Source: Saccostrea echinata (lineage: Eukaryota). From it: DNA of 64,000 nt. Position 1 is the stretch's first letter, and every line of letters begins with the position of its first letter. Under the pieces are notes generated by a model. The model had not been told where the DNA came from. It made no database searches and worked only from the letters and a program-made list of their open reading frames with translations. The stretch lies in the NCBI RefSeq assembly GCF_033153115.1, contig NW_026889753.1:11408001-11472000 (forward strand). The letters are read 5' to 3'. Shown here one piece after another: positions 1-64,000 of the stretch. The translations under genes were made by a program, and so were the position numbers.

Positions 1-342
1 GTATTGCGGTTAATCGCAATATTATTGTGTTTAATTGCAATATTATTGCGTTTAAACGCAAAAACTATTGCGTTTAATCGCAAAAACTATTACGTTTAAT
101 TGCAAAAATTATTGCGTTTAATCGCAAAAATATTATTGCGTTTAAACGCAAAAAGTATTGCGTTAAATCGGAAAGTTATTGCGTTTAATCGCAAAAATAT
201 TATTGCGTTTAAACGCAAAAAGTATTGCGTTTAATCGGAAAGTTATTGCGTTTAAACGCAAAATATTGCAATATTGCAATGTTTTGCGTTTAAACGCAAT
301 AAAAAATATTTCTTTCTCTGAATTGGCCTCAACGGGCTTCCG
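1..342. repeat. Minisatellite of palindromic 21-24 bp units (TATTGCGTTTAAACGCAAAA / TATTGCGTTTAATCGCAAAA), probably the end of a non-autonomous DNA element
   Basis: About 13 visible units ending in AAAAAATATT...GGGCTTCCG. The ORFs here are repeat artefacts. Confidence 0.8.
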
Positions 343-471
343 CAATTTGAAGCAATTATTTTTTTTTTATTTCATGTTACTAGATGAAATCCCGCGCAAG
401 CTCGTGGAATTGAGTTTTTACCACTGCTGACGGAATAATTTCAGCAATGTATCATAGATTCTACTGACAAT

Positions 472-3203
472 CAGGCTTGGGGCGAATTGAAATTGAAAAG
501 TAATGCATTACATTACCATTACTTCAAGGATCTCGGCATTAAATTACCATTACCATTACTTTAATTTCTTAAAGTAATGCATTACATTATTACTTTAACA
601 AAGTAATGCAGTACCATTACCATTAGTTTTGGAGGTTTTCAAAAATAGAAACACAAAACTTTGCAACTATTTTCATAAACATGCATCTCACCCCTTCAAA
701 TGTAAACATTGTGAATGATAATTCAATTTTGATTTCAAGTACTTGTATTTATTACATTGTAAATAATTTGAATATCTTTTTATTATTCATGGGAAGTTCA
801 ACTGCCAATAAGATTAAAACATGTACAATAGCAACTTTTGTGTAACTATTGATGTCATAAAGCAATCAGCTTTTGGGGCAAGAACTGCGAACGATAGTAT
901 TGTTCTCCCGCCTACCTCCAAGTCAATTTTCAAAAGTTAAGATATTCGAATGAATTTTAATATTTATATTGATATTTATATGGATTTTCATAAAACATTA
1001 CCTCTTTGGGAAAACAACGAGAGATAACTCTAAAATTTTGGTAAAACGTGTTTTTCACTATAGAAATCAACGGAAAACGGAAAATATTTTTAAAACATCT
1101 CCCCCCCCCCCCCCCCGTGAAACAAAAATTCCTTTTTACGGGTAATATGGACTGTCATTTCACAAATTCATACCAAAGCTTTTTGTGTTTCACAGGGGGG
1201 AACATATGTTTATATACAAAAAACGACAAAAATGCTTATTTTTTCAGCAATTTCCAAGTGCTTTACAACTGAAACATTATATTTTACTAATATATCTGCT
1301 TAATTTTATATGCATAAAGCATAAGAAAAGATTTAAGAAACATTTTTTCATATCCAAGACTATTTCAGAATGTGGTGATGCTTTGTAGCCCGATTTCAGT
1401 GGAAAATATCGTCTACCCCCCTTATTTCAAGAGCTGGAATTAGGGATATTTTACTATTTAGCACTGGAATTAAAATAATTAATCAATTACCACTGAACTG
1501 TTCTTTGTTTTAAACAAAGATTTTATGGCCAAATTGTCATTAATATTGAATTAAATGGTTGTAAAATGTAGGCGGGAATCGGGAGTTACCGTGCGTAGTT
1601 CTTTACTCCCTCCCCAAAACTAAAACTTAACTTCATAAGACATTTACACATTATTTGGATCTAGAACCTTAAATTATGGCAACAATCACGCACTGACAAA
1701 CTTGTAAAAAGGACAATATGTACATTTTGCTCTATTAAAAGAAGAATGCCTGTCTTCTATTTCTTTTCCTTTTTGGGCAATGAATTTGTTATGGTCAGCT
1801 CAAGCTAGACCAGCTCAGTTAATGTTTCATAAACACAGTCAGAAGAAAGAGAGTACTCTCAAAACAATACATTGTTTTAATTGTTACATAACCTTAGAGA
1901 CATTGTGTATTTTGATGACATTCTATCCAAAAGATTGCAATTATCAATTTACAGTGTATATTAATTAGTGTACTTATTACCGGAATTATTTTTTAAAGGA
2001 TATTAAAAAAAACTTTAAAATATTCTTTGAAATTAAATCTAATCTGAAATAAGTATGAAAATCTTTGGTAATTGTACTTTCAACAGAATAAAAAGTGTAT
2101 TCAAATAGATACAGTCAGAGAGTTTATTCAAATTGGTTAACTTTTTAAATGTGTAATGCCAAAAAAATTGCATAGCATGTAATGGTAATGTAATGTATTA
2201 CTTTCTCAAATCCAGAGAAATGCTTTCATTACATAGCATTAAAAAAGCATTATTTTGTATGTACCCATTTTAAAGAAATTAAATGAACATGGAAATTATT
2301 GTTTAGGTTATTTTTTCAATGATAGGAATGAATGAAAAAAGTTAACCTATTTAACTAAACTCTAAATAAATAAACTCTCTGTATCTATTTAAATACATTT
2401 TTTGTTCTGTTGAAAGTAACATTATATTACATTTAAATTTTCACACTTATTTTAGATAGGATTTGAGTGTCTTCAAAACAAACTATGCCTCTGGGGTTAT
2501 GTAATAATTAAAACAATGTATTGTTTTGAGAAGTGCTCTAAATTACCAGTGCCTTTCTTCTGACTGTTTATGAAATATTAACTGAGTTGGTCTAGCTTGA
2601 GCTGACCATGACAAATCCATTACACCAAAAGGAATAGAAGACATGCAGGCATTGTACACTTAGGAGAGCAAAATGAACATACTGTCCAACCCTTTTATTA
2701 ACTTTGTCAATGCATGTATTTTTAAATAAGGTACTAGATCCAAATAAGCTATGCTTTATCATTAGATAGTTTTTATTAGATATTTTTGGCAAGGGTTAAA
2801 GTGCCCCAAAGTAAAATTATTGCTATATGACATCAATAGTTATACAAAAAGTACATATTGTACATGTTTTATCTTCCTGACAATTGAAATGTTTGAACTT
2901 CCCTTGAATAATAAAAAGTTAAATACAGTGTGATAAATACAGGTTCTTGCAATCAAATTTGAATTATCATTTGTCATGTTTAGTTTTGAAGGGGTTGGAT
3001 GCATGCTTATGAAAATAGTTGCAAAATTTGTATTTCTATTTTTAATAAAAACCAAAAGTAATGGTAATGCATTATTTCACTAAAGTAATGGTAATGTAAT
3101 GCAGTACTTTAAGAATTCAGAGTAATGGCAATTAAATGCCCAAATTCTTGAAGTAATGGTAATGTAATGCTTTACTTTACAATGTAATTCGCCCCAAAAC
3201 CTG
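472..3203. mobile_element. Foldback-type non-autonomous DNA transposon with arms of about 900 bp
   Basis: Termini CAGGCTTGGGGCGAATT and AATTCGCCCCAAAACCTG. Inverted homology continues inward (640-870 vs 2815-3050; 1650-2145 vs 2335-2750). CATTAC/GTAATG subterminal repeats. Confidence 0.85.
879..1625 (-). mobile_element. Helentron/HINE-like insertion inside the left arm of the foldback
   Basis: Absent from the right arm (empty site GGGGCA|CTTTAAC). Subterminal inverted motif TCCCGCCTAC / GTAGGCGGGA. Ends CAAGA... and ...CTAAAA. Confidence 0.55.
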
Positions 3204-3606
3204 GTATCGATATACCTTTTATGGTAGAATGACTGTTTTAAAAATAGCCTACCTTCTCGTAAAGAAATCAACGTGCGTCTACCCCATTGTGAAAACTAAT
3301 CGTAATGAAACTTACGCTGACCATGGATACCGCACAGCTAAAAGTTTGATTGTGCCATGTCACAAATCATTTAGAGAACTCGACAGGTTCCCCATCGTAG
3401 ATTCAAATGTGGGGATGGGGGGGGGGGGACTCGTGGTACCTATTTGTTCACCCCAAAAATAATGTAATGTCAAGTGTAGTCCTATTGTAGAGTTTGATAA
3501 AATAAAACACCAGAAATCAGTATAGATGTATGAGTCAACCTTGATACTAAGGATGTATCTATAAATTAGCCCAATATTTCAATATAAGGAGCTTTCCATA
3601 TTGTAG

Positions 3607-6600
3607 ATGTCAATGATGAGATTCTGCAGTTTTTGTGGCATCCAGTCATCAGATTTACAGAAGTGTAGTCGATGTAAGGTGGAATTATACTGCTCTAGAG
3701 TCTGTCAAAGAAATCACTGGAAGAAGGGACATAAGATGGAATGTAAGGAGGTGAGCGTTGGTAAGTGGAGAAAATATCTATATAATATGGAGCAGGTTCA
3801 GTCTATTTTATTAGGTGATGATTTATATTAATATCTGTAGAACTGTCTGAGTGCAGTTTTTGTGGCGTCCGATCTCCAGATTTAATGAGATGTAGTCGAT
3901 GTAAGGGAGAATTCTATTGTTCACGGGAATGTCAAAGAAATCACTGGAAAGCTGGACACAAGAGAAAGTGCAAGGAAGTGAGCATAGACGGTAAGATGTC
4001 ACAAAAGAAGCAAAAAAAAAACAAAAACAAAAACAAAAAACAAAAATAAAGCCAAAAAAAACCCCATTGTCTTCCTACGTTTATTCACAATGAACCATCA
4101 CGAAGTTAAACTAAACTAAATTATATTTTTTTCCAAACTGAAAATTCCAAAGTGCGCGGTTTAGAAGCTACATACCAAACCTAGTTTTCTTGAACATAAA
4201 GACTTGTCATATTATTCCAGAAAGGTCCTATAAGCCAGCCATAGGACAAACCAAATATACAAATCAAAATATAGGCCAAAAATATGCTTATCATTTAAAA
4301 GCACAGAAACTTTCCAGATTCAAAATCTTAAGTTTTGGAAAATTTTGTTTTATAATAGATCTACTACGTATAAAAAAAGGGATTAGGTTATAAAATACAT
4401 AATGAATGAGAGTCTCATATTAAGACGAAATGGAAAATGAATAAACGTCATATTGTTAAAAAAAAATAGAGCAATCTATAAAACTAGCAGTTTATACTTA
4501 TTAATCAAAGTTTGAATAATTTTATTTAATATATACATGTAGGTACCTGTATAAAAAAAAAATCAAGTTTAAGATTTTAAAATGCGTAATATTTATGCCC
4601 TGTTCACATGGAGAGTAAAATTCGCAGTAAAGGTTTACAGTAAGGATATTCAGTAAGGCTATTATGACGTCATTTTCAAATCACGACACCTTATGCAGAG
4701 CAGATCCATTTGACATAATGTCATAGTGTCTGTGCACATTTCAGTAATTAACAAAATTTTCCTTTTTTTCACTACCTATATCTGACCCCCGACATGTGGC
4801 ATGTGACTTAATTTTGCCATTATGCATCCGTCAAAATTTGATTCGAATTAGCTTCGCTCAGCGTTCACACGGAGCTAATGCGAAGTAATTTAATTAATAC
4901 GCAGTAAATTAATTCGAATTAAACCAATTCGCATTAAATGCCCCGTGTGAACGCGGTTCAAATTTAATTCGCAGTAATTTACGTATAATTCGAATTACAC
5001 TCTCCATGTGAACAGGGCATTAGATTTTTATTTTGATAGAATCAAGTTCACCAACGTTGATATGCACTTCCTGCAAAAAATCGTCAGAACAGCTAAAGAG
5101 ATGTACAGGATGTCTGCAAGTGTCTTACTGCTCCAAAGAGTGTCAACTTCAGGACTGGACGCAGAAACACAAGGATGAATGTGTGAAGATACAAGTACGA
5201 GTTGAGGAGGAAGATTGTTTACAGGAAGTGGAAAAAGACGACCAGAAAGATGTTGTCTTCAACAAAAAGAAGTCCATCGAAGAAGAAGAGAACGATCATA
5301 AATCGCTTAATGTTTGTACTGTATGTGGGGAAAAACGTCTATTGAAAGTATGCCAAAGATGTAAGGTACAAAAGTACTGCTCTGCTGAATGTCAAAAGGC
5401 AGACTGGAAAAAGCATAAATCAAACTGCACAAAAAAAGAAAAACCAACACAGAGGAGTGAAAGGGGCGCTGACGATTCATTGCCAATATGTGCAAACTGT
5501 AAAAGTCAAAGTGCAGCTTTCAGGTGTACTGGTTGTAGGGTTGTGTACTACTGTTCAGAAGATTGTCAGAAGTCAGATTCGAAAAAACACAAAACATCGT
5601 GTAAAGCATACAGATTTCAGACGAGAGTGAGAGAAACTCTAACTGTTGCAGAATGTTCTATAATGGGTCTTGTCACGCCTGAAGAACACGGAGGGAGGAA
5701 CCGAAACGACTTGAAGAACGATACCGACAAAGAAAACTTTTTGGCATTTTTTTCTTGTCGTCGATGTAAATCTGCAGCTGGGAATTGCAAAGTCACCTGT
5801 GCCGAATGTAAGTCTGTAATGTACTGCTCAAAGCTATGCATGGATCTGGATAAATCGGAACACAGAAAAATGTGTGTACCATTATGCTATCAAATATCAG
5901 GAATTTCAGTATCATCATGCAGAGGCTTTGAAGATTCTGCGGGACCTAGTCCCTTTAAACATACAACATTTTCTTCGCCTTCTCACGCCAAATTGCCCTT
6001 TCCAATAAATCCAATATTTGTTGATGATGATGCAGATCTGAAATGGATCGTTGAAAGAAACGTGCAGTCACAATATAAGGCGATAGAGAAAACTAACCGG
6101 AAGTTTCCCTATCACACTCTGATTACCCGTCTAAGGGAAATTCCAATAGAAGGGAGGTCTATGTTTACTTCCAACATATCCACACTTCCTTATGTGTTTC
6201 TCGCCTGCATTAGAAGGTTTCATAACTACAGGGGCCGCCATAATGTTTACTTGCAGGTACATGTTTAAAACTTCTTATCTCATTTGAAAAAAAATATTGA
6301 TGAATGCATTTTTTTCAATCATCCATCTGAAAGTCTAACACTATTCTTGACCATGCATCAATGCATGAAATGCAGCAATTTATTGACAGAGCTGGAAGCA
6401 CATGCATTGAGTTGTGCTTTTATATTATTGAATTAGGTACATAAAAAAATAATTTGTAAACCCTCCAATTCGTACCAAATCTGCTAGGATATTAGCCCAT
6501 GATCCACAATGATGGTCTTGATAAAGTTATAGAAATGCCCTTTATGGTGAGCGGTGCTTTTGATCAGATATCTAAATTAAAATAATGAAGTCTGTCTCAC

Positions 6601-7425
6601 AGCATCTCTATCAGGTGAAGTAGGCCGCCACGTCTATATGGTTTGACAAATATGCACTTGTAATAAGTAGAATTAGAGAACACATATACATGAAAAAAAA
6701 AAATTAAATACACCGATGTAATATATAATTATGTACCTAAAAACATTGCAACCAGAATCAAAGAGGTAAAAACATGGTTATATATAAAAACAGCAGTGGT
6801 TTGGGTGTTCTACATTTGTGGTGAAGTGCTTGTCAGAAAAACATGGAAGTATTCTGTCTATTGGAAGTGTTCAAGAAAAATAAGAAGTAATTGAATAATG
6901 TTAAGCATACATAAAGATGATGGGGATTAAGCAAGAACTTGTGAAGATTTAAAGTTTGTCCCTTGCATATGTGAAAGAATGCAAGTCATATATTGTTTTC
7001 CTTTGCACCTTTATTTTATTATTTTCTTAATGAATATAAGGTTTAATTTTAGTTAAATATTAGTGTTTAAAATATATTGGGCTTATAGATATCATATGAT
7101 ATCATTTTAGCAAAAGCCCAAATTACAGAAGATTTCTTGAATTATTTGAAGTTCCCATCGAACCTATCGATTTAGAACACTTTAATGGATTTTGTCTTTT
7201 CTTTTTCATTTTTGTCTTTGTTTTCAGGATTCTGAAAGGCGGGAAATTTATGTTTCCTTCTACCTCCCAAACGACAATCCAACACCATACTTTCAGTGGA
7301 GTGACATTGTTCCTGGAAAATTTGTCGCCATTTTGTTCCCTTGCATCCATTTCTTTGGTGATGGCACTGTTGGTTTGCGCGTGGATAAAGCCAAAAATGT
7401 TTACTGTTTTGATGTTAAAGACTAA
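3607..7425 (+). CDS. Poly-MYND zinc finger protein, paralogue A (6 MYND fingers plus uncharacterised C-terminal domain), about 572 aa
   Basis: Exons 3607-3760, 3841-3990, 5040-6256, 7228-7425; all introns GT-AG, phases 1,1,0, open throughout. Repeated C-x2-C..C-x2-C-x4-YCSxxCQxx[DH]WxxHxxxC motifs. Same exon structure as the paralogue at 24804-29891. An AG precedes the ATG at 3607, so an upstream exon is likely. Confidence 0.88.
4596..5019. mobile_element. PIF/Harbinger-type MITE in intron 2 of MYND paralogue A
   Basis: TIR TGCCCTGTTCACATGGAGAG / CTCTCCATGTGAACAGGGCA; TTA target-site duplication. Confidence 0.88.
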
Positions 7426-7715
7426 CATTTGCATTTTCAAACTACAACTGGCCATTTATAAGTCGGAAGAGAAAATGCTAGTTAGCACTGCTCACCTTTT
7501 ACTACTTCATCACGGTCATGCAAATTTTCTGATAATAAGCACTTTGCCCAAGAAATTAGATCTGTTGTGCATATAGAATTTGTTTATCAATGTGCGTCAT
7601 AGAGATATAGCTCTATAAATTGTATGCTCCTTGCTTTCATGGATTATCATTGTTAAAGACCTCAAGATGTACATGAGTTCTCTGCAAAAGATTATATCCA
7701 TTGCAGTGTTTCCTT

Positions 7716-7948
7716 GCCATTAGTGTTTTACTTATTAACCGTTTGCGATTATCTTGTCATTTAGTGTTTTACTTATTAACCGTTTGCGATTATCTTGTCA
7801 TTTAGTGTTTTACTTATTAACCGTTTGCGATTATCTTGTCATTTAGTGTTTTACTTATTAACCGTTTGCGATTATCATGTTATTAGTGTTTTACTTATTA
7901 ACCGTTTGCGATTATCTTGCCAGGGATGATTAACCGTTTGCGATTAAT
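7716..7948. repeat. About 41 bp tandem repeat (about 5 copies) downstream of the MYND A stop codon
   Basis: CATTTAGTGTTTTACTTATTAACCGTTTGCGATTATCTTGT repeated nearly identically. Confidence 0.9.
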
Positions 7949-8427
7949 CTTACAGGGATGATCAAAATTGAAATTTGGATATTACATGTACAATGTATAC
8001 ATTAATTTGTACAGAGTAGTTTTAACACAAGCAGATTTTGCAATACTTTTATTTTAATTTTATGTCCGGTGTTGTTTTAATAAAAGTAAATCAAAGTAAG
8101 TTTTGATCTTCATACGCAAGCGCATAATATCGTTTTGAAAATGGGGTGGGGGGATAATTGACAACTTACCTAAAAATTCTTTTACAAGAAAAAAAAAGGA
8201 TTTGTCCAAACTCGAAATTTCTATTTTGTAGGGGGAAGGGGTTGAGGTAATTTCCATCTTTTTTCAACAAAACTTTTGTAAATACATTAATTTTTATTAT
8301 GCTATGAAAAAAAGGGATCAGCTGCCCTTTTAATGAACATTTTCATACTACAGTACATTAGAACAGAACAATCTGACATCTATTAGAAATGAATGAAGAT
8401 AATGTTTCATAACTGTAAAGAAAGAAA

Positions 8428-11158
8428 AAAGAGGCTTTTGGGCCACAAGGCTCACCTGAATCACAAGGGCCCCTCTGTCTTTCATCAACAGATTTTTCCC
8501 CTGTGTATTCCTATGTAAAACATTTATCGCCCATTGTGGCCCACCATAACCCTGGGGGTCATAATATGAACACATCTGAATTTAAACTATTTAAGAATGC
8601 TTCCATATAAATATGACTAATTATGGTTTTGCCGTTCTTGAGAAATAGATATTTAAAGATTTTTCCTATAAATTCTTATACAAAATTTTGATCCCCCGTC
8701 ATGATTTGAACAAATTTTAATCTACATTACCTGAGGACGCTACTATATAAATATTATAAATATAACTAATCATGGCTTTGTTGTTCATAAGAAGAAGTAT
8801 TTTAAGGAGACTGGGGGGTCCAAACAAAAATTTCTTCAAAATTGATCAAATTGGCAGAAATACTTCATATAATCATCAGTTACATTTTAGTATAAAAGAC
8901 TACAACCTTAATTTTCAGATTTATTGCATCTTAGTATACCGCACATTAAGTCAACATGAAAACATAACAAAAACAATATGAAACACAAATATAAAGTGGA
9001 AAGGGGCTAAAAACATAACAATTACATCAGATGAAATAAATTCAATTAAAAAAAACCTTCGTTACAATGAAAATGTTAGATAAACATGACAATCTAGTGA
9101 AAATACACACTTCACCTTTATGCAATTATTCAAATTTAAAAAAAAAATATATAACCATAGGATTTTATTCAACTTGTTACATAATAAGGATCAATGTATT
9201 TATAATATAAATCAAGCATAAAGAAAATTTTCTGCTGGTGAATTTTGAGAAATGGAAATAAAAACTGTCAAATTCCAACAAAATACTTGGCATATTACTA
9301 GTTACCTCCATTACTAGTTACCTCCCTTTGCAGATTGCAAAATGCTGATTTTTTTTAATTTTGTAACATTGGGTTTTTCATAAATTTGATCTTTAAATAA
9401 TATTTTAATATCCTGAAACCCAATGGTATTCCTTTCTCACAACAATTTCAAATGTTAAAAACAGACCACAACCAACTATCTGCAAATTTCTCAGCCACAA
9501 AATCAGACAAAATTTCTTCTGCAACTAAAAATGAAAGAGATGAGATGTTTATAATTTTGGATGTTCTGTACCATTAGGTACTGAAGACTTATGACTAGTA
9601 ATCCTTTTTGGGGAAATTTTTCCCTTGAAAAATAATTCTTCAAAAAGTGGTAAATAATCTTCTCGAGGCAATGGTTGATGGCATATACTGCAACCTCAGC
9701 ATAGTTGTTACTCCAAAAATAGTAATGCTACCTCAAGCACAAGTCAGCTTTGCTCCAGTTGATTTTCCCAGAATTTTCTGAAAATTACACATAAATGCTT
9801 ATAAATTGATGATAAGTACAACATTCTTCTAAAATGCATTGTAAATCTCAAGTCATATCATATGTAATTAATTATTCACTAAGTATCTTTAATTATAAAA
9901 TTATGGCCTTATTTATATTTCATAATTTCCAATGTCAAAATATTAAACAACTTTTTGGTACCAAGGACATATATTATGCACATTACATATCATCACATCT
10001 GATGATATAATTATTGAAATTCTTTTCATGGAATAAATAATATCAATTTATAATATACCCGAGTCCTATTCTTTATATTTGTCATTGAACAATTCATATA
10101 ATATTCAAGCAAATTGCATATATCATTTAGCTGTTTAGGAAACAATGTTTGCCTGTTTAAACATGTTTATAATTGATAAAATACAAAGAAAGAACAATCA
10201 AACGTATGTCCTCATTTTTAATGCAAGGCGTGAAATATATGTTTTAAAAAAAAAGCTTCTGGGGTAAGGAAACAGTTGTCACCGATTTATTTGTCAGAAA
10301 AAATATTTTATTTAAAAAGGTGGCCATTGAGTGCAAAACTAATGCAATCCATAGGAAAATGTTAAGAATTAAGTGACGTATTGTTTTATTAAGTGAAAAG
10401 GAAGTTTTTATTTTTGTATTGTATATTTGTTAGTTGTATATCGCGTGTATATCTATGTGCTGTAGATCACCAATTATTCGCGACACCTTATTTTTGCGGG
10501 ATAGGTATTTGGTATTTATAAGCGAGACAACATTTTCACAAATGCTGATTATTACTGTTTATATCCTATGTCAATAAAGATGTACGCTAGAATGAAATTC
10601 TGGCGAGCAAATCGTCTCGCGTAATTAAGCCAACATAAAGTTCTCGCGATAAGAAAGTGATTTACAGTATATTTTCTTTGTGTTAAAAAGAACAGACAAA
10701 GTTGGTAAAACTTGTGTCCAATCCTATTGATTATGCTCAATAAAATATGTTTAAATCAAGGAAGTATACACCCCAGGTTATCTTTTGTCTTTTGTGCAGA
10801 AATTATTAAAAAAAAAAGTCCCACGGGTTTTTGATTGTTTTGCCACCGTGTTTAGCTGTTATTTTTGGGGAGTCACAAATGAGAAAGAGGGACTCGCTTT
10901 TCACGCCAGGGGGAATAGATAACCTTCGCTTCAAACTCGGCCGAAAGGTACATGTAGGTCACAACTTTTTGTTGCATTTGTAACTGATATTGACACAAAT
11001 ACAATATCGCAGGGAATATAAAATAGATAAAATCTGTTTTATAATTGAATAATCATATAGATGCTAATGACCAACTAAGAACTAAACTATCACCAAGACA
11101 GACCTTGAAGAAATGTTGAATTGAAAAGTTCACTCGACTTTGCCTCAGGTGAGCTAAA
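8428..11158 (-). mobile_element. HINE-like element (reverse orientation) apparently split by an unrelated insertion of about 2.3 kb
   Basis: AAGAGGC..TGGGCCACAAGGCTCACCTG at 8428, satellite units to about 8800, and the other terminus CTCAGGTGAGCTAAA at 11144-11158. Confidence 0.5.
10459..10669. mobile_element. Small Tc1/mariner-type MITE; a related copy lies at about 25467-25678
   Basis: CTGTAGATCAC ... GTGATTTACAGTA inverted termini with internal TCGCG motifs. Confidence 0.55.
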
Positions 11159-12049
11159 CGTAGGAATATTATAAAGCATTAGAGGGTTTTTGAATGTATT
11201 GATTCATTGGGGGATGTTCCCAAGTAATAACCTGTACATAAAAAAAATATTCATTCTTCATCTTCATGAGTTGTGCAATAAGGTATAAGAAAATAAAGGT
11301 ACGGTTTTGGTTTTATTGTGCCCTAAAAATTTAATGTTTTTAAAATGTTAAGAAATTGGCTTAAATATGATTTGAGTAGATGAATGTAATAAATCTTAAA
11401 AGGATATGACTTGAAGGAGAACCATTGTTGAAAAATGACGTCAATAATTGTTACATTTCTAAGTTTTAAACAGAAAAAGTCTCAAATGACTCACTTTTGG
11501 GGTTATTGTCCTTAAGAAAATAGCGTCCACATCCGTCGCCCACCTCAGTTGTTGGATATGTTGTGTAAAATCCTATTTAAAAAATCACATTTATCAAAAT
11601 CTTTGTGGGCGATGCATGTGCTCTATATTATTTGATAGAAAATTCCACTGAAAACTGATGTCTTCTACTACTTTTTAAGAAAATACGGGAAAATGTACAA
11701 GTTCATGACGTCACAATTAGCATTAAGGAGGTCATTTGAGTAAAACAATTTGTATATTCATACTGCATGGAATTTCAATGATTTAGAGAGCATGAGTTTC
11801 ATTTTCTTATTTCATTTTCATATTTAAGAAAAATACAGGGCCAAATTTGTATTGAAAACGTACCTTGTTCTTTACATTTTCGCCCTAAGGGTCAAATGGG
11901 TGTCGCAAAATGACGTTTTTCTAATTAAAAAAAAACCCTGATTCTTAGAACTCGAACCTTGCTAATAAGTTTTGAGTGGTTGGAACTAGTGCTGTTATTA
12001 AAAACATGTTTATTATCCTCTAAAAGACTTTTCTTTGGTTATTAACTAT

Positions 12050-12735
12050 TTTGACTCTTTGACCCTGACCTTGGAATTTGACCTACTTCTGAAAAACTTT
12101 AACCTAGACCATAATTTTTGAACAGTTGGTGCTAGGGTTTTTATATTTCACATATGTAACGTATGTAATTCTTGCAAAAACATCAACAATTGTACCCTTT
12201 AACCTTGACCTTGGAGTTTGTCCTACTTTTGAAAAACTTTCACTTTGGCCTTAAATTGAATGGTTGTTGCTAGGGCTTTCATATTTCACATGTGAATTTC
12301 TTTTGACAATACTTTCCCTTGGGTACCAAACCAACACATTCGAATTTTTATCCTCTATATTGGAGATTGCTTACTTTTGAAAGACTTTAACTTTGATCAT
12401 AACTTTTGAAAGGATGGAGCTAGGGCTTTCACATTTCACTTGTGTATTTCTTGTGACAAGATTTTTCCTAGGGCACAATTAATTTTGACCCTTTTTCCTT
12501 GACCTTTGAGTTTGGCCTACTTTTGAAAAAAAATCTTTTATCTTGGCATAACTTTTGAATAATTAGTACTAAGGCTTTTATATTTAATAGGTGTATTCCT
12601 TGTTACAAGACCTTTATCAGGGTACCAATATTTTTTATCTCTTGACCTTGGTGTTTGACTTGCATTTGGGAAACTTTAACCTTCGTCATGAACTTTCCTA
12701 CGTAGGCATCAGTATTTCACAAACACATCCTTTTT
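12050..12735 (+). repeat. Satellite-like array (units roughly 150-170 bp) of a HINE family; same family at 30630-31280
   Basis: Repeated TGACCTTGGAGTTTGACCTACTTTTGAAAAACTTTAAC...GGTGCTAGGGCTTTCATATTTCAC units. Confidence 0.75.
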
Positions 12736-12913
12736 CAGTCTTCTTTTAAATTTTAATTTTCTTTTAAATAGACTGTACATCATTAAATTCTGTAATTTCA
12801 CTGGTAATGAATTTAGTGTATGAAGTACTTACATAAGAGGCCATTGGGCCACCTGTTCACCTGGGCATTTTATGCTCTATTTGACAAGTACATGTATATA
12901 TTTTTTGTAAATT

Positions 12914-13148
12914 ATAGCATTATTGTGGCTTCTTCCATGGTTACCCAATTATGAAGGACAGTGCATTTAGAGTCAAACATCTTAGTGCGGATATTGCTGT
13001 CTTATGACAGCATCTAGTTTTTACATTTATACATGTTTGTGAAACTAGATGCTTTCATAACACAGTAATATATGCACTTAAGTGTTTGTCTCTGAATGCA
13101 CTCCCCTTCATAATTGGGTAACCAGGGAAGAAGTCACAATAATTCTAT
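12914..13148. mobile_element. Palindromic hairpin MITE, about 235 bp
   Basis: Imperfect arms of about 105 bp: ATTATTGTGGCTTCTTCCATGGTTACCCAATTATGAAGG / CCTTCATAATTGGGTAACCAGGGAAGAAGTCACAATAAT. Confidence 0.8.
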
Positions 13149-13254
13149 ATTTACATCAAATCTATACATGAACAAAGGGAAGGTCTTGTCACAAGGAATA
13201 CACATGTTTAATATAAAAGCACAAGGACCAACCATTCAATACTTATTTCCATGA

Positions 13255-14135
13255 TTAGAATTCTAGAACCCAGGTTTGTAGAAAAAACGACATTTTTTGA
13301 CAGCCAATTGACCCCTAATGAAAATGAAAATTCTGAAACCTTACTGCATATCTACAGGACACCAACAATCGTTTTTGAAAAGCTAATTTGGCTGTTGCGT
13401 AAAATGTTAGGGGAGGTCTGGGAACCAGGGTTTTTTTTTTTACATCCCCTATTTGACACCGAGGGTGAAAATGAAAATTCGAAAACCTTATTGCACATCT
13501 ACAGTACACCACAATTCATCTTCCAAAATATGATTTGGTTACTGCTTAAAATGTAAAAAGAGTTCAGGGAACCAGGGCTTTTTGTAGAGAAAACGTCATT
13601 TTTCGACCCACATTTAACCCTCAGGGTAAAATTAAATACATAGAATAAATCTTAAACCTTACTGCTTATCTACAGAACACCAGCAATCATCCCCTAAAAG
13701 ATGATTGCTACTACGTAAAATGTAAGAGGAGTTCTTCTGGGAACCGGGTTTATTTAGAAATAAACGTCATTTTCGACCCCCTATTTGACCCCATGATGAA
13801 AATTAAAATACCGAAATCTTTTTGCATATCCACAGGACACCATCAATCATATCACAAAAGATGATTTGGCTACTGGGTTAAAATGTAAGAGAGTTCTTGA
13901 AACCAGGTTTTTGTGGGGGGATAAAAATCATTTTTTGTCCCTTATTTGGTGCCTAGAGTACAATTCAAAAACCTTAATGCACATCTACTAGACACCATCT
14001 ATCATATTCCAAAAGATTAATTGACTACTGCTTAAAATAAAAGAGAAGTTTGAGGAAAAAGAAAGTGTGACAGATGGATGGACGAACCAGGGTAACAATA
14101 ATATACCCAAACTTTCTCTAGAAAATGCGGGTAAA
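13255..14135 (-). mobile_element. HINE-like element carrying about 5 tandem units of about 155 bp
   Basis: Repeated GAACCAGGG...GAAACCTTACTGCATATCTACAGGACACC units, a GACAGATGGATGGACG microsatellite, and a terminal ACCC...GGGTA hairpin. Confidence 0.7.
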
Positions 14136-14371
14136 AAAAAATGCTAATTATTAAGGAAGCATATAAGTGTCTCGTAATTTTTTTTAAGTTGGAAATTCCA
14201 ACTATAAAGTTTGTAATTCCAACTTAAAGGTTTGCTTTTTAAACTTTAATTTGGGGTGCGTTTCCGACTGTCCAACTAGATCAAGGTTACGTCTTTCATC
14301 AAAGCTAATCAAATGACTTTGATAATAACATAAAGACTCCTTTTGTTGTTCATTTAATTAATGTTGATGGT

Positions 14372-14922
14372 CAATCTAATTAAAATTAGATGTTCCGAAT
14401 CCGCTACCGCTTCTCAAACATCTAACAACATCCCATTCGGGGTCACGTCAGAGCGACCTTTCGATTACCCAATGAAATCGCCGTCTCTGAAATCTTGGCT
14501 TATAGTTCGGATGCGTTTCTTTTTTCACTGCCAAACCTAAACGCCCGAGGGGTTTCGTAGTAAACAAAATATGCATGGTAAAGACCGTGCTAAATATGAA
14601 TGTGACGTGCGGGATATATAGACGTATACATGTAGTTTTCGTTTGCATTATTTCGGTAAGAATGCCAGATTGGCGAACTATAGGTTTAATTTATACCAAA
14701 ATTACTTTAATTCAACGTAAGACAGTCTACTGAGCATCAATAATGTTAAGATGTAGCCGTTGAACTAATTTTAGAATCGTATACAGAAGGTTGAATCTGA
14801 TTGGCCAAAATTTTTATGTTTATTCGTAATCGAAAGGTCGCTCTGACGTGACCCCTATTGGGATGTTGTTAGATGTTTGAGAAGCGGTAGCGGATTCGGA
14901 ACATCTAATTTTAAATAGATTG
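14372..14922. mobile_element. Mutator-like MITE with TIRs of about 100 bp and a 10 bp target-site duplication
   Basis: CAATCTAATTAAAATTAGATGTTCCGAATCCGCTACC... and its reverse complement; TSD TGTTGATGGT on both sides. The empty site is visible in the inverted copy near 16645-16665. Confidence 0.9.
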
Positions 14923-15279
14923 TGTTGATGGTAAATAACAGAAATAAACAATCATTAATTTTTTTCCATATCTTTATCGGACATTTTTTAGTAAAATTTG
15001 ACGTCAGTGGACGGGGCTATGAAAATTAACATGGAATGTTTCATTTATTTCAATTCTATTAAAATAGGCAGCATTTTCGATTTCACAGGATGAAACTCTG
15101 CCATTCAGTTTAACTGAAAGGTGACTGAAAGTTAATAGTACTAAATAGAATAAAAAAAACAAGAGGTTAAAGTAGCTCAAATCAAAGCTTTAAAAAGCCA
15201 AGATTAAAATTGAAATTTCCAACTTTAAAGTTGGAAAAGTCAAGATTAAAGTTGAAAAAGCAAACTTTAAAGTTCTGAT

Positions 15280-16220
15280 TGTACGCACAAGTACTCTGAA
15301 GTTGACATTAAAAGGATGCCTGAGTTTCTGATTGACAATATCTATGTGGTTTTTGGAGGCCAGGTCTTCCAACAATCTATTGGAATTCTCATGGGTACCA
15401 ATTGCGCCTCATTATTAGCAGACCTTTTTTGTATTCATATGAAGCAGAATTTGTCCAAAATCTTATACGTGAAAAGAAGAAAACACTTGCTGTGGCCTTC
15501 AACTCGACATTTACATGTAGATATATCGACGACATATTGTCAATTAACAATGGTTATTTCCATTCTTATGTCGATCCGATATATCCCGGTGAGCTTGAGA
15601 TAAAAGATAGCAGAGAGTCTGACACATCTGTTTCATACTTGGGTATTTTACTTGAAAAAGACGTTAATGGTAATCTAACAACCAAGCTTTATGATAAACG
15701 TGATGACTTTAACTTTTCAATCGTCAACTTCCCTTACTTATGCAGCAATATACCTTCATCACCTGCATACAGGGTTTATATCTCTCAGTTGATTCGAAAC
15801 GCAAGAGCATGCTCTACGTAAATACAATTTGTAAAACGAGGTAAATTATTGACAAACAAGTTGATGAAACAAGAATATCAGCAGTCTCGTTTAAAGTAAT
15901 CATTTCGTAAGTTCTATGGTCGATACAATGACCTTGCCAGCAAATACAATTTATCTTTGAGTCAAATGCTGACTGACGTTTTTCATACTAATTGTTAGGC
16001 CATTATTTACAGGCTGAATTGTCGACGGATTTTTCCGTTATTTCCCGATCATGGCAGGGAGCACACGGCGGGTGTGACAGGTCGGCAGGGGATGCTCACT
16101 CCTCCAAGGCACCTGATCCCACCTCTGATGTTTTGGAGGTCCGTGTTGCTCTGCTCCTATTTTGAATTGTTTAATGGACTTTTGAGCTTGAATAGTGTTC
16201 GTTATCTCCATATATTTCAT
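15280..16220 (+). mobile_element. 5'-truncated, frameshifted Penelope-like retroelement (RT C-half plus 3' tail)
   Basis: FQQSIGILMGTNCASLLADLF, RYIDDILSINN, TTKLYDKRDDFNFSIVNFP, PSSPAY.VYISQLIR; frameshift and stops; conserved 3' tail GGCGGGTGTGAC...GGCACCTGATCCCACC. Confidence 0.9.
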
Positions 16221-17484
16221 GTACCAACATTCAAGTTGGAATAACCAACTTTAAAGTCAAAACGCCAAGATAAAAGTTGGAATTACCAAGACTTAAGCTA
16301 GAAAATCCACGATTAAAGTTGGAATTACCAACTTTAAAAGTGTAATTACCAACTTTACAATTGGAAAAGCTAACTTTTAAAGTGGAAAAGCCAAGATTAA
16401 AGTTGGAAAAGCCGAGATTAAAGTTGGAATTACCAAATTAAAAGATTGAATTACTTTAAAAAATATTACGTCGCACAAAGACGCTTCAATAAAATATAAA
16501 TCGAAAATGCTGCCTATTCTAATAGAATTGAAATAAATGAAACATTCCATGTTAATTTTCATAGCCACGCCCACTGACGTCAAATTTTACTAAAAATTTT
16601 CGATAAAAATATGGAAAAAAATTAATGATTGGTTATTTCTGTTACTTACCATCAACATTAATTAAATGAACAACAAAAGGAGTCTTTATATTATTATCAA
16701 AGTCATTTGATTAGCTTTGATGAAAGACGTAACCTAGATCTAGTTGGACAGTCGGAAACGCACCCACGTGTTTCACTTTTTCCGCCGCCATGTTGAATGT
16801 CAGACTGCAAGTAGATGACAAAGTATCAGATAAAATTGGGATATTTGTTGTTTACAAAACCAGATGACAAGGGGTGAGTATGTTGGACGATATCTGCATT
16901 AGATGTTAAGTTCGGAGTGTATGTGACGATTTCTCGGCTCTTGTTGACAGCGATGATGGATGCTGGAATGTTTAACTCTCGGTGATTGACGCCAACTTCG
17001 CGCTTTTCAGAAAACGTTCATCAGAGTTATGTTAATGTATTTTGATAAAGCCAATATTCTAATTAAAATTCATGAAATTTATTGTATAACCCTTCAAATA
17101 CTTATTTGAAATAAGATAAAATTAAATCAAGTTTACAAAATATTTGTTTTCCAATATGGCATCATTTACATACAGGACTGATTGACATTTGACCTTTCAC
17201 TGGCATTTCAATTGAGAAATTTACATTTCATCATAATGATCAAGAAATCAGCAAACTGGACTTTCAAAGTGTTTATCATAGAGAAAACAGTTGGGAATGT
17301 TAATATATTCCAATAATGATTACACTTCGATGCAATCGCTTTCCGTCAAGCGGAAATAACCTCGAATGTATTACGTAATCGTCTATGACGACCCACCTTT
17401 TCATAAACATTGAAATAAATGTATGGGGACCTCTTATTTGTAGATTCTGGAGCTTAACTTAATTGAATGTATTACCTATTAAAT

Positions 17485-19823
17485 CAAGAGGCCCATGGGC
17501 CACAATGCACACTTGAGTCACGTTGGTCCTATTATTATGCATCAGATTTTCTTCCCAATATACATGTATTCCTACGTAAAAGTTTGATCTTCTTTTGAGG
17601 CCCCACCGTATACACGGGAGTCATGATATGAGCAGAAGTGAATCAACACAAACAGAGAATGCTACCAGATTAAGATAATTAATCATAGCTTTGCTGTTCT
17701 TGAGAATAGAATTTTAAAGATTTTTCCCAATGTAATCTCTATTGTGGCCCCACCCTACTCCAAGGGAGCATGATCTGAACAACAATGACAGTGCCCACTG
17801 TCCAATCCGACAACTGTGCAATCCGGCACACTGGACTTTCCGACCTCATACTTTATTCCCCAAAATTTCTTTATATTTTATATAGAACAAAACACTGTAT
17901 ATTCCGACCACTGTACATTCCGAATTCCGGCGCTTTTTTGTCATCAAAACTAGATAATTACATTATGATTTCACCTGGGGAATCCGACATAATTACAAGG
18001 GTGTTCCATAATTAGCGGCAGGCCAGGTGACATGAATGCCCCGTTTGGCCACAAGAGAGTAGTTAATTACATGTAAGTTTGAAAGTGTTTATGTAAGCAA
18101 TTTTTAATTAAAAAATTAGGCAATCAATTCTCTTTGTTGTTATCAGTTTTATTCTCGCATTTAAGAAATAGCATCAACGCGACAGAAAATAAAAAGAGTA
18201 CATGATATTTTGATTCCATTAAGATTTTTAGCTTGAAATTAAAATCAAACATGCAGTTAGTCCTTCATAAAGCCATGTCCCGAAAAAAAGAGTACGGCGA
18301 ACGTAACATGTAGACAATACACAAGTTGAATGGTACATCTTGTCTAAAAGAAAAAGTTTCATTTCAGGGTTAATATACACTGAATTAAGCAAGGCTGTGC
18401 ACATAAAGGATTTGCCGGAAGCAAAAATACTGCTTTAAGTTGCCCATTAAATTTTAAAATATTACGATTGTTTGATAAAAATCACAATGTTTTAGAGTTA
18501 CGTCCGGTTTGTATGAAAAGTCGCGTGACGGTATTAATAGCACAGTCCATGTTGAGAAGTAAACAGTAGAGAAAATTCGGAGAGAAATGTAGTGTAGAAA
18601 AAAAAATAATACCTCTGTGTAAAGAAGGTACATGTAAACGAAATATTTACTTAACCATGCATCTACTGCTTTAGTAAAATGCTAAAAATTAAATTGCAAT
18701 ATCTTGAAGCGATCGGCAGTTCCATCTGTTTTGTCCATTAAAAAAACAAACATCGTATATTACATGTACTACAGAGTTTACTAATGCTCAAAGAAATGCT
18801 AATTAACGAAGGTATATTTTATACAACAAAGAAACACACAATTATGCAAACATTTTGACAATTAAATACACGTGTACTCTAAACCTAATGAAAAATGGTT
18901 TTTGAAGTCATTTGACACCAATCATAACGCTCAGAAATATTCAACACTGGGTAATCCGACACACTGTCTAATCCGACATTGATTTTATTTCCCGCAGCAT
19001 GTCGGATAAGACAGGTTTCACTGAATTTACAATCTTTAATACCTAAGAAAGCTTCCTAAAAATTTTCAGCTTTTCTGGTCCAGCGGTTCTTGAGAAGAAG
19101 ATTTTTAAAAAGATTTTTTTTTTATATTTCAATGTAAAACTTTGATTTCCTATTGTAGCCCCTCCCTACCCCCGGGGGCCATGATTTGAACAATTTTGAA
19201 TCTACACTACGTCAGGAAGTCTTCACATACGTTTCAGCTTTTCTGGCACAGTTGTTCATGAGAAGATTTTTTTTAAATTCCTTTATATTTCAATGTTAAA
19301 CTTTGATACCCTATTGTGGCCCCGCCCTACCCCCGGCTGCCATGTTTTGAACAATTTAGAATCTACACTACCTCAAGAAGTTTCCACATAAGTTTTCCCT
19401 TTTGTAGCCGCAGAAGATTTTAAAGATTTTTCCTATATATTTCAATGTAAAACTTAGATTCCCCATTGTGGTCATGTCTTACCCCCGGGGGCCATGAACT
19501 ATTTAGAATCTATACTTCCTCAGAAAGCTTTCAAATAAGTTTCAGCTTTTCTGACATAGTGGTTCTTGAAAAGAAAATTTTTAATGACCCCACCCTATTT
19601 TCGCCTTTTCTTGTTTATCCCCTTGGAATGGGGCTTGGCCCTTCATTTTAACAATCTAGAATCTTCTGGACCTAGGAATGCTTTGCACTAACTTTGGTTA
19701 AAATTGGCCAAGTGATTCTTGAGAAGAAATGGAAAATGTGAAAAGTTTACAGACGGACGGACGTACGCCGAACAACGTGTGATCAGAAAAAGCTCATTTG
19801 TCTTTCAGCTCAGGTGAGCTAAA
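17485..19823 (-). mobile_element. HINE (Helentron-derived) element with satellite units of about 165 bp, interrupted by a MITE
   Basis: CAAGAGGCCCATGGGCCAC ... GACGGACGGACG ... TTCAGCTCAGGTGAGCTAAA termini. Confidence 0.85.
17789..19023. mobile_element. Tc1/mariner-pogo-like non-autonomous element nested in the HINE
   Basis: CAGTG...CTGTCCAATCCGACA / TGTCGGATAAGACAGGTTTCACTG; subterminal TCCGAC repeats. Confidence 0.7.
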
Positions 19824-20024
19824 TATACCACAGAAGGGATATTCAATTCTGCCCATCCATTACTTTGATAAATAGGAAGTTTTTTCCATATCGTATAAAA
19901 TTTGCTATCCGCTAATGTAAAATACATTCGAGGTGTTTTTTCAAGGTTGCCGGAAAGGCCAAAATTACGATTGCACTTGGATGTCTCGCATTAAAGTTCA
20001 CTGATGGAAAAAAGGATACTATTA

Positions 20025-20163
20025 GTTACATAGTTTTTTAGTGACAGGGTACGGGATGATACCTGGTTAGTAAATTTCATACCTGGCGAGGCGAAGCCGA
20101 GCCAGGTATGAAATTTACTAACCAGGTATCATCCCGTACCCTGTCACTAAAAAACTATGTAAC
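20025..20163. repeat. Perfect palindrome with 63 bp arms and a 13 nt loop
   Basis: 20025-20087 is the exact reverse complement of 20101-20163; loop GAGGCGAAGCCGA. Confidence 0.95.
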
Positions 20164-20989
20164 GAATTTACCCCACCAATAAAATATTTATGCATTGTCT
20201 GTGGTTTGTAAAATTGTTTTTCTCACTATATATGTTTCATCACTCATACAATGCCTGTTATGACGTCACGTTGTGTGACGTGATGTTGTTTCGTGTGCGT
20301 GTGCGAGTGTTTCGTGCTGTAATAACGTACTGACAGTTTTGAAGACTTTCAGTAAAGGGAGAAAAATGTTCCATCTTCGTTACTTACATTAGTTAACTGT
20401 AACATTGTCAACAGACACTCGGCAAATCGCGTGAACTCGAGTTGTTCGAACGTTACAAAAGAACGATAACTCCGTATCGACCATGTATTGATTTTCAAGC
20501 GACTAGGTATAAGTAATACACCCCCTTCACGTGACAGACTTCAACCAATCGTAAGCCAGGATTTCATCGAAAAATCAACAGAGGTGGGGTAATAAATATA
20601 CCCTTCACAGACTTCAGAATAAAGGCTTCTGATAAAAATAGACGGTAAAGAAATCCTGTAATACATGAAATCCGCCTTCCTATTTTAAGTTTTTCAAAAT
20701 ACAGAAGATTGGTCAGAAATAATTCTTTTTGAAAATTACCCTTATTTTCATATCCAAACGGCGTTTAATACATGTATTTTAAAAGACATTTTACAAATAA
20801 AAATAATGTAAATGCATGAACAACTTTAGAACTCTACTGTAGTGAGTTGTTTTTTGAAAATTATCGCTGCAGGCTGTAGTTTCGTTTTGTTTTCAGAGAA
20901 TTTCTTTTTAAGGTATACACGGGCGAACACTTAAGATAAAAGATAATAGGTAAGACAGTTCAAAACACTGGTAAGCATTTAAAAATAAG

Positions 20990-20999
20990 TTTTTAGCTG

Positions 21000-21037
<38 letters not shown>

Positions 21038-21883
21038 CGTTGTCCGTCGTCCGTCCGTCTGTAAACTTTTCACACTTTCAACTTCTTCTCAAGAACCACT
21101 GTGCCAATTTTCACCAAAGTCAGTACAAAGCATTCTTGGCTGAAGGGAAGTTTAAATTGTTAAAATGAGGGGCCAGGCCCTCTTCCAAGGAGAAATAATC
21201 AAGAAAAACAAAAAAGGGTGGAGTCATTAAAAAATCTTCTCAAGAACTACTGGTCCAGAAAAACTTAAACTTAAGTGGAAACTTTCTGAGATAGTGTAGA
21301 TTTTAAATTATTCACATTAATTATGGCCCGGGTAAAAGTGGGGCCAAAATAGGGAATCAAAGTTTTATATTGAATTATATAAGAAAAATATTGAATTATA
21401 TCAGAAAAATCTTTAAAAATCCTCTTCTCAAGAACCACTGGACCAGAAGAGCTGAAACTTATGTGGAAGCTTTGTTTATAAATTGTTCAAATCATGGCCC
21501 CTGGGGGTAGGGTGGGTCCACAACATGGAATTAAAGTTTTACATGGAAATATATGGGAAAAATTTTCAAAAATCTTCTTCTCAAGAACCACTGGGCCAAA
21601 AAGCTGAAACATATTTGGAAGCCTCCTGAGGTAGTGTAGATCCTAAATTGTTCAAATCATGGCCCCTAGGAGTTGAGTGGGGCTGTAATATATAGGGAAA
21701 CAAAGTTTAGCATTGAAATATATAGGAAAAATCTTCCTGAAGTAGTGTAGATTCTAAATAGTTCAAATTATGACCCCCGGGGTAGGGTGGGGCCACAATA
21801 AGTATTACAAGGGGGGAAACCTGACAAAGAACTGAAGGGCCAAAGTTACTCAAGTGAGCGTTGTGGCCCATGGGACTCTAGTA
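20990..21883 (+). mobile_element. HINE element with satellite array
   Basis: TTTTAGCTGACCTGAGCTGAAAGCTCAAGTGAGC, a (GTCC)n tract, units of about 165 bp, and 3' GTGAGCG..GGCCCATGGGAC. Confidence 0.85.
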
Positions 21884-21954
21884 TTTATGCAATAATGTAA
21901 CGAAGTCGGTGAAGCTAACAAAAAGTGATCGATCTTTTAAAAAATCCACAAACA

Positions 21955-22135
21955 ATACAAATATGTGAAGAGGGCACAAAACACGAACCCCCCAAAATTC
22001 CAGCCTTGGGATCAGGCACCTAGGAGGAGTAAGTATCCCAGGTCGATCGGTTTCACCCTTAAATATTGATCAGGTAGACAGAATATTCCGTAGTCAAATT
22101 TAGTATTAGCAATTAGTATGAAAAACGCCTGCCAA
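21955..22135 (-). mobile_element. Diverged solo 3' tail of the Penelope-like family
   Basis: GGGATCAGGCACCTAGGAGGAGTAAGTATCCC...CACCC is the reverse complement of the tail at 16065-16150. Confidence 0.65.
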
Positions 22136-22408
22136 AATACTACTCAATCATAGGTCATTTTCCCTAACAATGTCATAATAAGCAGCATCATTTGCATAAT
22201 CATATATTTTGATTAACAGTAATGCAAAGTTCAAATTCAGCTTATTCACAAAATCAAACTGTTAGTACATGGGGTACAATATTATCCCTGCCACCCAAAC
22301 TCCGTCACCATAATCAGAAATCACGCCATGTTTCTCTCTGAATTATATTTTAAATTTGTTTCTTGTATGCTAAACTTAGTAATGAACTTAAACAATATTT
22401 TCAATCCA

Positions 22409-22560
22409 TTTTAGCTCTCCTGAGCTGAAAGCTCAAGTGAGCATTTCTGATCACATTTTGTCTGTAGTCCGTCTGTCTGTCTGTCCATCCGTCTGTAAAC
22501 TTTTCACATTTTCGACTTCTTCTCCAGAACCACTGGGCCTAATTCAACCAAACTTGCCGT

Positions 22561-22605
<45 letters not shown>

Positions 22606-23023
22606 GCCATGCCCTTATTCAAGGCGAGATAATTCAGAAATAGTGAAAATATGGTGGCATATTTTAAAAATCTTCTACTCAAGAACCACTGGCCCAAGAA
22701 GGTTGAAACTTATTGGAAGTCTTTGTTACATTGTGTAGATTCAAGTTTATTCAAATCATGACCCCTTGGGGTAGGGTGGTGCCACAATGGGGGATCAAAG
22801 TTTAATATAGAAATATATAGGAAAAAATCTTTAAAAATCTTCTGCTTAAGAACAACAAAGCCATTTATTATATTGATATGGAAGCATCCTCATGTAGTTT
22901 AAAATTCAAGCCCCCCCCCCCCCCCCCCCCCCCCGCATGTAAACTTTTCAATACTAAATTGATTTGTGCTTTTTCCTAGCCATTGTGCTCAGGTGAGCGA
23001 TGTGGCCCATGAGCCTCTTGTTT
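22409..23023 (+). mobile_element. HINE element
   Basis: TTAGCTCTCCTGAGCTGAAAGCTCAAGTGAGC ... CTCAGGTGAGCGATGTGGCCCATGAGCCTCTTGTT. Confidence 0.85.
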
Positions 23024-23524
23024 TTAAAATGTATTTATTGGGCTTATACTAATAAACTGCTAAAAATAGAATCACATCCGTGTACGAACCCTAACTCCGT
23101 CACCAGGGCCCTCCACAATATGTCAACGTATTAATTAGAATTTATTCCAGTATAGGTTTTTCCTCCCTTTATTTTGAACTTGTAAACAAAAAAAAATATT
23201 TTGAAAATTGAAAAAAAAAATTATTTAATTGTATTTTAAGAAAAGTATGTGTATCAACAACAGCAAAAATAACATTAATTTAACGTATTTTATATGTTAT
23301 AACGTCACGTTAACGTTATCTCCAACGTGTAGTGCAATAGTGCAAATTGAGACGAAATATAAAATATTTTCAACCGTATTCAATATGGTAAGTCATGTTT
23401 ATACGTTGGCATAGACCTTCATAAATATGACAGACATGTAAAAATGATCATTTTGATGAGCGAAATGTGCTTTTGGAGGCATCGATGAAATAGCGCATAA
23501 AGAAAATGTGCTTACTGATTTTAC

Positions 23525-24272
23525 ATTCATATGAAGCAGAGTTTGTTCAAAATCTTATACGTGAAAAGAAGAAAACATTTGCTGTGGCCTTCAACTCGAC
23601 ATTTAGATATATCGACGACGTATTGTCAATTAACAGTGGTTATTTCCATTCTTATGTCGACACGATATATCCCGGTGAGCTTGAAATAAAAGATACCACA
23701 GAGTCTGACACATCTGACTCATATTTTGATATTTTATTCGAAAAAGATGTTAATGGTAATCTAACAACCAAGCTTTATGATAAACGTGTTGAATTTAACT
23801 TTTTAATCGTCAACTTCCCTTACTTATATATATATATATATATATATATACCTACATCACCTGCATACAGGGTTTATATCTCTCGGTTGATTCGATACGC
23901 AAATGCATGCTCTACGTATGAACAATTTCTAAAACGATCTAAGATATTGACAAACAAGTTGATGAAAAAAGAGTATCAGCAGTCTCGATACAATGACCTT
24001 GTCAGCAAATACAATTTATCATTAAATCAAATGCTGACTGACGTTTTTCATACTAATTGTTAGGCCATTATTTACACACTGAATTGTCGACGGATTTTTC
24101 CGTTATTTCCTGATCATGACAAGGAGCACACAGCGGATGTGACCGGTAGGCAGGGGATGCTCACTCCTCCAAGGCACCTGATCCCACCTCTGATGTTTGC
24201 TCTGCTCCAAAATTTGTATTGTTTAATGGACTTTTGAGCTTGAATACTGTTCGTTATCTCCATATATTTCAT
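23525..24272 (+). mobile_element. Second 5'-truncated Penelope-like copy (same family as 15280-16220)
   Basis: FRYIDDVLSINS, KLYDKR...VNFP; a (TA)n expansion and a short deletion; same 3' end ATCTCCATATATTTCAT. Confidence 0.9.
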
Positions 24273-24803
24273 AAATAGATTTAGTGTTATTGTTATTTTT
24301 GAGCAGTACGTTTTTCAAAGTGGGGACAACCCTTAAAATATTACAAGGAAAAAAAACAAACAAACAAAACTAAAAAAAATCATGGAAAAAAGTAAACTCC
24401 AAAAAATATTCCATGTGTGTATATGTGCATGAAAGTGTGTGGGGGACCTTTTTCTGACTTTTCGGTTAATTTTTCTTTTCAAATTCTGGGATTTACTTGT
24501 GTTCTACCTTACGGCAACAAAAAATGGGGGAGGGGAGATTCCAAATGAAAATTTACATATTAAAATTACATTTTAAAACTTTTCTCAAAAAAGTAGCCCT
24601 CACCCCCACCCCGTACTACGGGCCTGCAGAGTTTATTTGATTTCATAAAATATCAGAAACGGATAATAGTTATGAGCATGGGCCAACTATTCCTTGCACA
24701 AATAGCTCATCAACAGCCCAGTATCCAAAATCAGCTGTGACCCAACCACTCCCAATAAGGAGGCTTTTTATATCAATGAGTTTTTAAAGATTTTACTTCA
24801 GAT

Positions 24804-27800
24804 ATGCCCATGATGAAATACTGCAGTTTTTGTGGTGTCCACTTATCAGAATTACAGAGGTGTAGTCGCTGTAAGGCAAAATTCTACTGCTCCAGGGTGT
24901 GCCAACAAAATCATTGGAAGGAGGGACACAAGAAAGAGTGTAGGGAAGTGAGCGTTGATGGTAAGAGGAATACATACCTGTGAAAAAAAGTTCTTACAGT
25001 TCAATATTTAATGGTTGTTATTAATGTCTGTAGAAATGAAGAACATTTGCAGTTTTTGTGGGATCCGATCCTCAGATTTAATGAGATGCAGTCGATGTAA
25101 GGGAGAATTTTATTGTTCACGGGAATGTCAACGAAATCACTGGAAAGCTGGACATGAGAGAGATTGCAAGGAAGTGAGCATAGACGGTAAGCCGACAGTC
25201 TTACACGAAAACAATGTTTTCCAAACTTAGGCCCCACTTTTACAAAAGAATGTATGACTAGGTCAAGAATTTCACAAACTTCATAATTTTTTGAGATTAT
25301 AATTATATAATTTTAAAAACAAAATTGATTTTTATTAATATTAAATCACAATTTTATCAACGTTAAAATGAAAATAAAATTGCAAAACGACCCAAGACCA
25401 AAATCTTGGGTCGTACCTTCTTCTGAAAGACTGTGTATGGAACAGTGTTGCATCCTCAGATTTAAGTACAGTAAATCACGTTTTATTCGTGAGAATTTTA
25501 TTTTCGCGTAATTACTTGAGACAATGTGCTCGCAAAAATTTTCTTCTCGTGATATTAGTATTCCTATAGATTGTATGGAGTAATAGGCACAATTTGTGAA
25601 TACTTCTTCTTGCTAATAAAGAGTAAATGGCTATCTCGCGAAAGTAAAGTGTCGCGGAAATTTAGTGAACTACAATATATATGGACGGTACCATTGTCCT
25701 CCTACAAATTCATAATAAAATGCAGAAATTTATTGTTATTCATATTCAATAAGCTCTCTGGGAGCAAAGTATTTTCCTCTAAAAATATATTTCTTCATTG
25801 TAGATATATATTTATAAATAATAAATTTTGCAAATAATCTCCGAAACACCTGCACCAGAGTCATACTTATTCCTCTAATATTACACTAATTATGAGATGT
25901 TGTCCGTCAAATATATATCGATTTCACTCGCATAGTAATTATAGTAAATTTAATTTAAAATCTATTTTCATTTTCGATAAACAGCCGTGAAATAGCAAAA
26001 AAAAAGATAGTACGGTGGTGGTTACGGTTGGCGGATCTAAGTCATTGGCAATTTGTAATGAAACTGATAACAATCGAATAATTCTTTAATATATAGTCAT
26101 TAATGAATGATTTACTAGTAATCAAAACTTTATTAAATTGATACAGGAGAGATAAGTTGTGAGAACTGACTAAAACACAAAACGTGCAAATCATTTTCTC
26201 CAATGGCCAATCATACAATTAGTATTGATGAAAATTTCTAGAACGTCAAATGCCATTGAACCCGATGTTTAAAAAAAATGAGGGGATGTAATATCACTAA
26301 AAAAAATCATATGGATGGGCATGGAAATAATGGTAAAGCGATTGATAACATTATAAGATGTGAATGTATTTATATATATTATAAGACTATTGGTAATTTG
26401 TGCTAGTAAATGTTTACCGTTAAAATGTGCATATTCGCCACTGAGCGCATCATGGCAACGTATCCGAAGTGTTATATAATTAACATTTTACTAACCTGTT
26501 AAAATTTTATACTTCAGTTCAGTGGGGTTTGCTGCATACAGTCTTTTGTATGAAATATTAGGCACATAAACAAGGTATGAACCCCCCCCCCCCCCCCCCG
26601 AAAAAAAATAGAAACAAAAGCATTCTGAGAGTATTGCATTAGCAATACTAGTCCCCAACCGGCAAGTGTAATCTGGTTCCCGTAAAAATTGAAAATGCTA
26701 TAATTCCGTCAAAAATCAATGAAGCGGAATGAAATGCAATCTTGATCTATAACTCATCAAGATAAAGTCACATACTAAAAATCAGCTCAATATCTGCAAG
26801 CGTTTAGAAAAAAGTGCGGAAAACCCTGAAAAATTGAAAATGTCGTAATTCCGTCAAAAATCATTGAAGTGGAACGAGATGCAAACTTATTCTGTAACTC
26901 GACAAGATACACTCACATACCAAAAATCAGCTCAATATCTGCAAGCGTTTAGAAGAAAATTGCGGAAAACCAAGTGGGACAGACGGACAGACAGACAGAC
27001 AGACAGACTCAGAGGAAACCTATAGTCCCCTCCGGTTTCACCGGTAGGGGAATAATAACAATAATATTCATGTGCTGACAAATTCTGTAAAATGTGCACA
27101 TTCACTTCTTTTATCATGATGGAAATGGAAACGGAGTGCCTGAAGTATAAATTTACAACATAAAACAACATGTATAAAATAAAGTTGCTAACAGGGCTCT
27201 CGATTTTCTATGGGGCTGTTCAAGTGCCCAATTCCCAAGTCAAAAAGGTACCTATTTTCCCAATAGTCATTTCTTCCAAAAATTAAGAAAATATAGTTAG
27301 ATATATAATAACTTAAGTTATTTATATTCCTCTGTATTGCAAAAAAAGAAATTTAGTTGATATCAAGGACCAGAAACCCAGTATATATAATGATTTTAAA
27401 GTATGATGGTTATCCAAAAATTTCCCCCCAAATGTCGCCATTTTCCCAATCTTTATGACCCCGGCCCCATTCCCAAAAAGCAGTTTGAGAGCCATGGGCT
27501 AACATGTAAAGAGAAAACTTCTATTAATGAAATTTATATTTTTCAAGTTAAAAAAAAGAGGACGTATTTCTCCTTCTCCTAAACTAATTTTAAACCAAGA
27601 ATTTTTTTCCTGCATAATACTACGACTTTTATTTTAATAGATTCAAGTTCACCAATTTTGTCATGCACTTCCTGCAAGAAACGGTCAGAGCAGCTAAAGA
27701 GATGTACAGGATGTCTGCAGGTGTCTTATTGCTCCAGAGAGTGTCAACGTCAGCACTGGACACAAAAACACAAGGATGAATGTGTGAAGATACATGTACG

Positions 27801-29891
27801 AGCTGAGAGAGATGGTTTACAAGGAGTGGAGAAAGGCGACCAGAAAGATGTCTTCAACAAAGAGTCGACCGTTGATGAAGAAGATCATAGTAAAGTACAA
27901 TTTCTGGCTTTAACAATTTTAGTTGATTAGATTATATCATTTGTTTATATTATAATTTTTGCACAACATGGTTTCCACACTTTTTATCCATAGTCGCTGT
28001 TGCTCTGCTGTAGAAATTCCCCCAACCGAAAATTCCAATTCTTCTTCTTCTCCTAAACTAAGTTCAAACAAAGAATTTTTACCTGCATAATACTGAGATT
28101 TTTATTTTAATAGAATTAAGTTCACAAATTTTGTCGTGCACTTCCTGCAAGAAACCGTCAGAGCAGCTACAGAGATGTACAAGATGTCTGAAGGTGTCTT
28201 ATTGCTCCAGAAAGTGTCAAAGTCAGGACTGGACACAAAAACACAAGGATGAATGTGTGAAGATACATGTACGAGCTGAGGAGAGAGATGGTTTACAAGG
28301 AGTGGAGAAAGGCGACCAGAAAGATGTCTTTAACAAAGAGTCGACCGTTGATGAAGAAGATAACGATCATAAACCGCTAAATGTTTGTACTGTATGCAGA
28401 AAAACAGGTACAATAAAAGTATGCCAAAGATGTAAACTACAAAAATACTGCTCTCCTGAATGTCAAAAAGCAGACTGGAAAACGCACAAATCAATTTGCA
28501 CCGTAGAGGGAAAACCAACATGTGGGAATAAAAAGGGCCCTGGCAGTCCTTTGCCAATATGTGCAAACTGTAGAAGTCAAAGTGCAGAACTCAGGTGTTC
28601 TGGCTGTAGGGTTGTTTATTACTGTTCAAAAGATTGCCAAAAGTCTGATTGGAATAAACACAAAACATCATGTAAAGCATACAGATCTCAGCCGAGAGTG
28701 AGAGAGACTCTCACTATTGCAGAGTGCTCATTAATGGGTCTTGTCACGCCGGAAGAACACGGAGGGAGAAACCAAAATGACGGGAAAATCCAGTTTGGAG
28801 AAAAAAAAGATTTTACAGATTTTTCCTGCAATCGGTGTTTAAAAAAACTAGCCCCTGGGACTTTCAATGTCACTTGTACCATGTGTAAATCTTCAATTTA
28901 CTGCTCAGAACACTGTATGGAACTGGATAAATCTGAACACAAAAAAACATGTGCAACATCCGATTTACCAGGTTCAGGTATAACAATGTCGTCATGCGTT
29001 TACAATTCTGCGGACGGTCAATCTTTAAGATTTGACATTTCTCCTTCCCACGCCAAATTACCCTACCCAAGAAATCCATTATTTGTTACTGATAATGCGG
29101 ATTTAAAGTGGATTGTGGAAAGAACTGCGCAATCACGCAGTAAGGCGATAGAGAAAACTAAAAGAAAGTTTCCCTATCACACTCTGATAACCCGTCTCAG
29201 AGAAATTCCAATAGAAGGGAAATCTGCGTTTTCCTCTAACATTGCTACACTTCCTTATGTGTTTCTCGCCTACATTAGAAGGTTCCATAACTACAGGGGC
29301 TGTCATAGTGTATACTTGCAGGTAAATTATTCATGTACATTAAATATTTAATCATCCAATCAAAGACAGTTTGTAAGGATATAGACCAGGGTAAACGATC
29401 CGACCTTTTGGCTTGGATGAAGTTAAATATAGAAATGTTTATTTTTATGACTAGTATTTCTGTCATTTTTTTAAACCATAAATATTTGAAAAAGAAGAAA
29501 AAGGAAAAAACATTAATGCGCTTGGTTATCTATTTGTGGGGAAGTCCTTGACACCAAAGCATGGATGTCTAACTTCTAATTTGTAAAATGGATGGATTAT
29601 CAAAAAAGGATATTTATTTTATAAAGTTCATGGGAACCGTCTCCTTTGTTTTTAACATTACAGTGTTTGATTCTGGTAATATTTTGCTTTCAGGATTCTG
29701 ATAGACGGGAGATTTATGCTTCCTTCTACCTCCCAAACGACGACCCAACACCATACTTTCAGTGGAGTGACGTTGTTCCTGGAAAATTCGTCGCCGTTTT
29801 GTTCCCTTGCATCCATTTCTTTTTAGATTTCACTGTTGGTTTGCGCGTGGATAAAGCCAAGAATTTTTACTGTTTTGATGTTAAAGACTAA
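24804..29891 (+). CDS. Poly-MYND zinc finger protein, paralogue B (7 MYND fingers plus uncharacterised C-terminal domain), about 654 aa
   Basis: Exons 24802/24804-24960, 25034-25186, 27641-27889, 28114-29321, 29694-29891; GT-AG with phases 1,1,1,0. The 27641-27889 exon is a duplicate of the start of the next exon and its inclusion is inferred. An upstream exon may exist. Confidence 0.85.
26612..27055 (-). mobile_element. HINE-like element in intron 2 of MYND paralogue B
   Basis: TAGTCCCC..CCGG subterminal motif at both ends, two units of about 148 bp, a (GACA)n tract, and a terminal CCCCTCCGG..CCGGTAGGGG hairpin. Confidence 0.75.
27192..27496. mobile_element. hAT-like MITE
   Basis: CAGGGCTCTC / GAGAGCCATG termini and internal TTCCCAA repeats. 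Confidence 0.55.
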
Positions 29892-30074
29892 ATGTTTACT
29901 TTTGAGATTTATGATTCCTTCTACCTCCCAAACGATGGTCCAACACCATTCATTCAGTGGAGTGACATTGTTCCTGAGAAAAAATTGTCGCCATTTTGTT
30001 CCCTTGCATCCATTTTACTTAATGATTGCATTGTTGACTTGCGCGTAGATGAAGCCAAACATTTTTATTGTTAG
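29892..30074 (+). pseudogene. Degenerate tandem copy of the last coding exon of MYND paralogue B, directly after its stop codon
   Basis: GAGATTTATGATTCCTTCTACCTCCCAAACGA...CAGTGGAGTGACATTGTTCCT...TTGCGCGTAGATGAAGCCAA matches 29709-29875 with indels; no clear acceptor retained. Confidence 0.8.
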
Positions 30075-30149
30075 ATTACTTGATTTTCACTTCTGATTGC
30101 ACATGTTCATTTATTATAAGAATTGGGGAAAATACGTCAGCATCGTTCC

Positions 30150-31280
30150 CTTTTTAGCTCATCGAGCTTTTCTGACCGAAGAATGTCTAGCGTCCGTCTG
30201 ACTATCATGTGACGTCAGTAATCCGTAAACTTTTCACATTTTCGACTTCTCCAGAATCACAGAGCCATATTCAACCAAACTTGCCACAAAGCATCCTAGA
30301 TCAAAGAGTATTTACGTTTGTTGAAATCAAGGACCAGATCATTAATTCAGAAATAGTCAATTTTAGGATGGGGCATTTAAAAAATCCTTTTCTCATATGA
30401 AACTCTTACAGGATATAGATTCAGTTTTATATAAATCATGTCCTTTGGAGGTAAGTGGAGCCACAATGGGGAGGTCAAATATTTACCTGAGAATATGAAG
30501 GAAAAAATGATTTTAAAATGAAATATGGAGATAACGAACAGTATTGAATCTTTTACAAACAGAAGGGCCATGATAGATGATACAAATACTTAATGTTGAA
30601 GCTTTAGGAAACGGAGATTTAAGGTTTTCATAGCCCCCCCGTAAAGTTTTTGGGGGCATTTAGTTTTTGGTCTGTCTGTTTGTTTGTCTGCAAAAATTCT
30701 AACTTGCCCATAATTTTGATGATTTTAGCTAGTGCTTTCATTTTTCTTGTGTATTTCTTGTGATATGATAAGACCTTTCTTTGGGTACATATTTAACTTT
30801 GACCATTTGTGACCTCTTGACCTTTCACTTTGATTTTTTAAAATTAACCTTGGCTATAACTTTTGAACAGTTGGTGCTAGGGCTTTTATATTTCACCTGT
30901 GACAGTACCTTCCCTTGGGTATCAACATTTATTGCCTCTTGACATTCGAGTCTGACCTACTTTTTAAAAACTTAAACATTTGTCATATTTTTTGAATGCT
31001 TGATGCTATAGATTTTATATTTTTCTTGTGACAAGACCTTCTTTATGTACCAAAAATTGTGACCTTGGAGTTTGACCTTTAACCTTAGCCATGACCTTTG
31101 AACGGTTGGTGCTAAGGCTTTCATGTTAGGACAAGACCTTCCATTTGGTACCAACATTTGTGACCTTTTGACCAAGAGAGTTTGACCTACTTTCGAAAAA
31201 CTTTAACCGTGTCCATAACTTTAGAACAGTTGGTGCTAGGCTTTCATATTTCACATGTGTATTCCCTGTGAAAATTAAGA
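30150..31280 (+). mobile_element. Two adjacent decayed HINE-type elements (30150-30600 and 30630-31280)
   Basis: TTTTAGCTCA..GAGCTTTTCTGA start. The second starts TAGCCCCCC...GGGGGCA with (GTCT)n and TGACCTT satellite units. Confidence 0.7.
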
Positions 31281-32289
31281 CCATTCATGTACATAGTCAA
31301 CGTGAACTATACAGGATACTTTACAAGATGGTATTTGTACAATATAATCCCACTGTCACTTTCAAAAGGTTCACTGCTAAAACAAAGACTAGGATGCTAT
31401 GAATTGGAGCATTACAGATTTTGAAGCAAAGGAATGTAAAAAATAAAGCCTTAATCAATAAATTGTATGAGGGTAGGAGTTTTCTTTCTTCAAAGACCAA
31501 GAGAGGTCAATGCGTGGTGGAACAAGATGGATTTACTTATAGCTCAATAACTATTATTTTATACCGCACTGGGATAGTAACAAATGATGGCAAGTACAGG
31601 CAAGTAAAAAGATCAACTTAACGATTTGTTACCGAGTGCTAAAGTATTTTGCTAATCCCTGATCATCCTTTTTCTCTTCCTTTTTGGGCAACATAGCTCC
31701 GTTTATCAGCTTATTTTGTTTAATTTTATATACATTTTACTTCAATCTATGAATCCTTTAATGTTACATTATACTCAGATGACCGTTAAGGCCCTTGGGC
31801 CTCTTGTGTCACGTTGGGGGAAATGTGATAAAAATGCCATAAGTTTTTCATTTGATGGCTTGGTGTAACAAGAAGTATCTTTACATTCTCTTAGCTTACA
31901 TTTCTCTCCATTACTTGCTTCAGCCTTGAGTATGAATTACATAATATATGGCAATGAAGGAGATGATTTATGGAGGGGTTTCGATTTCCTGATTTAAGGT
32001 ATTTCCGACCTCACAGTTTTAATGGTTCAAAGTAGAAAAACTGCATTTATTTTCACTGTATTCATTGTATTAGTTTAAATTAACTAATAATTGCAAAAAA
32101 TATACAGGTTGCCATATTTTTTAAGATGGGAGTCATAAATAAACAGAGGTATATGTCAACATAAAGAAATCGTACATTTTTAGTAAACAGTATTATAAAG
32201 ATTATGTAGAACTGGTTCAAATACATAATTCTGATGTCTGACCTTCTCATATTCCAATATCACGTAACTAAAACTGAACGATGGGATAA

Positions 32290-32685
32290 TAGTACAAATC
32301 TCTTTTCTGCTTAAACTTTCAGTAAGGCGTGACATTCTCGGCGATACATAATTAGCGTCTCTCAAATGGGTACCTAGATTCTCATTGGTTAAGAAATTAA
32401 TAACATTAGCAACTTTAGATTGTTGTTAACAAACGATGAGATGACATAAGCCACACCTTACTGTAAGAAACGATGTAACTAGTTCCTTGCGTCACTCATT
32501 GACTCGAACTCTTTTTTATCCCGTGTGTATTACACCCAAGAATGAAAAGCTGTGTAAATTTCAGTATTGGTGAGCTAATCCGGCAACCAATGAGAATCTA
32601 GGTCACTATTTGAGAGACACAAATTATGTATCGCCGAGAATGTCACGCCTTACTGAAAGTTTAAGCAGAAAAGAGATTTGTACTA
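32290..32685. mobile_element. MITE with near-perfect TIRs of about 100 bp
   Basis: TAGTACAAATCTCTTTTCTGCTTAAACTTTCAGTAAGGCGTGACATTCTCGGCGATACATAATT and its exact reverse complement ending at 32685. Confidence 0.9.
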
Positions 32686-32814
32686 AAATATAACATACAG
32701 CATTTTGCTTTTTCAAGTGTAAATTATAATTGAGTCGGGTTTGAATTGATTGTTAACATCATATTTAGCTATGTAGCTTGAATAGCTTATAACTACGTAC
32801 AGTGTAGTTGCCAA

Positions 32815-32888
32815 CATCCTCGTAATGCCGGGGTCCCGAGTCAACACGTGCAACGTGTTGACTCGGGACCCCTGGCATTGCGAGGATG
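32815..32888. mobile_element. 74 bp hairpin mini-element with a 9 bp target-site duplication
   Basis: CATCCTCG...GGGTCCCGAGTCAACACGT GCA ACGTGTTGACTCGGGACCC...CGAGGATG, flanked by AGTTGCCAA on both sides. Confidence 0.88.
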
Positions 32889-33534
32889 AGTTGCCAATTA
32901 CAGGTTTACGTATCCACGATTATTGTCGTTATTTTTTAAGCATGTAAACATAAGTTTACTTCTTAACAGCTCTTGTCCAATCACTATATATTTAGCTACA
33001 TACATGTAGTTTGCCTACGTAGTGAAGTCGCCAATTACGGATTTTCTCAGTTTCGATTCATTCGTATGTATATTATGCTATAATATAGGCATTGAAAATT
33101 GGGCTTAGCCCCCGAAAGTTTTTTTTTTTTGTTGGTTTAACTCCCCACTTTCAATTTGCTTCCGACGCCTATGAAACAATAATAGCTGCAAAGTACATGT
33201 ATATGTATAGCACTTGCATGAATCGGTTATAACTCAAAAATCATTCATAATGATCGATGCTCAAATAAATTTACACCCATTAATAAATCAAACTGTGGCA
33301 GCGGTCCACATACCTTATGATATGGAACATATCAAAACTCAACATGCTCAATATTCAACACCGATATGTTCTTTTGCAAGGGGATGCTCCGCTTTGCGGT
33401 GCCCTTGCTAAAGTTATAACACGTATGAAATACGAGGTGTTTTTAATATACATTAATAAAAATACAAGAGTATTTTAATAAAATATGGATAAATGCAATG
33501 GAAAGCATAAGGATAATTCTAGCTATTAACTCAG

Positions 33535-33846
33535 TCATTGTGGATCTTTCCTTGTTTCTACACACCAGCAGTATTTGAACATCCAAACTTCAGATATCCC
33601 TTATTCAGTCTTCGGTGGATCATGTATTGTTTTCAACACGTCTGAAATATTTGAATATCCATAATATGGATTTTCAAGGATATTTCTACCATAAATCGAG
33701 AGGATCAAGTATTAATTTCCAAACCTAAAGAGTATTTGAATATTCACACAGTGGATTTTGTGTCCCAGTCCTGTCATAAGTAGATCATGTATTGTTTTCC
33801 ACACGTCTAGAGTATTTGAATATCCACACAGTGGATTTTGTGTCCC
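33535..33846 (-). repeat. Four tandem units of about 75-85 bp derived from the last codons of the TRIM gene
   Basis: GATCATGTATTGTTTTC.ACACGTCT..A.TATTTGAATATCCA recurs at about 33542, 33617, 33702 and 33782. Confidence 0.8.
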
Positions 33847-35752
33847 CTATCCAGAGATACCCCTCTTTGTCCAATGCAAGCGCGTTGGGACCCCGAATTC
33901 CATAATTCTCCGTAATCAGAAATCCAATGAACTGTCCACTCAAATCCAGTAAATGGATTGCGTGGTTACTCCAGTCAGCAACCAGTACGTGACCGTGTTT
34001 GTCGGAGACAATTCCGAAGGGATTAAATGGTTTCTTCACTCTGTAGTCTTTCTGTCCCGTATATTTATTCTTGACAAACCCGTCCAGGGTGATCGTTGTC
34101 GTGTGAACCTCAGCTTCTTCTCGATCGGATACAACAATATCTCCCAGCATGTTCTCATGCAGACGATAAGGTGCGGTAAAGATGGCGGTAAATCCATCGT
34201 CTTCAATCATATCTATAATTTTTCCCGCCTCGCTGATTCGAATGATCATTCGCCTAGATCTGGAATTCCTTGTTGTGACGTAACTGTCCACTGCACAGAC
34301 AAGCAGCTCGTTCCGCTTGGTATACGTCATTCCCCCTGGGTACAAGTCCAGATGCACGAAATCGGTCTGCTTTAGGTCTCCATCTAGCTTTATGATCTTT
34401 TTGTCGTCGTAGCTAGAGACTAAGATGTCGCCGTTTGGCTTTGTGAGGATGTCGTCAATCTGAATATCCAATTTGACCGTCCTAAGTTTCTCGCCCTCTC
34501 TTGAGTAAAGGTTCATTTCTTGGGTCCCCCATCCGTGACAAATCCAAGCTTCCTTCTCTGAGAGTGGAGCTATTGCATGTATAGTATCAATGTGGTTGGC
34601 AACCTTGAAGTTGTACATCAGTTGAACATCAAAATTTAAGGCTATTCGGAGACCCCAGGGGATAGGCAACATAGGCAGCTTAATTTCCGTGGTGTCACAT
34701 GACCCAAACATCTCCTCCAAATTTGAGCCATGGGATTCTCCAACATGGAAGTTGCTGCTCACGGCAGGATGTAAGCCAACCTGAGGTATCTCTTTGTCTG
34801 CGTGCTTAAACCTATTCTGTAACTTCTGACACATCAACACCACCTCGCTGTCGCTCCCAAGGTTTATCGCCTCCTCCGCCGACTTAGTAATGGTGGAGAC
34901 AGACCGAAGAGTATTCTCGATAGTTTTAGCATGTGTTTCTATGCGATTGGATTCGGTCTTTAATTTTCCTTCCACTCCCTCCACCAACGAGTTGCAGATT
35001 TTCTGTAGTTCTTGTTGAAGGTATTTGCAACGACTTTTGATCTCGTTAACAGTTTCCTCGGCGTAATCAGCCAGAAGCTTTTTGGTTGAGTGCAGTTCAT
35101 TGAGGTAGTCCTGTAAACATGGCAGGTATTCGTGCATGCTCTGTATCATAGGTTTCACTTTGCTTCTTTTCTCCTTTGCCCCTTCAACGATGTTTTTATA
35201 TCGGTGTCCCTTGTGTTCGGACACTTTTGTGACGCAGTCCTTGCAGATCGGGGTTTCGCACAAAATACAATAGTAAACTGTTTCTTCTTTATGTTTTTCA
35301 CAAAATGACCGATGAGTTAGTTTAGTAATGCTTTTTGCCTCTTGTGGTGACAGTTCTATCACATGATGGTCACGTGTCTCATTTGCTTTCATGTGGCGGG
35401 TATTGCAAGGCTTGCAAAAATTACTGTTACACTCAAGACATCTGGAATGTGCTTGTTGCTCGTTTTCTTTGCACGTGTCACATTTACAATTTGTTGAATA
35501 AGTGGCACTTGCCAATATAGCCCTGACGTAATAATTTTGTTTGAGTCCTTTGATTCCAGTTTTCGGAATGGTGATTTCCAGATGGCATATCGGGCACGGG
35601 AAGGTAACCTTGGAATGAGCATTATGTGTATGTTTCTCCAAGCACTCACAACAAAAGGTGTGGAAACAGTCCAGGATTCTTGGATCGTTGTATCTCTTAT
35701 GACACAGCCCACACATAAGCGGATCAGAAGAAACTTCTGATGGGTCCCCCAT
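33785..35752 (-). CDS. TRIM-family E3 ubiquitin ligase (RING, B-box1, B-box2, coiled coil, NHL-like beta-propeller), TRIM2/3/71-like invertebrate type, 655 aa, intronless CDS
   Basis: RING CGLC...CFHTFCCECL...CPIC; B-box1 CDTC...CLEC...FCKPC..RH; B-box2 CEKH...YYCILCETPICKDC..H..H; helical region; C-terminal NHL-like repeats (FNPFGIVSDKHGHVLVADWSNHAIHLLD, GPNALALDKEGYLWIGD). Confidence 0.95.
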   Translation of the reverse strand: MGDPSEVSSDPLMCGLCHKRYNDPRILDCFHTFCCECLEKHTHNAHSKVTFPCPICHLEITIPKTGIKGLKQNYYVRAILASATYSTNCKCDTCKENEQQAHSRCLECNSNFCKPCNTRHMKANETRDHHVIELSPQEAKSITKLTHRSFCEKHKEETVYYCILCETPICKDCVTKVSEHKGHRYKNIVEGAKEKRSKVKPMIQSMHEYLPCLQDYLNELHSTKKLLADYAEETVNEIKSRCKYLQQELQKICNSLVEGVEGKLKTESNRIETHAKTIENTLRSVSTITKSAEEAINLGSDSEVVLMCQKLQNRFKHADKEIPQVGLHPAVSSNFHVGESHGSNLEEMFGSCDTTEIKLPMLPIPWGLRIALNFDVQLMYNFKVANHIDTIHAIAPLSEKEAWICHGWGTQEMNLYSREGEKLRTVKLDIQIDDILTKPNGDILVSSYDDKKIIKLDGDLKQTDFVHLDLYPGGMTYTKRNELLVCAVDSYVTTRNSRSRRMIIRISEAGKIIDMIEDDGFTAIFTAPYRLHENMLGDIVVSDREEAEVHTTTITLDGFVKNKYTGQKDYRVKKPFNPFGIVSDKHGHVLVADWSNHAIHLLDLSGQFIGFLITENYGIRGPNALALDKEGYLWIGDTKSTVWIFKYSRRVENNT

Positions 35753-47110: not shown

Positions 47111-50100
47111 ATGACATCTCGAAGCGTGCGGAAGGTAACGGAGAGCGTAGAGCAGTCAGAAGGAGAGGGAGATGGAACCACCATCAAGCGGTGCCTCGGG
47201 GACGATGTGGTAAGGCTACCCTTATCCTGTGTTTCCCATCTGGTGGATTTTTATACACGTATATTGCATACATATTTATCATGATTATTTTTATATTCAA
47301 AAGATATAGTTGATCTGAGCTCGTACTTCTGAGCATTGTTTTGTGTTTAATTTTGATATTTACTGTTTACTATAAAGCACAATGTATTTTTTGTGATCAG
47401 TCAAACATAATTGACAGTTTTATTTTGTTTTTTTTAGTGGATAATGTTAAACACTAACAAATGAGATCATAATAACATTGTGTTTTTAGTCTGACATTGT
47501 TGACCCATTTCTTATGTTGGACGAGTTTACGGTAAATCCCCCCACTGGTTTCCCTGACCATCCTCACAGAGGCTTTGAACTGGTGAGTCACTTGATGTCA
47601 AATGAAAGACTAGTGTTTATTTTATTGTGTATTTTATCAGGGACAATTTTGGGCATATGATTTTTAAAATATGTAACAAATCTCAAAGTGGTACATGTAC
47701 TGCAGTGTAAATTCTATTCTAATGAAAAATACCAGTATGAAATCATACTGAGTGACTTAATTGTTATAGTTTTTTTTTTTAATTTTTCATAAGTTAATTT
47801 TAATCATGTATTACTGACTATGAATATAAACTAAAGTCCTTCAACATGTTCAAAGCAGAAGGTAGATGATATCAAAGACAGGGAAAATCCCTCACAAACC
47901 ATATCAGGATTTTTTTTTTTAAATAAGAAACTGACATATCAGGCAGTATATGATATGCACCGTATATTGTGTTGTAGGTTTCCTATATTTTAAAAGGCAC
48001 TGGTCAGCATGAGGATTTTTTAGGAAATAAAGGAAAGCTAAAGACTGGGGATGTTCAGGTAGCTATTTATGTAAAATCCTGTGTAAACTAATCTTCATGT
48101 TATCTGGAAAGGAAAAGGGAGGAGGGGGGGGTGTTAATGCAAATGAACAGGACAGATAATAAATCTCTGGGAATCAAGATGGAGAAAAAAAAGCAGTGCT
48201 TCACATTTAATCACTTGATGAAATCTCAACCAGTTTTTAGATAAATTATTAAACACAATGTTAAAACTTCTCACCCAAATCAGATGCTGCATTCATTGTT
48301 CTTTATGCCTATTGGCTAAGATTGTCAGATGGATACCTTTATGGCATATCTCTTCAGATTTAAGTGACATTTTAACAGTTTTTGAATCATAATGTGTGTT
48401 ATATTTTATGACATTGAATGCAATGTTGCATCTATTACTGACTTTAGTGGCTGACTGCTGGACGTGGAATTGTACACTGTGAGTGGTCTTATGGCGAGGA
48501 AAAAGCTCATGGGCTACAGCTGTGGATTAATCTTGCCAAAGAACAGAAAATGCAGGAACCATCATGTCAAGAGATGCTTGCAGATGATATCCCAAGGGCA
48601 TCCAAAGAAGGCATAGAGGTCAAGGTCATTGCTGGAGAGGCATTTGGTGTCAAGGTAAACTTTCTCTAGGGGTCATAGTACTGTTGGAACATTTTATTGC
48701 AAAACTTCATTGTGAGGAAGTATGATTTTAGAAAGTCAGATTTTGATAAATCTTGTCTCCACAGTTTTAGTCCATAATTAATGTACAGATACTTTATTTA
48801 ACGAAGAAGTTTTTCACTTTAAGTTTGTTTACGTGATTACTGCATTTTGAAAAAAAATGCTGTGATATCAAGGTATAAAAGTAAACACCCATGATTTTTT
48901 TTTTTTTTTTTTTGGAAGTTGAAATGTGAAATTTGAATTCTTGAAATTGAAATTCAGTGAATTTACAACATAATCAACTTTAAAATTAAGGCACCTATTT
49001 AAAATGCTAGAGACTAAAGCTAATAATTTTTAGAATTAATTGTGAACTCCTTTTCTTCGTTGCAGTCCAAGATTAGGACCAGGACTCCAACTCTTTATTT
49101 ACATTTTACAATGAATGAAGGCACTAAATTAAGTCAGCCAATTCCCAAAGGCTGGAATGCATTTATTCATGTCCTCTCTGGCAAGGCATTATTTGGTATG
49201 TATTATGAATTTCAAAGCCAAACATATAATGATTCATGCATTGATCTGTTGTTTGTTTCAGAATTTTATCATTTTTGATGCACATGGTCTTAAAATCATT
49301 ATTTAAATGATATGATTTATTGAAAAAATTATTTGCTCTAACTTTAGGTCCAGAGAGCAAAGAAAAACTAGTAAATCCAACCCAGACTGCCATCTTAAAT
49401 GCTGAAGGAGACTGTGTGATAGCTCAAAACCAGGTATTTTGAAACCCAGTAGTATCTTAATTGTATGGTAGCTCAAAACAATAGGAATTTTGATAACTCG
49501 CTCAGTGGTAACTTGTGTGGTAGCTCAAAACCAGGTATTTTGAAACCCAGTGGTATCTTAATTGTATGGTAGCTCAGTGCCACAGGAATTTTGATAAATC
49601 ACTCAGTGGTAACTTGCATGGTAGCTCAAAACCAGGTATTTTGAAACCCACTGGTATCTTAATTGTTTAGTAGCTCAAAACCACAGGAATTTTGATAACT
49701 CACTCAGTGGTTACTTGTGTGGTAGCTCAAAACCAGGTATTTTGAAACCCAGTGGTATTTTAATGGTATATTAGCTCAAAACCAAAGGAATTTTGATAAC
49801 TCACTCAGTGGTAACTTGTGTGGTAGCTCAAAACCAGGTATTTTGAAACCCAGTAGTATCTTAATTGTATGGTAGCTCAAAACCACAGGAATTTGATAAC
49901 TCACTCAGTGGTAACTTGTGTGGTAGCTCAAAACTATATAGGAATTTTGATAACTCACTCAGTGGTATCTTGTGTGGTAGTTCAAAACCAGGTATTTTGA
50001 AACCCAGTAGTATCTTAATTGTATGGTAGCTCAAAACTACCGGTATATAGGAATTTTGATAACTCACTCAGTGGTAACTTGTGTGCTAGCTCAAAACCAG

Positions 50101-52631
50101 CAGACATGCTTATAAAAATTCCTTAAGATGCGTCTTAAGACGTGTCTTAGGATATTACTTAGGACATATCTTAGGACTATTCTAAGACTTGTCTTAGGGT
50201 GTAAAACAAAAGTATCTTAGGAATACCTTTAATTAATATTAAGTTAAGATGTCATAAATTCCGTTCTAAGCAGTTCTCTCTCTTTCTTTATTTGTAAAAC
50301 AAATATTACATGTTCCTAGGTCCATCTTCCATTATAATTATGTATGTGCATATGTAATGGGTGGTGGGGGTAATTTGTTTCAGTCCCCTGGGATTTTTGG
50401 AATTATTAAAAGTATACAGTATACAGAAAAGATGGACCCTTGGTTAAAATGGCAAGGAAAGTAATTTATATGAACATGTTCTGTATATTTGTAAAGACAA
50501 GTGACTTAACCCCCCACTTCCACCCCCTCCCCCCCCCCCCCCCCCCACACACACCTCCCTCACACACACATGAAAAGGTTTACAAGGTTTGAAGAAGTTG
50601 ATATTAAGATAAAAAGTTAAGGGTTTAAATTAGGAAGTCTCATAAGATAGGATAGCTTCGTTGGCCTCACTTTAAGACTAAGATATGTCGTAAGTTCATC
50701 TTAAGAGATGTCTTAGTCCTAAGACAGCTTCATAAGCATGCCTGCAGGTGTTCAGATAACTCGGTGGTAACGTGTAGCTCAAATCCATTTAAACTGATAT
50801 CTTAATGGTAACCTGTGTTGTACAAAGCTCAAAACCGGGTATTCTCATAACTCAGTTGTAACTTTTGTGGTAGCTCAAAACCATTTATTCATTTATTCTG
50901 ATAACTAGGTGGTAAACATGAGTAATGGCTCAAAATCAAGTACTACAGTATTCTGATAACTCTGTGGTAACTTGTCAACTTGGCCCAAAAAGGGAGGGGG
51001 GGGGGGTTGTTCATTTGAAAAAAATTCTGATACTGGTACATGGATATCAATTATATTGGTGCTTGTGATACATTAATGAATGACTTCTTCCTTTCCAGTG
51101 GTCTGATCCGTGCAGTTTTATTCTCCTGGCAGGTCAACCATTAAATGAACCTGTGGCTCAACAAGGTTGGTTTTCTCACCTGTTGAACCAGCTGGTGACA
51201 AGTCCTCACATGCTTGTTTTCTCTCTGCTTTGAGAATTACAAAAAATTGCTAATTGTCAGAATCAAGTCAAGTTCTCACAAAAAGAACTTTTTTATGCAA
51301 TTCTTCTCATAAGTTTTTTTTTATAAGTTATAGGCATTTGCAATAGGTAATTATGAATAATTAGGTCCCCGCTCTGCGGGCACCGTATAGTGATCAGTCT
51401 GTCCATCCGTCCGTCTGTCCTTCCGTCCGTCCAAGATCTCTTGTCCGGAGCATATCTTCTCTCTCTCCTTGGCCCAATCTGGCTCATACTTCACCCACAG
51501 AGTGTCCTTGGATAAAGGGTGTGCAGTGACCTTGAACCATGTTTCCAGGTCTAAGGATAAGGTCATAGCAGAATTATATGAAAAATCCTTGTCCGGAGCA
51601 TATCTTCTCTCCTGTTGATCCAATTTGGCTCATACTTCACTCACAGAGTGCAACTGGTCAATGGATATGCAGTGACCTTGAACGAAGTTTCTAGGTCAAG
51701 GGTCAAGGTCAAAAATAGTCTCTCTGTTTAAATTCTTGTCTGGAGCATATTTTCTCTCTCATTGGCCCAATCTGGCTCATATTTCACCCACAGAGTTCCT
51801 TTGGGTAAAGGGTGTGCAGTGACCTTGAACCATGTTTCTAGGTCTAAGGTTAAGATCATAGCAGAATTATATGAAAAATCCTTATCCGGAGCATATCTTC
51901 TCTCCCCTTGGTCCAATGTGGCTCATACTTCACTCACAGAGTGCCACTGGTCAATGGATGTGCAGTGACCTTGAATGAAGTTTCTTGGTCAAGGTCAAAA
52001 ATAGCCTCTCTGTTTAAAATCTTTGTTCGGTGCATAATTTCTTTCCCTTAAGTCCAGTCAGCCTCAAACTTTACCAATTGACTTAGGGTACGGAACATTT
52101 GTGATCTTCCTTCCATATTTTGATAGAGGATATGCAACAAATTTCATAGAGGATATGCAACATTCGTGATTTTTGTGCCGTTTTTTTGATAGAGGGTATG
52201 GAGCACTCGTGATTTTTGTGCCATTTTTTATTATAACAAGGATGACATAGAAGCCCTTTAGACTCAAACAACACATCCCTTAATAGTACACAAATGTTCC
52301 TCTTCAAAATAAACCCTTTTCAACTACCTTACATTTTCATGTTCGTTGCTGAAAGCGGGGCCCTTTGAGATGGCCACCATCTCAATGATATCTAATTTCC
52401 ATGGTAATTTCCACATCCATGTATTTAACAGATACAGTGTACTTCAAGCCAACTTTTGTTTCTGAGCAAGATTAAGGTTTGTTAAATTTTAATGCATGCT
52501 TGTTTTCAGGTCCATTTGTGATGAACACAGAGGAGGAACTTCACCAGGCCTTGGAGGATTATAAATCATGCATCAATGGATTTGAGCAGGCACGTTCCTG
52601 GCAGTCCAGTTTCCTACAAAGCAACAGCTGA
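47111..52631 (+). CDS. PIR: Pirin (bicupin, iron-binding), paralogue 1, about 294 aa, 8 coding exons
   Basis: Exons 47111-47209, 47490-47582, 47978-48058, 48448-48654, 49066-49195, 49348-49433, 51099-51165, 52510-52631; all GT-AG and phase-compatible. Motifs DPFLMLDEF, GFPDHPHRGFE, QWLTAGRGIVHCE, GLQLWINL, GQPLNEPVAQQGPFVMNT. Confidence 0.93.
49412..50978 (+). repeat. 101 bp tandem array (a dimer of about 50 bp subunits) built from the pirin 1 exon 6/intron 6 junction
   Basis: TGTGTGGTAGCTCAAAACCAG|GTATTTTGAAACCCAG repeated; degenerate units continue after the MITE to about 50978. Confidence 0.9.
50101..50744. mobile_element. MITE with CAG target-site duplication inserted into the array
   Basis: CAGACATGCTTAT / ATAAGCATGCCTG; flanking CAG on both sides; CTTAAG/CTTAGG subterminal repeats. 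Confidence 0.8.
51360..52398 (+). mobile_element. HINE-like element in pirin 1 intron 7
   Basis: TTAGGTCCCCGCTCTGCGGG, (CCGT)n, units of about 150 bp with TGACCTTGAAC, and 3' GCGGGGCCC..GAGATGGCCACCATCTC hairpin. Confidence 0.8.
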
Positions 52632-55161
52632 TCTCATTAATTTCTAGTCCCAAAAGTTTTTATTTTTATGAAGAATGCAAGATGATTATGTATAATATTA
52701 TACATTTTGTTTTTATTTTATGCAACTATTGATTTTTACATTCCACTTATATATACAAGACACTGCAGAAAGGAATAATACTAAGTAATTGACAAGATTG
52801 AATTCCTGGTAGCGGTAATTCTGCTATTCTTTCTGATCATCTCAACATTACAATTTCTCGCTACTTGCCATCAGTATGTAATGTTGGCCAGAATTTACTC
52901 TCTATGGGGAACAACTGTAGTAGCCCTGGATGTGATATTTTTAGCAACATTGTTATTGGAAAGAGGCATAAAATTGTAAAATTGCAGTATGGTCTAAAAA
53001 AAAAAGTTGCAATGTAGATGAAAAATATTAGTTCCCTGCAAAGTATCGTCTATAATGATATTTTCATAAATCCTTTATGCTGTATATATTTTTTTCTGTG
53101 CCAATAATGTTCTCTAAGAATTAAAACTAAAGATGTTATTCAGGTGTTTTAAAATACTCTATAATACAACCGAAAAAGCATTTTTTATCAAATGTTTATG
53201 AACTATGTGTAATCTTTAAATAGTACTTTTAACCTGTATGTTGTGTTGTTAGAAGTCACATATACATCCCACATTATCAGGGAAGGGTGTTTTTTTTTTT
53301 TTTACTTATGTCTAAATATTCAAAATCAGAAGATGGAGAATGATAAACCTGTATACTTATCAGAACTCAGGATTGTAGTTATTTGATTAAATTATTAAGT
53401 GATGTCAAGTGGAAACCATGTTTCTAGGAAATTTCCTATACATGTTACAGCTTTATCTCCCTTTAATTGCAGTTCTGTTTTGATAATAGCGGACGAGGAG
53501 TTGTATTTTAAAAGTGATGATATTTATTTTCTTTTTCAAAATCATTTGTTTTGTTTTTTTCATTGTGGTACAAACATGTACATGCCCCTTAGTTCATAGT
53601 GGAAAGATTTTATATTGATTAAAAATAACCAGCAAAGCTTGGGGATGTTAAGTAATCGCAGCATGATTCTCTGTCTAAAAAGCTGAAAACAAAACTGCTG
53701 TGAAAATGAACACTTTATACAGTTACACAAAGTCAGTAGTATTAAATATACATTCTTTATTTTAAAACTATATGTTTCCTCAGTTTAAAAGACTGCTGAC
53801 AGAAATATAATCACAATAGATAGCTTCAATTATTCTAAGCTTCTGGATTTTTTTTTGGGAGAGAGAGAGAGAGAGGGTAGGGTTGCATCCCTTGATAATG
53901 CTCACTTTATCACTTTTCATTGTTTTTATTCTCGCAGGAAAATTTGATGATTTGGTGCTGTCACAATGCACAGTTATAGTGCACAAGTTCATCTCTTTTT
54001 ATTATATACATCTGTGTTCATACCTGTTTAGTATTTTCAAAAAGCAGATTTATTGGAATCTTTTAGATATGTAAAAATTAAATTTTGTATTTTTTTCTTA
54101 TACAATTTGTCAAATAAATACAAATTATTTGCTTTTTTTTTACTCGTTGAAATTTTGTTAAATGTGTCCAATATTTTGTTCAAATAAGGGTGTTTATTAT
54201 CTAGTATGCAAGTTTACCAGTCAGACACAGTTATAAACATTGAACTAGGAAAGTTAATTACCTGGAAATTCTTATATATAAGAAATCTTTATAATTCTCT
54301 TATCTTTCACAATTAATTCTTCTAAATTGTCATTGCAAATTGAGATTTGATTCAGAAATTTTGTTGTAGGCTATAAATTGACATAATTGTATGTTTTAAT
54401 AATTCTTTGATCAATTAAAAGATAGATGCGTGGTTGAAAACATGATACATTTAATAACTTCAGCACATATTGCCCTTGATGTGGTTATTTAAAGTAATGA
54501 CCAACCAGGAAAAACATTATTTTGAATGATGTTTTTTTTTTTCAGTGTGTTTTGTATGAGACATTTTAGACTTTGTGTGTTAGCTAGTTTAAAGATCAAT
54601 GTTTCTTGTTATTAATAGTTATATTTCCCCTACTTTTATACACTGCTTATTGTTTTCCTTTGTTATGTTCACCTTTATTAGTTCTCTCAGAGCATTCTGT
54701 TGTTTGAAGATGAAAGTTTGAAATCAATAAAGTTATGATTAAAATAACATTGGATGAATGTGTAATACATATATGTATAATAATTACATATAATATAGGA
54801 TTATTTAATTTGTAGTTGGGTTAAATTTTTAGCTCACCTTCACAATGTGGAGATGAGCTTAGCTCACCTTCACAATGTGGAGATGAGCTTATACTATACC
54901 CTCAGTATTGGCATCCCCCAGTTTAAGTGTAAGGAGCAAGTACTTTCCATAAAAGCCGTACCACTACCTGGATTAAACTTGCATGGACGATGCATCTAGA
55001 GCACCTACCAGAACTGCTTCAGATGCTGCATCAGACCTACGTTTTCTGGAAGATTAAGCAGGTTTAAGTTTTTGGAGCAATAAATAAATAAAGCATGTAA
55101 CAATAGACATACATAATTTTGAAAAATACTAGACATTATTCCATAAACACACAGGTTGAGG

Positions 55162-55297
55162 TAGTACGAAATATCTTACGTTTTCCAGGCTGTTTGCACA
55201 ATTTAGGTATTTTACGTGCCATGCAGGAAAACTTTTCCTGGCACGTCAAATCAAAATCGTAAAAAAAAAACTGGAAAACAACAGATATTTTGGACTA
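55162..55297. mobile_element. Short palindromic MITE with a 9 bp target-site duplication
   Basis: TAGTACGAAATATCT...TTTTCCAG / CTGGAAAAC...AGATATTTTGGACTA, flanked by AGGTTGAGG and GGGTTGAGG. Confidence 0.7.
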
Positions 55298-55740
55298 GGG
55301 TTGAGGAAGATGCAAATCAATTTGTGAAATGAAATCGGTAGATAAAAATGTGGTGTAAGGAAGCTCTAAACACCTAACAAAAAGTGCTTTTTGGACTTGG
55401 AGAAAAATATATCACATAATGATGTGCATATTAAGATTATTTAGTTCATTTTCAGCATAAGGTACCTGCCTTATTTCTGCAGAAAAAATGTTCAAAGACA
55501 ACGGACTATTTGTGAACATGTAGAAATCACTGTTGTTAACTTACATTGGGAAAATTAATGGAAATAATGAATTCATGCAATTACTTATTTTTGGTCGAAT
55601 ATAATGTTAAGAATATTTAAATCTATTACAATGTAATTAACTGAAAAAAAAACATTTTCTTCCATTTTACTTCTAAGGCGAAATCACTCTAACTACATAA
55701 AACTACCCTACAAGTAGAACTCTTCAGTCTGCAGTGTTTA

Positions 55741-57737
55741 GGCCAAAGTTTTTTTTTCCATTGGTTTACGATTCCGCCGACCCTAATTTTCACCAATCAT
55801 GAAAATAAAAATAATGACTTTTTCCGACATATTTTTCCGGATTTTTCTCAGCTGAACTGGTGGGTTTTAAATTTTAGAATGCATCTTAGTCGAATAAGCG
55901 CTTATAAATATATGAGACCTTTACAAACATTTAGTTGACCGTAAATAAACACATGTGCGAAGCAAAAATGGCGGTTCTGTCATGTAACAAGGTAATTCCT
56001 CACTGAAAGCAATGACACACACTTAAAGAACTTTTTCTGCATGAAAAAGTGAATAAAATATTGGATGCATGATCCCTTTCTCCAATTGCAATGTCTCAAT
56101 TGGCTAAATTCATACCGTAATATTGGAGAGTTTATGCCCAACCCTGATCGACCTAGCAGACACGGTTACACCTATAGATAACAATGATTTATCAGTGCCT
56201 TCTCAGGGGCCGAAATTCGGCCCCATTTTCAATTGAAAATGAGTTCAGTTTTTGCCAATTTGGCAGTATTTTTTGCCAATTGGTGAACAATGCTTTTATT
56301 TTTAATTATCTTGAAAAATCACAAAGTAAAATTGTCAGACTGTCTGTAATTTTCATCTATTTAACTCATTTAGCAAAGCTACAGTCATAACACATGTTTA
56401 AAAACACTGTAAAAACATCGCCAACTTTTAATCCGAATTTCCTCCGTTTTTCTAAAAAAGATGATACTATGTAATTATATAGATTTATTAAGTTATTTCC
56501 ACCTACTCAATTGACCTGCGAGTGAATGGTAAGGACTTTAGGCATTATTTCAGATAGAAAAATATATTTTCAATGCATTGATACATATTAAAAGAGGACT
56601 TTTAGAAAATGTGTACTTGGTATAATTTTTTGCAGGAGGTTTATAATCTCCAGAAACAGATACTACATGACCTAAATTGAAATCTCATACACACATGTAC
56701 TACCCTAAGTTGTATAAATGCTTTACACTCATTGAAGTCCAATTTACTTTTATTAGTCTTTTATTCATAATTGATCTTGTATGATGAAGATGGATCATAT
56801 TTAATTGTCGTTTGGTTGCCCAAATTAGAGTTCATGCTGAAATGTTAAATGAATTACCCCTGAATACAGGATTTAAATTTTTTCCATTTTCATCAAATAG
56901 CCGATAATTTATTCCCAATTCCCCAAAAATGGTGTTTCCCAAAATAGGCTGATAAATCCATTGATAATAGTTAGGCCAATTTAGTGTTGAGAGATACATC
57001 TTAGTTGAAGTAACGCTGACTGGTATTTCAGTGGATAAATTCAAATGTGTATAAAACATTTGTTATTCTTATATAGAAGTAAATTCAATATACAAATCTT
57101 TGCAAATTTCATACTCAATTGAGATCAAAGCCCTTTGAATTACTAAGTAAATAATGAGCATTGCCTACTGTGCATGTACATAACAAAAATTTTAAGAAGG
57201 ACTTGATGGAGAAATTATTAGGCTATTGTGCCGCAGGTTGAACTTTAAATTTGATAGCTGCATGATCAAATTATTATAACCTTTATTTCAACAGTGTCAA
57301 TTACTTTTGATATTGTTAAACAATTAAATCGTATTTTTCATCAATCTAAATTTAACTTAAATTTGGATCCTTATTTTTAGTTTGTGGGGATACCGAGGTT
57401 TATAACACATCACATATCACTGAAGAGCACAAAAAGAAGTTGAACATCATGAACCAAGCACTGATTGACAAACAAAAATCAGAACTATATGTAAATGAAA
57501 ATGACATTCAGTCTATAGTTAGAAAGGAATCAAAATTTAATAAAAAGAGTTATGTGATCTAGACAATAAAACTTAAAAGTACTATTGACGTGTATTATTT
57601 TTTATTAAAATAAACATTGCTGGTATTTTAAAATGAAACTGTTGAATCCTAAATTATTTTTATTTTTATTTTTCGACCACCCAATGCATTTTTTTGAGAC
57701 AGAAAATCGTAAACCAAAAAAAATAAAAACTTTGGCC
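55741..57737. mobile_element. PIF/Harbinger-type non-autonomous element between the pirin genes
   Basis: GGCCAAAGTTTTT / AAAAACTTTGGCC termini with TTA duplication. Confidence 0.75.
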
Positions 57738-58296
57738 TTAGAAGCTTCCTTAAATTTTTGTTTTTATTTGGAAGAGGAAGTTTTATTGTATACATGTACT
57801 AAAATCATACAGAAACATGTCAATTTAGTTTGAGGTGCACCTGAAAATGTTACATAACTGTTATACGTTACATTAACATTACATTATATATATATTATAC
57901 ATTAAATTACATAAATGTATAAGTACGTTATGCATGCTTTTTCTTTTCATTCACCAGATATGTAAAAAAGAAATGAAAAAATGTGAATACTATGGTTTAA
58001 AATCTTTATGAAACATTATACATGTAGGAAAAGAAATAGGCCTATTACAGTTCATCCCAATATTTTCGTTTTGATCCGCCTCCTCTGTGTCTACTCGGCA
58101 TACCTTGGTTGATTACATCATCAACAAAATACATTCCCGAGGTGAGCCGAATGGGGCCCGCTCTTCTGTGATTGGAAACAATGAAAGGTCGTAGGATTGT
58201 TTACTTCAGAAAGTTTTCTGACAATATCATGAATATGGTCAATCAAAACAAGTGTATGACTAATATCAATTGGTTTGAACCAGTGTTGTGTTTATA

Positions 58297-61200
58297 ATGA
58301 AGGCTAAGACTGTATCAAAAGCTTTACTGACGGTGGAGGAGGATGTAGGGCCCGGAGCAAAAGTCAGACGGGGTGTAGGAAGACCTGAGGTACCCGGTAA
58401 CGGGACGTTTCGCCCCAATTGATGTTTCGCGCCAAGACCATTCGCCCCTGAAGACCTTTCGCGCCGAGACGTTTCGCGCCCGATTTAATCTTCATTGTCT
58501 ATAACGATATAAATACGATATGTTTTAAGATAAATATTTACATATAAGGTTAATATTGACTTTATTAAAAAAAGTTCTAAAGTTACTAAAAAAAACTTTC
58601 ATGTCTGTTTAAATTGTTGAAAATAGGCTTATACCATAATTAAAGGTATAATTATCCATGTGCAGATATAATTATGTTTATTCAGCAATCATAATTGTCT
58701 GATTCAGTTTTGTAATTAAGGTGTTATAATTTGGTTTTCAGTGTCCGCAGGGACTTATAGGTCCTTATAGGTCCCTGCGGTGTCAGGTGTTAAGTATAAC
58801 CCATATAAATTGGTATTATTGATTGAACCAATTGATTGGATTAATATAACACAGTATAAAAGTTAAGAAGTTGATAATTGCTGTTAACAAGTGATAATTG
58901 CCACATAATTAATTGATTGATCTTCGGTGCGAACCGTCCTGGGGCGAAACGTCTCAGCGCGAATGGTCTTTTGGGGCGAACCGTCCCGCAGTTTGTGTTT
59001 TACGGCACGAGCGCACCACTGTTTTACGTCTCCCGCAGCAGGATGAGATTTTGATTGTCTGTTTCACCGATTATCTGTCTGTCACAAAATCGTATACGAG
59101 CTATTTTCAATCATAACTCCCGAACTCTTAATTTGAATGAATCAAAAGTTTTAGTTTGTTAATTTGTTGTAGATGACCTACATGTACAGAGTGTGTTATG
59201 ACCATTACAGGTCATATTTCAAAGGTCATGGTCACTGGAAAATAAGGAAGTAAACAGTGTATCGACTACTATTGAACAGGTCAGGTACAATCTCTTGATT
59301 TAGCTATATAGCTTGAAATAGCTATATAGCTTTATTAAGCTATGCAAAATAGCTTGATTTAGCTAATTATATGCAGTTTTTCAGAAAAATGTTTTTTGTA
59401 AGAAATAGACAAAAAGTCGCAAGTATTTGATTATTCATATATGTACTATGGGCTATCAAAACAACAACCGAAATCAAAAATAGTTCTAACATTGCAGCAT
59501 TTGAATACTCAGCAAAAGCTGAATTTCCATTGTTTGAGTAACTGCATGTACACTACCTTGTTTGCGTTGAGGCGTGGAGAAGTATGATTGCCTCTCATTG
59601 TACTGAATTATTACCAATCAATTATCTTGTTGACCATAATTGGCCTTCTTTATAATTTCACTGAAGAAGTAACTGTGTGGTCACATTTACCAATTGCCCC
59701 AAAACTTTCAGAACTTTGAGTACAAAGTCTCTCAAGGAGACACAATTTGATGAGTGATTTTTACATGCATTATTTTCAGAAGAGTTCAATATTATCACTA
59801 CACCAAGAGCAACTTTTTGTACATGCTGAAAAAATAACACATTAAGAAAAAAGTGTGATGAAATAGCTAAATCAAGCTATTCTGGATAGCTTAACAAAGC
59901 TATATAGCTAAATCAAGCTATATAGCTAAATCAAGCTATATAGCTAAATCAAGAAATTGTGCTGGACCTGTTGAATCTATGGTTGGAAATGGTTCAATCT
60001 GAAGTTTGTTGTTGCAGATGGCACAAAGTTTTGACATGTTCTCAATTTAATAAGGTCATATGTTAAAGGTCAAGGTCACTTGACATAGATATTATATAGA
60101 AATCACGTCTTGGCAATTACTCTAGGACTCGGGATGGGAATGTATTTAAACTTGAATATATTGATGATCATCCATAGGCATGTTCTTGTCAAAATTCAAG
60201 ATTAAGGCTACTTAACAATGTAGTTGTAAAGATTATGTCTGGTCCATAACATTGGAGCTGTTGATTGGAATAAACCTAAACATGTGGGTAGAATTTACTT
60301 TACCGGTCCCCAGATCCGCAAGATCCGTGCACTCATTGCACTATGATGTAAGATAAACGTCACTCAACTGATAAGGGTTAGTCTTGCACACTACTCGACT
60401 GGTTAGGGTTAGTCTTGCACCGACCTGAGAGACAAGGTTTAGTTCTTGCAGAAATATTTGACTGATTAGGGTTAGTCTCGCATCCATCCGAGAGATTAGG
60501 GTTATTCCTCGCACATTATTTGTCTGCTTAGGGTTAGTCTAGCATCCACTTGTGAGATTTGGGTTAGTCTTCCCTAACCATTTGAGAGATTAGAGTTAGT
60601 GTCTTGTTCTTTTAGATTATTAAGCATTTCAGTTGCATCTGTATTTTTTGCAAGATCTTAATTCAGCTTCAACAACATCTCATTGGTTTGTTTACATGAA
60701 AAAATGGCTAAGTACAAAAGAAACTTCACTAAGCATGCGGCTCACGTGCTTTGTTGACTTTTTTTTTTTTGTCGATTTTTCAGTGAATAAACAATATTTA
60801 TTTAATTTTTTCAGAGAACTAGGTTAAAAACTTAGTTTAAAAACAAAAGTTTTAAACTAAACTTTAACCATAGAATTCGATTTTAGGACCAAAAAGGCCA
60901 AAAACCTCATACTTTAATTTTTTTTCGATTGCTCACGCGATCTCATAATTTATATACTTAAGTCACTTCAGCACGTTTTTCTGGGGACTGGTAAAGTAAA
61001 GTCATATTCCAAACGTGTTAGTGTTAATTAACCAATCTCATTAAAATTAGATCCTTTGAACCACTCACGTACAGATTGCTTCACATTATTATTTTTTAGC
61101 AATAATACCGGTATATCATTTTGTTTTGTTTTTTTAATTTATTTTTTAGTTGAAAACTTTTGATCCATTCCTGTTGTTTGATGAATTCACAGACAAATTA

Positions 61201-63907
61201 TCTGATGGAATGCCTGACCATCCACACAGAGGCTTTGAGGCGGTTTGTTTAAAATAACTTGCACTTTTAGTAGAATATTAATTTCTCATAGTATCAAGAC
61301 ATACGTCTGTTTTATATATGCATCATACTAAACTAAGTTTCTTGGCAGTGTGAAATAATTTGAAACATTAGTAATTAGAATAAATGTATAGAATATGCCA
61401 ACATTTCCATGATAAAGTGGAGGGGGGGGGGGGGGGTATTGTGATCTTAGTTCCTGAAGTTATTTTGAAATTGATGGCTGCGTGGATAGATGCAAAGCAG
61501 CATTGCTATCCAAGTATTTCTAATATGCTCTTCTCTACCATGAATAAAGAAGGAAAAAGGCATATTGGACACACCTGACTGACTGCAGTATTCTCTGTGC
61601 CTCATGATGCACATATTGTCAAATGTGAACTTGGATTTTGGGTTGGATTGAATACTATATTTTAGTTATTAGTTCTAGCTGCTATCATTTAGCTTTTTAT
61701 CCTAAGTCAAGTTTTGTCCACATTGAAAATGGAACATGGAATTTCAGTTCTTAGATCCACATCCTTCTCTCTCTCTCTGACATAAGACATTTTAAGACGT
61801 TTGAAGTGCTTGATGCAGTACATTTTCTGCAGCTTCACTTCTGTGTTTTCTACACTGTACGATGTACATTTTGCAATAAATTCACATGAAGGGAACATTG
61901 AGCTTTTAGATTCAGAGTGTCAGTGGTCCAGTGAAAAATGAAAAGTCACAAAGTAATGGGAAACTGTGAACTTAACATGTAAGAAGTCAAAATCAATTTC
62001 ATTTTATATGATTTTTTTATCTGATGCAGGTCACCTATGTTTTGAAAGGAGGAATTGAATATGAGGATTCCTGTGGTCATAAAGGACTACTGCAACCTGG
62101 AGACTTACAGGTGAGTTACAGGTGAGTTAGCATGCTAAATGAACCAGCAAGAAAGATCAGTCACTGTGTTTAATGTACCTGTAATGAAAATTTACCCACA
62201 AGCCATACCAGTACTTTTTATATTTGATATCCCTGCAACAAGCTGTGAGAGAGAGGGGGAGTATACTGGAATCACTGTGTCCATCCACTCATTTTTCTGT
62301 CTGCCTTTATTTCTTTTAAGCTTATTGTTTAAGTTAGTTCATGAATTATCTCAATTAAGGGGTATTCAACTTCAGACCAAACTTGCAGATATGATGTTCA
62401 GTGCTTCATATGCTCCAGTATCTTAGGATTACCAGCCTTTAGGCCTGTGTCTGACTCCCAAGGGTTTCCAAACTATGCTTGCACAAGTGGTGGCTGTAAA
62501 TGTTTGTTAAGTCTGATGCTTGCAAAGGATGCTGTATCTGACCTACATTTACAATAGATTGGCTCCTCTTAACTTAAGGGAAGCAATGAGATCTTTTCCA
62601 GGCTGCTTATTTCAAAAGGTTATTCAAATTAAACTGATTGAGGCATATGGAGCTTCTAATTTACAGATAATGTTCTGATTTATATATGCATTGAATACAG
62701 CATCTGATCTACATTTTATGCTTGAGTGACCATGAATAAGTTCATTTACAGTCATTTGCTCTGTTTTTAGACGCAAGATCCAAACTAACCATTGTATTTG
62801 AGATATTTACCAAGAACCTATCAAACCTCCCACATTAGTTGAATTAAAAAAATGTCTCTCATAGAAATAACTAGAATTGGAGAAAATCTTTTTATCATCC
62901 TCGGTTGTAAAAGATTTTCATGGAGACATACAGTTCTTTGTGACCTTGTGTTATACATGTAGTGGATGACAGCTGGCAGAGGAATTGTCCATTGTGAAAT
63001 GCCACATGGAGAAGAAGAGGTCCACGGACTTCAGCTGTGGGTTAATTTAGCCAAGAAAGAAAAGATGGTGGAGCCAGCATTTCAGGAGCTGCTGGAAAAG
63101 GACATCCCAAGGACAACCAAAGATGGAGTCATGGTCAAGGTCCTTGCTGGGGAAGCATTTGGAATAAAGGTAATGAAATGACCCCTGCAATTCTTTTTTT
63201 TATCCAAAGATTAACAATTTTTTAATAAAATGAATATTTTCTGTACAGATATATGTGAATGGAAAACATTTATCCCAGCTATACTTTTTTTGTTATTCAA
63301 AACCATCAACAACAAAGGAAACTTAGTGGAGAATGCATTCTATGACCAAAATGTTGCCATGTGTATCTTTTATCCTGTATAATTTTTATAGTCTAAGATA
63401 TACACGCGTACACCTACAATGTATCTGGACTTTATACTGGACCCTGGATCTAAATTGGAACAGCCGATTCCAACTGGGTGGAGGTCTTTCTTGTACATCC
63501 TGTGCGGCAAGGCAAAGTTTGGTAGGTTGGTTCATGTAAGACACATATACACTGAAATCCAAAGAAACCTGACAAGATAGTTCACATAGAAACAGGAAAG
63601 CAAAATATTTGCATTGCAGTATAGAAAAAGAACCCGATAAATATTGTAACAGTACATTACTTTAATACCACTTCAAAATTAATGTACAAAAGCCATTTTC
63701 AAAATTATATACATGTATACACACAACAGGGATAAACATTTTTATATGGGAATAATTATTTGAGTGCTGTGGCCAATGAGCACATTGTTTTTTATATATC
63801 TAAATGTTGCTATGGTTACAGGTCCAGCAGGAAGTCAGGAGGAGCACGAGGCTCATCACATGGTGACCTTTGAGGACGATGGAGACAGTATACAAGTGGA
63901 GAACTCT
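58297..63907 (+). CDS. PIR: Pirin paralogue 2, coding exons 1-6 (3' end beyond window)
   Basis: Exons 58297-58389, 61150-61242, 62030-62110, 62963-63169, 63392-63521, 63822-63907. Exons 2-6 have the same sizes as in paralogue 1 (93, 81, 207, 130, 86). Motifs DPFLLFDEF, PDHPHRGFE, WMTAGRGIVHCEMP, GLQLWVNL. Confidence 0.92.
58401..58988. mobile_element. TIR element with TTTCGCGCC subterminal repeats just inside pirin 2 intron 1
   Basis: CGGGACGTTTCGCCCCA / TGGGGCGAACCGTCCCG. Confidence 0.8.
59277..59970. mobile_element. MITE with TTGAA flanking duplication, nested in a decayed HINE (about 59020-60250)
   Basis: CAGGTC...ACAATCTCTTGATTTAGCTATATAGC / GCTATATAGCTAAATCAAGAAATTGTGCTGGACCTG. Confidence 0.8.
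60291..61003. mobile_element. TIR element with internal repeats of about 31 bp containing TTAGGG
   Basis: TTTACTTTACCGGTCCCCAGA / TCTGGGGACTGGTAAAGTAAA. Confidence 0.8.
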
Positions 63908-64000
63908 GTAAGCTGATGATATTGAGTGTTAAATATTCATCACTCAGGGAGGGAGACACAAACAGAATATTTATATCACATTTAGTGGATTTGTTGAATC

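What the first reader, a model, noticed from the sequence alone, without database searches (positions are those of the whole stretch)
27560..28370. A new MYND exon being born by tandem duplication in paralogue B
Seen: about 27570-27889 is a near-identical copy of the intron end and first 250 nt of the large exon starting at 28114, including branch and acceptor sequence. The copy ends at GATCATA|GTAAAG, giving a 249 nt phase 1-1 exon that would add one finger in frame. Paralogue A lacks it. The single-MYND upstream exons also end in phase 1, and the internal ones are phase 1-1. Inference: finger number can change by exon duplication and by exon skipping, producing combinatorial isoforms.
Basis: partly seen in the sequence, partly recalled or inferred. 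Interest (0 to 1): 0.7.

Follow-up and report, generated by a model that had tools for sequence, protein, structure and literature searches.

The report
Duplicated zinc-finger exon in oyster gene
An oyster gene carries a second, spliced-in copy of the start of one exon, which adds a seventh MYND zinc finger; the copy was likely made by faulty DNA repair at the end of a jumping element, and it is an established exon, not one just being born.

Summary
The duplication is real and expressed. 27566-27889 copies 28038-28371 (297 of 317 aligned bases match). The 249-nt exon 27641-27889 is spliced in: the upstream joint appears in 7 of 7 close-matching runs, the downstream joint in 6 of 7, a skip joint in 0 of 7 (contigs drop rare forms). 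RefSeq already models it (Saccostrea echinata LOC133179178, 654 aa, 7 MYND fingers).

The S. cucullata orthologue has the same finger duplicated as an annotated cassette with a different end; Ostrea edulis has another finger duplicated.

The copies' 3' halves look homogenised by gene conversion, so similarity likely understates age. Their fingers differ at 9 amino-acid-changing sites and 1 silent site (not significantly above neutral). The protein is an unnamed multi-MYND plus predicted OB-fold adaptor.

Finger number changing by duplication is supported; 'being born' and combinatorial skipping here are not. Known kind: intron gain by duplication across an intron-exon boundary. The scan's notes held nothing on this DNA.

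The parts
20834..20950 (+). Non-coding first exon of paralogue B (start approximate)
   Evidence: Loose end of 115-117 nt before 24800 in X1 and X2 matches 20919-20948, followed by AG|GTAAGA
24802..24960 (+). Exon with ATG (24804) and MYND finger 1; ends in phase 1
25034..25186 (+). 153-nt phase 1-1 exon, finger 2
27566..27889 (+). Upstream copy of the duplicated unit (about 75 nt of intron end plus exon start)
27641..27889 (+). The added 249-nt phase 1-1 exon (83 codons); finger 3a at 27664-27783, all eight zinc ligands kept
   Evidence: joints; P0001
27756..27885 (+). Tract almost identical between the copies (1 substitution in about 131 nt); likely gene conversion
   Evidence: Fisher p=0.0016 against the finger part, p=0.0012 against the intron part
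27890..28113 (+). New 224-nt GT..AG intron
   Evidence: joint 27889>28114
27888..27912 (+). Junction filler carrying the donor GT (27890); resembles an internal piece of a 1.2-kb TIR repeat family ('TE2'), with TA shared at both ends
   Evidence: suggestive, not proven
27911..28037 (.). Right-hand 127 nt, with the terminal inverted repeat, of a non-autonomous TIR DNA transposon of about 2 kb ('TE1'); its terminus abuts the second copy
   Evidence: 40 of 40 scored matches include 38 dispersed copies; ends and short target duplications
28038..28371 (+). Downstream copy of the duplicated unit; finger 3b at 28137-28256
28114..29321 (+). Large exon: fingers 3b, 4, 5, 6 and the start of the C-terminal domain
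29073..29891 (+). C-terminal domain (P0001 507-654, split by intron 29322-29693), predicted OB fold
3607..7425 (+). Paralogue A (LOC133178927, 6 fingers), without the duplicate

Best explanation
A partial tandem duplication of an intron end plus the first 258 nt of the large exon gave this oyster gene an extra in-frame exon that is spliced in and adds a seventh MYND finger; it likely arose by template-switching repair at the end of a DNA transposon. Shown: the upstream copy inherits the acceptor; the donor GT lies at the first base of a foreign filler at the junction; the unit stays in frame between phase-1 exons; both joints are used and inclusion is the only form seen; a transposon's right terminus abuts the downstream copy. 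Inferred (about 0.45 among mechanisms): TE1 sat 76 nt before the acceptor on one chromatid or haplotype, and a break inside it was joined through a short templated filler to a break in the exon of the other. Inferred: the filler came from a second transposon family (about 0.6); the 3' halves were later homogenised by gene conversion, so the event is older than 94% identity suggests and may predate the split from S. cucullata (about 0.55). Predicted function: the protein is an adaptor whose MYND array binds proline-rich peptides and whose OB fold binds single-stranded nucleic acid; the extra finger would raise avidity and free one copy to drift or retune.
For: Joints 25186>27641 in 4 of 4 runs and 27889>28114 in 4 of 4; 27889>28114 in X4 and X5, and B's own exon tail before 27640 in X4, X5, X7. 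Exon model equals P0001. Unspliced read-through of the copy stops 14 codons past the donor. TE1 termini, inverted repeats and 3-4-bp target duplications; only one TE1-end match in the 94 kb examined. Filler: 12 further genome matches against 1 for the reversed control; 23 of 25 identical in 5 of 5 fetched loci. Substitutions clustered 11 in 114 nt against 1 in 131 nt. B and S. cucullata LOC134250136 are sisters, 100/98; its isoform X1 equals X2 plus a 66-aa duplicate of the same finger. Gln and Trp that bind peptide in DEAF-1/ETO MYND (PMC3555993, passages) stand in both fingers. OB fold: pLDDT 79, best match TTC5 OB, Z 9.6, rmsd 4.2, 128 aligned.
Against: The order of events cannot be read from one haplotype. 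The filler matches all come from one repeat family and were selected for matching; among 20 copies chosen without regard to it, 13 differ at 4 of 25 positions and only 1 at 3, with about 0.07 such matches expected in an assumed 10-Mb repeat library. No excision footprint or second TE1 end at the first copy. The finger tree groups the two echinata copies (83/83, weak), as expected of an independent duplication. 9 non-synonymous to 1 synonymous is not above neutral (P=0.36). Contigs cannot exclude minor skipping. No binding data; a shared fold shows no function, and the top Z values are tied.
Confidence: 0.68

Rival explanations
1. Alternative transposition (hybrid element insertion or reversed-ends type): transposase joined the TE1 right end to the site before the acceptor, giving copy-element-copy, and most of the element was deleted afterwards.
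For: The terminus abuts the second copy to the base. De novo maize duplications have the element between the copies and lack one at one breakpoint (PMC3744419, passages).
Against: Needs a second, large deletion. No matching target duplication or second end. The three genomic maize cases have an element at the start of both copies (section 10); here only one.
Confidence: 0.25
2. A whole-gene tandem duplicate (B1, B2) was later fused by a deletion from B1's large exon to a TE1 insertion in B2's intron; the 'exon duplication' is the overlap of a chimeric gene.
For: The family duplicates in tandem (A and B; four copies on C14). It explains a TE end at the homology boundary and the faster change of the downstream finger (7 of the 9 amino-acid differences match A in the upstream copy or are nearer to it).
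Against: No other remnant of a third gene in 94 kb. The same finger duplicated in the S. cucullata orthologue would need the fusion to be old or repeated.
Confidence: 0.18
3. One reading: a very young, still optional exon that yields combinatorial isoforms by skipping.
For: The skip form is open (571 aa). The donor ATA|GTAAAG is further from consensus than the gene's other donors. Relatives have annotated with/without isoforms. Some differences between the copies are polymorphic (27683, 28170).
Against: No skip joint in 7 runs; inclusion joints have depth like the downstream exon. One RefSeq protein only. Intron parts differ at 8 of 72 bases.
Confidence: 0.12
4. Assembly artefact or dead duplicate.
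For: None found.
Against: 20 mismatches and three indels between copies, a unique junction, and spliced contigs through both copies in 3 studies.
Confidence: 0.01

Closest known systems
Intron gain by tandem duplication across an intron-exon boundary: potato RdRp gene PGSC0003DMG402000361 (PMC4974935; passages and section 5 read)
   Same: Intron 3' end plus exon 5' part duplicated; acceptor and pyrimidine tract inherited; new donor activated; exon spliced in; copies differ by a few bases.
   Different: In potato the donor is a cryptic exon site. Here it sits in foreign junction filler next to a transposon end. The S. cucullata cassette ends at a position that would be an exon-internal donor (inferred from protein), like potato.
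Recurrent tandem exon duplication (PMC3342872, passages; cites 7-17% of metazoan genes, Gao and Lynch 2009, which was not held)
   Same: Repeated duplication of domain-sized exons in related lineages.
   Different: Usually mutually exclusive splicing; here both copies are in one transcript, and only part of a multi-finger exon was copied.
TIR-transposon-associated duplications: single-copy Pack-TIRs by gap filling (PMC8277862, passages) and Ac reversed-ends duplications (PMC3744419, passages and section 10)
   Same: Local duplication with a DNA transposon end at a breakpoint; short microhomologies.
   Different: Only one transposon end is present, so the copy is not enclosed by two TIRs; no target-duplication pair.
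MYND-finger proteins DEAF-1, ETO, BS69/ZMYND11 (PMC3555993, passages); TTC5 C-terminal OB domain (PDB 2xvs)
   Same: C4-C2HC ligands and the peptide-binding Gln and Trp; OB-fold topology.
   Different: Those carry one finger; this unnamed family has up to seven before an OB-like domain that no Pfam model matches.

Membership tests
Intron gain by internal duplication across an intron-exon boundary | Duplicated unit spans an intron 3' end and the following exon start | tested here: met
Intron gain by internal duplication across an intron-exon boundary | New intron is removed from mature RNA | tested here: met
   27889>28114 in 6 of 7 close-matching runs
Intron gain by internal duplication across an intron-exon boundary | Outgroups lack the intron (gain, not loss) | tested here: met
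   Paralogue A by DNA; LOC134250137 and the Ostrea, Magallana and Crassostrea proteins have one finger 3 (protein level only)
Potato-type subtype | Donor is a cryptic site recruited from exon sequence | tested here: not met
   GT at 27890 has no counterpart in the parent exon, which continues AACCG
Mutually exclusive or cassette tandem exons | Isoforms that use one copy only | tested here: inconclusive
   0 of 7 runs show skipping, but contigs drop rare forms; cassettes annotated in two relatives
Pack-TIR | Captured sequence lies between two TIR ends of one element | tested here: not met
   Only the right end found; at most a 4-nt resemblance to the left end at 27560
Alternative-transposition duplication | Element terminus exactly at a duplication breakpoint | tested here: met
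   28037/28038
Alternative-transposition duplication | Target-site duplication shared with the reciprocal deletion or first element | not testable with these tools
   No second end or reciprocal allele available
Retroposon insertion with a giant target-site duplication | Non-LTR element with a 3' tail and long flanking repeats in other copies | tested here: not met
   Element has TIRs and 3-4-bp duplications
zf-MYND (PF01753) | Eight zinc ligands, C4-C2HC, above the Pfam cut-off | tested here: met
   7 stretches, 235.5 bits; both copies keep all ligands
OB-fold nucleic-acid-binding domains | OB topology | tested here: met
   Predicted model; top Foldseek and VIA-align rows are OB folds
OB-fold nucleic-acid-binding domains | Binds single-stranded DNA or RNA | not testable with these tools
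   Needs an assay

The most novel reading that the evidence does not exclude
One transposon-triggered duplication in the Saccostrea ancestor was resolved differently in two sister species: S. echinata splices it in always, through a donor lent by a transposon scrap, and lets the downstream finger diverge, while S. cucullata makes it an optional cassette through an exon-internal donor and lets the upstream finger diverge. It would be one step of an accordion by which an unnamed multi-MYND/OB adaptor family tunes its valency under selection.
Probability: 0.2. Interest if true: 0.58.

Novelty: new member of a known kind. Interest (0 to 1): 0.32.

Why it matters
It is a well-resolved case of domain gain in which source, both breakpoints, the new donor and RNA use can all be read, in a family where finger number varies from one to seven. 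With sister-species DNA it would test directly whether the same duplication can end as a constitutive or an optional exon depending on where the donor comes from. The mechanism class is known and the exon is already in RefSeq, so surprise is modest.

Tried and rejected
Giant target-site duplication of a retroposon: rejected; the spacer is a TIR element with 3-4-bp duplications, and the 111-nt repeat in L017 is a paralogous site without the element.

Positive selection on the fingers: not shown (P=0.36 against neutral; p=0.038 against the other four fingers' A-B pattern, one of several tests, uncorrected).

Shared versus parallel origin with S. cucullata: the finger tree is unresolved and that species' DNA could not be fetched.

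X10 (another organism label) laid as 49 diverged pieces from several paralogues; its 27799>28355 joint is a mapping effect and says nothing on the duplicate. No listed holder was on record as RNA; GT..AG joints at four introns show spliced material. No genomic reads were available for copy number.

A local template for the filler: only the 25-nt match itself in 94 kb. A's and B's introns do not align upstream of the unit, so the ancestral left flank is unknown.

Print searches: MYND+oyster+expansion+zinc finger gave 2 papers, neither on this by title and abstract start; six locus ids gave 0; a species search listed 10, none on this. Gao and Lynch 2009 was not held. No supplements were read. 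Earlier scan notes: none nearby or by sequence; eight loosely related by words, none used.
Full report
Setting. The window is G000:C4:11408001-11472000 of a 923-Mb genome. The large exon matches RefSeq protein XP_061169952.1, LOC133179178 of Saccostrea echinata, at 100%, on a contig of the same length as C4. Two tandem paralogues lie in the window: A (3607-7425, six MYND fingers) and B (20834-about 30500, seven).

Observation. 27568-27885 aligns to 28042-28361 with 297 matches, 20 mismatches and 4 gap columns, score 520 against at most 29 in 100 shuffles. The unit extends to 27889, since CATA equals 28368-28371 after a 6-nt deletion, and back to about 27566/28038. The parent stretch is 258 nt; 3-nt and 6-nt deletions give 249 nt, all multiples of three. 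The exons 24802-24960, 25034-25186, 27641-27889, 28114-29321 and 29694-29891 have AG/GT ends, phases 1, 1, 1, 0, and translate exactly to the 654-aa RefSeq protein. A has one copy.

RNA. Ten runs were listed; eight were laid, all as contigs. In X1, X2, X3 and X6, joints 24960>25034, 25186>27641, 27889>28114 and 29321>29694 are each present in 4 of 4 runs, and no 25186>28114 joint is listed. In X4, X5 and X7 the sequence before 27640 is B's own upstream exon (3 of 3); 27889>28114 appears in X4 and X5; each run has two partly laid contigs, both accounted for, neither at 28114. X10, a distant relative by identity, was uninformative. So inclusion is seen upstream in 7 of 7 and downstream in 6 of 7 close-matching runs (4 samples, 3 studies), skipping in 0 of 7. 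Contigs drop rare forms, so minor skipping stays open. The run types are guesses by the tool; GT..AG joints at four introns show spliced material. Artefact and dead duplicate are refuted.

The junction. 27911-28037 is the end of a dispersed element: 38 of the 40 scored matches to the region are to this stretch elsewhere. Eight copies fetched with 10-kb flanks define an element of about 2 kb with terminal inverted repeats and 3-4-bp target duplications and no long ORF: a non-autonomous DNA transposon, here TE1. Its right terminus ends at 28037 and the second copy begins at 28038. The fragment differs from the majority of the eight at 12 of 124 positions; the copies themselves at 3-10%. No other TE1 end lies in the 94 kb examined. 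My first idea, a retroposon with a giant target duplication, is thereby rejected.

The donor. The GT at 27890 is the first base pair of a 21-nt filler with no counterpart in the parent exon. The filler has 12 further matches within two mismatches against 1 for the reversed control; five fetched loci all belong to a 1.2-kb TIR family, TE2, and match 23 of 25 with TA shared at both ends (662 candidates). Against this: the hits are one family and were selected; of 20 copies chosen by overall similarity, 13 differ at 4 of 25, 1 at 3 and 6 at 5 or more, with about 0.07 four-mismatch hits expected in an assumed 10-Mb repeat library. I put the TE2 origin at about 0.6. Without this donor, read-through stops 14 codons later.

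Divergence of the copies. Over 54 codons of the finger part there are 9 non-synonymous and 1 synonymous differences; over the 27-codon linker 0 and 1. Eleven substitutions fall in the first 114 nt and one in the last 131 (p=0.0016), and the intron part differs at 8 of 72 (p=0.0012 against the 3' tract). The linker is not conserved between A and B, so conversion is likelier than constraint (inference). With A as outgroup most changes lie in the downstream finger. The excess is not significant against neutrality (P=0.36) and only nominally against the other fingers (p=0.038, uncorrected). At least two differences are polymorphic (27683; 28170). All zinc ligands and the Gln and Trp that contact peptide in DEAF-1/ETO (PMC3555993, passages) are kept.

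Relatives. On the C-terminal 320 residues B is sister to S. cucullata LOC134250136 (100/98; 83% identical, 11 proteins). Its isoform X1 is X2 plus exactly 66 residues, a duplicate of the same finger-3 start, 53 of 64 aligned residues identical to its parent. It ends 198 nt in, at the Lys-Gly position that reads AAAG|GC in S. echinata, so its donor is probably exon-internal (inference from protein). O. edulis X1 is X2 plus 53 residues, a near-identical copy of finger 1. These are annotation models; their read support was not seen. The finger tree weakly joins the two echinata copies (83/83), which fits parallel duplication or conversion. One event on the shared branch is more parsimonious, conversion is evident, and the cucullata pair is as diverged as the species; I give shared origin about 0.55. 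Among 41 more distant homologues of 230 aa or more (of 71 hits), finger counts run from 0 to 7 by pattern, and Pfam found only zinc-finger families in the 18 scanned (one also hit Ecl1).

The protein. Pfam finds seven MYND fingers and nothing for the C-terminal domain. A model of residues 507-654 from 23 sequences (pLDDT 79, pTM 0.77) matches OB folds: TTC5 OB Z 9.6, rmsd 4.2, 128 aligned, tied within 1 Z with Teb1 and MCM10 (Foldseek best E 3.5e-4); Atlas look-alikes are unnamed fungal and mollusc clusters. Likely role (inferred): a multivalent adaptor joining proline-rich partners to a nucleic-acid-binding fold; the added finger would raise avidity and relax constraint on one copy.

Mechanism. 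Shown: unit, breakpoints, inherited acceptor, junction donor, frame, inclusion. Inferred: TE1 lay before the acceptor on one DNA molecule; a break inside it was joined by template-switching repair, via the filler, to the exon of a molecule lacking it (about 0.45). Rivals: alternative transposition then deletion (0.25; PMC3744419, passages and section 10) and fusion of two whole-gene duplicates (0.18).

Comparison. The closest case is the potato RdRp intron gain (PMC4974935, passages and section 5): same geometry, but a cryptic exon donor. Tandem exon duplication is common and recurrent (PMC3342872, passages). TIR elements are known to cause local duplications with microhomology in animals (PMC8277862, passages), but the two-TIR criterion is not met here. 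I found no paper on this gene or family; supplements were not read and may list these loci.

Verdict. Observation confirmed; interpretation partly supported. A real, expressed, already annotated domain gain of a known kind, with a readable transposon-associated junction and a parallel in the sister species. Interest 0.32.

Noticed in passing
window 29904-30072: Degenerate second copy of B's last coding exon (29709-29874; 145 matches, 19 mismatches, frameshifting gaps) in the 3' UTR; transcribed; absent from A; one X2 contig joins 29931>30089.
   Followed up: partly
window 4597-5018: A different inverted-repeat element sits about 21 nt before the homologous acceptor in paralogue A, so both paralogues have a TIR-type insertion just before this exon (read).
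   Followed up: no
window 28157-28300: X4 and X5 have no contig for finger 3b; the junction contig runs into a path like finger 3a, and X5's carries 3b's extra codon. Either assembler bubble removal or a haplotype with both fingers identical (ongoing conversion).
   Followed up: partly
window 33785-35770 (-): Single-ORF RING/B-box/coiled-coil/NHL (TRIM-NHL-like) gene next to B.
   Followed up: partly
window 23494-24063 and 15513-15752: Repeated fragment with a YIDD motif, resembling a reverse transcriptase end (recalled; no Pfam hit), in B's first intron.
   Followed up: no
G000:C14:5367505-5435780; C25:820357 and 29010483: Six further family members, four in tandem on C14.
   Followed up: partly
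P0031, P0053, P0054: UniRef names Magallana and Crassostrea members 'phytol kinase', probably an automatic mislabel.
   Followed up: no
P0003 residues 1-90: The RefSeq model of A has an N-terminal extension that B and the orthologues lack; not checked against RNA.
   Followed up: no
L017 (G000:C27:13504800-13514799): A TE1 insertion with a paralogous site nearby that lacks the element and carries a short duplicated motif, possibly an excision footprint.
   Followed up: partly
L006 and L007 (G000:C50): Two loci 375 kb apart are 98% identical over 3.1 kb: segmental duplication or uncollapsed haplotype.
   Followed up: no
window 40565-42781 and 49316-50097: Tandem arrays with units of about 168, 89 and 101 nt.
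   Followed up: no
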